DNA of 64,000 bases from Candidatus Melainabacteria bacterium 17Bon1m (GTDB lineage: Bacteria; Cyanobacteriota; Vampirovibrionia; Obscuribacterales; Obscuribacteraceae): contig JAVLKG010000011.1 in NCBI GenBank assembly GCA_032128875.1, positions 64,001 through 128,000 of the forward strand, in the 5' to 3' direction. The translations under genes were made by a program, and so were the position numbers. The notes beneath the pieces were generated by a model, which saw only the letters and a program-made list of their open reading frames with translations, was not told where the DNA came from and ran no database searches. This document shows, piece after piece, positions 1 through 64,000 of the stretch; position 1 is the stretch's first letter; each line of letters starts with the position of its first letter.

Positions 1-261
1 AATGTTGTTTGTCTGATCGCGTCCAATCTTGCTGACCGATTGAGTCAGAGGATATTTTTCTGATGTCAATTTGGCAATTAGAAACGCCGGACGCGACGTG
101 CGGCCATCTTTGCGGGCTGGTACCGCATAAAGGTCTTGTTGCGAACGGGAAGCTCCGCCAAAGCCGCCCTGAACCTCAGAGCTGACGCCGCAGACGGTAC
201 ATGTTCCGTCTGGGCTAACTACACCGCCGCATCTCGTGCACTCAGTTGTGCTTTTGGACAT
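1..261 (-). CDS. Zinc-ribbon + FHA-domain protein (5' part; runs off the window edge)
   Basis: Not in the ORF track. Hand translation from ATG 261 gives MSKSTTECTRCGGVVSPDGTCTVCG...KYPLTQSVSKIGRDQTNNI: two CxxC motifs, then the IGR motif that opens an FHA domain. Directly downstream of a PP2C gene. Confidence 0.75.
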   Translation of the reverse strand, partial: MSKSTTECTRCGGVVSPDGTCTVCGVSSEVQGGFGGASRSQQDLYAVPARKDGRTSRPAFLIAKLTSEKYPLTQSVSKIGRDQTNNI

Positions 262-269
262 AGACCGCT

Positions 270-1037
270 TTATTTGCTTCCGTTGTCGGACGCTTCGTCA
301 AGATACTGAATTACTACCACGGTTACATTGTCCGGGGCTCCACCGTCAAGAGTAAGCTTAACAAGGTCTTCGCAGACTTGTTCAGGCTCCTCGTGCTCGG
401 CGCAGACTTCTCCAATTTGCTCATCTCTCAAAACTGTCGGCAATCCGTCTGAACAGAGCACTACCCAGTCTCTCGCTTTGAGCTCGACCGGTGTATGGTC
501 GATTTCTACGCGCTCTTCATGCCCGAGACAGCGCGTGATTAAGTTTTTGTAAGGATTGATTCTGGCCTGCTCTTCGGTCAAGCGTCCGGCTCTCACCATT
601 TCTTGTACGACCGAGTGGTCGTTGGTGAGAAGGACAGGTTTGCCTTCTCTGAGCAGATAAGCACGGGAGTCGCCAACGTGGGCGATTTCCAGAGCTTCTT
701 CCGACTGGACGCCGACCACGATGGTCGTGCCCATGCCTCTAACCGAGGCGTCTTCTTCAGCTTGTTGCCAAACTGACTGATTCGCCAGATTTACGGTTTC
801 GAGTAACCACTTCTGAATTTCGGAGCGTCCAATCGAGGGAGGAGGATTATCAGTCCACTGCTTCTCTACCGCTTCCACTGCCAATTTACTGGCTTTTGCT
901 CCGCCTACTGCGCCGCCCATACCATCGGCAACCGCGAACACACGTAGGTCCGGGCTCACGTAGTAATTATCTTCGTTCCTTTGCCGTTGGCAACCGGCAT
1001 CAGTCCGCGCAGCCGCACGCCATTTGAGCTTCGTCAA
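270..1037 (-). CDS. PP2C/PPM-family Ser/Thr phosphatase (Stp1/PphA-like)
   Basis: Motifs RQRNED, VADGMGG, GTT, HVGDSRAY, LCSDGL, GGAPDNVT. Confidence 0.95.
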   Translation of the reverse strand: MTKLKWRAAARTDAGCQRQRNEDNYYVSPDLRVFAVADGMGGAVGGAKASKLAVEAVEKQWTDNPPPSIGRSEIQKWLLETVNLANQSVWQQAEEDASVRGMGTTIVVGVQSEEALEIAHVGDSRAYLLREGKPVLLTNDHSVVQEMVRAGRLTEEQARINPYKNLITRCLGHEERVEIDHTPVELKARDWVVLCSDGLPTVLRDEQIGEVCAEHEEPEQVCEDLVKLTLDGGAPDNVTVVVIQYLDEASDNGSK

Positions 1038-3088
1038 TCTCCGCTGCCCCCTTGAGAATCCGGCTTGTCTAACCGTGTTATCAAGCTAACCGGTGTCACT
1101 AAATGCCACATTATAAGTGCCACCATTACACCATTTCCAATCAAGAAATAGGGGGCTAATGGCCTAATTTCAGCAAACTGTATTGACCCGATATACGCAA
1201 GGTCAAAAACACAAAGAGCTGCTGACAAAAGGCTTAAGCCAAGCCGTTTGCGCTTATTAGCGGACAAAGTGGTTTCCAGTAGCTGCAGGCGATGGTTCAC
1301 GTTGGCAACCTGCCCTTTCAACTGAAGATTGGCTGCCTGTGCCTCTTTTATGCTCGCCTCCAAAGCTTTTTCTGTGCCACTATTGGTAATGCGAGAGCCC
1401 TTCTTTAGTGCGTTTTGCCCAGCAATAGGCATCTCATGCGTGCCAGAAAGTTTGGAAAGTGACTCTTCAAGTAAAGTTACGTTTCCGCCGTAGAACAAAC
1501 GCAAAAGCGGAACGGCTTGTTGCGGGCGATTCATGATCCACTTCTTGAGAGCTGGCTTGGCAGCTTCGACAAAGCTGAAATTAGGCTGCAAAGTCCTGGC
1601 AATTCCTTCAATTGTCGATCCCGCTCTCAAAAGGTAGGCAAGCGATGGCGGCAAGCAAAGTGATCTGTCCAATGCAATTTGATCGATATCGTTTTCAAGA
1701 TCGGTAAAGTCCAAATCCTTCACTTCTCGACCGGCGTAATAATCGATAAACGGCTTGACCGCACGTTCTATCGGCAAAGAGTTGGCGCCTTCTTTGAGGA
1801 TGCCCAGCTTGCGCAAATTGGCGATCAAATCCTCTGTGTCTTTTTGAATGACCGCTGAAATACAGCCTGTTATCGAATGCCGCTGCTCGTCGGAGATTTC
1901 TCCGACCATGCCGAAGTCGTAGATGACAAGCCGACCCTCTTCGTCTACTGCCAGATTGCCCGCGTGCGGATCGGCGTGGAAAAATCCATGCATAAGCACT
2001 TGTTCGAGATAGCAAGTGACCAGTAATTTTCCAAGGCGCGGCAAATTGACGTTGCGTGCAAGGAGTTCTTTGACTCTGTCGATCTTCGTACCCGGCAAAT
2101 ATTCGAGAGTCAAAACTCGACGCCCTGTGTATTTCCAAAATACTCTCGGCACTCGAATGTCCGGATAATCCCTGAGCACTCGTCGCAGCCGGTCTGCGTT
2201 TCGTCCCTCTTGGATATAATTGACCTCAGCAAATAAGTTGCGCCCGAACTCATCGGCCAGCTCATACCAGCCGCCCCAGTCTGCGTGTTTTTTGAAGAGC
2301 CCGCTGCCGAGTCTGATGAGAAATCGCATGTAGCCGAGGTCTTGATAAAAGCGCTGGCGTAGAGCCGGACGCTGCACTTTGACCGCAACTTCGGTTCCGT
2401 CTTTCAAGCGTGCCCTGTGCACCTGTCCGACAGAGGCAGAGGCGATCGGCACCTCTTCGAAGTGGGCGAAAAGCTCATCAGGAGACGCACCCAGATCGCG
2501 CTTGATTGTCGTTTGTACCGTCTGGAAGTCGAACGGCGGCACCTGATCTTGCAAAAGCGACAGCTCATCGGCAATCTCTACAGGCAGCGCATCGCGACGC
2601 ACCGACAAAAATTGTCCGAGCTTGATATATGTTTCGCCCAGGCTGATGCACGTTTCCTTCAAGCGCACTGCTCGTGTTTTCTGACGAGCTTCTGATTCCT
2701 CAGGGGTCTTAGGTGGGTGCAACTTGTCCGAGATGCTTGCGTAAGTGAAGCTGAGCATCGTCTTGAGCATGCTCCAGAAGCGGGCATCCCCAATGAGATT
2801 GCCCACCTTTACCGAGCGATCGGCTTCAGCTGGATCGTATGGACTGAACGACTCGACTGACGAAGACTTTCTCGAAATCAGCGGAAATGGGCTGCCGTGA
2901 TATGCGCGTATTTCCGTGCTCGGTGTTCGCGGCACAGGGGAAGCGGCTTCGCTGGTTTTGGGTTTCTTGTCTTTGGAGCTCTTGGCGACAGAACTGTCCG
3001 CGTCTGCCTTCTTGCCTGATGCGCGGCCTGCCGGAGATTTAGCCGGTTTGTCGTCCGAGGATTCAAATGTATCTTCGGGCGGACTCAC
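1034..3088 (-). CDS. ABC1/AarF/UbiB-family atypical kinase with C-terminal membrane helices
   Basis: YIKLGQ, LQDQVPP, IASASVGQVH, VAVKVQRP, FFHADPHAGN, YDFGM. Confidence 0.95.
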   Translation of the reverse strand: MSPPEDTFESSDDKPAKSPAGRASGKKADADSSVAKSSKDKKPKTSEAASPVPRTPSTEIRAYHGSPFPLISRKSSSVESFSPYDPAEADRSVKVGNLIGDARFWSMLKTMLSFTYASISDKLHPPKTPEESEARQKTRAVRLKETCISLGETYIKLGQFLSVRRDALPVEIADELSLLQDQVPPFDFQTVQTTIKRDLGASPDELFAHFEEVPIASASVGQVHRARLKDGTEVAVKVQRPALRQRFYQDLGYMRFLIRLGSGLFKKHADWGGWYELADEFGRNLFAEVNYIQEGRNADRLRRVLRDYPDIRVPRVFWKYTGRRVLTLEYLPGTKIDRVKELLARNVNLPRLGKLLVTCYLEQVLMHGFFHADPHAGNLAVDEEGRLVIYDFGMVGEISDEQRHSITGCISAVIQKDTEDLIANLRKLGILKEGANSLPIERAVKPFIDYYAGREVKDLDFTDLENDIDQIALDRSLCLPPSLAYLLRAGSTIEGIARTLQPNFSFVEAAKPALKKWIMNRPQQAVPLLRLFYGGNVTLLEESLSKLSGTHEMPIAGQNALKKGSRITNSGTEKALEASIKEAQAANLQLKGQVANVNHRLQLLETTLSANKRKRLGLSLLSAALCVFDLAYIGSIQFAEIRPLAPYFLIGNGVMVALIMWHLVTPVSLITRLDKPDSQGGSGD

Positions 3089-3140
3089 ATTGCCTGTCCC
3101 CGGTGTCTTGAATAAAAGTGTTTATCGCTTGAGAAGCGTC

Positions 3141-3518
3141 TTAGACACTGACTTTCATGGACTTGAGTTCGGAAATCTCAGCGCGCAGCGTGGCGATTTC
3201 TGCTCTCAATTCGTTGATTTCGGTGGTGTCGCCCAGGGCGCCCAGCGAGAAATCTGCGACTTGTCTGCGGATGCGCTCGCGCACCTGGCTTTCCAAAACT
3301 TCTGAACGTTGCCAAACGTTTTGCGAAATCTCGCTTGCAACTTCTTTGGCGCGATCTTTGTACTCATGTACGCGATCCGAGCCAGTCGACTTGTATTCGC
3401 CTGCCTTAGCGGTCAAGGAGTCCAGTGCGTCCTCGACTCGTTCGCGAGCAACCTCGAAGGCGGCTCTGCCCAGGAAAAACAATTTGATCATTGGACGCAA
3501 CACGTAACTAACCTCCAA
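3141..3518 (-). CDS. Small coiled-coil protein of the cyanobacterial type found upstream of ABC1 kinases
   Basis: FFLGRAAFEVARERVEDAL N-terminal motif and INELRAEIATLRAEI C-terminal coil; co-directional with the ABC1 gene. Confidence 0.75.
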   Translation of the reverse strand: MEVSYVLRPMIKLFFLGRAAFEVARERVEDALDSLTAKAGEYKSTGSDRVHEYKDRAKEVASEISQNVWQRSEVLESQVRERIRRQVADFSLGALGDTTEINELRAEIATLRAEISELKSMKVSV

Positions 3519-3914
3519 GCTTCAGGACGAGCCCGCTTTCGTTGGGATACCGGGCCGACCGGTAAGAGTCGTAACTTTGCCGTATGGAGCGCGCTACGTC
3601 AAATTTGACGACGGCGCCAACTGGCATGTTTTGCCCAGACAAAACTATCGAGAAATTATACACTAGGGGCATCGCATAGATGCTTGATTTGCTGATTTCG
3701 TATAGCGATGCTAACAACTGTTGCAATACGCAGTAATTCGCAATATGTGGGAACTTTGAAGCGGAACTAGTCCGACGACGGTTGAGCACGTTGGGTTGAA
3801 AAGAAATCGGACCAGAAAACCTTCGACAAGTACGGTCATCTAGTAATGAGATTGAAAGTCAATCGCAGTAGAGTTTAGACACTGCAAAACGAAACAAAAA
3901 CGAAACTAGTTAAG

Positions 3915-4907
3915 GTGGCGAAAGTGGCACAAACAAAAACGAATGAGCGCACGACCGAAAAGAAGCCGTTGACGGCAAAAGCACAACCCGGTCGCAATGC
4001 CCGTCCGGTCTCTCTAATTTATGTACCTCTTCATCTGGGTGGCAGTCACCGCGGTGCCAGTATGGGACCGGCTGCCATGAAAGTCGCAGAACTGCCTGAG
4101 CGTATCAAGGCTCTCGGATTTGCAGTGGCAGAGGAAATCGACATTGAAGTCCCTCATTCTGTTTGCTGGTGGGACAACGAGACGCAAAGCAAGTGCGTGC
4201 CTGAAATCTATCAAGTCAGCGAAGCGGTCGCCGATGCCGTGGAAGCGGCGATGGAAGCAGGCAATCTGCCGATCACCATCGGTGGCGACCATAGTCTCGC
4301 TATCGGCAGTATCGCCGGAGCTGCGAGCTATTACCGCAAGCATGAAGAGACTTTTGGGCTGGTGTGGTTTGATGCGCATGGTGACATCAATACGCCTGAC
4401 ACTACTGCCAGTGGCAATGTGCACGGTATGCCTTTTGCTGTTTCGCTCGGATTGGGCGATGAAAAGCTTGTTAATTTGAAGGGTTTTAGCCCTAAAGTGC
4501 CGGCTAAGCGTTCGTCACTGATTGGTATCCGCGATGTCGATCCGCCTGAGCGCGACATGATCACTCAGACTGGTATCACAGCTTTCACAATGAAAGAAGT
4601 CGATCACCTTGGACTCGGTCGAGTTACGGATATGGCTCTGGGAGCTGTCGGCGCCGATGTAAACGGTATCCACGTTTCATTCGACATCGACGTGATCGAT
4701 CCTGATGTAGCACCTGGCGTAAGCACTGCCTCGCGTGGTGGTCTAAGCTACAGAGAAAGTCACCTTGCGTTGGAGCTTTTGGCTGAGTCGGACCTGGTGC
4801 GTTCAATAGATATAGTCGAACTCAATCCAGCATTCGATGTTCGCAATAAAACAGCAGAGTTGGCGGTGGAACTGATTCTATCGGCGCTCGGCAAGCGCAT
4901 TCTTTAG
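3915..4907 (+). CDS. rocF: Arginase
   Basis: GGDHSLAIGS, WFDAHGDINTP, SGNVHGMP, SFDIDVIDP, VELNP. Confidence 0.93.
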   Translation: MAKVAQTKTNERTTEKKPLTAKAQPGRNARPVSLIYVPLHLGGSHRGASMGPAAMKVAELPERIKALGFAVAEEIDIEVPHSVCWWDNETQSKCVPEIYQVSEAVADAVEAAMEAGNLPITIGGDHSLAIGSIAGAASYYRKHEETFGLVWFDAHGDINTPDTTASGNVHGMPFAVSLGLGDEKLVNLKGFSPKVPAKRSSLIGIRDVDPPERDMITQTGITAFTMKEVDHLGLGRVTDMALGAVGADVNGIHVSFDIDVIDPDVAPGVSTASRGGLSYRESHLALELLAESDLVRSIDIVELNPAFDVRNKTAELAVELILSALGKRIL

Positions 4908-4934
4908 GGCTTGCGGTAGCTTCGATCTAAAGAA

Positions 4935-4970
4935 AAGAACTCACCGCAATTGCAGTGAGTTCTTCTTATT
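4935..4970. terminator. Probable bidirectional intrinsic terminator
   Basis: AAGAACTCAC...GTGAGTTCTT inverted repeat with A-rich and T-rich flanks, between convergent genes. Confidence 0.7.
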
Positions 4971-4987
4971 GTTACTTATTTCAACGT

Positions 4988-5299
4988 CTAGTCGTTCATA
5001 TCTTTGTTGGTGACTTTCATTATTGAGCCATCGGTTGCGTTGATGTGGAAGTTCTTCGCTTCTTTGTCGCCGCGGATGCTGACGGACCAGTAAAGAGTAT
5101 GCGGCTTCTTGTGCATTCTTTCCAAGTCTGTGTCGGTGATTTTGCCGGACAACTGCTTGAGCGCGATTGCTTCTGCATCAGCTTTGCTCAGTTTGGCTGC
5201 TTGTCCTCTTTTGGCAGTATCGTCATCTGCGAATGCGCATGTGCCGAACGATGAGCCCATCAAAGCGACAGCGGCTGCCAGCACCAATAACTTTTTCAT
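4988..5299 (-). CDS. Secreted PepSY-domain-like protein
   Basis: Signal peptide MKKLLVLAAAVAL... (ATG 5299, GAGG upstream); LSKADAEAIALK...YWSVSI...HINATDGSI pattern. Confidence 0.8.
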   Translation of the reverse strand: MKKLLVLAAAVALMGSSFGTCAFADDDTAKRGQAAKLSKADAEAIALKQLSGKITDTDLERMHKKPHTLYWSVSIRGDKEAKNFHINATDGSIMKVTNKDMND

Positions 5300-5652
5300 T
5301 TCAAAAACCTCGTTCAGCGAAAACTTGAAGAGCAAGATCTTATTACAGCTGTCTATTTGAATGTCTGCTTGGAAACGTTCTTGGCTTCCGTATGAAGATT
5401 TTGATGAGTAGTTGTAAATCTCCAGTCCAAGGATTTTGGGGCAGGCGGGGTGTTTTGATCTAATTGCCCGGTCTGCAATTACAGCGCTTGGAAATTTTTA
5501 CTACCTGCCTAAGTTGGGGCTTGTCACTCTTTAATTTTGGTACTATACTTACGTATGTATTCGGGGACTTTCATGTTCCCAGGTATTCGATGGGGAACTG
5601 CCTGCGACTTTTCCCGCTTTTCAAAACTGGGGCGGCACTAGAGGGAGAAATT

Positions 5653-6315
5653 ATGGATTTAGACTGCTTGCCGCCACGGCAGCGCGACGTAATAAAGTCT
5701 ATCGTTGACTTGACTGAAGAGAATGGCTATCCGCCAACTCTTGCAGAATTGGCGAAGGCGCTTGGTTTGCGCAACCGGATGACGGTTCACCAGCACGTGG
5801 CTGCGCTGAAAAAGAAAGGATACGTCCACTGGGAGCCAGGTCTTAACCGATCTCTTCGAGTGGTTTCACATATGACCACATCGGTCGGCGGCAGAACCAC
5901 TGAGACCACAATTGAATACCAAGAGTCTTACGATGAGCCGCAAGGCATTCCTCTGGCAGGCACTATTGCTGCCGGTCAACCAATCGACGCGATTGATCCC
6001 GGCGAATATCTGGCAATGGACAATCAATACGCGGGCACCAATTGCTTTGCACTAAAAGTCAAAGGCAATTCAATGATAGAAGACGGCATCTGTGATGGCG
6101 ACTTCGTTATCATCAAGCCCAATCCGTCACCACGTAACGGTGAAATCGTTGTGGCACTTTTAGATGATGGTACGGCGACCTTGAAGCGCCTCTTCAAAGA
6201 GAAAGGCGGCTACCGTCTGCAACCGGCTAACAGCGAGCTTTCTCCCATCTTCATTGATGCGAAGGATGGCCTCACTGTTCAAGGCGTTGTCGTCGCACTT
6301 TTCCGGAAAATGTAG
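5653..6315 (+). CDS. lexA: SOS repressor LexA
   Basis: GYPPTLAEL winged helix, IAAGQP cleavage site, GNSM catalytic Ser, TLKRL catalytic Lys. Start moved to ATG 5653 after GAGGGAG. Confidence 0.95.
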   Translation: MDLDCLPPRQRDVIKSIVDLTEENGYPPTLAELAKALGLRNRMTVHQHVAALKKKGYVHWEPGLNRSLRVVSHMTTSVGGRTTETTIEYQESYDEPQGIPLAGTIAAGQPIDAIDPGEYLAMDNQYAGTNCFALKVKGNSMIEDGICDGDFVIIKPNPSPRNGEIVVALLDDGTATLKRLFKEKGGYRLQPANSELSPIFIDAKDGLTVQGVVVALFRKM

Positions 6316-7201
6316 ATTCTGATTGAATTCCGTCGGAATGTCGGCTTGATAGATGTGTTTTGACGTAGGATTCTACGTACGAAAACCCTTCGGACATATT
6401 TTGCGAAATTTTGCATTTTGAAGCCATTTCTGCAAATGGTTTCTCCCAAGACGTTGGTGGCGGTAGAAGTTTCTCTGAAAACTTGTGTGTATTACGGCGC
6501 TCAAATGTTTTTTCGGTTGCTTTGCGCAGCTTTTTAGGATCCATGCCATTTTTTATAAGCAAGATCATGTCTACAAGATCCTTGACTCGGGAGTTCTCCC
6601 GCAGGTCTGGTCTAGTGTAAATATGAACCTTTTCGGCAAAATGTTGCTCTTTTGAGATCAAGGGATATTCTGAGGTACTTATTCCAGCGAATTCGAGTAA
6701 CTGTTCTGGTTTACTGATCTCAATTGGCTTAATTAGTGGATCGCCGATCGCTATGTCTACATGAAACGTCGCAAATTCCTTGCCCGCAACTGACGATTTC
6801 GCTCTGAAACGGGCACCACCATAAGTGGCATCTACGTCTTTAATCGGACCGCTTATTTCAAATTCAAAATAGTCGTACATATCCAGTCTGGATGCCTTTA
6901 CTAATATTTCGCGCATGAATTCTATTTGTTCGCTTTGAGATTTTGAGTGCACGAGTTTACTCAAGAGTGTCAAATCGACATCTTTTGTTGTTCTAGCAAT
7001 TGGCAATCTCAACTCCATTGCGTAGCCGCCTTTGAGAAGGATCGTGTCTTTGTTTTGTGAGAATAAACGTTCTAGAAGTCTGTCAAAAGCTAATCGCCTT
7101 CTCAATCCCATCAAATCTCGCTTTTCACCGAAAGCTTTTGTTTGAAGCCTTGTTTCAAGCGCGGTTCGAAATGCATTTGCAGTCGCATATTTGTTCGACG
7201 T
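6272..7201 (-). CDS. AbiEii/AbiGii-family nucleotidyltransferase toxin (type IV toxin-antitoxin); start uncertain
   Basis: LLKGGYAM, RTTKDVD, AEKVH, SRVKDLVD. The frame stays open upstream of TTG 7114 through KYATANAFRTALETRL to an ACG at 7201 preceded by GGAGGA. Confidence 0.85.
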   Translation of the reverse strand, partial: TSNKYATANAFRTALETRLQTKAFGEKRDLMGLRRRLAFDRLLERLFSQNKDTILLKGGYAMELRLPIARTTKDVDLTLLSKLVHSKSQSEQIEFMREILVKASRLDMYDYFEFEISGPIKDVDATYGGARFRAKSSVAGKEFATFHVDIAIGDPLIKPIEISKPEQLLEFAGISTSEYPLISKEQHFAEKVHIYTRPDLRENSRVKDLVDMILLIKNGMDPKKLRKATEKTFERRNTHKFSEKLLPPPTSWEKPFAEMASKCKISQNMSEGFSYVESYVKTHLSSRHSDGIQSESTFSGKVRRQRLEQ

Positions 7202-7202
7202 A

Positions 7203-7829
7203 TCAGAGTCCTCCGTACTTGGAAGCTAGCTTTTGAACTTGTTCTTTAGCCCATTCTGGACCACTAATTTCAGCATTTTCGAAATCAGCTCGAAGAGCAA
7301 GCCCTTTTTTGATTGACTGATTTATCGCATCAATAATCATGCTTCTGGGAAGCTTTTCTTCTGCAACGATGTCCACCAGTGTTTTTACTGGAGTGGTTAT
7401 TCGAATTTTTTGTTTGTGAAGGATATCTGTCTCTTTTAGATCTTCGTAGTGCAAATTCAGTATGTCTGGAATTTCTTGGCTTCTTCTAAAGCTCTTAGGC
7501 ACTGTTATGTGCAATTTATCAGGCATGTTGTCGGAGAGTTCATAGAAGTCTAGCGCTGTCTCATAGCTAAAAGTTGATTGCGGTTTTTCGTCGCGACCTC
7601 GCGACCAAAGTTGCCAGAGCATTAGTTCTGGCCTGTTTGTGAGGTATGGAAAATCGGTGAGTCTATAGATGCCTCTCCAGGCTTTTATCCAATCTCCGTT
7701 CTTTAGGTGGTAATTGTGCGTGGAATCTGCGAAGCCTGCTGCGATGGCTTGTTTTGTTGTGAAATATCCTTCTTGATCGGCTGCGATTTCATATAGAGCC
7801 TTAGCTGCTTGCTTTGTGCCGTCCATCAC
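7203..7829 (-). CDS. AbiEi-family antitoxin / transcriptional regulator
   Basis: IAADQEGYFTTKQA, WRGIYRL, SYETAL, ITVP, RITTPVKTLVD; immediately upstream of the AbiEii gene. Confidence 0.9.
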   Translation of the reverse strand: MMDGTKQAAKALYEIAADQEGYFTTKQAIAAGFADSTHNYHLKNGDWIKAWRGIYRLTDFPYLTNRPELMLWQLWSRGRDEKPQSTFSYETALDFYELSDNMPDKLHITVPKSFRRSQEIPDILNLHYEDLKETDILHKQKIRITTPVKTLVDIVAEEKLPRSMIIDAINQSIKKGLALRADFENAEISGPEWAKEQVQKLASKYGGL

Positions 7830-7900
7830 AAATCCTCAAAAAATTTGAGGAAATGTGTAATTCCTCAAAATTGTAAGGTAATTATACAATAGGTATAATT
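7827..7900 (-). promoter_or_regulatory. Inverted-repeat operator/promoter region of the abiE operon
   Basis: TCCTCAAA-aaa-TTTGAGGA (7833-7851) overlaps the RBS; a second TCCTCAAA half-site lies at 7862-7869; AATTATAC-n5-GTATAATT (7880-7900) contains a minus-strand TATAAT. Confidence 0.65.
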
Positions 7901-7964
7901 GTTTGGTGTTTTGTGTAAGGACTGGAAACCTTGTGCTGGTTAGGTTTTGAGGCTCCTTGATTAG

Positions 7965-8033
7965 TACGGAGCTATCCTGTACACTTCGGCGTTCGTACAA
8001 GTCTCACGCCGAAGTGTACAGGATAGCTCCGTA
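7965..8033. repeat. Perfect 28-bp inverted repeat with 13-nt spacer
   Basis: TACGGAGCTATCCTGTACACTTCGGCGT (7965-7992) and its exact reverse complement (8006-8033). Confidence 0.95.
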
Positions 8034-8099
8034 GAGGCGCTTCTTTCGAAAAAGCTTACACCGACAGCGTTTTGATGAATCAAACTCTCTAAACAGCAA

Positions 8100-10094
8100 C
8101 TAATGGCTGAAAAGCTGTTTCATGCACTTCGGCATTGGAGCTGAAGTGTCGACTTCGAGCGTCTTTTCGTTCTCGTAACGAACTTGGCCGGGCTTGTCCT
8201 TGCCGAGTTTTTTCACATGCTTCACTTGCGTGTAGACAACTCTGACTTTCGACCCGGATGTTCCACCCTTCGATAGTCGGGCTGCTATTTGAGCGGCTTC
8301 CTTGAGGGTGGTCAGAGGTGGTTCTTGTTTTGAAGCCGGGACGCGAATAAGAACATGCGCTCCACCCGATCCCAGAATGTGCAGCCAAATATCATTAGGC
8401 TGTGCAAGTTTGCTCAAAAGCTGATCGTTTTCGTGTCTATTTCGACCGACGTAAATGGTCCAACCGTCTGATGAAGTGACGCTGAGCATGCGAGGTTTTC
8501 CGGACTTCTTCTTGTCCTGCTGATGCTGCTGCTGGCCACCTTTGTTGAGTTGTTGCTGCTGCATTACCGCTGCTGGTTTGCGTCCGATGATGAGCTCGCG
8601 CAGCGCTCTCAACTCCTCATTTGTCTGGGCATTTTCCAGTTGCTTCATTTGCGTTTCTACGACAGCCTGTTTTTTAGCTGCTTCGTCTAAAGCCAATTTG
8701 GCTGCTTTCTGGCGGCTGCGCGATTTTGAGAACTGCCGATAAAACCATTGAGCATTTTGAGATGGCGTCAGATTAGGATTCAATTTGATTTTGATTTTGT
8801 CCGAACCGCCCGTGTACAAATCCTCGACTTCTAGTTCGGTTTGTCCAGGCTCGATAGTGCCAAGATTGGCTAAAACAAGGTCTCCGGAACGTTTCATATC
8901 ATTCAAGTGTTCGTCATTTTTTACGTGTTGTGACGCCACCGAAATTCTAGAATTTAGTTTTTCATCTTCAGAGCGAAGTTCGTTGCGCAGTCTTTCACGC
9001 AGTTGTTGAAACTGCTCGCGCGCCTCAACAGCAGCGTAGTAATCATCTACCAAGTCGTTGACGGCTGGAAAGTGCTTCCACAATCCTTGCGCACTATGCG
9101 CACCATCAGCAGCATCGGCATCGGTATCGGTGGCGCGTAATTCAGGCATCAAAGACAAAACAGTAAACCTGGACAGGTCAGATTTCATTGCCGGTTTAAA
9201 GGTCAGACGCGCTTCGCCAAGCAGTTTTACTACCGACCAAATCTTTTCTTCGCTTGCCGGATCTTTCAGCGCTTCTGCAACCGGACTTTTGGCTTCTGAG
9301 GCAAGGACAAGTTCTTCTGATAAATTTCTGCCAAGACCGGTAAACGTGTGTATCAGCCATTGTTCGACGGTTGTGAACGGCGCCGCCGCCGCTGGTGCAA
9401 CCGAGGTTTTGGTTGATGTGCCGCCACCGCCCGCGCTGGCATTAGGTGATTCTGCAACTGAAGCTTGTGCAATCGATACAGCAGCGGCGGACTGCTCGAA
9501 ATTTTCCTTCAGTGATTTCCATTGACTTGCAAAATCATCACGCGTGAGCTTGAAAATATTCGGACGTTCTTGTCCAGGCGGTCTCTTGTAAGTCAGACCG
9601 GGTGCCACTTCTCGCTGGCGGCTCATCTCTTTGGTGACAATGTGCGAAGCGGCAATTATCTTCTCTTTCGTCTTGTCCCAAAAAATCAAATTGCTGTGGC
9701 GTCCCATAATTTCCGCAGTCAATACTTTGTGAGATGCGGTGCCTACTTCATCGGTGGATGAGAAAACAAAGTCGACGATGCGCTCGCCCGGCAACTGTTC
9801 GATATGAACGAGCGTGGCAGAGGCCAAAGTCTTTCGCAGCAAGAGCGCGAAATTCGAGTTATTTTGCGGCGCCCGGTCGTTTTTTGCACCCTGTGGCGCC
9901 TGTTTTACCAGACAGATGCGCCCGTAGGTGGCGTGCGCTGAAAGTAAGAGGTGAACCATCCCTGATTTTGAACGCAGGGAGATTAAAAGTTCGTCGCGAG
10001 CCAATTGAAAAACTCTGTCAACGCGCCGGTTGAGCAATAGTGGCTTGGCTTCGTCTAGCACAGCCCGAATTGTCAGGGCATCGAACGGTTGCAT
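8100..10094 (-). CDS. rqcH: Rqc2/NFACT (FbpA-like) ribosome quality control protein
   Basis: MQPFDALTIRAV, EIMGRHSNLI, LTPSQNAQWFY, VGRNRHENDQL, WLH...GAHVLI, VVYTQVKHVKK. Confidence 0.9.
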   Translation of the reverse strand: MQPFDALTIRAVLDEAKPLLLNRRVDRVFQLARDELLISLRSKSGMVHLLLSAHATYGRICLVKQAPQGAKNDRAPQNNSNFALLLRKTLASATLVHIEQLPGERIVDFVFSSTDEVGTASHKVLTAEIMGRHSNLIFWDKTKEKIIAASHIVTKEMSRQREVAPGLTYKRPPGQERPNIFKLTRDDFASQWKSLKENFEQSAAAVSIAQASVAESPNASAGGGGTSTKTSVAPAAAAPFTTVEQWLIHTFTGLGRNLSEELVLASEAKSPVAEALKDPASEEKIWSVVKLLGEARLTFKPAMKSDLSRFTVLSLMPELRATDTDADAADGAHSAQGLWKHFPAVNDLVDDYYAAVEAREQFQQLRERLRNELRSEDEKLNSRISVASQHVKNDEHLNDMKRSGDLVLANLGTIEPGQTELEVEDLYTGGSDKIKIKLNPNLTPSQNAQWFYRQFSKSRSRQKAAKLALDEAAKKQAVVETQMKQLENAQTNEELRALRELIIGRKPAAVMQQQQLNKGGQQQHQQDKKKSGKPRMLSVTSSDGWTIYVGRNRHENDQLLSKLAQPNDIWLHILGSGGAHVLIRVPASKQEPPLTTLKEAAQIAARLSKGGTSGSKVRVVYTQVKHVKKLGKDKPGQVRYENEKTLEVDTSAPMPKCMKQLFSH

Positions 10095-10232
10095 GGCTCT
10101 TCGTGTTTAGGTTTAATAGGGGCTCAACTTATAGAGGCTAATCTAGCAAAAAAGTGAAGCGGTATTATGAATCCATAAGGCTTCACTGTTTTCAAAGACT
10201 TCGGGCGATACGACTGACAAAGAGGGCTAACC

Positions 10233-10901
10233 ATGCCGGCCAGTAAAAGCAAACAGTCTTTGCCGAAAGAATCGGATCAAACTGATCCTGATTCCGAGCC
10301 TGTTGAGGGCGGCAAGGTGCCGCATAAGGTTAATCCAGGCAATTTGTTTGTGCTCACGGGACCTTCAGGGGTGGGCAAAAACACCATCATTGACCGTGTG
10401 CTGGCTGAAGCTGGCGGTATTGTCGAGTCTGTGTCTGTAACCACCCGAAAGCAGCGCGAGAGCGAGCTTGACGGTGTGGACTACTTCTTCACTGATCGCG
10501 AAAGTTTTGAAAAGATGAAGAAGCAAAATCATTTTATTGAACACGCTGAGTTCGCCGGCAATTATTACGGAACACCCAGAAATTGGGTGGAGAACCGCAT
10601 CAGGGAAGGTTTGGACGTGGTTCTTGTCATTGAGGTGCAGGGTGCAAAGCAGGTCAAGAAACAGTTTCCCTCTTCGATTCTGATTTTCCTCGCGCCACCA
10701 TGCATGGACGAACTTGAAAAGCGCCTGCGTTCACGAGCCACTGAGCCTGAAGACGTGATAGCCATGCGTCTTGATAAGGCTGGGCAGGAGATGAAGGAAC
10801 GCGATGTGTTCCACTATGAAGTTGTTAACGAGGATGTCGACCAAGCTGTCAACAATGTGCTCTCGATCGTGTATGCTGAACGTTGTCGCATAAAACCTTA
10901 G
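10233..10901 (+). CDS. gmk: Guanylate kinase
   Basis: GPSGVGK P-loop, SVTTR, DGVDYFF, YYGTP, IEVQGA. Confidence 0.97.
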   Translation: MPASKSKQSLPKESDQTDPDSEPVEGGKVPHKVNPGNLFVLTGPSGVGKNTIIDRVLAEAGGIVESVSVTTRKQRESELDGVDYFFTDRESFEKMKKQNHFIEHAEFAGNYYGTPRNWVENRIREGLDVVLVIEVQGAKQVKKQFPSSILIFLAPPCMDELEKRLRSRATEPEDVIAMRLDKAGQEMKERDVFHYEVVNEDVDQAVNNVLSIVYAERCRIKP

Positions 10902-10978
10902 CTGGTGCCCCAACTTGGTGCCCGGATAAGGGACCCAAAACCATGGGTCGAAAACCGTAAAACATAGACAGGGACCTA

Positions 10979-11191
10979 ATGAGCACAACCAGAATCCTTG
11001 ACCAGTTGATGGATAAGCATGGCAACCGCTACGAGCTAGTGCTGAAAGTTGCTCAGCGCGCCAAAGTCATCAAGACCGAAACTCGCGATCAGCACAAAGC
11101 CACCAACGCCGTAATTCAGGCCTTGCAGACGGTCGCCGCCGAAGATGACGGCACCATCTTGATCTCCCCAGGCGGTTACCAGATTTATTGA
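10979..11191 (+). CDS. rpoZ: RNA polymerase omega subunit
   Basis: NRYELVLKVAQRAK motif; canonical position after gmk. Confidence 0.85.
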   Translation: MSTTRILDQLMDKHGNRYELVLKVAQRAKVIKTETRDQHKATNAVIQALQTVAAEDDGTILISPGGYQIY

Positions 11192-11280
11192 TCTGGAGTT
11201 CTGCAGCGATGCGGGGGCGATGCCATGCATCGCCTGGCTCGAAACTGCCAAATTTGAATTTAGAGAATCAATTAACCAAG

Positions 11281-11313
11281 ACTCCTGCGAATTCTTAGCG
11301 CAGGAGTTTTTTT
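11281..11313 (+). terminator. Intrinsic terminator after gmk-rpoZ
   Basis: ACTCCTGCG-n9-CGCAGGAGT followed by a T tract. Confidence 0.85.
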
Positions 11314-11538
11314 GTACGCCGCATAGCTAAATGGCTCTAACCTGGATGCCATGCCTCGCCCCCAGAAACACCTATTAATCTTGACTTGGATTGTCTTCAG
11401 TGGGATTCTTCCCGTTGCCAATGAGACCGGGCGGTCTTAAGCTTTGCTCAAAAGGGAAATCAGGCCTTTTCTTCAAGGGGCAAATCGACCAGGTCTGAGT
11501 ATCAGTAGAAACCGGGGAAATTCGAGAACCATTACCCA

Positions 11539-11748
11539 ATGGACATCTGGGCAATAATCCTACTTTTCGCGTTCATGGTCGGCATTATGGGCTGGGGCAT
11601 GAACCTGTTCGTCAACGGGATTCTATGGTACTGCGACTGGCGCGAGGGTACCGAGATCAACTGGGGAATGGAGACTTTCTTCACTCTCGCCATGCCCTTC
11701 ACCTGGCTGTACACGATTTTTCTTATTGTCGTTCTCTACATTCGCTAA
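11539..11748 (+). CDS. Small two-helix membrane protein, overlapping the dusB 3' end antisense
   Basis: 69 aa with two clean hydrophobic segments separated by a polar loop; no clear RBS. Confidence 0.55.
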   Translation: MDIWAIILLFAFMVGIMGWGMNLFVNGILWYCDWREGTEINWGMETFFTLAMPFTWLYTIFLIVVLYIR

Positions 11749-12738
11749 GAAGCGCTCTTTGCCTTCCTTGCCGCCTACAAGCTCGGACAGCTCAGCGAGT
11801 ATGTCTGCGGCATCCTGCGCGCAACCGATCTGCGTGAGACGCGCTCTGAATGGCGCTGCGCCTGTAATTCCTTTGGTGTAGTGCGTCATGTGGCGGCGTG
11901 ATTCGTTGGACCCGATACGCGGACCTTTGTAGCGTGTGAGCCAGACGCAGTGCAGGTATGCAAGGACCAGTCGGTCAACTTCATCGGGGGCTGGCAAAAG
12001 TTCGCCTTCCTCAATCAGGTGAGTGATTCTTGGAATAAGCCACGGATTACCCAATGTTCCGCGCGCTACAGCTACTCCATCACAGCCAGTGATCTCGAGA
12101 AGTTTTACTGCATCTTCTGGCTCAAAAACATCGCCATTGCCGAAGACCGGGATGCTGAGCGCGGCTTTAACTTTCGCGATAAAACTCCAGTCTGCTTTGC
12201 CTGAGTAAAGTTGTTGGCGAGTGCGCCCATGAACAGTCACTGCAGATGCTCCAGCCCGCTCGACCATTGCACCGAATTCAACCGCGTTGCGTGAGTTGTC
12301 GTCCCACCCCAAGCGGAATTTGACGGTGACTGGAATGGAAACCGCGTTTTTCACCGAGGTGATAATGTCGCGAGCAAGCTCAGGCTCTCGCATTAGCGCG
12401 CAGCCGTCTTTACCTTTTGTAATCTTGGGGACTGGGCATCCCATATTGATGTCCACGAAGTCAGCGCCTTTCTTCTCCGCCATCTGTGCGGCTCGCGCCA
12501 TGACGTCAGGCTCGTGTCCGAATAATTGGATACCGATGGGATGCTCCGTCGGCGACAGGTCCATAATTCGACACTCGGGGCGGTTCATCAGCGCGCGGCT
12601 TGATACCATCTCCGTAGACAGCAGGCAATTCGGGTCGACCTGCCTTACGATGTCGCGAAAAACTAGGTCCGTGACCCCCGCCATCGGTGGCACGTACACG
12701 CGGCTTTTCAAAGTAATAGAGCCGATTTGAATAGGCAT
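11623..12738 (-). CDS. dusB: tRNA-dihydrouridine synthase
   Basis: PMAGVTD, DINMGCPVPK, TVKFRLGW, VHGRT, GNGDV, ARGTLGNPW. Confidence 0.95.
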   Translation of the reverse strand: MPIQIGSITLKSRVYVPPMAGVTDLVFRDIVRQVDPNCLLSTEMVSSRALMNRPECRIMDLSPTEHPIGIQLFGHEPDVMARAAQMAEKKGADFVDINMGCPVPKITKGKDGCALMREPELARDIITSVKNAVSIPVTVKFRLGWDDNSRNAVEFGAMVERAGASAVTVHGRTRQQLYSGKADWSFIAKVKAALSIPVFGNGDVFEPEDAVKLLEITGCDGVAVARGTLGNPWLIPRITHLIEEGELLPAPDEVDRLVLAYLHCVWLTRYKGPRIGSNESRRHMTHYTKGITGAAPFRARLTQIGCAQDAADILAELSELVGGKEGKERFLANVENDNKKNRVQPGEGHGESEESLHSPVDLGTLAPVAVP

Positions 12739-12768
12739 ATAGAGAGTTTACAGGACACGACCGGTGTG

Positions 12769-13971
12769 ATGTCAAATAGTAAGAAGGATTTCGATTTTGG
12801 TGAACTTAAAGCTGTTCTCGAAAACGCTTATGACATCGGGGAAATTAAGCACTTAGAAGCGATTTCTTGTGATGAAGAAGAATTACTTACGGCGTCTGGA
12901 GCCTTTCTGAGCCGTTCGGAAGTTACAGGAAAAACTCAATCTGCAACCAGTTTCCGTGTCTTAGCGGACCAAGGCGAATATTTTCTCAAGCGGGTAGGCG
13001 ATTGGATTAGTGACGAAAGACTTATCGCTATCGCCGATTTTATTCGATGGACAGAGGCTAGAAGCTATGTGTTATCGCCTTCGCTGAAGACTTCTGCTTC
13101 AGGTTCTACATACGTCCAAGTAAGCGGTGACCGCTTTCAACTCTTCGAGTTTCTACCTCAGAAGAAGAGGCAAATATGGATGCGTGCTCATCTTTCAGAA
13201 GATGAATGCGCTCTGGCTGGAGATTTACTGGGGAGAATGCACCTTGCATCTGCTGAATATTTAAGCGAAAACGAAGCGCGAAAAGTAGCTCATTCTAATG
13301 CCATAGATTGGAATGCGTGCTGCGAAGCGCTGTTTGAGCGAATTAAAAGCGAAGGCGCATCCGCACATCCGGTTTTGTTGAATGTTGCAAAAAACGAGGA
13401 GTATCTCAAAGCCAAGTTCGTGAGCGCAATTCAGCTTATGAGTTCTCAGGGTAAAAACGTGGTCCCGTTGCTCGTGCATGGCGACTTCCATCCAGGAAAT
13501 GTACTGTTTCTCGAGAACAAAACCGACTCCAGTTCCGTTCGGCTTGTCGACTTTGATTATCTCCGCCTCGACCATCCCTTTTTTGATGTTGGATATGCAT
13601 TTCTTATGTTTGCCCAGGTGCTGTCGTTTGGGAAGTCGCAGCCCACGACGGATACGCCGGTAGACTGGCGTTTCGGGAAAGCTTTTCTGCGCGGTTATTT
13701 CAGAGCTTTGCAGAAGAATCCGGCTGAAAAATTAGAATTCCAAATCCGAAAAGCTGAAATCATGGCTGCTTGCCTTCATCCGAGAACATTCCTGCAATAT
13801 ACGACGTTTGCATGTTTTCTAATATTGGAGTGGGCTATAGAAAAACTGATTAACGGAACAACTCATTTTTCCGCAATCTATTTGGATGTCATTGAAACTG
13901 TCGAAAAGCTCGTCTGCTACGAACTTGGTGACCCGGTGGTGAGCAACTGGATAGAAGCGATTATCCAATAG
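12769..13971 (+). CDS. APH/choline-kinase-like phosphotransferase (homoserine kinase type II-like fold)
   Basis: YFLKR, LGRMHLAS, LVHGDFHPGNVLF, VDFD. Start is GTG 12766 or ATG 12769. Confidence 0.8.
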   Translation: MSNSKKDFDFGELKAVLENAYDIGEIKHLEAISCDEEELLTASGAFLSRSEVTGKTQSATSFRVLADQGEYFLKRVGDWISDERLIAIADFIRWTEARSYVLSPSLKTSASGSTYVQVSGDRFQLFEFLPQKKRQIWMRAHLSEDECALAGDLLGRMHLASAEYLSENEARKVAHSNAIDWNACCEALFERIKSEGASAHPVLLNVAKNEEYLKAKFVSAIQLMSSQGKNVVPLLVHGDFHPGNVLFLENKTDSSSVRLVDFDYLRLDHPFFDVGYAFLMFAQVLSFGKSQPTTDTPVDWRFGKAFLRGYFRALQKNPAEKLEFQIRKAEIMAACLHPRTFLQYTTFACFLILEWAIEKLINGTTHFSAIYLDVIETVEKLVCYELGDPVVSNWIEAIIQ

Positions 13972-14039
13972 TGTTTTCATGTATATTTGGCAGTTGCGTG
14001 GGAGCATTATTGGAAACGTCTCGCGAAAGACAAAAACGA

Positions 14040-14684
14040 ATGGCAAAAAACTTCACTGGTATTCAAAAGAGTTTTTCACTCCTAGCCCTACTTGCATCAA
14101 CTTGCGTGCTTCCGGCATGCGCCGTCGATTTCATCATTAGCGGAAGAATTACCGATCCTGGCGCGCATCCTGTGAGCGGCGCAAAGGTTGTCGTCTTTGA
14201 TGACGAAGCGACTTGGTCGGCGTCTGCCGTTTCGGATGCTGATGGCAAGTTCTCCGTCAAACATGAGGAATGCCAATCGTGCTTCGTTGAGATCACTCCA
14301 CGTCATAAGGGTGAGCTTGCGGCGGCACTCATTGAAGAAGTAAACGGAAAACAAAACCGGCGCTTTCTCATTCAGTTGCATCACGGTTTCGTGGTGCGAG
14401 GAAATGTTGTGGACAAAGATGGAAGACCACTGAAAGACATCGTCGTTAAGATTTCCTCTGCAGACCCAAGCGACGATTCGTCTGCTCGAATTCATGGCGG
14501 TGGTGCTGCAGTGACTTCAAAGAATGGCGACTATGAGCTTTGTTTGACGCCGGGGCAAAAGCAACTCACCATCATTAATGAGAAGTACCCGACCCTTGTG
14601 AAACACCTTGTCCAAAAGTTTCAAGTCACGTCTGACGGAGCATTGGAAAACATTGTTCTGCCGGAAAAACACCGCACCAATTAG
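14040..14684 (+). CDS. Secreted carboxypeptidase-regulatory-like (beta-sandwich) domain protein
   Basis: Signal peptide; two repeats of the ISGRITD..G.PV.GAKV...SDADGKF pattern. Confidence 0.75.
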   Translation: MAKNFTGIQKSFSLLALLASTCVLPACAVDFIISGRITDPGAHPVSGAKVVVFDDEATWSASAVSDADGKFSVKHEECQSCFVEITPRHKGELAAALIEEVNGKQNRRFLIQLHHGFVVRGNVVDKDGRPLKDIVVKISSADPSDDSSARIHGGGAAVTSKNGDYELCLTPGQKQLTIINEKYPTLVKHLVQKFQVTSDGALENIVLPEKHRTN

Positions 14685-14731
14685 TCAAAAACTTGCAGAA
14701 TCTGCGAACGTTATAGTTAAAGGAACGAAAA

Positions 14732-16177
14732 ATGCGCACCGCCTTCTTTGATTGCCCCTTCGGAGCCGCAGGAGACATGCTGCTCGGTGCGCTTGTTGAT
14801 GCCGGGTTGGACGTTGAAGCGTGGAAGGCTGAGCTTGAGAAAATCGATTTGCCGAGTGGAAGTTTTTCTGTTCGTCCTGAAAAACTGTTGCGCTGCGGTG
14901 TTCATTCCACGAAACTGCATGTGTTTCTGAGTGCCGACGCGGCGCATGAATATGATCATAAGCATGATCTCGCGCACGAGCACCATAACCATGATCACGG
15001 ACATGAGCACAGTGATGATCATGATCATAGTCACGGGCACGACCATAGTCACGGGCACGACCATAGTCATGGGCACGACCATAGTCATGGATATGATCGC
15101 GGGCACCATCACGACCACGAACAACACCTTCACCGCCATGATCATCCGCACCGCGGATTATCTGAAATTCTCAGAATTATTGAGAACTCGTCCATTCGAC
15201 CTGCTGCAAAAAAGCTCGCTGCAGATATCTTTACTCGACTGGGAATTGCTGAAGCGAAAGTTCATGGAGTTACACCAGAAGAGGTTCACTTCCATGAGGT
15301 CGGCGCTGTTGATGCAATCGTTGATATCGTCGGATTCGCCATCGGTTATGACTTGATGGCGATTGAACGCAGCATTGTGTCTGCTTTGCCGGTCGGAGGT
15401 GGAACCATCAGTAGCATGCACGGTGAATTTCCCGTCCCTGGTCCGGCGACCTTGGAGCTTCTTCGTGAGGCTCGCGCGCCTCTTGCTCAGACCTCGATTG
15501 ACTATGAATGCTTGACTCCCACGGGCGCTGCAATCTTAACGACCATTGCCGAGCGTTTTGGATCTCAGCCAGATATGACTGCTATTGATGCCATCGGATA
15601 TGGTGCGGGTTCACTAAACCCTGCTGGGCATCCAAATGTATGCCGCGTTGTTATTGGTCAATCAGTGCCTAAGAAGGGCAGCGAGAAAAACGCCCCATCA
15701 TCGCGCTATCGCAGCGAACTGATCGCTGTTGTTGAGTGTAATTTTGACGACCTATCTCCTCAAGTAATCAGCTATACATCTGAAAAATTGCTAGCTGAAG
15801 GCGCTCTCGATGTATTTGTTACGCCTTGCACAATGAAAAAGGGGCGTTCCGGTCATTTGCTATCTGTGCTTTGCAAAATGGAAGACGAACTCAGAGTCAA
15901 AGAAATTTTGCTTGCCGAAACCTCCACACTTGGTGTTCGCAGCAGCGTGACAGAACGTTTGATTGCCGAGCGCGAGTTGAAGAAAATTGACATCAAATCC
16001 GGTGAATCAGAGATGCAATCGGTTAGAGTCAAAATTGGCAAAGACCTTGACGGAAACGTTATAAACGTCCAGCCTGAATTCGAAGACTGTGCGTCAGTTG
16101 CCCGCGCGTCCGGCGCTCCTCTAAAAGAAGTTATCAGCACTGTCGTGTCAAAAGCTCGCAATGGTCGCGAGACTTAA
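14732..16177 (+). CDS. larC: Nickel-pincer cofactor nickel insertase LarC (C1 and C2 fused)
   Basis: FFDCPFGAAGDMLLGAL, His-rich tract, VHFHEVGAVDAIVDIVG, PVPGPATL, TPTGAAIL, ECNFDD, MKKGRSG, ETSTLGVR, PEFEDC. Confidence 0.96.
   Translation: MRTAFFDCPFGAAGDMLLGALVDAGLDVEAWKAELEKIDLPSGSFSVRPEKLLRCGVHSTKLHVFLSADAAHEYDHKHDLAHEHHNHDHGHEHSDDHDHSHGHDHSHGHDHSHGHDHSHGYDRGHHHDHEQHLHRHDHPHRGLSEILRIIENSSIRPAAKKLAADIFTRLGIAEAKVHGVTPEEVHFHEVGAVDAIVDIVGFAIGYDLMAIERSIVSALPVGGGTISSMHGEFPVPGPATLELLREARAPLAQTSIDYECLTPTGAAILTTIAERFGSQPDMTAIDAIGYGAGSLNPAGHPNVCRVVIGQSVPKKGSEKNAPSSRYRSELIAVVECNFDDLSPQVISYTSEKLLAEGALDVFVTPCTMKKGRSGHLLSVLCKMEDELRVKEILLAETSTLGVRSSVTERLIAERELKKIDIKSGESEMQSVRVKIGKDLDGNVINVQPEFEDCASVARASGAPLKEVISTVVSKARNGRET
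15026..15090 (+). repeat. 18-bp tandem repeat encoding (HSHGHD)n inside larC
   Basis: CATAGTCA(C/T)GGGCACGAC, three full copies plus a partial copy. Confidence 0.9.
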
Positions 16178-16186
16178 CTGGTGGCG

Positions 16187-17986
16187 TTATTGGACTAACT
16201 GTCCTTCTTTGTCGAACTGAACCTCATTCAGCTTCGAGCCGCTAAATTGTTCTATCGGTTTGCCTAAGTCCTTCCGTTTTAAAGGTTTTTGCTGTTCGGC
16301 AGGCGGAGGCTCCGAGCCCATATTTATTGCGGGTGGTGGTTCGTTCAGACGATAGTGCAATTGACGCGGTGGCGGCGGAACCGTGTCCATGAGGATAATG
16401 TTTTCCTCACTGCTCTTCGGTTTGGTTGGAGCTTGAAAGGCATCTTTCATTGAAATGGCATCATCGGTTTGGAAGGAGATAATGTCGATTTTAATTTTGC
16501 CGAAAGAGTTGGCGATCTTAATAGTGTCGTCATCGGAAATCTTCAAATGTCCGGCATCAACAAACACTTCATCCCACGTCGGGTCGATTGAAATCCATCG
16601 TTTGCCGTCATAAATTTCATTCCAAACATGCCAATACCACAGCGGTTGCGGCGACTGCGTGTACATTAACCCCGTGACTTCACGCGAAGGAACCCCCGCC
16701 GCGCGAGCGAGCGCATTGAATAGAAGTGCATGCTCCGTGCAGTCTCCTGCTTTGCGTTCTAAAACCTCCAAGGCTGTTGTCGAATTTCTGTTTACGTCTT
16801 TGCCGATTAGCTTGTAAACCCAGTCTTGAATGCACCGAGCCTTTTCCAATGGAGCCGTTTTACCCGCAGTAATCTCTTCTGCTTTTGCCTTAATCAGCTC
16901 ATCATCCGACTGCACCGTTGGCGTTGCTTTTAGATATTTCGCCAATTGTTCTTTCGTAATTGAATCTTTGTCGGCGGTCTGGAAGTCACGATTGACCATC
17001 AAAGTCGTGCCGCTATCGCCCTTTCCATCGGATGTTTGCAATTGACGCTGGGAATTCGGGAGGTTGTATTTTATTCCGGAGATTTTGAGCAAAACTTGCT
17101 TTAGTTTTCTCGGATCACCCATGCGAACATTCGCCGGCACAGACGATGCCTCGATAAGGTCTACGCCCACGGTGTCCAGTTTTCGCGCTGTTGACTCCTC
17201 TTCCAATCGGAAAGTAATCGGACCAATGTTGCCGCGTATCAGTCGACCGTTGTTATCGCAATCATATTGCGTGACTTCGTCATCTCTGTCATCGCGCTGC
17301 TCCAATGAGTGAATAGTCGTCGGAACACCGTTGAGGACGAGGTCTTTCCTGGCAATGTATTTGTAGTGAGAAGTGTGCTCGTTAAAATCGCCGCCGTTGA
17401 AATCAGACGATTTGTAGTCGAATTCGTCGCCGGCTTTAGGTGAAGAGCGCAGCCAGTCGCCGAGCTGTTTGTCATTGTCGAGGCTTGTTTTAGGCGGCTC
17501 TATGGTGATTGACTTCGCGCTCTTGCCGCCCGAACTTGTTTCTAAATACTTGTCGCCCTGCTTCATTACCGCACTGGTATAAGTGGCGCCGTCGTGCTCG
17601 TTGACTTGCTCTACGCTCGTCAATTCTCCGTTTCCATCCAGATTGAAAAGACGAGTAAGCGTGCTTTTGTCGATGAACGGTTTGCCGCGCTTGGTCACGT
17701 TGAAGAGGGTTTCCATCTTTTGCTCGAAGAAGTCGGATTCTCCACGCTTGATGATTTTGCTGGTGCCAATCAGGTATCCAACTTTCTTGCCTTCCAGATA
17801 AAGTCCGCACGCAAAACTCCCCTGTGCGTTCTCTGCGAACTTCCGCAGCGGGTTCTCGACTGGAATTGCTGGTTGACCAGACAGTGTTTCGCCGTCGATA
17901 TTGGGCTTTGGCGGCTCGCCTTTGGAGCAGGATGTGAGGATGAGCAAGAGTCCGCCCAGAGCGCCAGCAGATAAAACTGTTTTCAT
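16187..17986 (-). CDS. Lipoprotein with transglutaminase-like domain
   Basis: Lipobox-like LILTSC; triad motifs GDCTEHA, WHVWNE, IDPTW. Start is ATG 17986 or TTG 18031. Confidence 0.85.
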   Translation of the reverse strand: MKTVLSAGALGGLLLILTSCSKGEPPKPNIDGETLSGQPAIPVENPLRKFAENAQGSFACGLYLEGKKVGYLIGTSKIIKRGESDFFEQKMETLFNVTKRGKPFIDKSTLTRLFNLDGNGELTSVEQVNEHDGATYTSAVMKQGDKYLETSSGGKSAKSITIEPPKTSLDNDKQLGDWLRSSPKAGDEFDYKSSDFNGGDFNEHTSHYKYIARKDLVLNGVPTTIHSLEQRDDRDDEVTQYDCDNNGRLIRGNIGPITFRLEEESTARKLDTVGVDLIEASSVPANVRMGDPRKLKQVLLKISGIKYNLPNSQRQLQTSDGKGDSGTTLMVNRDFQTADKDSITKEQLAKYLKATPTVQSDDELIKAKAEEITAGKTAPLEKARCIQDWVYKLIGKDVNRNSTTALEVLERKAGDCTEHALLFNALARAAGVPSREVTGLMYTQSPQPLWYWHVWNEIYDGKRWISIDPTWDEVFVDAGHLKISDDDTIKIANSFGKIKIDIISFQTDDAISMKDAFQAPTKPKSSEENIILMDTVPPPPRQLHYRLNEPPPAINMGSEPPPAEQQKPLKRKDLGKPIEQFSGSKLNEVQFDKEGQLVQ

Positions 17987-18183
17987 GCCGCTGCCGCGCC
18001 GAACCAATTTGAATTCCTCTCCCTTTTGCAAACGTCTACTCTGGCTGGTTTTTCAACAAAAAACGGAAAAGCTGGCCTTTATTAGTCGCCCATCTTAACC
18101 CGCTGACAGTCATCAATATATGTCTGAAAACCTACTGGACGTGGAATTAATGAAACAGTTATTGGCTCAGGTTTTTACTACGA

Positions 18184-19602
18184 ATGGCATCTAGCGAGAA
18201 GCCGGATTTCATCGAAATTGCAGAGAAAGAAACGCCCGTAAAGCTAACGACGGGGGGACTTTTTGGCGACGATGCTGCATCGCAGAGCGATGATGGCACT
18301 GCGCAGCGGCAGACCAGTCAGCCGATGCACCCCAGTTCTTCCGCCACCGATCGAAGTGCCGTCGCGGGCAACCCGTCAAATAGCCCAATCTCCGGCCTCA
18401 AACCACACCAGATAGTCAATGACGATGTCGCTAACCTCCGCGGGCAGTTGCCGCCTGGCTCCTCAATGAGCCAGCTGCCTGGTGGAACCATGTTTTTCAT
18501 CGTTTTGCTTGCCGCGGTCTGCTATTTCGGCAACCAAATTGACGAGATGCGCAACAGAACTCTTACAGATTTTGCTAAAGGCATCTCCATGAATGGCAGA
18601 GGTTTTGTGCAAACCGCTGGTGATCTTGGAGACACCTTGATACGTCATCATAACCTTGACGGAGCAAAAGCTGTCTACGATAAGGCTCTATTCGACTTAT
18701 CTTCCAGCGGATTGGATTCGGGGACTAAAGGTGCCTTTGTGCGACTTAAGTTGGTTGAAATCGCTTTTGCGAATGCCAACATCGAGTCATCCAGAGGTCG
18801 TAAAGCACAGGATAGTAGGACGCGGCGAGAAGCTTTCGATAGGTCATGGAAGTACGAGGCAGAGGCGAAAAGTCTGGCGAATCAAGCTTCAGAGATGCTC
18901 AGCAAGGATCGCGTCCATGTCAACACTGAAATACAATTTTTGCTTTCCAACGCTGGAAATAATTTTGAAGACTGGTTCGACTACAAAATGGCGATCAAGT
19001 TAAACGAGCAAGCTCTCAACTATTGGCCTAAGAGTTGGCGCAATGGTCGTTCTTACGTCGATGGTAAGCTCGGCTTCGAACATCTTATGGTCGGCAATTT
19101 TTTGACCGCAGAAGAGCATTTGAAAAACTCGCTCAACTGGACGATGAAAAACGGCTCCACTAGAGATAATGCTTGGAAGTTGTCGATTCTTGGTCGCTCG
19201 CAGATCGACTTGAAAAAGTATATGGATGCAGAAGTCAATTTGAACCGTGCCATCGAAATATGGGATGACCTGAACAAAAATGAGCGAAATCTTGATGTCG
19301 ATTATGCGCGAGTCTATACCGATCAAGGTCGAGTGAAAGCAGCATTGGGAAATAGCAATGAGGCTCTCAAGCTTTTCCAGAAGGCAGAGTCGCTATTGAA
19401 AGAGCATCCGGATTACACTTTCGACAGCATGCGAAATCATTTGGCCATGGCTAATTATTATCGCGACATTGGAAACTTTGCGCAGGCTCGGGATCTGTAT
19501 TCAGACATCATCGGGCGGATAGACCAAGGTGATGAAGGACCTGACCGAAAATCTGTTATGCGGGAATGGGATCTCTTGCGCCGTTTATCTGGAGGACGTT
19601 GA
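18184..19602 (+). CDS. Single-pass membrane TPR-repeat protein
   Basis: Disordered N-terminus, hydrophobic FFIVLLAAVCYF, then TPR-like repeats (LG...G.F..AE..L..SL; A...F.KA). Confidence 0.75.
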   Translation: MASSEKPDFIEIAEKETPVKLTTGGLFGDDAASQSDDGTAQRQTSQPMHPSSSATDRSAVAGNPSNSPISGLKPHQIVNDDVANLRGQLPPGSSMSQLPGGTMFFIVLLAAVCYFGNQIDEMRNRTLTDFAKGISMNGRGFVQTAGDLGDTLIRHHNLDGAKAVYDKALFDLSSSGLDSGTKGAFVRLKLVEIAFANANIESSRGRKAQDSRTRREAFDRSWKYEAEAKSLANQASEMLSKDRVHVNTEIQFLLSNAGNNFEDWFDYKMAIKLNEQALNYWPKSWRNGRSYVDGKLGFEHLMVGNFLTAEEHLKNSLNWTMKNGSTRDNAWKLSILGRSQIDLKKYMDAEVNLNRAIEIWDDLNKNERNLDVDYARVYTDQGRVKAALGNSNEALKLFQKAESLLKEHPDYTFDSMRNHLAMANYYRDIGNFAQARDLYSDIIGRIDQGDEGPDRKSVMREWDLLRRLSGGR

Positions 19603-21047
19603 TGGCTGAGCTAAATGTTATAGTTCCATATCGCTCAATGCCGTTGAAGGTAGTGTTCTCGTCCATGTGCGCGCTGTTTCCGCTATGGGCGGTTATTGCG
19701 CCCGCTATCATGGGATTTCTGATTGGACGTGCGTTTGCCTACCCAGGTGTAATTCCTCCGCATTTGGTGGCGATTGGTTGCACCACTTTACTCATGACTA
19801 TGTTGTCCGGTTTGGCACTGTCAGCGGTATCAGAGAACAACCGAATTCATATTTCTAAGGACGGGTTATGTTTTCCTCCTTTCTTTTTACCTAGATTGAA
19901 GTTTAAGCGAAATCGCAATTGGAGCGAGCTGCAAGCCGCCAATCTAGTGAAAGATGCCGGACCCTATGGCGGAACTCTTCTTCTGTCTTTCGATAGTGGA
20001 GAGCGTCTAAATCTTCCGCTTCGAAACATCAAAGAATCAGACGTTGAACAGCTTCTTCTGGGTGTTGAACTTTGGGGTATCAACTGCAATCGGTCGCCGG
20101 AATTGATTGAATACCAGCGCACTTTGCAAAATGAGACTCGAGGTGTTGGACAGAAAAGTTACACACAGATGTGGGAAGATGAGCTTTCTCGCAGATTTGC
20201 GCCCACCACTTTCGTTCCATTAGAGCCTGGAAGAAAGCTTCAGGGCGGCCGAATTGAAGTTGTAAGGCAACTAGCATTTGGTGGACTGTCTGCGATTTAT
20301 CTTGCACACCTGAATAAGACCGACCTTGTTGTTCTGAAAGAAGCCGTCGTTCACACAAAGGCTGATCCTGAGGCAAAGAGGCAGGCGGAGCAACATTTGG
20401 ACAGAGAAGCAAAAATTCTCTCGACGCTCGTGCATCCCAACATCGCCCGTGTGCTCGACCACTTTGTTGAAGATGACAGGCATTATTTGATTTTGGAATA
20501 TATCAGTGGACAAGATCTTCGTCAGTTCGTCAAGCAAAACGATGGACAGGAAGTTGGGAATGTCCTTGATTGGGCGATTGATGCAGCGACAATCTTGGCT
20601 TTCCTGCACGGTAATGAACCTCCGATCATCCATCGTGATCTGACTCCGGATAATCTTGTAGTGCGCAATGACGGCGCACTTATTCTTATAGATTTCGGGG
20701 CTGCTAATCAGTTTGTAGGATCTGCAACAGGAACGGTTGTTGGCAAACAGGCGTACATCGCGCCTGAGCAGTTGCGTGGAAAAACCGTCACGCAGAGCGA
20801 TTTATATAGTTTGGGTGGGACTATTTACTATTTGCTCACTGGGCGTGATCCGATGCCTTTGTCGATCAGTCATCCGAAAACTCTACGCCACGATACACCC
20901 GATGCGCTTGACGAACTTGTGGCAAGATTGAGCGCCTTCGAGCCTGAAGATCGTATACAGACAGCGGCGGAGGTGGTCGAGCAATTAATGCTCATAAGGG
21001 CGAGGTTTGATTCGCGTGGCGTTGTCGCAACAGGAGATGCGCTCTAA
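19602..21047 (+). CDS. Membrane Hanks-type Ser/Thr kinase (2 TM + linker domain + kinase)
   Basis: AFGGLSAIY, VVLKE, HRDLTPDN, IDFG, YIAPEQ, SDLYSLG. ATG 19602 overlaps the upstream TGA and follows GGAGG. Confidence 0.9.
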   Translation: MAELNVIVPYRSMPLKVVFSSMCALFPLWAVIAPAIMGFLIGRAFAYPGVIPPHLVAIGCTTLLMTMLSGLALSAVSENNRIHISKDGLCFPPFFLPRLKFKRNRNWSELQAANLVKDAGPYGGTLLLSFDSGERLNLPLRNIKESDVEQLLLGVELWGINCNRSPELIEYQRTLQNETRGVGQKSYTQMWEDELSRRFAPTTFVPLEPGRKLQGGRIEVVRQLAFGGLSAIYLAHLNKTDLVVLKEAVVHTKADPEAKRQAEQHLDREAKILSTLVHPNIARVLDHFVEDDRHYLILEYISGQDLRQFVKQNDGQEVGNVLDWAIDAATILAFLHGNEPPIIHRDLTPDNLVVRNDGALILIDFGAANQFVGSATGTVVGKQAYIAPEQLRGKTVTQSDLYSLGGTIYYLLTGRDPMPLSISHPKTLRHDTPDALDELVARLSAFEPEDRIQTAAEVVEQLMLIRARFDSRGVVATGDAL

Positions 21048-23359
21048 TGGAAGAGCGGCAAGATCAGTTGGGTGGCGGACTTGCTGGACAATTTACAGCC
21101 AGAGGTCAGGGTTTTGAGACTAAAGAGCAGTCTGCCACTCCCGAGTTGAAGATTGCACCCGATGACGTAAGCGGCGAATTACTGCCTGCTCTGGCCGAGG
21201 AATCTCACTCCACAATTGGCGATATTGCTAAAGCACTGCCTTCCAAACGCACCAATTCCAGTAAAGGAGAAGGTTTCGAGCCTCTGGCGAAACTCCCACG
21301 TATTGGATTTGGCTTGCTGTTCACTATAGCCGCCAGCTTTATTTTGTTCCAATTTTCGAAGTATGGCGCTGCTGGAATGTCAACGACTATCTGGATGTCT
21401 ATTCCGGTAGTCATTTATTTCGCGCACTGTATGTTGCGCCTGAGTGATATCACCGGCATGAAGACAGGGACACGTCCTCCTCTTTCAGCATCCACAGTTA
21501 CCTTGATTTCTCTGATCACGCTTACTTGTTTTCCTGTATTCGGCGAGTTTTATCACTTTCCGAACAGACTGCTTGACCCGTTCTTCGCCGTTTGGATGCT
21601 TGCTCAATTCATATGGCCAGTGCTTATTTCACATGCGATTGAGCGCACGGCAAAGGTCCGCACGTTGGTATTGGGTTTGGTGGCGGCAGTGCCATTTTTT
21701 GCAGTGGCTGGACTTCCTGTCCTTTTTCACGAGTGGATGTTTTTCCTCCCCGTCTGGCTGATGTCACAGTTTGTCTGCGCTGTCTATCTGAGTGAGCGCT
21801 TGCGTCAGGTTTTCATAAATGACCTGAAAGTCAACATCGCAAAAATGACGGCATCGAAAGCGCAAGTTGTCGGAGCTACCAAAGATGATATCGTCGTGCG
21901 TTACAGACCGTTCTCGGCTGTAGAGCGTTGGATAGAGCAGCGTTTTACCGGAGGGAATTTGGTAAAAGGTGCTCAGTTGGTGGCGCTTTGGATTTCAGTT
22001 CCGCTAGTAATCGTGGCACTTTTGTTGGGCTTGACTTTTCTCGACATACTCGTCGGGACAAATACGTCGAGTAATCAGCATGTCGGCAAAGCCGCAGCCC
22101 AAGCCGCGGCTAATTTAAATACTAATTTTCTTCGAACCTTTCTTATTTTGGTCGGAGGGCTAGTTGGAGTTCCAGTCTTTGTCTACTTGCGAACTCCTAC
22201 ACACTTGTTGTTCAACAGGAGCGGTTTGCGCTTCTTATGGCGTCACAGCAGCAGACGTGGTCATGATGGTAAAGAGTTGAGTTGGAAAGATTTGCAGTCA
22301 ATTGAATTGGAACGTCCTCTTGGATCCACGCAGGCGCTTGACCAGTTTCTCTGCTTTAGAGCCCATGGCGAAAGAGTCGAAAAGATGAAACTGAGCGCCT
22401 TCGATACAATCGAGGATCGCGAGAAAATCCTAGCCATGATCCGCAGTTGGGCACCGAATGTTCCGCGCCCGCCCGAGGTTGAGCAGTGTTTGGAACCACC
22501 TGCGAATCACAGCTATACAGAAATGTGGCTGCAAGCACTCGCTGCTCCGCCTAAGCGCGAACGACTAAAACCGCTGATGGATGGCGGCACTGTGCAAGCC
22601 GGTAAGTACCGGGTGATCAATCAACTTGGAGTTGGTGGACAGGGTTCTGCCTATCTGTCAAAAGACAATATCAATGATCAAATAGTGGTGCTCAAAGAGT
22701 TTATTCTGCCTGTGCATGTTGATGTAAATGTGCGCAAGAGCGCGCTTGAGAGCTTTGAAAACGAAGCGCGAATTTTAAAGCAGATGGACAGCCCAAATGT
22801 CGTAAAGTTAATCGACTTCTTTGTTGAGGATCATCGCGCCTATTTGGTTCTTGAGCACATCGATGGAATGTCGCTCAGAGAGCTGGTTGAGGAGAATGGT
22901 GCGATGAAAGAACCGCAGGTGAAAGAACTTGCGCTTCAGATGTGTTCTATCCTTTCGTACTTGCATTCTTTGTCACCGCCGGTAGTGCACCGCGATTTCA
23001 CTCCGGACAATTTGATTTTGCAACGCGACGGCACTCTGAAACTCATCGATTTCAACGTGGCGCAACAAGTCGAAGCGACGGTTACAGGTACAGTGGTCGG
23101 CAAACATGCCTATCTGCCTCCTGAGCAGTTCCGCGGCATGCCAACCAGTCAGAGCGACATCTATGCTTGCGGGGCGACCCTGCACTTTTTGCTGACAGGC
23201 GCTGACCCGGAGCCTATTTCGCAATCGCATCCTGGTAAGCAGGTTGCCGGTTTGAGCAATGGCATCGACCACATCGTCGCTCATGCCACTCAGCTGGACA
23301 TTGGGCAGAGATACGACACGATTGGCGAAATGGAAAGCGACCTCAGGGTTTTGGTGTAG
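21047..23359 (+). CDS. Polytopic membrane Hanks-type Ser/Thr kinase
   Basis: About 8 hydrophobic segments; GVGGQGSAY, VVLKE, HRDFTPDN, IDFNVA, YLPPEQ, SDIYACG. TAATG stop/start coupling. Confidence 0.9.
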   Translation: MEERQDQLGGGLAGQFTARGQGFETKEQSATPELKIAPDDVSGELLPALAEESHSTIGDIAKALPSKRTNSSKGEGFEPLAKLPRIGFGLLFTIAASFILFQFSKYGAAGMSTTIWMSIPVVIYFAHCMLRLSDITGMKTGTRPPLSASTVTLISLITLTCFPVFGEFYHFPNRLLDPFFAVWMLAQFIWPVLISHAIERTAKVRTLVLGLVAAVPFFAVAGLPVLFHEWMFFLPVWLMSQFVCAVYLSERLRQVFINDLKVNIAKMTASKAQVVGATKDDIVVRYRPFSAVERWIEQRFTGGNLVKGAQLVALWISVPLVIVALLLGLTFLDILVGTNTSSNQHVGKAAAQAAANLNTNFLRTFLILVGGLVGVPVFVYLRTPTHLLFNRSGLRFLWRHSSRRGHDGKELSWKDLQSIELERPLGSTQALDQFLCFRAHGERVEKMKLSAFDTIEDREKILAMIRSWAPNVPRPPEVEQCLEPPANHSYTEMWLQALAAPPKRERLKPLMDGGTVQAGKYRVINQLGVGGQGSAYLSKDNINDQIVVLKEFILPVHVDVNVRKSALESFENEARILKQMDSPNVVKLIDFFVEDHRAYLVLEHIDGMSLRELVEENGAMKEPQVKELALQMCSILSYLHSLSPPVVHRDFTPDNLILQRDGTLKLIDFNVAQQVEATVTGTVVGKHAYLPPEQFRGMPTSQSDIYACGATLHFLLTGADPEPISQSHPGKQVAGLSNGIDHIVAHATQLDIGQRYDTIGEMESDLRVLV

Positions 23360-23511
23360 GGTTGACGCCGTGTGTCGCCCGCTGTTGAACACGGTGGACT
23401 CCATGCGTCGCCTCTTTTACATGGGTGCACTTAGACTTCACGTCTTTTAGGGAATAATGGAATTATGCCGGGTGCGTACCGCGGGCATGATGCATCAGAG
23501 GACCCCAAACC

Positions 23512-24807
23512 ATGAAAAGCATGAAACGGTCGACCTTTGCAGTCTTAGTGTTGGCTCTTTCCCTGGGGGCGACCCAGGCTCGTGCCGGCGACTGCGACCA
23601 TGTCATCAATAGCAATGAGGCGCGCACCGAAAATGCCATTACGGCGTCGAAGATTCAATGGGAGACGTCGCTGGACAAGGCGAAAGCCAAGTCAGCAGCC
23701 AGTGGGAAGCCTATCCTCTGGGTCCATATGCTCGGAAACATCGACGGGTACACTTGATCCGCGGCAAATAGCTTGAGAGCCGGGTCGCTCTCGAAAGAAC
23801 CTGTATTGTCCAAACTGCGCGACCGCTTCGTCTGCGGATACCGCAATATCATGAAAGACCCGTATTCGGGCAACTCAGGCATTCACCCTGCAACCGGACC
23901 AGCCGTGACCACGACGAATGGCGCCGGACCTCGCAACCTCCAGCTTTTCATCATGGCTCAAGATGGCACTGTGGTGCACTGTATGCCGGGCTACTGGAAC
24001 CCCAATGACCTCAATGCCGAGCTGGACTTTGCCGACCGCTTGCACCGAGTCTGGATGGACCATTCGATAACCGAGCCGCAGAAGAAAGCACTGTTCGCGC
24101 AAGAACAATTGCGGCATATTCAGACTCACTCGTCGGATGTGGTCGCCCGAAGTGAGCTGCAGGGCTTCGACAAGCAATTCTGCTACAAAAACAACGTGAC
24201 GGATGCCATCGCTAACGCCAGTCTTATCCCGGCTGATTGGCACGATGTTCCGAAAGAAGCGTTCAAGACGACAGACGTTATCCTTCACGAGCGCATGGCG
24301 AAGCAGCCTTTCGTCAATTATTCGGCGTTCAACATAGCCAGTTTCGTCAATTACGGCAGCCATCACTACGATAAGCACGAGAAAGATCTCGAGCCTGAAA
24401 CCATGGCTAATATTCGCGCACACAATCTGCGCGATGTTCTACACGAGACAGGAGATCCTGTTCCCAAAGCTAAGGTCACCAACGTTGCAGCTTCAAAACC
24501 GGCGACAAGTTATCCCAACATGATCACGAAGCCGAAAGAAGTGGAGAAAACCATGGTCGACGGCTTCTGGGGCTATGCTCGCAAAGGCGACTGGGTGAAA
24601 GCCGACAGGGTGGCGAACTACATGTTGGAAAAGAGTCCAGGCAGCCCAACTGGTCACGAGATGAAAGCCGTGATCGCTTACGGCAAGGCGCGCTACGCCG
24701 AAGCCTACTTCCATTCGTACAATGCAATTCGCATGGGCTCGAAGCACCCGACTATCGTAGGCATCTATCAGAAATCACGCACGGCCGCGAGCAGCGCCGC
24801 GAAATAA
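23512..24807 (+). CDS. Candidate exported selenoprotein, thioredoxin-like/SelN-like, 431 aa with TGA (Sec) at codon 82
   Basis: ORFs 23512-23757 and 23773-24807 are in one frame, separated only by TGA 23755-23757 and five sense codons (SAANS). Signal peptide present; SECIS-like hairpin downstream of the TGA. Confidence 0.75.
23773..23794 (+). promoter_or_regulatory. Putative bacterial SECIS element
   Basis: TTGAGAGC-CGGGTC-GCTCTCGA: 6 Watson-Crick pairs plus U-G and U-A; G at loop position 2; 23 nt between the UGA and the loop. Confidence 0.65.
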
Positions 24808-24810
24808 GTA

Positions 24811-24863
24811 GTAAGGGAGCCGCATGCGGCTCCCTGCCAGGGCGGCGCATGCGCCGCCCCTAC
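24811..24863 (-). repeat. REP-like double-hairpin element, copy 1
   Basis: Minus strand GTAGGGGCGGCGCATGCGCCGCCCTGGCAGGGAGCCGCATGCGGCTCCCTTAC; near-identical to 48576-48628. Confidence 0.9.
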
Positions 24864-27574
24864 GGTGCGCTTGCGTGAGCTGCTTTCGTTTCTTCGACGT
24901 CTTCGCCTTCGCTGTCGCTGTCGCGTTCAGCATCGACTTCGGCAATCGGACTTTCGCCCTTGCGGAAGGTCAACCCGTGTCCATCTGGAGTGGATTCAAC
25001 CGTAATGGCGTCACCGTCCATGAAGTCGCCTTGCAGAATGTGCAGAGACAGTGGATTCTCGATTTCCTTTTGAATCAAACGCTTGAGCGGACGCGCACCG
25101 TACATAGGGTCGTAGCCGGTTTTGGCCAACCACTCCTCTGCGCCCTCGGTGGCGGTGAGATGCATTTTGCGGTCTGCAAGTCTGCGATTGAGATAATTCA
25201 ATTGGATGTCGACAATGCGCTTCAATTCTTCCGGCTTGAGTGCATGGAAGACCACAGTCTCGTCGATCCGGTTAAGGAATTCCGGTCTGAAGTGTTCTCT
25301 CAGCGATTCCAACACTTTCTCGCGCATCTGCGGATAGCTGTCGTCACCCGTGACGGCTGCTTTCATCTGGTAGTCGAGGATGTGTTGGCTGCCGATATTC
25401 GACGTCATAATAATGACGGTGTTTTTGAAATCGACATGCCGGCCACGCGAATCAGTCAAGTGTCCTTCATCGAGAACCTGCAGCAACACGTTGAAAACAT
25501 CAGCGTGCGCTTTTTCGATTTCATCGAACAACACGCAGGAATAGGCTCGACGGCGTACTGCTTCAGTGAGTTGTCCACCTTCGTCGTGTCCTATATATCC
25601 GGGCGGCGCGCCGATCAAACGCGCAACAGTGTGACGCTCTTGATACTCTGACATATCGATGCGCACCATTGCTTGTTCGTCATCGTAGAGAAACTCAGCG
25701 AGCGCTTTTGCGAGTTCGGTCTTACCAACACCGGTCGGTCCAAGGAAGAGGAAACTTCCGATTGGTCTGCCCGGATCTTTTAGACCCGCTCTCGCGCGTC
25801 TGACACCATTGGCGACAACTTCAATCGCTTCTTCCTGCCCGATAACGCGCTGATGAAGATGCTCTTCGAGGCGCAGCAATTTTTGTACTTCGCCTTCGAG
25901 AAGCTTCGTCACCGGTACTCCGGTCCATTTAGAAATGATCTCAGCGATATCTTCTTCGTCGACTTCTTCCTTGAGAAGTCTGCCACCTCTTTTGGTATTA
26001 AGCGGCGCCTCGGCTGATTTCAATTTTTGCTCTAATTCGCGCAGCTTGCCGTACTTGAGTTCTGCAGCCTTTTGCAAATCAGTGGCGCGTTCAGCTTGTT
26101 CGATCAAGAGTTTTGTCGCTTCGATATCGGCTTTGAGAGTTTGAATTCCGCTAATCGCTTCCTTCTCAGAGAGCCACTGAGCCTTCAGCCCATCTCCCTT
26201 TTCCTGAATGTTGGCGATTTCACGTTCTATTTTCTCGAGTCGTTCTTTCGATGCGTTGTCTTTTTCTTTCTTCAACGCCTCGCGCTCGATTTCTAATTGA
26301 ATTCTACGTCTCTCGAGCTCGTCGAGTTCGCTCGGCATGCTGTCGATTTCGATACGCATTCTTGCCGCTGCTTCGTCGACTAAGTCGATGGCTTTGTCCG
26401 GCAAAGAGCGATCGGTAATATAGCGATGCGAAAGAACGGCGGCACTGACGAGCGCGGAGTCCTTAATACGCACCCCGTGGTGCACTTCGTAACGTTCTTT
26501 GAGACCACGTAAAATCGAAATGGATTCTTCTACCGATGGTTCTTCAACCATGACGGTTTGGAATCGGCGTTCTAGCGCCGGATCTTTCTCGACGTGTTTT
26601 CTATATTCATCAACTGTGGTGGCGCCGATGCAATGCAATTCACCACGTGCCAGCGGTGGTTTCAACAAATTGCCTGCGTCCATAGAACCTTCACCGCTCG
26701 AACCCGCACCAACCACGGTGTGCAATTCGTCGATGAAGAGAATGATTTCACCTTCTGCTTCGATGACTTCCTTGAGTACGGCTTTTAGACGCTCTTCAAA
26801 TTCACCGCGATATTTGGCACCGGCAATGAGCGAGCCCATGTCCAGAGCGATGAGTTTTTTGTCTTTCAAACCTTCCGGCACGTCACCTTTGGTGATACGA
26901 ATTGCCAGTCCTTCGGCGATAGCTGTCTTACCAACACCAGGCTCTCCGACGAGCACCGGGTTGTTTTTGGTTCTTCTTGAAAGAACTTGCATGACCCGGC
27001 GAATCTCTTCGTCTCTTCCGATAACAGGGTCGAGCTTGCCTCGCGCTGCCGCTTCTGTCAGGTCTTTGCCGTATTTTGCCAACGCTTCGTAGGTGGCTTC
27101 GGGGTCCTGACTGGTGACGCGTTGCTTGCCGCGAATTTGAGTCAACACACTGAGAATGGCTTCTCGTGAAGCGCCATGATTTTTCAGAATGCTGCCTGCT
27201 TGCGATTTGATGTCATCGGCGATGGCGAGCAAAATATGCTCAACGCTAATGAATTCGTCTTTGAGTTTGTCGGCTTCACGGTTTGCCGACTCCAACAAGC
27301 GCATCAAAGCATGGGAAACATGAATCTCGTCCTTTTGGGTGGTTATGGCCGAACCCTTGGGTTGATTTTGCAAATATTTGCTGACGTCTTCAATAATTTC
27401 CTTTTGGTCAATATTGAGGCGCTCAAGGATTTTGCTCGCGACTCCTTCTTCCTGCTCCATTAAGGACAGCAGCACATGCTCAGGCGTTACCTGAGTGTGG
27501 CCAAAGCGCGCCAGTAGTGTCCTGCAATTAGTGATTGCTTCTTGCGCTTTATGCGTGAATTTTTCAAGGTTCAT
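24860..27574 (-). CDS. clpB: ATP-dependent chaperone ClpB
   Basis: Clp N domain, GEPGVGKT and GPTGVGKT Walker A motifs, long middle coiled coil, GARPLKR. Confidence 0.98.
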
Positions 27575-27896
27575 AAAAACACCCGTTGTTCAGAGTTTTC
27601 AAAAAACGCTGCGTTAGAAACCGCCTCAACGACGGTTGCCTTTGTTGGCCGCCATAATTTGATTATGGAAGCTTTACTTAAGGCACATTCATTTATCCAC
27701 AATTTATTTATAAGCCTGGATTTGCCGTACCTTGGCGGGGCTACAGACTGCGACCATTCCTTGTATTCAGATTGGCACACTTGGAAAGCTCCTCTGGATT
27801 ATTCCAAAGTGGATAAAAACCTCGTCAAATCCTGCTACAAACGGCACCTAGGGCTTAAGATATCTAGTTAACGAGTAGAGTTGCAAAGTTAATAGG

Positions 27897-28619
27897 ATGC
27901 AGGAGTTCGAGGAAGATTACTACGCGGTCCTCGGCGTTGAGGAATCCGCTTCGCAGGAGGAGATCCGCAAGGCCTATTTGGCGCTTGCTAAAAAACTCCA
28001 TCCTGATCGTTTTCCCAACGACCCTGAAAAGCGGTTGGTGGCGCAGAGCGAGTTCGCCAAAGTCTCGCGCGCGCATGACGTGGTCAGTGACGCTGAGCGG
28101 CGCGCTGAATACGATGCTGTTCGACTCCTTACACGTAAAAGACATTCTCAAAGCAACCTGAGCGCCATCAGTCCCGACATCACAGAGGACGCAGAAGGGC
28201 AGCCCGTGGATGTTCCGCTGAATTCGACCGGCAATTTCATGATTCCCGGGAACGAAACTGAAGAAGAGAACATCAATATCAAATGGGCGAATAAACATTT
28301 GAGCAGGGCGGACGACTTATTCCGCAGGCGAAATTACAAAGAAGCTGAAACCGCCCTCAAGGAAGCTATTAGATTGGTCCCCACGGACCCGCGGTATCAC
28401 AATAAGTTGGCTGAGGTCTACCTGGCTAGAGGCTGGAAAACACTTGCGATGACGGAAGTGCAGTCGGCTCTCAGAAACGATCCTAAAAACGCAGAAGCGA
28501 AGAATTTGGAAGCAAAAGTGAAAGCTCTTGCGCGCGAGAAGGCTCAAACTCAGCAAATGCAGAGACCTAAAAAGAGCTTTTTCGAGCAGCTCAAGGAAAT
28601 TCTCACTCGCAAGCTTTGA
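27897..28619 (+). CDS. J-domain + TPR protein
   Basis: DYYAVLGV...LAKKLHPDRF (HPD motif), C-terminal TPRs; divergent from clpB. Confidence 0.9.
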   Translation: MQEFEEDYYAVLGVEESASQEEIRKAYLALAKKLHPDRFPNDPEKRLVAQSEFAKVSRAHDVVSDAERRAEYDAVRLLTRKRHSQSNLSAISPDITEDAEGQPVDVPLNSTGNFMIPGNETEEENINIKWANKHLSRADDLFRRRNYKEAETALKEAIRLVPTDPRYHNKLAEVYLARGWKTLAMTEVQSALRNDPKNAEAKNLEAKVKALAREKAQTQQMQRPKKSFFEQLKEILTRKL

Positions 28620-28682
28620 ACCTTGTTCGGAGAAATTTGTCCGATGTTGACCTTGCTCAATGCAAGCTTGCCCAAAGCAAGA

Positions 28683-30005
28683 ATGAACATAAATTGGCTG
28701 AATAGGCGTGCCGTCTCATTGTCGGTCGCATTTTCATTGGCGCTGGGATTCTCAGTGGCACCATTTTCGGTGCCTGCTGCAGTTTGTGCGCAAACCACCG
28801 GTAGTGCCGCCACTATTACTGATATAACGCCGGCGATTGAAGAAGAGAGTTCTGATGCCGGCGAGGCACAAAAGGTAAGTTCGGCTCAAGCGACCAAGGC
28901 TAGTGCTGATACAGCAAAAGCAAATAGTGAAATAACAAAAGCAAGTAGTGAAATAACGAAGCCAACCTCTGCAGCGGGCGCGAAAACCGGTGCCAGCAGC
29001 GCCAAAGACGTCGACGGTAAGCTGTTGAAAGGATCGGCTACGAAAGACGTCGATCGCTCTCCTATCCTTGATGGAGTTGTGCAAACGATACCACCGGGAG
29101 TGGACGTCAACCTTACTTTGAATTGCTTTCTGAATTCCGAACTCACACAAATCGGCGATGAATTATGTGCACGAGTATCAGTAGATGTGAAAGACGGCAG
29201 CAAAGTGATGTTGCCCGAGGGATGGTACATACGGGGGCTTGTCACCGATTCGGCTGGACGAAAAAGACATTCGCGCGACGGATATATCGAAGTGACATTC
29301 GATAAGCTCATTAGTCCAGATGGAGATATCGAACTCCAATTTCCCGCTAAGTTTTCTACCAAGGACAGCACACTCAAGTCTGTTGCCAAAGTCGCTATGA
29401 TCGATACCGCGATGGTCACAAAAGGCGCCATCAAGGGTGGTTTGCTCGGTCTCAAATACGGAGGCATTCCGGCAGCGGTTGCTTCTTACGGTATCGTCCC
29501 TGGTTCTACTGCTGCCGCCGGCGCAGCTTGGTATGGATACAAAGCTTTGCGCAGGCAGGGCGAGATTCGCAATTTTGCGCCAGGAGAAGTAATCAAATTG
29601 AAGACCGCAGGGCCGATCTCCTTGCCTGGTTTCAACGTAAGAGCTTTACCTTCGTATCAAAAGGCGCCACCGCTGCGCGGTGCCGTCATCAACGTCAACA
29701 AATGCTGGTTTATGCCGGACGAACGCGACAAGAAAGCCCAGTTGTTGAAGGTCGATTTCACCTTCGTCAATGAGACAAAGCGGACGTACAGCTTCCGTGA
29801 TTTCATCGTCACAACCAACCTGGGGCAGCTCTATTACCCTGAATTTGCGTCGCCCTCAAATTACACCCAGATGAAGAAGACGATCCCGCCAAACATGCAG
29901 CAGCGGGGGATTGTTACGTTTAACGTGGATAAAGGGAAGGGTGAGTACTATCTAATATTGATAGACGACTCCCGCAGAGAGCTTTCTCGGGCGTTGATTA
30001 AATAA
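28683..30005 (+). CDS. Exported hypothetical protein
   Basis: Signal-like N-terminus from ATG 28683, Ala/Ser/Thr-rich linker, glycine-rich hydrophobic segment, beta-rich C-terminus. Confidence 0.7.
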   Translation: MNINWLNRRAVSLSVAFSLALGFSVAPFSVPAAVCAQTTGSAATITDITPAIEEESSDAGEAQKVSSAQATKASADTAKANSEITKASSEITKPTSAAGAKTGASSAKDVDGKLLKGSATKDVDRSPILDGVVQTIPPGVDVNLTLNCFLNSELTQIGDELCARVSVDVKDGSKVMLPEGWYIRGLVTDSAGRKRHSRDGYIEVTFDKLISPDGDIELQFPAKFSTKDSTLKSVAKVAMIDTAMVTKGAIKGGLLGLKYGGIPAAVASYGIVPGSTAAAGAAWYGYKALRRQGEIRNFAPGEVIKLKTAGPISLPGFNVRALPSYQKAPPLRGAVINVNKCWFMPDERDKKAQLLKVDFTFVNETKRTYSFRDFIVTTNLGQLYYPEFASPSNYTQMKKTIPPNMQQRGIVTFNVDKGKGEYYLILIDDSRRELSRALIK

Positions 30006-30197
30006 GCCCACGGTTTTCCCCCCTGATAACTGGATCTGAATCCTAAATCGTACTAATATACTTCTGTTGATTAGATCAAAACCTGATGTAATCGAGTTTA
30101 TATCCTCTATATAAAAAGAGGATCAGGATCAAGATCTATATAAGGTCTGGTTAGGCAGGTTTGCAGTTCTCTGGCAGGGAACCGCAGGGGGATATCG

Positions 30198-30887
30198 ATG
30201 AAAGCCCACTTGACTCAAATGCTGCAGTCTTTTCACGGCACTTCTCGCAACCGTCAGGTTGAAGGACAGCTGAGAAAGTTGCAGGGCCAGATTGTTCAGC
30301 TCGAGCGCGGCCTGAAAGAGAAAGAAAGAGAGATTGATAGGCTCCGCCATCAGCTCTCCAACTCTGATGCTCGCTTACAAGAGCTTATGGGTACCGATGT
30401 GCTGACGAATCTTCCGAATCGGCATGTCTTCAAAGAGCACCTCACACATTCGATGAAGCGCGCTTTGAGACTTGGATATTCGTTGTCTCTGATGCTGATA
30501 GATATCGATCACCTTCGCGATATCAATCTTCGTTATGGACACGAAGTAGGCGATGAAGTGCTGATTGAAGTCGGCAAAATACTGAAGAGTTCGGTGCGTG
30601 AGATCGACATGCCTGCCCGTTGGGGTGGCGAAGAGTTGGTCACCGTGCTGCACGAGACGGACGCCGAGGGCGCAATGGTAGTGGCAGAGAGAGTTCGCCG
30701 AAGAATCTCCATGCTGGAAGTGAAGGATCCTAAGACGGGCAAACCGATTAAGATCACCGCAACACTTGCAGTCGCCAGCTATCCACAGCACAGCAACGAT
30801 CCGCAAGGCTTGCTGGAAGCTGCATGCGAAGCGCTCATTGAGGCGAAAGATAAGGGCTGCAATAACGTCCTTACCGCTCAAACTTAA
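30198..30887 (+). CDS. Diguanylate cyclase (coiled coil + GGDEF)
   Basis: DVLTNLPNR, IDID, N..YGHEVGDEVL, REID I-site, RWGGEEL. Confidence 0.92.
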   Translation: MKAHLTQMLQSFHGTSRNRQVEGQLRKLQGQIVQLERGLKEKEREIDRLRHQLSNSDARLQELMGTDVLTNLPNRHVFKEHLTHSMKRALRLGYSLSLMLIDIDHLRDINLRYGHEVGDEVLIEVGKILKSSVREIDMPARWGGEELVTVLHETDAEGAMVVAERVRRRISMLEVKDPKTGKPIKITATLAVASYPQHSNDPQGLLEAACEALIEAKDKGCNNVLTAQT

Positions 30888-30943
30888 ACTTCAACATCTG
30901 TTTCAATCTGTTGACACGATAACGGCACTATCAGTGGTGCCTG

Positions 30944-31339
30944 TTAACTGTCGCCAATAATCGCATCCGCTTCGATTTCGACAAGCATGTCTGGTGATAT
31001 CAGCTTGCTGATTTGAATCATCGAAGTGACCGGTCGAATGTCTTTGAAAAAGGCACCATGAGCCTCTCCGACTGCTTGCCAGTCACGCTCAATGTCGACT
31101 ACGTACATGCGGGTGCGAACAACGTCATTTAGCGAGGCGCCCAAAGCTTTCAACGCCTTCTCTATGTTTTCAATCGTTTGCACTGTTTGCTTGTGTGCAT
31201 CGCCCACTCCAACAAGTTCACCCGCATCATTTGTTGCAGTGGTGCCAGAAACACTGATGTGATTACCCAAACGAACTGCTCGGGAATAGCCGACAATCGG
31301 TTCCCATTTGGTTCCGCTTGCATAGTTGGTGCGTTTCAT
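30944..31339 (-). CDS. RidA/YjgF-family protein
   Basis: [32 protein letters not shown]. Confidence 0.93.
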
Positions 31340-31455
31340 TTTCGCCTCGCATTTTTGATGTTTCACAAAACAGGATTTAAAAACATTGGACCGGATCTCT
31401 GACGATCCGATCCAAATGAATTTTCAAATCTAGCTTTCGAATTTGCTTTGAAAAA

Positions 31456-31809
31456 CTATTTGACGTCCAATAGTTCTACGTCGAAAACCAATGTGGCATT
31501 GGGTGGAATTACTCCGCCAGCGCCTCTTGCGCCGTAGCCGAGTTCCGGCGGAATGGTCAGTTTGCGTTTGCCGCCAACTTTCATTGAAGCCACGCCTTCA
31601 TCCCAGCCTTTGATCACTTCGCCGCGTCCAATTGTGAATTGAAACGGTTGTCCGCGATCGCGCGAGCTGTCGAATTTTGTACCGTCGGTGAGCCAGCCGG
31701 TGTAATGTACCGAGACTCTTTGTCCTTGGCTCGGAGATGCTCCGTCGCCAACGTGGTCATCGTTATACTTCAATCCACTTGGAGTTGTAACTTCTTGTGC
31801 TTGAGTCAA
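31456..31809 (-). CDS. FKBP-type peptidyl-prolyl isomerase, cytoplasmic
   Basis: [36 protein letters not shown] before the TTG start. Confidence 0.96.
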
Positions 31810-31839
31810 CTTTCTTCTCCTTAAATCAGTCAGTGAAAA

Positions 31840-32307
31840 CTATTGGACGCCCAATAGTTCAACGTCGAAAATCAAAGTTGCGTTCGGAGGAACTGCGCCG
31901 CCAGCGCCTCTGGAACCATATGCCAGATCTGGTGGAATGGTCAGCTTGCGTCTGCCGCCGACTTTCATCGAAGCAACGCCTTCGTCCCAACCCTTAATTA
32001 CTTCGCCACGTCCCAGGCTGAATTGGAATGGTTCGCCACGGTCACGTGAGCTGTCGAATTTGCTGCCGTTGGTGAGCCAACCGGTGTAGTGCACAGAAAC
32101 TCTTTGACCTTGACGCGGAGATGGTCCACTTCCGACCGTGATGTCTTGATACTTCAAGCCGCTTGGAGTCGTTACACCTTGGCCTTGAGCCAACTTGTTC
32201 TTGTCTTTCGAGAAGAGACCTTTCGCTTCCATTCCTGTTGCTGGTGCAAAAAGAATTGCAAGCAGTGCAGCCGTAGCCGCTAATTTCTTTGAGTTGATTT
32301 CGGTCAT
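31840..32307 (-). CDS. FKBP-type peptidyl-prolyl isomerase with signal peptide
   Basis: Same FKBP motifs, preceded by KKLAATAALLAILFAPATGMEA. Confidence 0.95.
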   Translation of the reverse strand: MTEINSKKLAATAALLAILFAPATGMEAKGLFSKDKNKLAQGQGVTTPSGLKYQDITVGSGPSPRQGQRVSVHYTGWLTNGSKFDSSRDRGEPFQFSLGRGEVIKGWDEGVASMKVGGRRKLTIPPDLAYGSRGAGGAVPPNATLIFDVELLGVQ

Positions 32308-32562
32308 TATTTGCGCCTTTTCACTGACTCGGAATACGATTTATCAATCGCGTCATTATAGCTTCGATATAAATTTGATGCCTGTTGTTAACCACCGCTC
32401 CCAAAACAAAAATTGAAGGTGGCACAAAACTAGGCCTGTTAGCCTTTAGCGGACGTTCGAGCGTGTATCCTTAAGTAACAGTGATTTGGGTATGAAATCA
32501 CTCGGTACCAATGCGCCTTACTTGCCAGGCTTGATGCCTAAGACATTTCAAGGGAATCCACG

Positions 32563-33159
32563 ATGACCAGGTTACTGCTAGTTGACGATCACGAAGAGAC
32601 CAGAATTAAGGTCCGTGAACAGTTGACTCAGGGCGGTTTAATCAAAATTGTCGGCGAGGCGGCAACCTCGGACGAAGCCTGGCGGATGGCTAAAGAACTT
32701 CTGCCCGAAATGGTTTTGCTCGACCTTCACTTGCCGGGTTTTATTCAAACTCACGACCTGATTAAACGACTGGTTTCCCTTCGCAACGGCAAAGTGCTTG
32801 TTTTTGCCAGTCAGAGCAAAGCCGCCGAAGTGCAAGGATTGCTCGATTGTGGCGCCTCTGGTTACGTTATGAAAGATGACCCGCCCGCCCTATTGCGCAT
32901 GGCAATTGTCATGGTCCAGAAAGGCAACAATAATGTTCTGACGCCCAATTTGCCGCGCCATATCACTCACCTTTCACAGGATGAGCGGCATATCCTCACT
33001 TACATCACTATGCGTGGAAAACTCAACAAAGCCGCCGAGCGCATGGGTCTGACGGATGAAGAGTTCAACGAGCACATCGAGTCTCTTGTCGAAAAGTTAG
33101 AACTCGAAGATGCCGACAAGCTAGTTAAATGGGCGAAGAAGCACGGTTTTCAGGTGTAG
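32563..33159 (+). CDS. NarL-like response regulator (receiver + divergent HTH)
   Basis: LLVDDH, VLLDLHLP phosphoacceptor, GASGYVMK. Confidence 0.88.
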   Translation: MTRLLLVDDHEETRIKVREQLTQGGLIKIVGEAATSDEAWRMAKELLPEMVLLDLHLPGFIQTHDLIKRLVSLRNGKVLVFASQSKAAEVQGLLDCGASGYVMKDDPPALLRMAIVMVQKGNNNVLTPNLPRHITHLSQDERHILTYITMRGKLNKAAERMGLTDEEFNEHIESLVEKLELEDADKLVKWAKKHGFQV

Positions 33160-33276
33160 CCTGGCAGTGCCGGCGGCTTGCCGGATATTTTTTATGTGAG
33201 AGCACACTGCATGCGACCAATTTTTTGACGAGCGCGTGAGACGCGCCCCCACGGCTGTCTATCTGTTCATCAAGAT

Positions 33277-34002
33277 TTACTTCGGGGCCACAAACGGCGT
33301 GATGACAATGAGCCCCAGTAGCAGGCTCCCGAATATGACTGCACACAGTTCAAGCGACGAAAACGCCTGTCTGACCAACGCATCCTTTGGCTCGTGCTGT
33401 TTCCAATATTGATTTAGCCAATGCTGCGCGACTGCCATGGGGGCAAACGACGTCAGGCAAAAGAGAAACAGCGTAGAAGGCAAATTGCCCAGCATGTATA
33501 AAGCGAACATCGCCGTCAAAAGTAGGCCGGCCGTGATTCTTGGGTGCTTTGCACGGTATGTGTTCTTGTCAGGCTCGATTCTTGCAATCTGGTTGAATAG
33601 CTGAAAAGCCAGAAAGAGGTTTAGCAACGGCACAAACATTCCAAGCGTCAAAAGAATTGGATCTCGTCCCTTGACGCCTTCCAGCTCGGCGCCTCCAGTG
33701 TAAGCAACCAGCCTTTCGTCCGCTTCTTCTTCGCCTGCCGCAAGCTTTTGAGCGTGAATCATCAGCGACCAGTTCTTTGCAAACCAGAAGGGTGAATAGG
33801 TTGCAAGTGTGAGGATATGCAAGACGATGACATGCCAAACAGGCTGCCTCCGCGACTCTTGCAGATATGTCGCTTCCTCTTTCTTCTCTGTGACAGAAGT
33901 AATGACCAAAACTCCAGTTGATGCCAATTTTGTGCACAAATTGCTTGTGCCAGACGGTATTATAATCGTCAGCCAAATGGACGTTCGGGGAGCAACCCAC
34001 AA
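33277..34002 (-). CDS. Membrane hypothetical protein (start uncertain)
   Basis: Several hydrophobic segments; LHILTLATYSPFWF motif. Confidence 0.7.
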   Translation of the reverse strand: MWVAPRTSIWLTIIIPSGTSNLCTKLASTGVLVITSVTEKKEEATYLQESRRQPVWHVIVLHILTLATYSPFWFAKNWSLMIHAQKLAAGEEEADERLVAYTGGAELEGVKGRDPILLTLGMFVPLLNLFLAFQLFNQIARIEPDKNTYRAKHPRITAGLLLTAMFALYMLGNLPSTLFLFCLTSFAPMAVAQHWLNQYWKQHEPKDALVRQAFSSLELCAVIFGSLLLGLIVITPFVAPK

Positions 34003-34087
34003 GACACGCCGTGGCTGAAGCTTTGAAACGACGCGCTTCTTGGCGACGTCGACTCAGAAATCGTGAGCGCAAGCGAGGGAAAGATAA

Positions 34088-34432
34088 ATGGTTAATTCGG
34101 TCATACTTGTCGGACGAGCTGGGCGCGATCCTGAAATGCGCTATTTCGAGTCGGGTCGTGTCAAGACCACATTCAGTCTCGCTGTAAATCGTCCTACTAA
34201 GGACAAAGAAACCGACTGGTTCGATATCGAAATTTGGGGACGTCAGGCTGAAATCGCCGGCGAATACGTACGCAAAGGCAGCTTGATCGGCATCGAGGGT
34301 AGACTTGATTTCAGCAAGTGGACCGATGACGGTGGCAATAAGAACGTTCGCCCGATTATCAACGCCAATGGCTTGAGACTGCTCGGCAGCAAACGCGATA
34401 ACGAAGCCAACATGTCGATGTCCGACGAATAG
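34088..34432 (+). CDS. ssb: Single-stranded DNA-binding protein, short form
   Basis: NSVILVGRAGRDPEMRY, FSLAVNR, TDWF, KGSLIGIEGRL; no DDIPF-type tail. Confidence 0.95.
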   Translation: MVNSVILVGRAGRDPEMRYFESGRVKTTFSLAVNRPTKDKETDWFDIEIWGRQAEIAGEYVRKGSLIGIEGRLDFSKWTDDGGNKNVRPIINANGLRLLGSKRDNEANMSMSDE

Positions 34433-34507
34433 TTCGAAGCAAAGCAACTTTCGACTTAGACGAAACGTTCGACAGAGAGCGTTCGACTCTTCTAAAAACC
34501 GAGGACC

Positions 34508-36136
34508 GTGGCCACTAGTGCTGCTCAGATTGGCTGGATAGATTACGTCATCATCGGCGTTTACTTCGTCTTTGTCATCGGCATTGGTTATGTTCTCAAA
34601 GGTAAGATGAAGTCCAGCGAGGACTTTTTCCTATCGGGGCACAACATCCCAAGCTGGGTGACCGGGCTTGCTTTTCTTTCTGCAAACCTGGGCGCCATCG
34701 AAGTAATGGGCATGGCTGCCAATGCTGCTCAGTACGGTGTGATGACCGCACACTTCTATTGGATCGGCGCGATACCGGCGATGGTGTTTCTTGCTGTATT
34801 CATGATGCCGTTTTACTACGGCTCTAAAGTGCGCAGTGTGCCTGAATATCTGAAGATGCGCTTCAATGAGCCAACGCGCGCACTGAATGCAATTTCGTTT
34901 GCAGTCATGACTGTGCTGATGTCGGGCATCAATCTATACGCCATGGCGTTGGTGTTCAAACTACTCTTGAACTGGTCCATCGACGCTTCGATATTCGCAG
35001 CCGCCGGTGTGGTTCTTGCTTACACTTACATGGGCGGATTGACCTCGTCTATCTACAACGAAGTCATGCAGTTTTTCCTGATCGTTTTCGGATTACTCCC
35101 AATTTCGATCATCGGTTTGTGCAAAGTAGGTGGATGGGCTGGGCTTTGTGAAAAACTCAAAGAGCCTGCATTTGCGCATCTTTGGATGCATGCCGGCACA
35201 TCTGCGAATCCAATGGGCGTTGATTGGATTGCCATTTGCTCTGGTCTTGGTTTTGTTCTTTCCTTCGGATATTGGTGCACTGACTTTCTCGTCATTCAGC
35301 GAGCGCTGGCGGCGGAAAGTCTTCCTGCTGCTCAGAGAACGCCGCTGATCGCTGCATTCCCGAAAGTTCTCTTCCCTGCCCTTACTGTTTTGCCTGGGCT
35401 GATTGCACTGGTGCTGATACCCGGCCTGGGTTCGAACAATGAAGGCATGCGCTATGACATGGCGCTCCCCTTGCTGCTTCCGATGATGTATCCGAGCGGT
35501 ATGTTAGGCGTTGGTTTGACCGCGATGCTGGCAAGCTTCATGTCCGGAATGGCCGGTAATGTCACCGCATTTAATACCGTCTGGACCTATGACCTTTATC
35601 AGAGTTACATTCGCCCCAATCAATCAGATCAGCATTATCTCTGGATGGGAAAAGTTGCAACTGCAGTCGGCATCCTAATTAGCATCGCCACTGCTTATAT
35701 TGCCATGGGCTTTCCAAGCATCATGGACTATATGCAGAATATCTTCTCATTCTTTAACGCGCCGCTTTTTGCAACATTCTTGCTCGGTATGTTCTGGAAG
35801 CGCACCACACCATGGGCTGCTTTCTTTGGTCTCGTAATCGGCACTCTGACCGCTATTTTGCATTTCTACGTTTTGACTGGCCATGAACCGTTTGTCTACA
35901 CATCGGTTATGGCTGGAAATTTCTGGCGCTCGACTTTTGCCTGGTTGGCGTGTTTCATTTCGACAATTGTCATTTCGTTCTTCACAAAGCCCAAGCCTGA
36001 AGAAGAGCTTGAGGGGCTGGTTTGGGGCAAGCCCAAAGAAGTTTCGACTGAGGTTTTGGTTTGGTACAAACGTCCAGGCATTCTTGCGATTATCATCCTG
36101 GTTTTCACAATCGCTTTGAATTTTCTCTTCTGGTAG
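34508..36136 (+). CDS. Sodium:solute symporter (SSS family, probably sugar)
   Basis: SSEDFFLSG, SVPEYLKMRF, YTYMGGL, YWCTDFLVIQRALAA, about 14 TM segments. Confidence 0.95.
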   Translation: MATSAAQIGWIDYVIIGVYFVFVIGIGYVLKGKMKSSEDFFLSGHNIPSWVTGLAFLSANLGAIEVMGMAANAAQYGVMTAHFYWIGAIPAMVFLAVFMMPFYYGSKVRSVPEYLKMRFNEPTRALNAISFAVMTVLMSGINLYAMALVFKLLLNWSIDASIFAAAGVVLAYTYMGGLTSSIYNEVMQFFLIVFGLLPISIIGLCKVGGWAGLCEKLKEPAFAHLWMHAGTSANPMGVDWIAICSGLGFVLSFGYWCTDFLVIQRALAAESLPAAQRTPLIAAFPKVLFPALTVLPGLIALVLIPGLGSNNEGMRYDMALPLLLPMMYPSGMLGVGLTAMLASFMSGMAGNVTAFNTVWTYDLYQSYIRPNQSDQHYLWMGKVATAVGILISIATAYIAMGFPSIMDYMQNIFSFFNAPLFATFLLGMFWKRTTPWAAFFGLVIGTLTAILHFYVLTGHEPFVYTSVMAGNFWRSTFAWLACFISTIVISFFTKPKPEEELEGLVWGKPKEVSTEVLVWYKRPGILAIIILVFTIALNFLFW

Positions 36137-36157
36137 TGGCGCATATGGTGGAAGAAA

Positions 36158-36373
36158 ATGCTTGATATTCGCATACCAATCGCCGCACTTTTCATAGTTG
36201 TAGGCGTTCTCTTAGTCGGCTACGGCTTTGTCGTTCCAACTGCAGTTGATGTGCCATTGAATGGAACTACTTATTCATTCAATTTGAACCGTGACTGGGG
36301 CGCGATAATCTTCTTGTTCGGAATATTCATGGGCACGCTGGTAAAGATGGACAAAGCGAAACCCTCAAAATAA
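36158..36373 (+). CDS. Small two-TM protein accompanying the SSS transporter
   Basis: LDIRIPIAALF...G; two hydrophobic helices; 21 bp after the symporter stop. Confidence 0.75.
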   Translation: MLDIRIPIAALFIVVGVLLVGYGFVVPTAVDVPLNGTTYSFNLNRDWGAIIFLFGIFMGTLVKMDKAKPSK

Positions 36374-36580
36374 CGCATTGTTGCGCGATTTCATTTTGCG
36401 TGCTATATGTATGTATGGTATCGACTGTATCACAAGATACGCCGTCTGAGCGGTTCTTCGCCGCTTTGTCGGATTCCGTCTGCCTACGCGTAGGACGAGG
36501 TTTTGAAATATACTGGAATAAAGCTTATTAACGCGCCGACTCGTCTTTTTAATACAAGAGCCGCTTAGGAGGTTAAGTCA

Positions 36581-37096
36581 ATGAGTGACAGTGAAATGGA
36601 AAAACCTATAGCAGCGCTTCACTCCGCTATTAAAGAGATGGTGCAGCAGCAGCGTCAAACTAATGAGCGACTAGACTCAGTTTCGACCGAAGTGAGATCT
36701 GGTCTGCAGGTTTTAGCGGATAAGCAAGATAAAACAAACGAGCGTTTGGACAAAACAAACGAGCGTTTGGACAAAACAAACGAGCGTCTTGATTTTGTAG
36801 CTTTGGAGTTTCGAGCTGGATTTGATTATCTGTCCAAAGAGCAGATCAAGACTAATGAAAAATTGGATAAGACCAACGCGAAGCTTGATTCTACGATTAC
36901 AACCCTCAACGATTTCAAAGTCCATGTGAGCAAGAAATTGGATGGCGTCGGAACCTACCTCATGTCGATTGATGATCAGCTCCACAATCATGAGAAGTGG
37001 TTGCGAAGATTGGACGATCGACTATACGAACAGGATAAATGGATACGCAAGCTCAGCGACCGCATAGTTCAAAGCGAATCGCCTAAGGACACATAG
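36581..37096 (+). CDS. Heptad-repeat coiled-coil protein
   Basis: Strong AGGAGG RBS; repeated DKTNERL units. Confidence 0.8.
   Translation: MSDSEMEKPIAALHSAIKEMVQQQRQTNERLDSVSTEVRSGLQVLADKQDKTNERLDKTNERLDKTNERLDFVALEFRAGFDYLSKEQIKTNEKLDKTNAKLDSTITTLNDFKVHVSKKLDGVGTYLMSIDDQLHNHEKWLRRLDDRLYEQDKWIRKLSDRIVQSESPKDT
36728..36790 (+). repeat. 21-bp tandem repeat x3 encoding DKTNERL
   Basis: GA(T/C)AAAACAAACGAGCGT(TTG/CTT), three copies. Confidence 0.9.
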
Positions 37097-37101
37097 GTAG
37101 G

Positions 37102-37743
37102 CTAGCGTTCTTTCACCAAAGAAAGAAAGTGATTGCGCACGTCTACTGTTTTGATGTGGATGACTCGCCCTGATTTGATTAAGTGTTCCAAGCTCAAATC
37201 GCACGCGACTAACATCGCGGCATCGAGATCTGCCTTTTTATTTGGATTGTTCTTCAACGCATTCCAAATTGGATCGGTGAAATCTTTGGGGCGAGATTCT
37301 TCCAAACAATCAGCGAGGAAAACAACTTTAGACAAATTGGTCATGCCGACTTTGCCGAGAGTATGCTCTGCAACTGCGTCAAGCAAGTCTTGATGTTTGA
37401 TGTTCAGTTCGTCTCTTGCGACAAAAGCTGCGACGGGTCCATGCAGTAAATGACCATTCTCTTTTTCAACATCATTCAGTTTTAGACCATAGGACAGAGC
37501 TGCTTTTACCAGCTCTTTGTCTTTCCATTCCTTGCAGCCGTCGTGAAGCCAACCGGCAAGCTCTGAGAGAAACGCATCTTCTGCTGCAAGTTCTGCTATT
37601 TCTTTTCCAACAGCCGCAACACCTTCGATGTGCCGAAACCGCTTTTCAGTGACGCGAGGTTTCGCCCACTTGCGTGCAGCTTCCAGAGTCAAATCTTCCG
37701 GAATACCTTTGTACTTCAATTTGATGGAAGAGTTCTTGCTCAT
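37102..37743 (-). CDS. yqeK: HD-domain Ap4A hydrolase YqeK
   Basis: KRFRHIEGV, LHDGCK, LLHGP, EHTLG, FLADCLE; follows nadD. Confidence 0.88.
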   Translation of the reverse strand: MSKNSSIKLKYKGIPEDLTLEAARKWAKPRVTEKRFRHIEGVAAVGKEIAELAAEDAFLSELAGWLHDGCKEWKDKELVKAALSYGLKLNDVEKENGHLLHGPVAAFVARDELNIKHQDLLDAVAEHTLGKVGMTNLSKVVFLADCLEESRPKDFTDPIWNALKNNPNKKADLDAAMLVACDLSLEHLIKSGRVIHIKTVDVRNHFLSLVKER

Positions 37744-38429
37744 TTCGAATTCGCGTTTGACTTTGTTTTCGATTGAACGGCGTGGCGTTCGGTGTAATAG
37801 CCTTCGCTCATCAGCATTTCATTGACTTCCCGGGGCACCATGTAGCGAACCGATTTTCCTTCTCTTAGTCTTTCGCGAATGCCGGAGCTTGAGATGGCTA
37901 CGCCTGGAAAATCGATTAGAGCCCAATCCGCATCTTTCGGCATGTTGTACTTTTCCGGATCCGGATTTGACTCTGTTTTCTGCATTTTTCTTACGAGTGG
38001 ATTTGTCTGTTCAGTCTCGTATTCCAGACGTGGAGCCACAAGAATACGGCACGCCTTAATTAGTTCATCGACTTTGTGCCAACTTCCAATCTGCACAAAA
38101 TTGTCGCCACCGATGATGAAGTTGAGTTTTACCTCAGGACCAAACTTTTCGTGAAAGTATTCCATCGTGTCGGCTGTATACGAGAGTCCTTGCCGTTTTA
38201 TTTCAACATCGGACGCTTCGAAGAAATTATTTGTCGACACCGCTGCTAATACCAATTTGTGGCGAGATTCTTGATCGAGCTGTTCGTCGTCTCTGTGGGG
38301 CGGAGTGCCACTGGTTACGAAAATAACTTTTTCGAGTTGAAATTGAACTCGCGCAAACTCAGCAATCAACAGATGTCCGTGGTGAATCGGGTTGAAAGTT
38401 CCGCCGAAAATTCCGACCTGTCTGGTCAC
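37740..38429 (-). CDS. nadD: Nicotinate-nucleotide adenylyltransferase
   Basis: GIFGGTFNPIHHGH, SYTADT, FIIGGD, ISSSGIR. GTG 38429 follows AAGGA. Confidence 0.96.
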   Translation of the reverse strand: MTRQVGIFGGTFNPIHHGHLLIAEFARVQFQLEKVIFVTSGTPPHRDDEQLDQESRHKLVLAAVSTNNFFEASDVEIKRQGLSYTADTMEYFHEKFGPEVKLNFIIGGDNFVQIGSWHKVDELIKACRILVAPRLEYETEQTNPLVRKMQKTESNPDPEKYNMPKDADWALIDFPGVAISSSGIRERLREGKSVRYMVPREVNEMLMSEGYYTERHAVQSKTKSNANSK

Positions 38430-38442
38430 TGTTGATTCCTTA

Positions 38443-39654
38443 TTAATGATCAGCAAAGTGCGAAGTTCGTGGGCGCGTGTAAATGCGCGGCAACCTTACT
38501 CGCAAATTGCAAGCCAACTCGTAGGTAATGGTATCAAGCATTCCCGCCCATTGTGCAAGGGTTAGGCAGGGTGAATGTTGAGCGCCGGACTCGTCACCAC
38601 TGCTCTGCTCGTGCCCGATGAGCGTTATGACGTCTCCCTCTTGCGCCTGAGGCACGTCGGTTATATCCACTAACATCTGGTCCATACTAATGATTCCGAC
38701 CTGCGGAATTTGTTTTCCCATAAGAAGGCACGACATTCTATTTGATAGACGGCGATTGACCCCGTCTGCATAGCCGATGGGTATGGATGCCAGTCGCGAC
38801 TTTCTTTTAGCTGTCCAAGTGAAGTTGTATCCTGCTGATTCGCCTTCCTCAATTTCTTGGGTGTGATTGATGCGAGCGCGAACTGACATAGAAGGTATGA
38901 GAATCTCAGAGTCTTTCTTTGCTTCCAATCCGTACAGATATATGCCGACGCGGACCATGTCGTAATGTGTTTGCGGGAAATATCGAACTGCCTCACTGGA
39001 TGCCAGGTGGGATAGGAAAGGCGTTTTTATGACGGAGCGAGCGCGTTCCACGCATTGTTTAAAGACTGAATTTTGTTTTTGTGTCGCCTCTTGATCACCT
39101 GCCATCGCCAGATGGCTGAAGATACTCACGAGGTTCAAGCTTTCAGACTGCTTTACCAAATCCAGCATCGGTTCGAGATTTTGAGGCAACACACCCAAAC
39201 GGTGCATGCCGCTGTCGACCTTTATGTTGACCTTGGCGACCCGCTTTATTCTTTGGGCGGTCTGATTGACGTCTTTCAATTCTGAAAGAGATGTCACTGT
39301 CATGTCGAGGTCGGTCTCAATTGCGGTTTTGACCGCCCAATTCGGAGCCGGGCCAAGAATAAGCACAGGAGCTTTAATGTCGGCGGCTCTAAGTTGGCAA
39401 GCCTCGTCCACAGAAGCCACGCCAAGCCAGTCCGCGCCCATGGCGATGAGCATTTCAGCTACTTGAACGCTTCCATGTCCATAGCCGTCGCCCTTAACAA
39501 CCGCCATGATCTTTGTCTTCCTGGTTTGGGCGGATTTTCCACCTGGTAAAAAGCCCGAAACCGTAGACAGGTTCTTCTCTATGGCAGACAGGTCAACCTC
39601 TACCCAGGCATCGCGTCTGACTGATGACAGGGTTTGTTGTCTCTGTTGAACCAT
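38443..39654 (-). CDS. alr: Alanine racemase
   Basis: AVVKGDGYGHG (PLP lysine), KVDSGMHRLG, IGYADG, ISMDQ, TITYE. Confidence 0.96.
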   Translation of the reverse strand: MVQQRQQTLSSVRRDAWVEVDLSAIEKNLSTVSGFLPGGKSAQTRKTKIMAVVKGDGYGHGSVQVAEMLIAMGADWLGVASVDEACQLRAADIKAPVLILGPAPNWAVKTAIETDLDMTVTSLSELKDVNQTAQRIKRVAKVNIKVDSGMHRLGVLPQNLEPMLDLVKQSESLNLVSIFSHLAMAGDQEATQKQNSVFKQCVERARSVIKTPFLSHLASSEAVRYFPQTHYDMVRVGIYLYGLEAKKDSEILIPSMSVRARINHTQEIEEGESAGYNFTWTAKRKSRLASIPIGYADGVNRRLSNRMSCLLMGKQIPQVGIISMDQMLVDITDVPQAQEGDVITLIGHEQSSGDESGAQHSPCLTLAQWAGMLDTITYELACNLRVRLPRIYTRPRTSHFADH

Positions 39655-39892
39655 TAGTAATATCTCTAAACACGATAAATGTAGGACCCTTGCGGGGTTG
39701 AAACTTTATGCTAGCATTGCTCTCAGCCGTATTCACAAGTAGGCTCAGGCCTGCGCTTGTTTGAGTTTAGGTGACACTAAACTTAGTCATAGCATTCAAA
39801 TCTTCTAGATTCGAGTTCGGCAAAGGAAATTCTTGGAGTCTTTTGGAGTCCCTTTGGTAGAAGCGTCACCACTAGAATTTGGGAGTTGGGCC

Positions 39893-40174
39893 TTGAATAA
39901 AGCGGAATTAGTGGACATCGTGGCTAAAGAAGCAGCAACCACGAAGAAAGATGCCGAACAAGTTATCAACAAGATGATGGAAACCATCATCAAGCATGTT
40001 GCAACCGGCGAAAAAGTTACTTTGGTTGGATTCGGAACGTTCGAAGCACGTCAGCGCAAAGCGCGTACCGGCCGCAACCCTAAGACAAATGAACCTCTTC
40101 ATATTCCAGCGAAGCGTGTTCCTGGATTCAGAGTCGGCAAAGAATTTAGCGAAGCCGTCAACAAGAAAAAGTAG
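39893..40174 (+). CDS. hup: DNA-binding protein HU
   Basis: TTG start giving MNKAELV; GFGTF, RKARTGRNPKT. Confidence 0.96.
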   Translation: MNKAELVDIVAKEAATTKKDAEQVINKMMETIIKHVATGEKVTLVGFGTFEARQRKARTGRNPKTNEPLHIPAKRVPGFRVGKEFSEAVNKKK

Positions 40175-40199
40175 GCGACTCAGTCGCTGAGGAGACTTT

Positions 40200-41186
40200 T
40201 TGGAGTTCCCCAAGGTAGGACTTATAGGATGCGGCAACTGGGGTAAAAACCTGGTTCGCAACTTTGCCAACCTGGGCGCTCTTGCAGTCGTGTGTGACTC
40301 TGACCCGGTGAAGCTCGAGCATGTGAAGCGAGAGCATCGTGGGGTCAGAGTCACTGACAATTTTCAAACCATGCTGGATGACCAGGATGTGAAGGCGATC
40401 GTCGTGGCAACGCCATCGGACACGCACTTCGACCTGGCTAAGCGTGCACTTGTTGCCGGAAAACACGTTTATGTGGAAAAACCACTGGCACGGGACGTGA
40501 AGCACGCTGATGAGCTTGACGAGCTGGCTACAAAGAACAATCTCGTGCTCATGGTTGGGCACCTTTTGCTCTACCATCCTGCCGTCAATCACCTCAAAGA
40601 TTTGATTGCGTCAGGCGAATTGGGCGAGGTCTTGTTCGTTCGTTCGGACCGAATGAATTTGAACATGGCTCGCAGAGACTGGAATGTGCTGTGGGACCTG
40701 GCTCCGCACGACATCTCCATGATGAGCTATTTGCTCGATTGCGAAGACACTCAAGTCAGTCGCGTGGGTGGCTGGGACACGCACGGCGACGGTCTCGTCG
40801 ACGTTGCTTATCTTGATTTGTCTTTCCCTGTAAATGGAAAGGAAATTCCTGGACAGGTTCGCAACAGCTGGGTCGATCCGCAGAAACAAGTGCGGCTCAC
40901 GGTCAATGGCAGCCTGAAAACCGCTGTTTTGAACGATGCTCAGACTGAAAACAAGCTGGCATTGCACAGCCTCAATCGCGACGGGCGTACCGTTGTTGAG
41001 TATCCAAGTTATGCGGATACTGAACCTTTGAATGTTGAATGCGAACACTTCCTCAACTGCATTGCAACCGGCGAGAGACCTCGTACGGATGCCAATAACG
41101 CCTATCAAGTTGTTCGAATTCTTTCTGACGTTGAAAAACGCTTATCAGGAAGACCAAGTGCCAGAGCGGCTCTCGGCGTTAAGTAG
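40200..41186 (+). CDS. Gfo/Idh/MocA-family oxidoreductase
   Basis: IGCGNWG, GKHVYVEKP, MVGH, WDLAPHD. Confidence 0.93.
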   Translation: MEFPKVGLIGCGNWGKNLVRNFANLGALAVVCDSDPVKLEHVKREHRGVRVTDNFQTMLDDQDVKAIVVATPSDTHFDLAKRALVAGKHVYVEKPLARDVKHADELDELATKNNLVLMVGHLLLYHPAVNHLKDLIASGELGEVLFVRSDRMNLNMARRDWNVLWDLAPHDISMMSYLLDCEDTQVSRVGGWDTHGDGLVDVAYLDLSFPVNGKEIPGQVRNSWVDPQKQVRLTVNGSLKTAVLNDAQTENKLALHSLNRDGRTVVEYPSYADTEPLNVECEHFLNCIATGERPRTDANNAYQVVRILSDVEKRLSGRPSARAALGVK

Positions 41187-41300
41187 ATTGTCAGTTAGTG
41201 GCGTTGGCGCCAATTACTAAATAGATTTCGGCAAAATCTGTTTACGTGCCTTTTGAATTCTTGAGGCAACGCGCTATATAATGAGGAACGCGCTGAAATT

Positions 41301-41375
41301 GCGGGAGTAATTCAGTGGTAGAATGCCTCCTTGCCAAGGAGGATGTCGCGAGTTCGAGCCTCGTCTCCCGCTCCA
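41301..41375 (+). tRNA. tRNA-Gly (GCC)
   Basis: Acceptor GCGGGAG/CTCCCGC, D arm with TGGTAG, anticodon arm CCTCC-TTGCCAA-GGAGG, TTCGAG T loop, encoded CCA. Confidence 0.97.
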
Positions 41376-41440
41376 TTTTTGTCTGAAATCATTGTGCCGA
41401 TTCCGCGAAGGAACCGGCGTTTCAGTCTGTGCTTTCGGTT

Positions 41441-41494
41441 GTACGGGAGCCGTAAGCGGCTCCCTGCACAGGGCTGCGCATGCGCAGCCCGTAC
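41441..41494. repeat. REP-like double-hairpin element, divergent copy
   Basis: GTACGGGAGCCGTAAGCGGCTCCC-TGCACA-GGGCTGCGCATGCGCAGCCC-GTAC; same architecture as the other two copies. Confidence 0.85.
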
Positions 41495-41589
41495 GAAGTG
41501 ATCCTGCTATATTAGGTCGAGCGACGGACTTAGCCGCTCGATTTGTTTACAGCCGTTCCAGCCATCCCAATCTGAAGGAATATGCACTG

Positions 41590-42183
41590 ATGGCAGACGA
41601 CCCCAAGCCTGAGAAGTCCGGTCAATCTGAATCGTTTCAGGGCGAAAAGAAGCCTTCTGTGAAAGATTTAGAGAAGAAACCAGATCTTGTCGCCAAAGAC
41701 GAAAAGTCGGCTGTTCCTCCTCTGCAACTGAAAAACCTGCCTTTGCCGGACTCTGCAACTACGCCTGAGGCTCCCAAAACAGGCATAGCTGCGCGCCGCT
41801 CTCGCTGGGAGAGCAGTTTTGCTGCAATCAGATACATCAATAGTCTTGGTCGCGATGAAGAAGTCAAAGTTCGCGACAGCGACCGTGCCACGACTATTTT
41901 TCTTTTACTTGCTTCGATTCTCACTGTTTTATCCCTTGTCATCAAGCCGTTTGCGGGCATGCGCCTGCAGTTTGTGCTGATTTGTGATCTGCTTGTTGGC
42001 GTAATGCTTATCTTCTATCTCGCCAATCGTTTTGGCATTATCAACACGCTAACGCCGCGCCAGGCTCTTTTGACGTGGCAGTTGATCATGGGCTCGGCAT
42101 TTCTGGGTATCTTCATGACAATCAATCTCGCCGTTGTAATTGGCTTGCTGATTGCTAATACATCTATCGACATCACTCGATAG
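41590..42183 (+). CDS. Membrane hypothetical protein (3 C-terminal TM)
   Basis: ATG 41590 after AAGGA; disordered N-terminus, then three hydrophobic segments. Confidence 0.75.
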   Translation: MADDPKPEKSGQSESFQGEKKPSVKDLEKKPDLVAKDEKSAVPPLQLKNLPLPDSATTPEAPKTGIAARRSRWESSFAAIRYINSLGRDEEVKVRDSDRATTIFLLLASILTVLSLVIKPFAGMRLQFVLICDLLVGVMLIFYLANRFGIINTLTPRQALLTWQLIMGSAFLGIFMTINLAVVIGLLIANTSIDITR

Positions 42184-42340
42184 ACATTGTTAAAGAGAGC
42201 CTGTAGGAAAGGTTAATTCCCTGCATTCGCATGATAAAATCAGCGCCTGCACGCGGTTCTAAGGCTCTTGTTTGAATAAAACAAACCGGCCGGCCGTTGC
42301 CTTGTCACCCAATATATACAAACGGAACAGGTAATTAGAA

Positions 42341-43819
42341 ATGAAAGTCACCCTTGAAAGGGAAGGCAAGAACATAGTTCGTATGGGCTTGGAGCTTGAA
42401 TCCGACAAAGCTGACAAAGCTTATGAGCTGGCCTGCCGGCAGCTCGCGGGAAAGATCAATATCCCAGGATTTAGACGTGGCAAGGCGCCCCGCAATATTA
42501 TTGAAAAGACACTCGGCGTCGATTACATCAAGCGCGAAGCTCTCGAGCGTCTCGTGCCGGAATTGCTCACCAGAGCCATTCTTGACGAAAACCTCGACGT
42601 AATCACCGAGCCGGAAATCGACAACTGCGATTTCGAATTGGGTGCACCGCTCAAGCTCAATGCTAAATTCGAAGTTCGCCCGGAAGTGACACTTGGTCAG
42701 TATCTTGGTATTTCAGCTGAAGTTCCTGAAGCAGTAATGCCGGAAGATGCGCTCGACAAAGCATTGCAATCGGTTGCCGAATCTAAGTCTTCGATGGCTC
42801 CGGTACCGGATCGCGAAGTGAAGATGGGTGACACTGTATTGATGGACTTCGAATGCAAAGTAGATGGCGAAGTCGTCGAAGGCGGCAAGGCTCAAGGACT
42901 TTTGCTCGAACTGCGTGAAGGCGCATTCCTGGAAGGCTTCTGCGAGCAAGTCGTAGGCAAAATGCCGAACACTGATTTTGAAGTCGAAGCGAAATTCCCA
43001 CCAACTTACAGAAACAAGGAGCTGGCTGGAAAAGACGCTAAGTTCAGTGTTTCCCTCAAAGAAATCAGAGAGCGCACCATTCCTGATGTGAATGAAGAAC
43101 TCGCCAAGGAAGTTGGATACGAAAATCTCGATCAACTCAAAGATTTCCTCAAAGAGCGCATTCAAGAAGAGATCAAGCAAGAAAACGACATGCGTTCGCA
43201 ACGCGCAGTAGTCGATGCTGTGGTCGCTCAAGCCAAAGTAGATATTCCCGAAACCATGATCGAGCGCGAACAACAGCTCCTCATGCACCAGCTCAAGCGC
43301 TACTTCGAGCAAACCGGCCAACCGTTCGAAGAATTCGAGCGCTCCGAAGAGTTCAAAGGTGTGAAGGATTCGAAGTTCGAAGAAGCCAAACAACGCGTTT
43401 TGACCAGCTTGGTTCTTGGTGCCGTCGTCAGACAAGAAAAAATGACTGTCCAGGACGAAGAGATGACGCCGTATATCGCTGAGTTGGTTCAGCGCTATCA
43501 AGTGCCTGTCGAGCAAGTTGCACGCAACGAAGAAGTGCGCCGTCAGATCATGGAAGAAGTCTTGACTAACAAAGTTGTTGAATACTTGGTCAGCAAGGCA
43601 AATATCAAATTCGTAGAAGAACCGGCTCACGAGCATGGTCCTGGCTGCGATCATGACCACGAGCACGGCAAAGAAGATAAGGCGAAAGCAAAGGCAGACA
43701 AGAAACCTGAAGCTAAGAAAGAAGCCGAAGCGGATGCGGAAAAGAAGCCCGCTAAAAAGGCAGAAGCCAAGGAAGAAGAGAAGCCTAAAGAGAAAGCCGG
43801 CAAAAAAGGCAAATCCTAG
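42341..43819 (+). CDS. tig: Trigger factor
   Basis: IPGFRRGKAP signature, FKBP-like middle domain, upstream of clpP. Confidence 0.96.
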   Translation: MKVTLEREGKNIVRMGLELESDKADKAYELACRQLAGKINIPGFRRGKAPRNIIEKTLGVDYIKREALERLVPELLTRAILDENLDVITEPEIDNCDFELGAPLKLNAKFEVRPEVTLGQYLGISAEVPEAVMPEDALDKALQSVAESKSSMAPVPDREVKMGDTVLMDFECKVDGEVVEGGKAQGLLLELREGAFLEGFCEQVVGKMPNTDFEVEAKFPPTYRNKELAGKDAKFSVSLKEIRERTIPDVNEELAKEVGYENLDQLKDFLKERIQEEIKQENDMRSQRAVVDAVVAQAKVDIPETMIEREQQLLMHQLKRYFEQTGQPFEEFERSEEFKGVKDSKFEEAKQRVLTSLVLGAVVRQEKMTVQDEEMTPYIAELVQRYQVPVEQVARNEEVRRQIMEEVLTNKVVEYLVSKANIKFVEEPAHEHGPGCDHDHEHGKEDKAKAKADKKPEAKKEAEADAEKKPAKKAEAKEEEKPKEKAGKKGKS

Positions 43820-44046
43820 ATAGATACCGGTTTTCGCCAAGATCTAGTAAGATTGCGATTTAATGCCGCTTTTTTAGCAGGCATTGGATAATATCGTTGT
43901 ACTTTTTTGCACCCTTACTCACGTGCATCTGTTTGGCAGACAATTAGCTATATACGGCTAGTTCTTAAAGTCTGAAAATTCGTGCTAACGTGATGTTAAG
44001 CAATAAAAATAACTAGTAATTTGAACAACAATTTGGAAGGAAGAAA

Positions 44047-44724
44047 ATGTCGATAAAGCGTCCATCAAGGAATGATGTGTATGAACTCTGGAGCGAGACT
44101 CCGGCAGCACAATCGCCCATGTCCTATTACCCCCCCACAGTTATCGAAACTACCGCCAGGGGCGAGCGCGCTTTTGACATCTTTTCGAGACTGCTTCGTG
44201 AGCGCATCATCTTCTTGGGCATGCCCATTGATGACGCCGTTGCGAATTTAATCGTTGCTCAATTGCTTTTGTTGGAAGGCGAAGATCCGGAAAAAGATAT
44301 ACGTCTATACGTAAACTCGCCAGGTGGCTCGGTTACAGCTGGTCTTGCCATCTATGACACCATTCAACATATACGTTCCGATGTTTCAACGATTTGTTTA
44401 GGACAAGCTGCCTCGATGGGAGCTTTTCTACTGGCTGCTGGGTCTAAGGGAAAGAGATTGGCACTGCCACATGCTCGTATCCTGATCCACCAACCGTTGG
44501 GCGGAGCGCAAGGACAAGCAACCGACATCGAGATTCAGGCGCGCGAAATTCTTCGCATCAAGCGTCAGCTCAATGAGCTTCTTGCGCATCACACCGGTCA
44601 GACAGTTAAACAAATTGAAAAGGATACAGACCGAGATAATATAATGACAGCTGAGGAAGCCAAGGAGTATGGTCTAGTAGATGAAGTGATTGCCAGGGTA
44701 GAACCTGCACTTTCAGCCGTTTAG
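44047..44724 (+). CDS. clpP: Clp protease proteolytic subunit
   Basis: [36 protein letters not shown]. Confidence 0.98.
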
Positions 44725-44814
44725 GCAATACAACCAGAATTCTGGGCACCGCCTCGAAATTATAGAAAAACCTATATAACAGACCGCCGGAAACACCTAA
44801 TAGAAGGACAACAG

Positions 44815-46113
44815 ATGCCAAAGCAGTCAGACAACCGTCTTAAGTGCTCATTCTGTGGAAAGAGTCAGGATCAGGTCAAAAAACTGATTGCTGGGCCGGG
44901 TGTGTATATATGCGACGAATGCGTCGACCTCTGCAACGAGATTCTCGATGAAGAGCTCTTCGACGGCGCGCCGCAACCTGCTGCGTCCGAGGCGGTGCTT
45001 CCAAACCTGGTAGATATACCGAAGCCGCAAGAGATTAAGAGCTTCCTTGATCAGCACATTGTTGGTCAGACTTCAGCTAAGAAGATCCTGTCGGTAGCTG
45101 TGTACAACCACTACAAGCGGATTAGCCACAATTCGGAGATGTCCGAGCAAGTGGAAATCCAAAAGTCCAACATCTTGCTCATTGGTCCGACCGGATGCGG
45201 AAAGACCCTGTTGGCTCAGACTTTAGCTAAATTGCTGGATGTTCCGTTTGCAGTTGCTGACGCAACCACTCTTACGGAAGCCGGCTATGTTGGCGAAGAC
45301 GTAGAAAACATCTTGCTGCGTCTTTATCAAGCTGCCGACTACGACATTAAGAAGGCAGAGCGCGGAATTATCTATATCGATGAAATCGACAAGATTTCTC
45401 GTAAGTCTGAAAACACTTCGATCACGCGTGACGTGTCAGGTGAAGGTGTTCAGCAAGCGCTCTTGAAGATGATTGAAGGAACGGTCGCCAACGTACCGCC
45501 ACAAGGTGGACGTAAGCACCCGCACCAAGAGTTCATCCAAATCAATACAGCCAATATCCTCTTTATTTGCGGCGGCGCATTCGTTGGTCTAGACAAGATT
45601 GTCGAAGCTCGGGTGTCCTCCAACCGCAATATTGGTTTCGGCTCCGATCGCCCGCTTACAGCTTGGGAGCGCGAGCTCAAAGCCAGCAAGATTCTCAAAG
45701 ACACAGCGCCGGACGATTTGCTCAAATTCGGCTTGATTCCCGAATTTGTCGGACGTATGCCTGTTATCGCCGTGCTCGAATCGCTTGATGAAGAAGCACT
45801 CGTCAAAATTCTTGTCGAGCCGAAGAATGCCATTCTCAAGCAGTATCAGCAATTGCTGCATCTGGATGGTGTTGACCTCAAATTTGACCAGGAAGCCATT
45901 ACCGCTGTCGCTGAAGAAGCAATTAAGCGGAAGACAGGTGCCAGAGCCCTTCGCGCGATTGTCGAGGAAATAATGCTCGACATCATGTATGAAGTGCCAT
46001 CGAGAAGCGATATCAAGGCAGTTCACATTACAAAAGAACTCGTCGAAAAACGCTCCACGGCAGAGCTTCTCCAGTTGCCAAATAAGACAAAGCCTAAAGG
46101 AGAGATTGCCTGA
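44815..46113 (+). CDS. clpX: Clp protease ATP-binding subunit
   Basis: CSFCGK zinc finger, [29 protein letters not shown] loop. Confidence 0.98.
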
Positions 46114-46173
46114 GGAAGAAATTTCTCTCGGCACGCCGTACAATCTATAGTCCGTTAAGGCGCTTGAGGCAGT

Positions 46174-48579
46174 ATGGCCGTTTTGAGCACAACTTCTTTT
46201 TCGCTGATTCCTTTGAGGGACGTTGTTGTTTTTCCTCAAATGGTTCAGGCACTCTTTGTTAGCCGTCCGAAATCAATTGCCGCTCTCGAGCAAGCTTTGC
46301 TGCGCGACGATCGGCTGGTAGTTTTGGTCGCTCAAAAAGACCCTGAGTGCGAGAATCCCAAAGAAGAGGACATCTACCAACTCGGCACGCTGGCTGAAGT
46401 CATGCAGATGTTAAAACTGCCCGACGGCACCGTGAAAGCGCTTGTCGAAGGCTCCTGCCGCGTCACGCTCGACAAAGTTATTGATGATCCTGAGCACTTC
46501 TCTGCAGTTGTGACAACGCAAGACGAAGTGATCCAAGAAGACGAATCGACAAAGACTCTGGTCAGAGTAGCTGTTGAGAAGTTCGAGCAGTACGTTAAAA
46601 CCACCAAGAAAATCAATCCGGAAAGCTTGCTTGCTGTCTCTGGCATCGGACAACCAGGGCGCCTGGCGGATATCATCGCCACTTACCTGGGGCTTGATCT
46701 TGCCGAGCGTCAAAAGTGTCTCGAGATCATTGATGCTACCGAGCGCCTAGAGTTTGTCAGCCAGCTGCTTTCAAGAGAATTGGAGTTTGCTGAATTAGAA
46801 CAGCAAATTCATGATCGTGTTCGTTTCAACCTTGAAAAGACCCAGCGCGAGTACTATTTGCGCGAAAAAATCAGGATTATTCAAGATGAGCTGAACGCCG
46901 AAGGCGAGCAGCAAGGTGAGATTGCTGAGTATAAGCAGAAGATCGCCAAGGCTAAGATCACCGGTGTTGCGTTGGAAAAGGCGCAGAAAGAACTTTCGCG
47001 CCTTGAAAAAATGATGCCTCAGAGCGCTGAGGCTGCGGTTATTCGCACGTATTTAGACACTATTGTTTCTTTGCCCTGGTCGAAGCGTTCGCGCGAAGTC
47101 ATCGACTTGGAGCGGGCCGATGAGATTCTAGAAGAAGACCACTATGGGCTCGACAAGGTCAAAGAGCGCATTATCGAATACCTGGCTGTGCGCAAACTTT
47201 CCCGCCAGGCTCAAGGAACGATTCTTTGTCTGGTCGGACCACCGGGTGTCGGTAAAACCAGTCTGGTCAAGTCAATTGCTCGCAGCATGAATCGTAAGTT
47301 TGCTCGCATTAGTTTGGGTGGCGTCAATGACGAAGCCGAAATCCGCGGACATAGACGCACTTACATCGGCGCCATGCCGGGTCGTATTATTCAAGCGATC
47401 AAACAATCAGGGACAAAAAACCCTGTTATCTTGCTTGATGAAGTCGAGAAGATGACACGCAGTTATATGGGCGATCCTACGGCTGCCATGCTGGAAGTTC
47501 TCGATCCTGATCAGAATATTGACTTTACTGATCACTATTTGGATGCGCCATTCTCACTGGCCGAAGTGATGTTCGTCGCTACCGCTAATACGTTGGATTA
47601 TGTTCCAAGACCGCTCCACGACCGTCTCGAGGTCATTCATATCTCCGGTTATACCGAAGAAGAGAAGGTCGCCATTGCGGAGCAGCATGTCATTCCTAAG
47701 ACGCTCGAAAAGCATGGTCTGACCAATAAGCAATTGAAATTCCAAGATGCTTCGATAAGAAAAATCATTCAGGAATACACTCGCGAAGCTGGTGTCCGTG
47801 CGCTTGAGCGCTGTATTGCTACAGTGGCAAGAAAAGTCGCTACGCACATAGTTAAGAAGAAAGATGCGACCGTGAAAGTAACACCGAATCTGGTGCCTAC
47901 TTATCTGGGTCCGCCCAAAGTCGTGCGTGAAGGTGAGGTTCGCGGACCGCAAATCGGCATTGTCACCGGGCTTGCCTGGACAGAGATTGGCGGTGAGACC
48001 CTTTCGGTTGAGGTAAATATCATGCCCGGCAAAGGCAAACTGCAATTGACCGGACAATTGGGCGACGTAATGAAAGAGTCTGCTCATGCGGCTTTCAGCT
48101 ATGTGCGCAGCCATGCATCCAAGCTCAATCTCAATGCCAATTTTCACGACGAAATCGACATTCACGTGCATATACCAGAAGGCGCCATTCCTAAAGACGG
48201 TCCTTCTGCCGGCATTGCACTGGCAACGGCAATGCTCTCAGCCGTTTCAAAACGCGCTGTAAGGTCTTCCCTGGCAATGACAGGTGAAATCACTCTTAGA
48301 GGGCGAGTGCTGCCTATAGGCGGGCTTAAGGAGAAGGTTCTGGCGGCTCTGCGGCAGGGGATCAAAACCGTTCTTTATCCCAAAGGCAATGAAAAAGACC
48401 TCAGTGAAATTCCTGACTATGTTCAAAAGCGCATAGAACTTGTCCCCGTGGCACATTTGGACGAAGTCTTCAAAATTGCTTTCACCGACAATTCGAAAAA
48501 TCCACCGCAAGGAAAATCGCGCGCTGTTCAACGCGTGGTTGCTAAGAGGGGCGCTAAGAGAAGCGCAAAACGTTCGTAG
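46174..48579 (+). CDS. lon: Lon protease
   Basis: [26 protein letters not shown] catalytic Ser, IGGLKEK. Confidence 0.98.
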
Positions 48580-48628
48580 GGGCGGTGCATGCGCCGCCCT
48601 GCCAGGGAGCCGCATGCGGCTCACGTAC
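48576..48628 (+). repeat. REP-like double-hairpin element, copy 2
   Basis: GTAGGGGCGGTGCATGCGCCGCCCTGCCAGGGAGCCGCATGCGGCTCACGTAC. Confidence 0.9.
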
Positions 48629-48895
48629 GTAATGAACGGAATTAGGCCGAATTGGCTACAGGGGTACCCCTTTGAAGCAAATTGCCTTATCGCGTTAGAA
48701 AAAAATGGCGAGACGCCGCAGACGGGGTTGCGATGCTTGTCAATTACCGCGAGAATACTAAATATGGCGGGTTACGCCATTTTTAGTTGATATGATCAGC
48801 GTGCTATTTGGGTACCTCAAGCCCCGTGTCTGCTTCTTTTGGAGCCATGCGGGTCGGGGGGATGTTCATCCTGCACGCGCATATAGGAGCTCTCC

Positions 48896-50197
48896 ATGGT
48901 AATGACCGATACGACCAACAAAAATCTTTCCTACCTCGCAATGGATGACGAATTCGTCAATCCAGTATTAGCGCGTTCTGCACGCATTGTCGCTCAAAAA
49001 GCAAAAGGCTCATACATCTATGACCGCAACGGAGATGCCTACCTCGATCTCACTACCGGTATCGCTGTAAACAACGTCGGACACTGCCATCCTAAAGTAG
49101 TAGAAGCTGTTAAAAAGCAATGCGAAGAGCTCATTCACACTTCTGTTGTTGTGCACCACGAGCGCTATATCGAGCTCGCCAAGAAAGTTGTCGAGATCAC
49201 TCCTAAGACTCTCAACTCTGCATTCTTTGCAAACTCCGGTGCTGAAGCCGTTGAAGGCGCAGTCAAACTGGCCCGCTACGTGACCGGACGTCCTGCCATC
49301 ATCAATTTCCGCGGTTCTTTCCACGGACGTACATTCATGACGATGGCGCTGACCACATCGAAGCTCTACTACCGTGAAAACTATGAGCCGCTTCCGGGCG
49401 CTATTCACACGGCTCTATTCCCGTACGAATATCGCTCGCACTACAAAGGCGACACCAAGAAAGTTATCCAAGAGTCTCTCGAATACATCGACATGCTCTT
49501 CCATCAATTCATCAACCCTGCGCAAGTCGCAGCGTTCATCATCGAACCGATTCTCGGAGAAGGCGGCTATGTGCCGGCTCCGGAAGGCTTCATCAAAGAA
49601 TTGCGCAAGTTGGCTGACGAGCATGGCATCATGCTCATCATCGATGAAGTGCAAACAGGTTTTGCCCGCACCGGCAAAATGTTCTGCATCGAGTACGAAG
49701 GCGTCGAGCCGGACATCCTTGTTATGGCAAAAGGAATCGCAGGCGGCATGCCGCTTTCCGGTTTCGTATCCAGAAGAGACATCACCAACAAGTGGCCAGC
49801 AGGCCGCCACGGAACCACCTTCGGTGGCAACCCTGTTTCGTGCGCCGCAGCGCTGGCAACTATCGAAGTAATCCAGGAAGAAAAGCTTGTTGATCGCTCG
49901 GCCAAATTGGGTGCCGACATCATGAAGCGTATGAAGAAGTTCCAAGAGAGCAACAAGCACCTCGGCGATGTCCGCGGTAAAGGCTTGATGATCGGTCTGG
50001 AATTCAATGATGAGAAAGGCAACCCCAGCAAGGAAATTGCCGATCAAGTCGCTGCAAAATGCCTCGAGCAAAAAATGATCGTGTTGACCTGCGGACAGCA
50101 AGGTCAGGTTATTCGCTTGATTCCGCCGCTCAACATCTCTGATGCGGATGCGGAAAAAGCATGCGACATCCTCGAAAAGGCGATGACGCTCAAGTAA
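48896..50197 (+). CDS. Class III PLP aminotransferase (4-aminobutyrate/5-aminovalerate type)
   Basis: NSGAEAVEGA, FHGRT, EPILGEGG, DEVQTGFARTG, AKGIAGG, TTFGGNP. Confidence 0.92.
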   Translation: MVMTDTTNKNLSYLAMDDEFVNPVLARSARIVAQKAKGSYIYDRNGDAYLDLTTGIAVNNVGHCHPKVVEAVKKQCEELIHTSVVVHHERYIELAKKVVEITPKTLNSAFFANSGAEAVEGAVKLARYVTGRPAIINFRGSFHGRTFMTMALTTSKLYYRENYEPLPGAIHTALFPYEYRSHYKGDTKKVIQESLEYIDMLFHQFINPAQVAAFIIEPILGEGGYVPAPEGFIKELRKLADEHGIMLIIDEVQTGFARTGKMFCIEYEGVEPDILVMAKGIAGGMPLSGFVSRRDITNKWPAGRHGTTFGGNPVSCAAALATIEVIQEEKLVDRSAKLGADIMKRMKKFQESNKHLGDVRGKGLMIGLEFNDEKGNPSKEIADQVAAKCLEQKMIVLTCGQQGQVIRLIPPLNISDADAEKACDILEKAMTLK

Positions 50198-50246
50198 ACA
50201 AAGTATCTGGTATGCCCGTTAATCGACAACACTCCAGGAGAAAGTC

Positions 50247-51797
50247 ATGACCTCATCTACAAAGAGCCCAGAGAGCGCGCCTTCGAAGGCTGGCTCTCCG
50301 CGCACCTATCACAACTACATCGATGGTAAGTGGGTAAAGGCAGAAACAGGCGAAACCTTCGCTAGCTACAACCCGGCTAACTTGACCGAAGTAATCGGTC
50401 ACTTCGCATCATCGACTCCTAATGACGTGAAAGCTGCTGTTGATGCTGCTCAAAAAGCACTCTACGGCTGGCGTCATACTCCAGCTCCTGCACGTGCCGA
50501 CATTATTTTGAAAGCCGCATACTTGCTGGAAAGCCGCAAAGAAGAAATCGCAACCACAATGGTTCGCGAAATGGGCAAAGTGCTCAAAGAAGCTCGTGGC
50601 GACGTTCAAGAAGCGATCGACATGGCTAAGTACATGGCTGGCGAAGGACGCCGCTTGATGGGTCAAACGGTTCCATCCGAAATGCCCAACAAGTTCGCAA
50701 TGGCAATCAGACAGCCGATCGGCGTTGTCGGTTTGATCACTCCATGGAATTTCCCAGTCGCAATTCCTTCGTGGAAGATGTTCCCCGCACTCGTTGCCGG
50801 CAACACCGTTGTTTTCAAACCCGCAACCGATACGCCACTTTGCGCATTAATGTTGGTTGAAGTTCTCATCGAAGCAGGACTCCCGCCGGGCGTTCTCAAT
50901 TTTGTCACCGGCATGGGCGCTAAAGTTGGTATGGCTCTCGTCGACGATCCTCGTGTCAAAGCTATCTCTCTAACCGGCTCGACCGAAGTTGGTCGTCGCG
51001 TCGCAGGACGTTGCGGCGAATTGATGAAGAAAGTCAGCTGCGAATTGGGCGGCAAAAACGCAATCTGCGTTATGCCGGATGCCGATATCGAGTTGGCTGT
51101 AGAAGGCGCTGTCTGGGGAGCTTTCGGCACTGCCGGACAACGTTGTACAGCAGCCAGTCGCTTAATCGTTCACAGTGATGTCTACAAGAAATTCACTGAT
51201 GCATTTGTTGCTCGCACCAAAGAACTCAAGCTCGGTTTTGGTCTCGATCAAGACGTCACCGTTGGACCTGTCGTAAACAAGAGCCAATTGGAAAGCATCA
51301 ACGAATACGTTCAAATCGGCAAGAAAGAAGGCGCCAAGCTGCTTTGCGGTGGCAACATCGTGACTGAAGGCGAACTCAAGAATGGTTGCTTCCACGAGCC
51401 CACCGTATTTGGTGATGTAAAACCAACCATGCGTATTGCTCAAGAAGAAATCTTCGGACCTGTGACTGCAATCATCAAAGTCGACAGCTTCGAAGAAGCA
51501 ATCGAAGTAGCCAACGGCACTGAATTCGGTCTCTCGCTCTCGATGTACACACGTGACGTTCACCAAGCCTTCAAAGCAATTGAAGAATTGGAGTCCGGCA
51601 TTGTCTACATCAACGCTCCTACCATCGGCGCTGAAATTCAGTTGCCATTCGGTGGCGTCAAGCAAACCGGTAACGGTCACCGCGAAGCAGGCACCACTGC
51701 TATCGAACAATTCACCGAGTGGAAAGCTATCTACATCGACTACTCCGGTCAATTGCAAAAAGCACAGATCGACAATCATCCGACCAAGAAGAAGTAG
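50247..51797 (+). CDS. Aldehyde (semialdehyde) dehydrogenase
   Basis: ITPWNFP, TGSTEVG, ELGGKN, GQRCTA, EEIFGP, PFGG. Confidence 0.95.
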   Translation: MTSSTKSPESAPSKAGSPRTYHNYIDGKWVKAETGETFASYNPANLTEVIGHFASSTPNDVKAAVDAAQKALYGWRHTPAPARADIILKAAYLLESRKEEIATTMVREMGKVLKEARGDVQEAIDMAKYMAGEGRRLMGQTVPSEMPNKFAMAIRQPIGVVGLITPWNFPVAIPSWKMFPALVAGNTVVFKPATDTPLCALMLVEVLIEAGLPPGVLNFVTGMGAKVGMALVDDPRVKAISLTGSTEVGRRVAGRCGELMKKVSCELGGKNAICVMPDADIELAVEGAVWGAFGTAGQRCTAASRLIVHSDVYKKFTDAFVARTKELKLGFGLDQDVTVGPVVNKSQLESINEYVQIGKKEGAKLLCGGNIVTEGELKNGCFHEPTVFGDVKPTMRIAQEEIFGPVTAIIKVDSFEEAIEVANGTEFGLSLSMYTRDVHQAFKAIEELESGIVYINAPTIGAEIQLPFGGVKQTGNGHREAGTTAIEQFTEWKAIYIDYSGQLQKAQIDNHPTKKK

Positions 51798-51806
51798 TTA
51801 GAAGTG

Positions 51807-51840
51807 AAACTCTCGCCCGGGATGTCTCGGGCGAGAGTTT
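51807..51840 (+). terminator. Strong intergenic hairpin (terminator or mRNA stabiliser)
   Basis: AAACTCTCGCCCGGGA / TCTCGGGCGAGAGTTT. Confidence 0.65.
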
Positions 51841-51927
51841 CTAAAACTAGATTTGAAACAGAATCTGCCCAGCCCAAGCGGCTTTTACTTACAAAGCAAA
51901 ACTAAATAGAAACGCGGAGAATAGGAT

Positions 51928-53127
51928 ATGGATTTCGACTTTACACCAGAGCAAATCGCTTATCGCAAGCACATGCGCGAATTCATGGAGCGCGAAGTTG
52001 CACCGGTTGCTCAGATGAACGATCGCGAATGCAAATTCGACATGAATGTCGCCAAGAAAATCTTCAAGGAAGGTTTTCTCGGTTGCCCAGTGCCGGAAAA
52101 GTACGGCGGTCTTGGAATGGACTACATCGCATACGGCTTGATGACTGAAGAAGTTAACCGCGTATGCTCATCGACCAGAACTCTCTTCTCCGTGCAAACT
52201 TCACTGGTTGCTTTGACAATCTTGAAGTGGGGCAACGAAGAGCAGAAAAAAGAATTGCTGCCCAAACTCTGCAACGGCGAATACATTGGTTGCTACGGTT
52301 TGACTGAGCCAGAAGCAGGCTCTGATGCCGGTAACCAACAAACCCGCGCAGTCAAAGATGGCAACGACTACATCTTGACCGGACAAAAGGTTTGGATCTC
52401 TTGCGGAACTATCGCATCACATGCGCTCATTTTTGCAACTGTTGATCCAAAGCTCGGTCACAAAGGCATCAGCTGCTTCATCGTTGACACCAAGTCGAAA
52501 GGCTTCTCGGCTGCAGCGATCAAAGGCAAACTCGGCCTGCGTTCTTCCGATACTGCTACCCTCTACCTCGATCAAGTTCGCGTACCGAAAGAAAACATGC
52601 TCGGTGCTGAAGGCGACGGCTTCAAAGTTGCAATGTCAGCACTCGATAACGGTCGCTTCTCGGTAGCCGCTGGTGCTGTCGGTCTTGTCCAAGGCTGCAT
52701 AGACGAGTCTACCAAGTACGCAATGCAAAGAAAGACTTTCGGCAAACCGATTGGCGAACACCAACAAGTTCAAGCCATGATTGCTGACATGGTTGCTGAT
52801 TGCGAAGCAGGCCGCTTGCTCTATTTGAGAGCTGCTCACCTGAAGAACAAGAACGTCCGCAACACGCTCGAAACCTCCCTCGCCAAGCTCTTCTGCGGCG
52901 AAGCAGCTAACAAAGCAGCTCACAACGCAGTACAGATCTTTGGTGGCTACGGCTTCTCCGATGAGTATCCGGTTGAGCGTTTCTTCCGTGACGCCAAAGT
53001 GCTCAACATCTACGAAGGCACCCGCGAAATCCAGCGCTTGATCATTGCTCAAGACGCACTCGGCATTCGCAACGCCAACGGAGCTCCAACCGGTCGCATG
53101 ACCGAATTGGCCGGCGTAGGCGTGTAA
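51928..53127 (+). CDS. Acyl-CoA dehydrogenase (possibly glutaryl-CoA)
   Basis: GLTEPEAGSD, GQKVWIS, KLGLR, RKTFGKPI, QIFGGYG, IYEGT. Confidence 0.93.
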   Translation: MDFDFTPEQIAYRKHMREFMEREVAPVAQMNDRECKFDMNVAKKIFKEGFLGCPVPEKYGGLGMDYIAYGLMTEEVNRVCSSTRTLFSVQTSLVALTILKWGNEEQKKELLPKLCNGEYIGCYGLTEPEAGSDAGNQQTRAVKDGNDYILTGQKVWISCGTIASHALIFATVDPKLGHKGISCFIVDTKSKGFSAAAIKGKLGLRSSDTATLYLDQVRVPKENMLGAEGDGFKVAMSALDNGRFSVAAGAVGLVQGCIDESTKYAMQRKTFGKPIGEHQQVQAMIADMVADCEAGRLLYLRAAHLKNKNVRNTLETSLAKLFCGEAANKAAHNAVQIFGGYGFSDEYPVERFFRDAKVLNIYEGTREIQRLIIAQDALGIRNANGAPTGRMTELAGVGV

Positions 53128-53174
53128 GAAAACCTATTGGCGTTGCGTTGCATCGTCAGTAAGCCAAAGAATTG

Positions 53175-53204
53175 GAGGGGTATGCAATAGCATGCCCCTC
53201 TTTT
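53175..53204 (+). terminator. Intrinsic terminator
   Basis: GAGGGGTATGC-AATA-GCATGCCCCTC-TTTT. Confidence 0.8.
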
Positions 53205-54060
53205 GCTAAACCCAGATCTAAAGCGTTGTTTTGGCTCTTTTGACTATCTAAAATATAAGAAACTGTTAAGCCCCGAGAAGGGCAAGACATCGTGTAGAAG
53301 TTCACGGGCTCAGTTTACAAAGCCCCGTTCTTAACCGGTCCTTAAACGGAGCGGGATTAGGATGGAACCATTGCACTGTATGGAAGCCATACGGTCGAGT
53401 GTCAAAAGTAATAGCAAGCCAATAAAACGGTAGGTTATGGGATATCTTGAAGGTTTAGTCGTTTGTGTAGTTGCAGCCGTTGCCGCCATGTGGGTCAACG
53501 ATACGCTCCCGGTTGGGGGCGAGTACATCCAAGACGAGACCCTGTAGTCAAAAGTCAAAACAATTTTGGGGACTACGTATTTTCCCCACTAGACATGTTC
53601 GGTTTCAGTCGTATGATTGACCCTTGTCAAGGGATGCCCCCACGCACCTGAGACTTTCCACTTGCGCAACCCAAGCTCTACAAGCCCCCAAAAGGGGCAG
53701 GTTCGAGCTGCAAGTTTTCGCTTCACCCTTTCTAAAACCAAACGTCTGAGCCGGCATGCGCCGTCTAATTCGTTTACATAAAAATCGCGACGACTATGGA
53801 GTCGTATGCGGAGGGTGATGTGTTGCTGAATTACTTACTAGCAGAGTTTGAAAAACGCCCGAGTCATTCTGTTGACTCGATGTATTTGACGCACTGCAAG
53901 CGTTCGATACATCAATTGCAGCTATTTTTGAAATGGGCGCAATCGCACGCTGCCAGAGGGATACCGCGATTGTCATAATTTTGTCACCAGGGCCTGAGTA
54001 GTATCTCGGGACCCCCCGGTACACACCGTTCCTAAACTTACTAGAGGCAATGAAGTTCAT

Positions 54061-57000
54061 ATGCCAGCAGATTCTATTGGCGAAATTACCAATGTTCAAA
54101 ACCCGGTCGTAAAAGATGCGAGTGAAAAAGCCCTCGCTGATGCCGGAAAAAACGGCGCGCTAAACGCACAAGCATACGTTGAGAAGAACTCCCAACAACT
54201 GCGCCAAGCGGGCGTTTTGCCCGAACTGGCAATCGACGGCGCCAGCGAAATCTCCTATGTGCAGAAGAACTTCGACAAGGTCGACCAATCGAGAGACGGT
54301 CATGTCAGCGCTGATGAGATCGACCAATACGTCAGAGAAAACGGCGCCAATCTGAAGCCGGACGAGCTTGAATCACTGAGAAAAGTCAAAGAGAAGATCA
54401 GTAAATTAGAGGACCTCAGCAATGACGAGCTCGGTTTTGAAAACGATGGTGTAACCAAGAAAGATCTTGATGAAGCACAAAAGCGCTTCAAAGCTTTGGA
54501 CTTTGCAGAAAAGAATTTCGACAAGCTAGACGTGGACGCAGATGGCTACATCGGCTCAAGCGATATTGATGGATACATCCGAGCGCAAGGCGCCAAGCTA
54601 GATCCCAAGGAAGCCGAACAACTAGATTACCTTAAGAAGAACATCGATGACCTGGAAGAATACAGCAACGATGAGTTAGGTGATGAAAACGATGGTATCA
54701 CCAGACACGATCTTATCGCTGCGAAGCAGGAAGACGGCACGGATCAAATGAAGGCCGGTCGGCCGGTGTGCAGCACTGAGGCGACCGTTGCAACTGAAGA
54801 TTTGCGACCGGCTCTAGCTTATGCTCAGAAGAATTTCGACAAGCTTGACGGCGATAAAGACGGTTATATTACCGTGGGCGAAATCGATAAGTACATGGAG
54901 GCAAACAAAGCCTCAGTCTCAGCTGAAGACCTAGCTAATTTAAGAGCTTTGAAGGCGAAAGTTGGCGATGTCGAAGAGCTTAGTAATGATGAAGTTGGTG
55001 ATGAGAATGATGGCATTACCAAGAAAGACATTGTTATGTCCAAAGAGCGCATTGATGCTCTGGCTTATGGCAAGGGAAATTTCGACAAGCTGGACGGCAA
55101 TGGCGACGGTCATGTAACAGCTGAAGACATTGATGCCTACATCAAAGCCCGCGGTGACGTTTCACCAGAAGAGAAAAAGAATCTCGAGTATCTAAAAAAG
55201 GAAATTGACGATCTGCAGGGATATCACAATGATGAGTGGGGCTTTGAAAACGATGGCTTCACTAAAGGGGATCTTGCGGACGCACTGAGCGAACTTGGTT
55301 CTGGCTCCGCGCGCGGCGATCTTCAAAAGCCTTGTCCAGCAGGGGAAAACCAGGCTCAACCGGGCGATAAGCCTGCAAATTCTGGTGATAAACCTGCAAA
55401 TGGTGACAAACCTGTTCAACCAAGTGAGAAGCCTGCCGAAACTATCTATGAAGTGAAGAAGGGCGACACGCTCTGGAAGATTTCCAAAGAGCAATTGCGC
55501 GAAGCCAGTGGCGGCAAAGAGCCAACGAACAGCGAGATTGCGAAGAAGGTCGGTGAGCTTGCTAAAAATAACGGCATTACCAATCCGGACAGAATTTATC
55601 CCGGACAAAAGATCAAACTGCCGGGCAAACCGGAAGTGCAGGCTCAAAATCCAGATAACGGAAAGCCGGAAGGCAAGCCTGAAAACAAGCAAGAAGGTAA
55701 GCCGGAAACCCAGCCGGAATCGCAAGCTGCGACGCCTGAAGACAAAGGCGCAGACTCTGGTTTGGATTATGTGCGCAAACGCTTTGCCTTCATAGATCAA
55801 GATGGCGACAATCACGTTACTAAGACCGAAATCGAAAAGTACATCAAAGACAACGAGAAGTCGCTAACTTCCGGAGAAGTAACTGCGCTCAAAAGAGTAG
55901 CCAGTAAAGAAGACGATCTCGAAGAGATGTACAACGATGAGCTCGCAGACGAGAATGACGGCATAACGCGTCAGGACATCAATGTCGCTGAAGAGCGCAT
56001 GAAAGCGATTGAGTTTGGTCAGAAAAATTTCGACAAACTCGACAGTAATGGAGATGGCTACGTAAATGCTGATGAGGTCGAAGGTTATGTCCGCGCCAAC
56101 AGCGACAGACTGAATGCTCAGGATCGAGCCAATCTAGACTATCTCAAAAAGGAAGTCGGCGATCTCGAAGATTACAGCAACGATGAGTTGGGCTTTGAAA
56201 ATGACGGCTTCACTAAAGCTGATTTGAAGGGTGCTCTTGCTGAAGTTGGCTCCAACACAGTCGGCACCGAAGGGCAGATGGAAAAACTTCCCACCCTTCC
56301 AAAAGTTCAACCTGCTTATGACAGCCAAACTGAAAAGGTAAAGACCGAAGACTTCACAAAAGAGAGCCTGCGTCTCTTCGATAAACTTGACAAAGACAGC
56401 GACGGATATCTGAGTGAAAGTGAGCTGGCGACAGCAGTTCAGAGTGAAGAGTATAAGGGGCGAGACGCCCAGGTAGTAGCTGCGCTCTATAAAGCTCAAG
56501 ACGATATAGAAGAACTGAGTAATGATGAGTTAGGCGATGAAAACGACGGAATTACAAAAGCGGACCTGACAAAACTAGAGGAGGTTAGGCAAAACAACCA
56601 GAAGGAACTTGAGCAAACGGCAAGGGCCAGAGCGTTTTTAGACAAGGATGATAATTTCAAAAAAATCGATTCTGACGGCGACACCTTCCTTACTAAGTCC
56701 GAAATTTCTAAAGCACTCGAAAGACAAGACCTCACTCCCGAGGAGCGCGTCAGCCTGGAGTTCTTAAGAGACCACGTCAGCGATATCGAAGAATCTCACA
56801 ACGATGAGACCGGCGACGAGAACGACGGTATCACGAGAAAAGACCTCGATTACTACGGCGACGACACCATGGCCTCTATTTCCAATACGCTTTGGAGAAC
56901 CAATGAAGCTCAAAGATCCGGAACGCGATTGCTCTACGGAGATCTTTTGAACCCGCTGGAAAGTATCAAGCCTGATGCGATTAAGCAAGGCATGATTGGC

Positions 57001-57663
57001 GACTGCTATTTTGAATCAGCTGTTGCTTCCTTGGCTGCAACCGATCCGGAATCCATTAAGAAAATGATCAAGGATAACGGAGATGGAACCTACACCGTCA
57101 CTTTCCCTGGCGCGACGGACGAGCCTATTACCGTTAAAGCTCCGACCGAGGCCGAAATGGGTCTATACAATCAAGGAGGCAAAGACGGCTCATGGGCTTG
57201 CGTTCTTGAAAAAGCCTATGGCGCGTATTGCCAAAATCATTTTTTCAGCCGCTCACCATTCAATATGGGCGGAGGGAATACTGAGGCCGAAGGTAGCGAC
57301 GGCGGCGAGTTTTTCCATGGCAGAGCGATGTCTCTTTTGACCGGCCGCGGTCGCGACAACGATAATCTCACATTCTCATCGGAAGCTGAAATCGCCAAAA
57401 AGTTGGACGCAGCACTTAACCATTCACCAAAGCGTCCTGTCCTGGCCGGTATCAACAACAGCTTTTTCTCCGATGAGACTGGAGACGGTTTTCCTGATGC
57501 TCACGTATACAGTGTGATTGGATTCGATCCCAGCGGACCGGATGGAGGCACTGTCACCATTCGCAACCCGTGGGGAGACGGCGACAACACTACCAGAGGA
57601 ACCATCAAAATCAGCGTCAAGAAATTCAGAGCTAATTTCAGCGAGGCTGTTTATTCGGAATAA
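54061..57663 (+). CDS. EF-hand repeat + LysM + calpain-like (peptidase C2) protein
   Basis: Eight DxDxDG-type loops; LysM YEVKKGDTLWKIS...NPDRIYPGQKIKLP; QGMIGDCYF, LEKAY, HVYSV, IRNPWG. Confidence 0.92.
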   Translation: MPADSIGEITNVQNPVVKDASEKALADAGKNGALNAQAYVEKNSQQLRQAGVLPELAIDGASEISYVQKNFDKVDQSRDGHVSADEIDQYVRENGANLKPDELESLRKVKEKISKLEDLSNDELGFENDGVTKKDLDEAQKRFKALDFAEKNFDKLDVDADGYIGSSDIDGYIRAQGAKLDPKEAEQLDYLKKNIDDLEEYSNDELGDENDGITRHDLIAAKQEDGTDQMKAGRPVCSTEATVATEDLRPALAYAQKNFDKLDGDKDGYITVGEIDKYMEANKASVSAEDLANLRALKAKVGDVEELSNDEVGDENDGITKKDIVMSKERIDALAYGKGNFDKLDGNGDGHVTAEDIDAYIKARGDVSPEEKKNLEYLKKEIDDLQGYHNDEWGFENDGFTKGDLADALSELGSGSARGDLQKPCPAGENQAQPGDKPANSGDKPANGDKPVQPSEKPAETIYEVKKGDTLWKISKEQLREASGGKEPTNSEIAKKVGELAKNNGITNPDRIYPGQKIKLPGKPEVQAQNPDNGKPEGKPENKQEGKPETQPESQAATPEDKGADSGLDYVRKRFAFIDQDGDNHVTKTEIEKYIKDNEKSLTSGEVTALKRVASKEDDLEEMYNDELADENDGITRQDINVAEERMKAIEFGQKNFDKLDSNGDGYVNADEVEGYVRANSDRLNAQDRANLDYLKKEVGDLEDYSNDELGFENDGFTKADLKGALAEVGSNTVGTEGQMEKLPTLPKVQPAYDSQTEKVKTEDFTKESLRLFDKLDKDSDGYLSESELATAVQSEEYKGRDAQVVAALYKAQDDIEELSNDELGDENDGITKADLTKLEEVRQNNQKELEQTARARAFLDKDDNFKKIDSDGDTFLTKSEISKALERQDLTPEERVSLEFLRDHVSDIEESHNDETGDENDGITRKDLDYYGDDTMASISNTLWRTNEAQRSGTRLLYGDLLNPLESIKPDAIKQGMIGDCYFESAVASLAATDPESIKKMIKDNGDGTYTVTFPGATDEPITVKAPTEAEMGLYNQGGKDGSWACVLEKAYGAYCQNHFFSRSPFNMGGGNTEAEGSDGGEFFHGRAMSLLTGRGRDNDNLTFSSEAEIAKKLDAALNHSPKRPVLAGINNSFFSDETGDGFPDAHVYSVIGFDPSGPDGGTVTIRNPWGDGDNTTRGTIKISVKKFRANFSEAVYSE

Positions 57664-57719
57664 AAAAAATTTGTAACCCAGTTTTTAGATGACGCCGATT
57701 ATTCTCAGACTACGGAGCA

Positions 57720-58550
57720 ATGCAACAAATGTCCGACAACGCAGATACAAAAATCGCCAAGCAAGTTGCCAAAACACAAGATGCGCCGCCAGATGTCGAC
57801 GCTTCGGCCGTCTTGAGCGAGCACATGTACAAATTTGTCTACGGACCGAGCCCGCATATGGCAGAAGCCGTAAATCAGTTGAACACTCAGTCCGCCGGCA
57901 TGGCAAGAAATGCGGCGACTCTTTCTACTATTGATAGAGAAAGCAGCAGCGTCAAAGACTGCATGCAAAATAACGCCTTGAGGGGCGCGGAATTGGGACA
58001 GAGAAAGGTTGTAGAACTGGCTAGTCAGCTTGATCTTGGTGCTATCTCTGCAGCTATCGCAGGCAACATTGCTAAAGGGGGAAGTGATTCTCTGGTCAAC
58101 GTTCTTAAATTCGCCGGAGCTACTCCACTGGTTGAGCGGGTCCGTTTGGGCGCAATTCAAATGCGCCAGAGCCAAGAAACAGACGCAGAGAAAACGTTTG
58201 AAGGCGCCTTTAAAGCTGACATCGCAAGAGAATCAAGGGAGCTGCCGGAGGTTGTCCAACTCAAAAGGGCGGCACAAAAGATGTTTGAAGAACTCAAACT
58301 GAGGCGCACATTGCCCGAGGTTTTTGACGACAACCTTACCCTCATCGACACGATGGTGAAGGATGGAGCTCTGACAAAAGAAGAGTTGGCGCTTTCCAAA
58401 AAATCTGCCGTAAAAGATGGAATGACTCAAACCTTAATCGAGTATCTATTGAAGAATTTCGATCAAGTAAAAAACGGCGACAACTCCATTAGCCGGCAGG
58501 ACGTTGTTGCTTATCAGAGAAAGGTTCAACTGAAAGGATTGCCTCACTAG
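57720..58550 (+). CDS. Hypothetical protein with C-terminal degenerate EF-hand-like pair
   Basis: IDTMVKDGALTKEEL and NFDQVKNGDNSISRQDV resemble the repeat unit of the neighbouring genes. Confidence 0.7.
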   Translation: MQQMSDNADTKIAKQVAKTQDAPPDVDASAVLSEHMYKFVYGPSPHMAEAVNQLNTQSAGMARNAATLSTIDRESSSVKDCMQNNALRGAELGQRKVVELASQLDLGAISAAIAGNIAKGGSDSLVNVLKFAGATPLVERVRLGAIQMRQSQETDAEKTFEGAFKADIARESRELPEVVQLKRAAQKMFEELKLRRTLPEVFDDNLTLIDTMVKDGALTKEELALSKKSAVKDGMTQTLIEYLLKNFDQVKNGDNSISRQDVVAYQRKVQLKGLPH

Positions 58551-58829
58551 AGAGCCCTTTCTGGCGACTCCGTTTGTATATGTACAGGTAGTTAGGGTAG
58601 AACTCGAAAACTTTCAAAATTGGGTCGTCTTTGGCTGCCCTCTAAACCCAAGAGCCCCGGTGTGGTTGGCTTTTGGGTTTTCAAGATTTTTTAAAACTTG
58701 CGCCCGTATTCTAAGAGCGTTCCTCCCCCCAAGCACACAACCAGCAAGCAAGCATTGAAGGACCGTTCAGGACTCAATGTGCGCCGAAAGTCGTCCTTCC
58801 CCGCTACTAACAAAATTGAGGCAAACAAA

Positions 58830-60497
58830 ATGGCCCCCATCAAACCTGAAGCATTGGAAGCAAAAACACCCGAAGATAACAAACCGGTACTTTCCGTTCA
58901 AATCGGTGATGGTGACAACAAACAGCTCCTTTCCTTCAATCGTAGCCAAGCCGATCAACTGAAATCTGCCGGCATTCTTCCGGAATTGTCTATTAGCGGC
59001 GGCACCGAACTCGATTATGTTCGCAACAATTTCGACAAGCTGGACAAATCCAAAGATGGACATGTGACAAAGCAAGAGATTGAAGACTACATCAAGACCA
59101 ATAAAGAGCTCTCTAAGCAAGAAGTGGATGCACTTACCAAAACAGCAGCCAATATCAATAAGCTCGAAAACAACAATAGAGATGCAGAGTTTATTACTGT
59201 AGACACAGGCGGTGGAGCGTATGGTCCTGAAGGTGGACTCACGAAGAAAGATGTTGAGGTCTCCAATCAACGTTTGAAAGCTGAAGAATACGCCAACAAG
59301 AATTTCGACAAGTTTGACAAAGACAATGACGGTCATGTAAACGCTGATGAACTCAATGCTTACATGAAGGCGAATGAAGGCAAGTTGAGCAAAGAAGAAC
59401 TTGCCAATCTTCAAACTCTAGTTAAGGACATGGAGCGCCTCCAAAGTTCTGCGAATGACGAATTGTTCATTGAGAATGATGGATTCACTCAAAGAGACTT
59501 GAAGGTTGCTCGCAACGAAGATGGTACTGCAGGTATGAAGATCGCTGATGGCAGCTTCAAGTTCAAGAAGGAAGAAGCGCCCGAATCCAGGACCGGCGAA
59601 GTTCCCGGTCAAAAACCAGAGCCTGGTAAGAAAGCCGGCGATAACTCTTCAACCGGTGACCATGAGTATGTGATCAAGTCCGGCGACTCATTCTGGAAAA
59701 TCGCGAAGGACAATTTGAGAGCACAAAACGGAAAAGATCCGTCCAATGCAGAAGTAGTCAAAGCGATGAATGAATTGGCCAAAGCCAATGGAATGAAGCT
59801 TACTGACACGATTCATCCGGGGCAAAAGTTGAAAGTGCCCGGTCCGGACAAGGGTGAATCTATGCCTGCAAACGGTGAGAAACGCGCACCAGCTCCACGT
59901 CGCGCAGAACCAGTAATGCCTACACGCAAAGGCGAACCAGCACCAACCGAACCTGAAAAAACTGAGCCTCTAGCTCCCAAGCCTGAAGCTAAAGCTCCAG
60001 AATCCGCATCACAAGTGCTTCAACGCCGCTTCAGCGAAATTGATAAAGATGGCAATAATAAAGTAACCAAGAAAGAAATCGATAAGTATTTGAACGATCA
60101 CGCAAAAGATCTTTCCGCCGAAGAAGTAAGAGCACTCGATATTATGGCTAGAAACGAAAACAAGATTCGCACGCTCGTTGACGATGAGAAAGGTCCGGAA
60201 AACAGCGGTATGTCCCGCAAGGATTTGCAGAAGCTCGATCAGGTTCAAAAGATCGGCAATGGCATGCTGGCCACCGGTATGTTCAATGAACTCGACGGCA
60301 ATCACAATAAGTTCCTCAGCAAGGAAGAGATCACCAAGGCACTGACGACAAGAAATCTCACGCAGCAAGAGCGCGTCACCCTGGAGTTTCTCAAAGACAA
60401 TCTGAAGATTCTTCAAACCGGTGTGGACGATGAGCGCGGAGCGGAAAACAACGGTGTATCGCAAGCCGATTTAAGATACTTCGCATCACTCAAGTAA
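58830..60497 (+). CDS. EF-hand repeat + LysM protein (protease-less paralog)
   Basis: Four EF-hand loops; LysM YVIKSGDSFWKIA...IHPGQKLKVP; ATG 58830 after GAGG. Confidence 0.88.
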   Translation: MAPIKPEALEAKTPEDNKPVLSVQIGDGDNKQLLSFNRSQADQLKSAGILPELSISGGTELDYVRNNFDKLDKSKDGHVTKQEIEDYIKTNKELSKQEVDALTKTAANINKLENNNRDAEFITVDTGGGAYGPEGGLTKKDVEVSNQRLKAEEYANKNFDKFDKDNDGHVNADELNAYMKANEGKLSKEELANLQTLVKDMERLQSSANDELFIENDGFTQRDLKVARNEDGTAGMKIADGSFKFKKEEAPESRTGEVPGQKPEPGKKAGDNSSTGDHEYVIKSGDSFWKIAKDNLRAQNGKDPSNAEVVKAMNELAKANGMKLTDTIHPGQKLKVPGPDKGESMPANGEKRAPAPRRAEPVMPTRKGEPAPTEPEKTEPLAPKPEAKAPESASQVLQRRFSEIDKDGNNKVTKKEIDKYLNDHAKDLSAEEVRALDIMARNENKIRTLVDDEKGPENSGMSRKDLQKLDQVQKIGNGMLATGMFNELDGNHNKFLSKEEITKALTTRNLTQQERVTLEFLKDNLKILQTGVDDERGAENNGVSQADLRYFASLK

Positions 60498-60560
60498 TTA
60501 AGAAAAAAAACAAAGCAGAAAGATTCAGGATCAAAACCAAGACAGACACCGCTTAACCAA

Positions 60561-60601
60561 AAGAAGGAGGAGCTACCAGCGCTTCTCCTTCTATTTTATT
60601 T
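60561..60601. terminator. Probable terminator between convergent genes
   Basis: AGAAGGAGGAGC...GCTTCTCCTTCT followed by ATTTTATTT. Confidence 0.6.
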
Positions 60602-60636
60602 CTCTGTTTGCGACAACAGAAACTTGTTCAACTCTC

Positions 60637-61281
60637 TCAGTCGTCGTTATATCCGACTTCAGTGCTATGAGCGAATCTACGTCTTTCACCCTCAACGGAT
60701 TTAATTGCCTTCAGGCAAGATATCGGGGGACGAAACTCAAAGGCGGAAACGTCTTTATGCAGAGGTTCTGGCAAACACTCATTGATGTAATCAATACCGC
60801 TGAAATCTTTGAAGCCAAGCTTGTGCACTTTCCATCTGCGCAGTCGCATGGGCGCATCTTCTTCCCATGTGGCCCAGAGCCACTTGCGAAAGAGTGCTTT
60901 AAAAATTGGCTCAAACATCTTAAAGATTGGATGCGTGATGATGTTGTACGTCGCAGTAATGCGGCAACGCTCACCAGGGAGATCTTCAAACAGAACTTCC
61001 ATCTCGAGCAAAAAACCGAGCTGATCCTGGTGGAATGTCTTCATTACATTCCCTTCCATGTATTGAAGCGCCATACCTCCGCTCCAAAATGGAAGAAACG
61101 GCATTTTTTTACCGCGATAAACAAGCGCCCAGTCATCTCTCTGCGCGAGCACCCGAGCATGGTCATAGAGCTTATAATGCGTGCCAACAAGATGCTCGTG
61201 GTCATAGTAATTCCACATTACTATTTCTTTTGGGCAATCCATTTCGGCCCGGCACGTGACGCTAAGATTTACTGTTTTCAT
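60637..61281 (-). CDS. SRPBCC-fold protein resembling a Rieske-oxygenase catalytic domain
   Basis: NYYDHEHLVGTH (N-x2-D-x2-H-x4-H) and WEED; downstream of a Rieske gene. Confidence 0.7.
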   Translation of the reverse strand: MKTVNLSVTCRAEMDCPKEIVMWNYYDHEHLVGTHYKLYDHARVLAQRDDWALVYRGKKMPFLPFWSGGMALQYMEGNVMKTFHQDQLGFLLEMEVLFEDLPGERCRITATYNIITHPIFKMFEPIFKALFRKWLWATWEEDAPMRLRRWKVHKLGFKDFSGIDYINECLPEPLHKDVSAFEFRPPISCLKAIKSVEGERRRFAHSTEVGYNDD

Positions 61282-61294
61282 CTTCACTTCATCT

Positions 61295-61678
61295 TCACAG
61301 CAAATCAATGTAGATCTTCTGGTCGCGAATGTGCAGAGAATACTCTCTCAACGGAAGGTTTGAGTTGGTCAAACACGCACCGCTGCTGCAATCGTATTCC
61401 CAGTTGTGCCACAAGCAAGTAAACTTGCCGCCTTTCGCTTGGTGATATCCGACGGGGCCGCCAAAGTGCCTGCAAATGTTGCTGATCGCTTTTACTTTAC
61501 CTTCGAAAATATAGAGCAGTATGTCGTGCCCCTCAATCCACTTTGTTAGCTGTCCATGCTTCGAAAGTTCGCTCATGGATGCAAGAAAAGGGCAGACGCG
61601 CTGTTGCCCTAACTCGGAGATAACTATCTCGTCGCGTTCTTCGTTTGAGACGTCATTTTTGACTAACGAATTGGTCAT
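61295..61678 (-). CDS. Rieske [2Fe-2S] protein
   Basis: CRH ... CLWH ligand motifs. Confidence 0.92.
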   Translation of the reverse strand: MTNSLVKNDVSNEERDEIVISELGQQRVCPFLASMSELSKHGQLTKWIEGHDILLYIFEGKVKAISNICRHFGGPVGYHQAKGGKFTCLWHNWEYDCSSGACLTNSNLPLREYSLHIRDQKIYIDLL

Positions 61679-62068
61679 TTGTCGGTTAGCCGTAAGATCC
61701 GGTGAGGGCTACTACTTGAGACTCCGTAACCATTGTACGGACGGGGGATTGCATAATCATTAAAGAAAAGAAACGATTGTCATGAGTAAGTTGCATGTTG
61801 AGTCTGCGAAACCCGAAAGGGCCCCCATTTTTTGGTCCTTCTTGACCCTTTTCATTGGCCAATTGAAACTAATTTCACGCGGTACTAAAACGGTCATGAC
61901 TTTCTTAATAGACTTAAGCGGACGTTCATTGAATCTCAAGGTCTGAAATGCTGTCGCGGTTAGGTTGCATGCAGTATGTGCGTTCGATGTCGTAGCGTAT
62001 CTTGATCCGAAATACTTTTGCACACAACTAGTTTTGGATTCTCTTTGGCAAGAAGAGAGGCACCGAAT

Positions 62069-62227
62069 ATGGTGCTGTTGGCAGTAGCTTCGCTCTGTCT
62101 GCTGTACACGTACACGTTCTTTCTTCGACCGAGCGCTGTTAGGTCGTCAGGTGGAAAGATCAGGGAATTCGACAGCGTCAAGAGCGTAGAATATGCACCT
62201 CCACGTCAGCTCGGCGCGGGAAGTTGA
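62069..62227 (+). CDS. Possible small membrane-anchored protein (52 aa)
   Basis: AGAGAGG RBS; MVLLAVASLCLLYTYTFFL hydrophobic start; directly upstream of dodecin. Confidence 0.4.
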   Translation: MVLLAVASLCLLYTYTFFLRPSAVRSSGGKIREFDSVKSVEYAPPRQLGAGS

Positions 62228-62272
62228 CGTGTCGTCAAATAGTTATTGTTCCTCTGGAACCAAGGAGTTTAA

Positions 62273-62479
62273 ATGTCAGGCGTATATAAAATGGTCGAAA
62301 TCGTTGGCACTTCATCGGTCAGCTTTGCAGAAGCTACCAAAGAAGCTGTTAAGCGTGCTGCTAAAACCATCCGTCACATGGGTTGGTTCGAAGTAGTCGA
62401 ACAACGCGGCGCCATCAAAGATGGCACAGTTTCTGAATTTCAAGTCAAATTGAAAGTCGGATTCAAGCTGGACGAGTAA
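62273..62479 (+). CDS. Dodecin (flavin-binding)
   Basis: VYKMVEIVGTS, AAKTIR, WFEVVEQRG, FQVKLKVGF; AAGGAG RBS. Confidence 0.95.
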   Translation: MSGVYKMVEIVGTSSVSFAEATKEAVKRAAKTIRHMGWFEVVEQRGAIKDGTVSEFQVKLKVGFKLDE

Positions 62480-62573
62480 TTTCTCGTACCGGAAATAACA
62501 ACTGAAAAGGGGGGCCACAGGGCTCCCCTTCTAGTTAGAGTGCTTTGGAACGATTTCGGAGCGCATCTTGTGC

Positions 62574-63218
62574 TTATGTTCCGAAAATACGATCGCCTGC
62601 ATCGCCCAAGCCTGGCACGATGTAGCCGTGTTCGTTCAAATTGTCATCAAGCGCAGCCGTGGTGATTCTGACGTTTGGAAATTGCTCGTGTACGCGCTTT
62701 ACACCCTCCGGCGCGGCAACTATAGAGACCAAGTGAATGGTTTGAACATTCAATTTGTCGAAAAGGTTAATGGCAGCGCATGCCGAGCCACCAGTTGCCA
62801 GCATTGGATCGAGAACGAAGACGCGGCTTTCGTTGGGGAGGGCTTCCGGCAGTTTTGCATAATAAGAAATCGCCTTCAGCGTCTCTTCATCGCGGCGCAG
62901 ACCGATGTGATAGATGCGGGCGTTGGCGAAAAGCTCTTGTGCTGCTTCTGCCAGGATGAGCCCAGCTCTCAAAACCGGTGCAAAGACCACATAATCGCTA
63001 AGAGCTACACCCTTTGCCGGTCCAATTGGCGTCTCGACGCCCACTTCACGGACGCCCAGTTCACGCATAGCTTCGTAAACCAGGAAATAGCTGAGCTGTC
63101 TGGCTTTCTCGCGAAATTCGCCCGACGGCGTCTGGTAGTCGCGCAGCCTGGTCAAAATATTCCTCGTTAGAGGATGATTTACGATCGTGAGTTTTGACGT
63201 GTCCGTGCCAGTAACCAT
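62574..63218 (-). CDS. upp: Uracil phosphoribosyltransferase
   Basis: PVLRAG, RDEETL, LDPMLATGGS, YIVPGLGDAGDR. Confidence 0.97.
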   Translation of the reverse strand: MVTGTDTSKLTIVNHPLTRNILTRLRDYQTPSGEFREKARQLSYFLVYEAMRELGVREVGVETPIGPAKGVALSDYVVFAPVLRAGLILAEAAQELFANARIYHIGLRRDEETLKAISYYAKLPEALPNESRVFVLDPMLATGGSACAAINLFDKLNVQTIHLVSIVAAPEGVKRVHEQFPNVRITTAALDDNLNEHGYIVPGLGDAGDRIFGT

Positions 63219-63256
63219 TGGAGCTTTCTCCCCCTGTGTGAGGCGCCTCTGTGCGC

Positions 63257-64000
63257 TTATGCCGCCCGGGACTTAAGGAGGTTGTCTGCCTCTTGTCGAG
63301 CCCAGCGATCCGCCTCAAGTATATCGTCCAAACCGGGATTGGTGACCGGCTTGTGCTTCTCTAATACCTGTTCGATAAGTTTTGGAATGTCTTTAAAGAC
63401 AATTCGTTCGTTGAGGAAGGCGGCAACGACTATTTCGTTGGCTGCGTTCATTACACATGCGCTGGTATTGTCCTCAGATGCGACTTTCTTGGCGATTGCC
63501 AGGCAGGGGAAACGGTCTGTGTCCGGCTCTTCGAATGTAAGTTGGCTGAGCGTCGTCAAATCCAGGCGTGGAACGCGCTCTGAGTGGACTCTTTCAGGAT
63601 GGAACAAAGCGTAATGAATCGGCAGGCGCATATCAGGCAAACCCATCTGCCCGACGATAGAACCGTCTACGAATTCTACTGCTGAATGAAGGATAGATTG
63701 CGGGTGAACAACTACGCGAATTCTGTCGGCAGTAATGTCGAAAAGCCAGCGCGCCTCGACTATCTCTAAGCCTTTATTCATCAGCGTTGCAGAGTCGATG
63801 GTTATCTTCTGTCCCATGCTCCAATTAGGATGTTTTAGAGCATCACTTTTGGTGGCAGATTCAATTTGTTCTTTTGTCCAAGTGCGAAACGGACCGCCTG
63901 ATGCTGTAAGCCAGATTGAATGAACATCATTGGTCGTGTAGCCGCTCAATGACTGGAAGATCGCCGAATGCTCGCTGTCCACTGGGACGATTTTTGCGCC
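63257..64000 (-). CDS. dxr: 1-deoxy-D-xylulose-5-phosphate reductoisomerase (3' part; runs off the window edge)
   Basis: PVDSEHSAIFQ, LTASGGPF, HPNWSMGQKITIDSATLMNKGLE, NAANE. Confidence 0.97.
   Translation of the reverse strand, partial: GAKIVPVDSEHSAIFQSLSGYTTNDVHSIWLTASGGPFRTWTKEQIESATKSDALKHPNWSMGQKITIDSATLMNKGLEIVEARWLFDITADRIRVVVHPQSILHSAVEFVDGSIVGQMGLPDMRLPIHYALFHPERVHSERVPRLDLTTLSQLTFEEPDTDRFPCLAIAKKVASEDNTSACVMNAANEIVVAAFLNERIVFKDIPKLIEQVLEKHKPVTNPGLDDILEADRWARQEADNLLKSRAA

Follow-up and report, generated by a model that had tools for sequence, protein, structure and literature searches.

In thioredoxins, the attacking cysteine sits at the N-terminus of a helix, and the cis-Pro loop precedes the next strand. 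DsbG and DsbC, which are exported and have this fold, carry a CxxC motif and are recycled by DsbD. Selenoprotein N (SelN) has a eukaryotic SECIS element, located in the 3'-UTR, and we know of no catalytic chemistry that has been established for this protein. PMC8584023 names three hallmarks of SelN: the motif SCUG, an EF-hand, and an anchor in the ER membrane. Proteins of the DsbG/DsbC type rescue the oxidised single cysteines of envelope proteins, according to the portion of PMC5751730 at hand. For prokaryotes, 119 selenoprotein families were tabulated in 2026 with their model accessions and Sec motifs (PMC13188914, Table 1). In the lineage studied here, the accessible text of PMC9529120 assigns one annotated Sec protein to a 'Candidatus Melainabacteria' proteome; beyond this mention, our literature search on Sec in the lineage, which covered partial texts, found nothing.

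The window, that is, the whole stretch of DNA analysed, comprises 64,000 nucleotides from Candidatus Melainabacteria bacterium 17Bon1m, of the order Obscuribacterales. A first-pass annotation made from these letters had joined an 81-aa and a 344-aa ORF into one hidden gene for an exported selenoprotein. Re-reading of the sequence agreed: the two ORFs (23512-23757, and TTG 23773 to 24807) share one frame, the TGA at 23755-23757 is the sole interruption of the 431-codon frame 23512-24807, and the 431-aa read-through product is as had been quoted. The features of the locus are as follows.

23512-24807 (+): whole predicted selenoprotein gene of 431 codons, with the UGA for Sec as codon 82 and the stop TAA at 24805-24807.
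23512-23586 (+): predicted signal peptide, residues 1-25 (MKSMKRSTFAVLVLALSLGATQARA), read from the sequence, with cleavage probably after A-R-A.
23644-24057 (+): predicted thioredoxin-fold domain, approximately residues 45-182; beta1 leads to U82, which begins helix alpha1, and a G-A-G-P140 loop precedes beta3.
23755-23757 (+): UGA predicted to be decoded as selenocysteine (U82); TGA in 73 of 74 loci and Cys in distant homologues.
23773-24807 (+): artefactual 'second ORF' called under table 11 from a TTG, produced by the stop at the UGA; no separate gene.
23775-23792 (+): putative SECIS hairpin with stem GAGAGC/GCUCUC and loop CGGGUC; lowest synonymous entropy and 97.1% pairing.
24058-24411 (+): conserved helical domain, approximately residues 183-300, from alignment A1; model pLDDT above 90.
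24532-24804 (+): C-terminal TPR domain, residues 341-431, in long-form orthologues only.

From the comparisons described below, 23512-24807 is very probably a single, mis-annotated gene for an exported selenoprotein with Sec82 at a thioredoxin-type active site. Indeed, annotation has split or truncated this gene and its kin. The database entry for the window gene, P0002, has only 318 aa, and relatives in the databases start at differing Met, Leu or Val codons right after the TGA. Among the matches listed, the NCBI relatives of the window protein are truncated 'hypothetical proteins', an example of how selenoproteins are systematically lost in automatic annotation.

The conservation of the TGA was evaluated across the order. 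A six-frame search of 107 genomes located the protein family in 92, with 1-6 matches per genome, and among the matches listed the TGA lay within the match in all rows but one. A set of 74 homologous loci was composed of 30 from this search, 40 fetched in addition and 4 from the order's second family. The same aligned codon is TGA in 73 of the 74, at identities down to ~36%; in L051, the sole exception, the position is taken up by a stretch of N. The 73 TGA loci come from other assemblies (60-odd), maintain a single frame across the TGA, and all encode the T-U-S-A motif. The Sec context reads W-[VI]-H-M-L-G-x-[IML]-D-G-x-T-U-S-A-[AG]-N-S-[LM]-R-A-[VG]-S-L-S, in which S-A-x-N-S-[LM]-R is invariant. 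Upstream of the TGA, the listed homologues have basic-hydrophobic N-termini; these resemble signal peptides, and the part before the TGA is thus coding.

The possibility of a sequencing error, raised with the original proposal, was checked in contigs from three studies (four public runs). Runs X1 and X3 represent one sample, possibly the source of the window DNA, and X6 and X9 represent other samples. At 23755-23757 and in the hairpin, the contigs showed no difference from the window; the TGA is thus no sequencing error. The RNA-labelled runs gave contigs of 16-20 kb at flat depth and were not taken as evidence of transcription. A promoter scan returned no sigma-70-like site. Within the window, TGA terminates 6 of 33 long ORFs, and the codon is therefore not generally reassigned.

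Relatives with other residues at the Sec position were sought using alignment A2, a 139-residue domain around the Sec codon, as a profile against 1.84 billion representative proteins. The search gave 798 matches at E <= 0.001. Among the best 150 of the 798, 132 start just after the Sec column and 18 span it. Where inspected, the post-column proteins begin at the first residue (Met or Leu) of the '[LM]-R' following the TGA, the trace left by gene calling that halts at UGA; among them are relatives starting M-R-[AT]-V-S. The 18 full-span proteins have Cys (12), Trp (2), Ser (1) or a degenerate or other residue (3) in the column. Codon 82 of homologues is thus occupied largely as the selenoprotein reading had anticipated, by TGA in 73/74 loci and by Cys in 12/18 full-span relatives. 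The Cys homologues are continuous proteins across the Sec position, with the motifs C-S-[GA]-x or C-L-G-x. The two Trp entries are P0030 and P0123; P0030 nearly duplicates locus L093. The DNA of L093 has TGA at this codon, and the Trp of P0030 therefore reflects the translation choice of a pipeline.

A close full-length homologue, P0122, has Ser at the Sec position (G-N-T-S-S-A-A-S-A-L-R), which could be either a natural variant of inactive or altered function or a TGA-to-TCA change. With Sec, Cys and Ser each occurring naturally at the same active site, the family would provide material for asking why selenium is used. Outside the order, 14 of 300 other genomes sampled from the phylum have a distant, stop-free homologue; none of the 14 belongs to the 123 small genomes of family f3 in the same class. 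Of the cyanobacterial loci that were read (n=11), 9 have Cys exactly at the aligned column and 2 have it one column off. Loci L101-L111 lie in true cyanobacteria-like genomes of ~5-8.5 Mb and encode a distant Cys form of 430-525 codons with the motif K-P-I-L-S-L-R-L-L-G-R-L-D-x-x-S-C-A-N-S-R-F-F-R. By sequence comparison, the window gene is one of a multi-copy Obscuribacterales family, which has Cys relatives in true cyanobacteria and other bacteria.

The hairpin that had been proposed from the window, a GAGAGC/GCTCTC stem with a CGGGTC loop 23 nt from the UGA, is present in all its parts: the arms lie at 23775-23780 and 23787-23792, and the loop at 23781-23786. It begins 18 nt past the UGA, inside the coding sequence. 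Across the loci, the structure is a 6-bp stem with loop CGKGUC and a G in the apical loop. The stem is short (5-6 bp), and the 71-nt hairpin stretch showed no extra stability over shuffled sequences (z = 0.30; 117 of 200 fold as well), and thermodynamic stability was discarded as evidence. A search of 23700-23900 against Rfam gave no match at E <= 10. It is the comparative data, and not stability, that place the hairpin above chance.

Specifically, synonymous entropy was scored on 76 codon columns with a conserved, degenerate amino acid in 70 distinct sequences. Codons +7 to +11 (AGA GCC GKG TCG CTY) had normalised entropies of 0.20, 0, 0, 0.14 and 0.33; the mean outside the hairpin codons was 0.86. 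The hairpin codons make up 5 of the 6 lowest among the 76 columns (Mann-Whitney p = 1.1e-4). For Ala +8, all 69 of 69 sequences use GCC; the third position of Val/Gly +9 is G throughout, Ser +10 is TCG in 65/69, and Arg +7 is AGA or AGG only. Leu +11 is CTC or CTT only, both of which pair with the opposite G; other Leu codons of the gene are mostly CTG/TTG. In 68 distinct sequences, the stem is paired in 97.1% of cells, as compared to 31-65% with slid partners.

The covariation suggested as a further check on the hairpin did not appear: none of the 6 pairs was changed on both sides in the 68 distinct sequences, and 33 of 500 shuffles attained the observed pairing of the 6-bp stem. Pair breaks in these sequences were distributed with 9 at the outermost and 3 at the innermost pair. 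In locus L070, GCC is replaced by GAC and TCG by TCC, a double change that by eye reads as a shifted register. Conservation and wobble-only variation, without covariation, argue that the hairpin is under selection at the RNA level. The conserved peptide L-R-A-[GV]-S-L-S could be a partial cause of the hairpin's conservation; the frozen third positions are beyond its reach.

The host genome comprises 7.55 Mb in 35 contigs, with the window on contig C11. The first-pass annotation had found no selA, selB, selC or selD gene in the window. The machinery is encoded outside it, on contigs C9, C10, C3 and C4: tRNA-Sec (selC; 67.5 bits, anticodon TCA), selA (496.8 bits), selB (285.8 bits) and selD (370.2 bits) all exceed their cut-offs, and selA, selB and selD have no internal stops. 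The accompanying view that Sec use is unexpected in cyanobacteria-related lineages proved wrong for this order, in which selA is above the curated cut-off in 85 of 107 genomes. Sec decoding is thus the rule in the Obscuribacterales, with several predicted exported Sec proteins per genome.

For co-occurrence, one further genome, whose selA is broken by a contig end, was counted as selA-present. In the 107 genomes, family and selA were both present in 81, the family alone in 11, selA alone in 5, and neither in 10. The association has an odds ratio of 14.7 (Fisher p = 1.7e-5, a value that overstates significance as kin are not independent). Ten of the 11 genomes with the family and no selA are below 90% complete; the other, G098, is 93% complete. 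The genomes without selA and the whole family are G010, G012, G014, G038-G040, G053, G057, G061 and G071. As these ten genomes of the order lack both, and 6 of them are at least 91% complete, the distribution suggests that the family is lost along with the Sec trait and is not converted to a Cys form.

The structure of the product was predicted using AlphaFold2 with the family alignment, which gave a pLDDT of 88.3 for the whole protein and of 94.2 (pTM 0.91) for residues 30-297. A strand at residues 68-73 is followed in the model by a helix at 83-92, and U82 is therefore placed at the N-terminus of this helix. Assigned by topology, U82 would occupy the place of the attacking Cys, and G-A-G-P140 would be the cis-Pro-like loop. 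The helical domain has the invariant residues H202, H206, H259, R261, Y281 and Y286 in alignment A1. The TPR domain was matched in the fold search and swamped the search with the whole model; residues 30-297 were therefore folded separately. The top Foldseek match of this part was 7tkv_A, a DsbH-domain protein (E 9.7e-4), and UAS-type thioredoxin domains were among the fold matches. These fold-search rows covered the thioredoxin part and left out the helical domain. For a natural Cys homologue, ESM Atlas returned unnamed clusters and a 0.81 lead to a Thioredoxin_7 cluster. Fused longer forms numbered 0 among 405 candidates, which is weak evidence.

The modelled thioredoxin fold is present in the window protein, and the dithiol motif (CxxC, UxxC or CxxU) is absent. 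There is no Cys at +3 of U82, the motif being T-U-S-A-A-N-S-L-R. C108 and C157 are nearly invariant in the family, and neither is retained in the Cys homologues; these residues are candidate resolving thiols. The original picture of an exported selenoprotein, with Sec at a thioredoxin-type site and a SECIS-like hairpin downstream, thus finds support in the conserved TGA, the Cys relatives, the frozen codons and the predicted signal peptide.

The window protein was next compared with known families. In Pfam, it matched no family at E <= 1, PF13899, PF03190 and the EF-hand included; no Pfam or NCBIfam model reached its cut-off, and no metal-binding family was matched in these searches. Searching the PDB by sequence returned nothing relevant for the window protein, for profile A1 or for the paralogue P0265. 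The Cys homologues scored 13-23.5 bits against Thioredoxin_7 and DsbH (PF13899, PF03190), below the cut-off of 27. The closest fold kin are found in the branch of Thioredoxin_7, Thioredox_DsbH (DUF255), AGR2-AGR3 and DsbD-gamma. The window protein differs from this branch in having Sec for Cys, T-U-S-A-[AG]-N-S-L-R for CxxC, and an extra helical domain of ~120 residues, plus the TPR domain in this orthologue.

The VPGUxxT proteins (NF041382 and NF041383), like the window protein, are bacterial, thioredoxin-like and carry a single Sec without a CxxC partner. Of the selenoprotein models, NF041383 alone gave a signal, over residues 47-107 at E 0.11; the Cys homologue P0124 reached E 0.005. Membership was rejected: the score was 12.1 bits against a cut-off of 275, and V-P-G-U-x-x-T is absent, with G-[YFAK]-T-U-S-A instead. 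DsbG and DsbC resemble the window protein as exported proteins of the thioredoxin fold, a functional analogy only; the window protein has a single Sec and no CxxC, and no sequence relation was detected. For the 119 families in Table 1 of PMC13188914, no T-U-S-A motif is given, and no Pfam or NCBIfam model listed there matches the window protein. The sequence evidence indicates a new family inside the known class of thioredoxin-fold selenoproteins, of which an unnamed earlier listing is conceivable. The set of 119 tabulated in the consulted part of PMC13188914 would gain a family that matches no curated model. As a weaker form of the SelN claim, these proteins would make up a prokaryotic selenoprotein family that had not been listed before, its active site being of a new kind with a single Sec in T-U-S-A.

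Resemblance to SelN was the boldest part of the first-pass annotation. Compared by the published hallmarks, the window protein has T-U-S-A and not SCUG, no EF-hand and a predicted cleavable signal peptide. Several blocks of SelN, with their spacing, seem to match the window protein. Membership of the SelN family was not upheld: the SCUG motif, EF-hand and ER anchor described in the available part of PMC8584023 are all lacking. Word-based protein searches returned no SelN, and no account of bacterial SelN homologues was found in the literature searched, including the consulted parts of PMC3473315, PMC5751730 and PMC8584023. That the Obscuribacterales family, a paralogue family with a C-U motif and the Cys forms together constitute a putative prokaryotic sister of the SelN Sec domain is a tentative idea, and we think it rather doubtful. 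It is kept alive by the UAS-type fold matches and by the C-U motif of the paralogue L112. If true, SelN would gain a large family in bacteria, with variants that have Sec, Cys or Ser, and a tractable envelope setting for working out its reaction; given a real likeness, a protein of human disease could be modelled in bacteria.

In the proposed mechanism, the ribosome would read the UGA at 23755-23757 as Sec by means of the host's own tRNA-Sec, SelA, SelB and SelD, and the minimal hairpin (GAGAGC/GCUCUC, loop CGGGUC) would recruit SelB. Judging from the signal peptide, the product would be exported by the Sec pathway, and the mature protein would comprise thioredoxin-like, helical and TPR parts. 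Sec82 would stand in place of the attacking cysteine of CxxC, opposite the G-A-G-P loop. It would attack an oxidised substrate sulfur (sulfenate, disulfide or peroxide), giving a selenenylsulfide or a selenenic acid, which a distal thiol (candidate C157) or a partner reductase would then resolve. The TPR domain may hold a protein partner or substrate. We consider it somewhat more likely than not that the protein is a redox enzyme acting in the cell envelope through a single selenol; the redox role is suggested by fold and motif, by analogy with single-Cys thioredoxin-fold proteins and periplasmic sulfenate/disulfide reductases.

The Sec might otherwise serve, with the conserved His of the helical domain, as a ligand of a metal or metalloid in binding, transport or a metalloenzyme. 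The invariant residues include H125, H202, H206 and H259, together with D, K and Y positions of the helical domain, and the Sec stands alone with no partner Cys at +3; several of the bacterial selenoprotein families tabulated in the consulted part of PMC13188914 bind metal. However, no metal-binding family was matched, and the proteins related by fold are either oxidoreductases or chaperone-like. We consider a ligand role unlikely. The remaining alternatives concern the UGA itself. Comparison shows it to be kept as an apparent sense position that is matched by Cys in relatives, adjoins a putatively RNA-constrained hairpin and tracks the Sec machinery. A reassigned or leaky stop read as Trp or Gly would also give a full-length protein, which would be no selenoprotein, and the W in P0030 and P0123 shows that some pipeline chose Trp. 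Nevertheless, TGA ends 6 of the 33 long window ORFs; selA, selB and selD are free of internal stops in a genome that retains the full Sec machinery; distant homologues have Cys here and never a TGG-encoded Trp; L093, near-copied in P0030, has TGA in its DNA; and the family disappears together with selA. Such reassignment is accordingly very improbable.

A lone in-frame stop also has the look of a fresh nonsense mutation in one genome. Against a nonsense-mutated pseudogene or an assembly error, the TGA recurs in 73/74 loci (60-odd assemblies), the sequence before and after it is under strong purifying selection, and the contigs of four runs agree at the codon; these data refute either possibility, the chance of which is negligible. 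Similarly, since gene callers annotate the downstream part alone, the locus could be viewed as two genes: one for a secreted peptide of 81 residues, the other for a cytoplasmic protein of 344 residues translated from TTG 23773 or a later Met. This view was rejected. One thioredoxin fold spans the TGA in the model, with beta1 before it and alpha1 after, and the Cys homologues are continuous. Moreover, the two halves, whose independent occurrence would have argued for separate genes, are never apart in the loci examined. The annotated downstream starts vary, and no conserved second start with a ribosome-binding site was found. We regard two genes as extremely improbable, and retain the reading of a single selenoprotein gene.

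Paralogues occur elsewhere in the host genome. L053 (contig C4:97539-98408, outside the window) is a short form with no TPR domain that shares the T-U-S-A-G-N-S-L-R motif and the hairpin with the window gene. L112 (L112:163-1503, on contig C6, outside the window) is a third Sec paralogue of 447 aa with a signal peptide. Its motif is F-C-U-T-N-A-R-L-A-R, with Cys directly before the Sec, and its DsbH match is below threshold. The protein (P0265) has 35 database relatives, the closest of which (68% query coverage) are cut after the TGA; another relative, P0280 (81% coverage), has C-S at that place.

Upstream of the selenoprotein gene lies a gene at 21047-23359 (+) for a protein of 770 residues, the N-terminal half of which is multi-pass membrane and the C-terminal half of which looks, by eye, Ser/Thr protein kinase-like. 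No operon partner is conserved beyond the genus; synteny with the kinase-like gene and with ClpB is confined to it. Between the convergent selenoprotein and clpB genes, 24811-24850 contains a G+C-rich palindrome, GGGAGCCGCATGCGGCTCCC (24815-24834), followed by a second palindrome. Copies of GGGAGCCGCATGCGGCTCCC occur in the window at 41445-41464 and 48605-48624 with 1-2 mismatches. In the public runs, 24811-24850 has ~30x the contig depth of the gene and joins many different contigs, and is thus a dispersed intergenic repeat.
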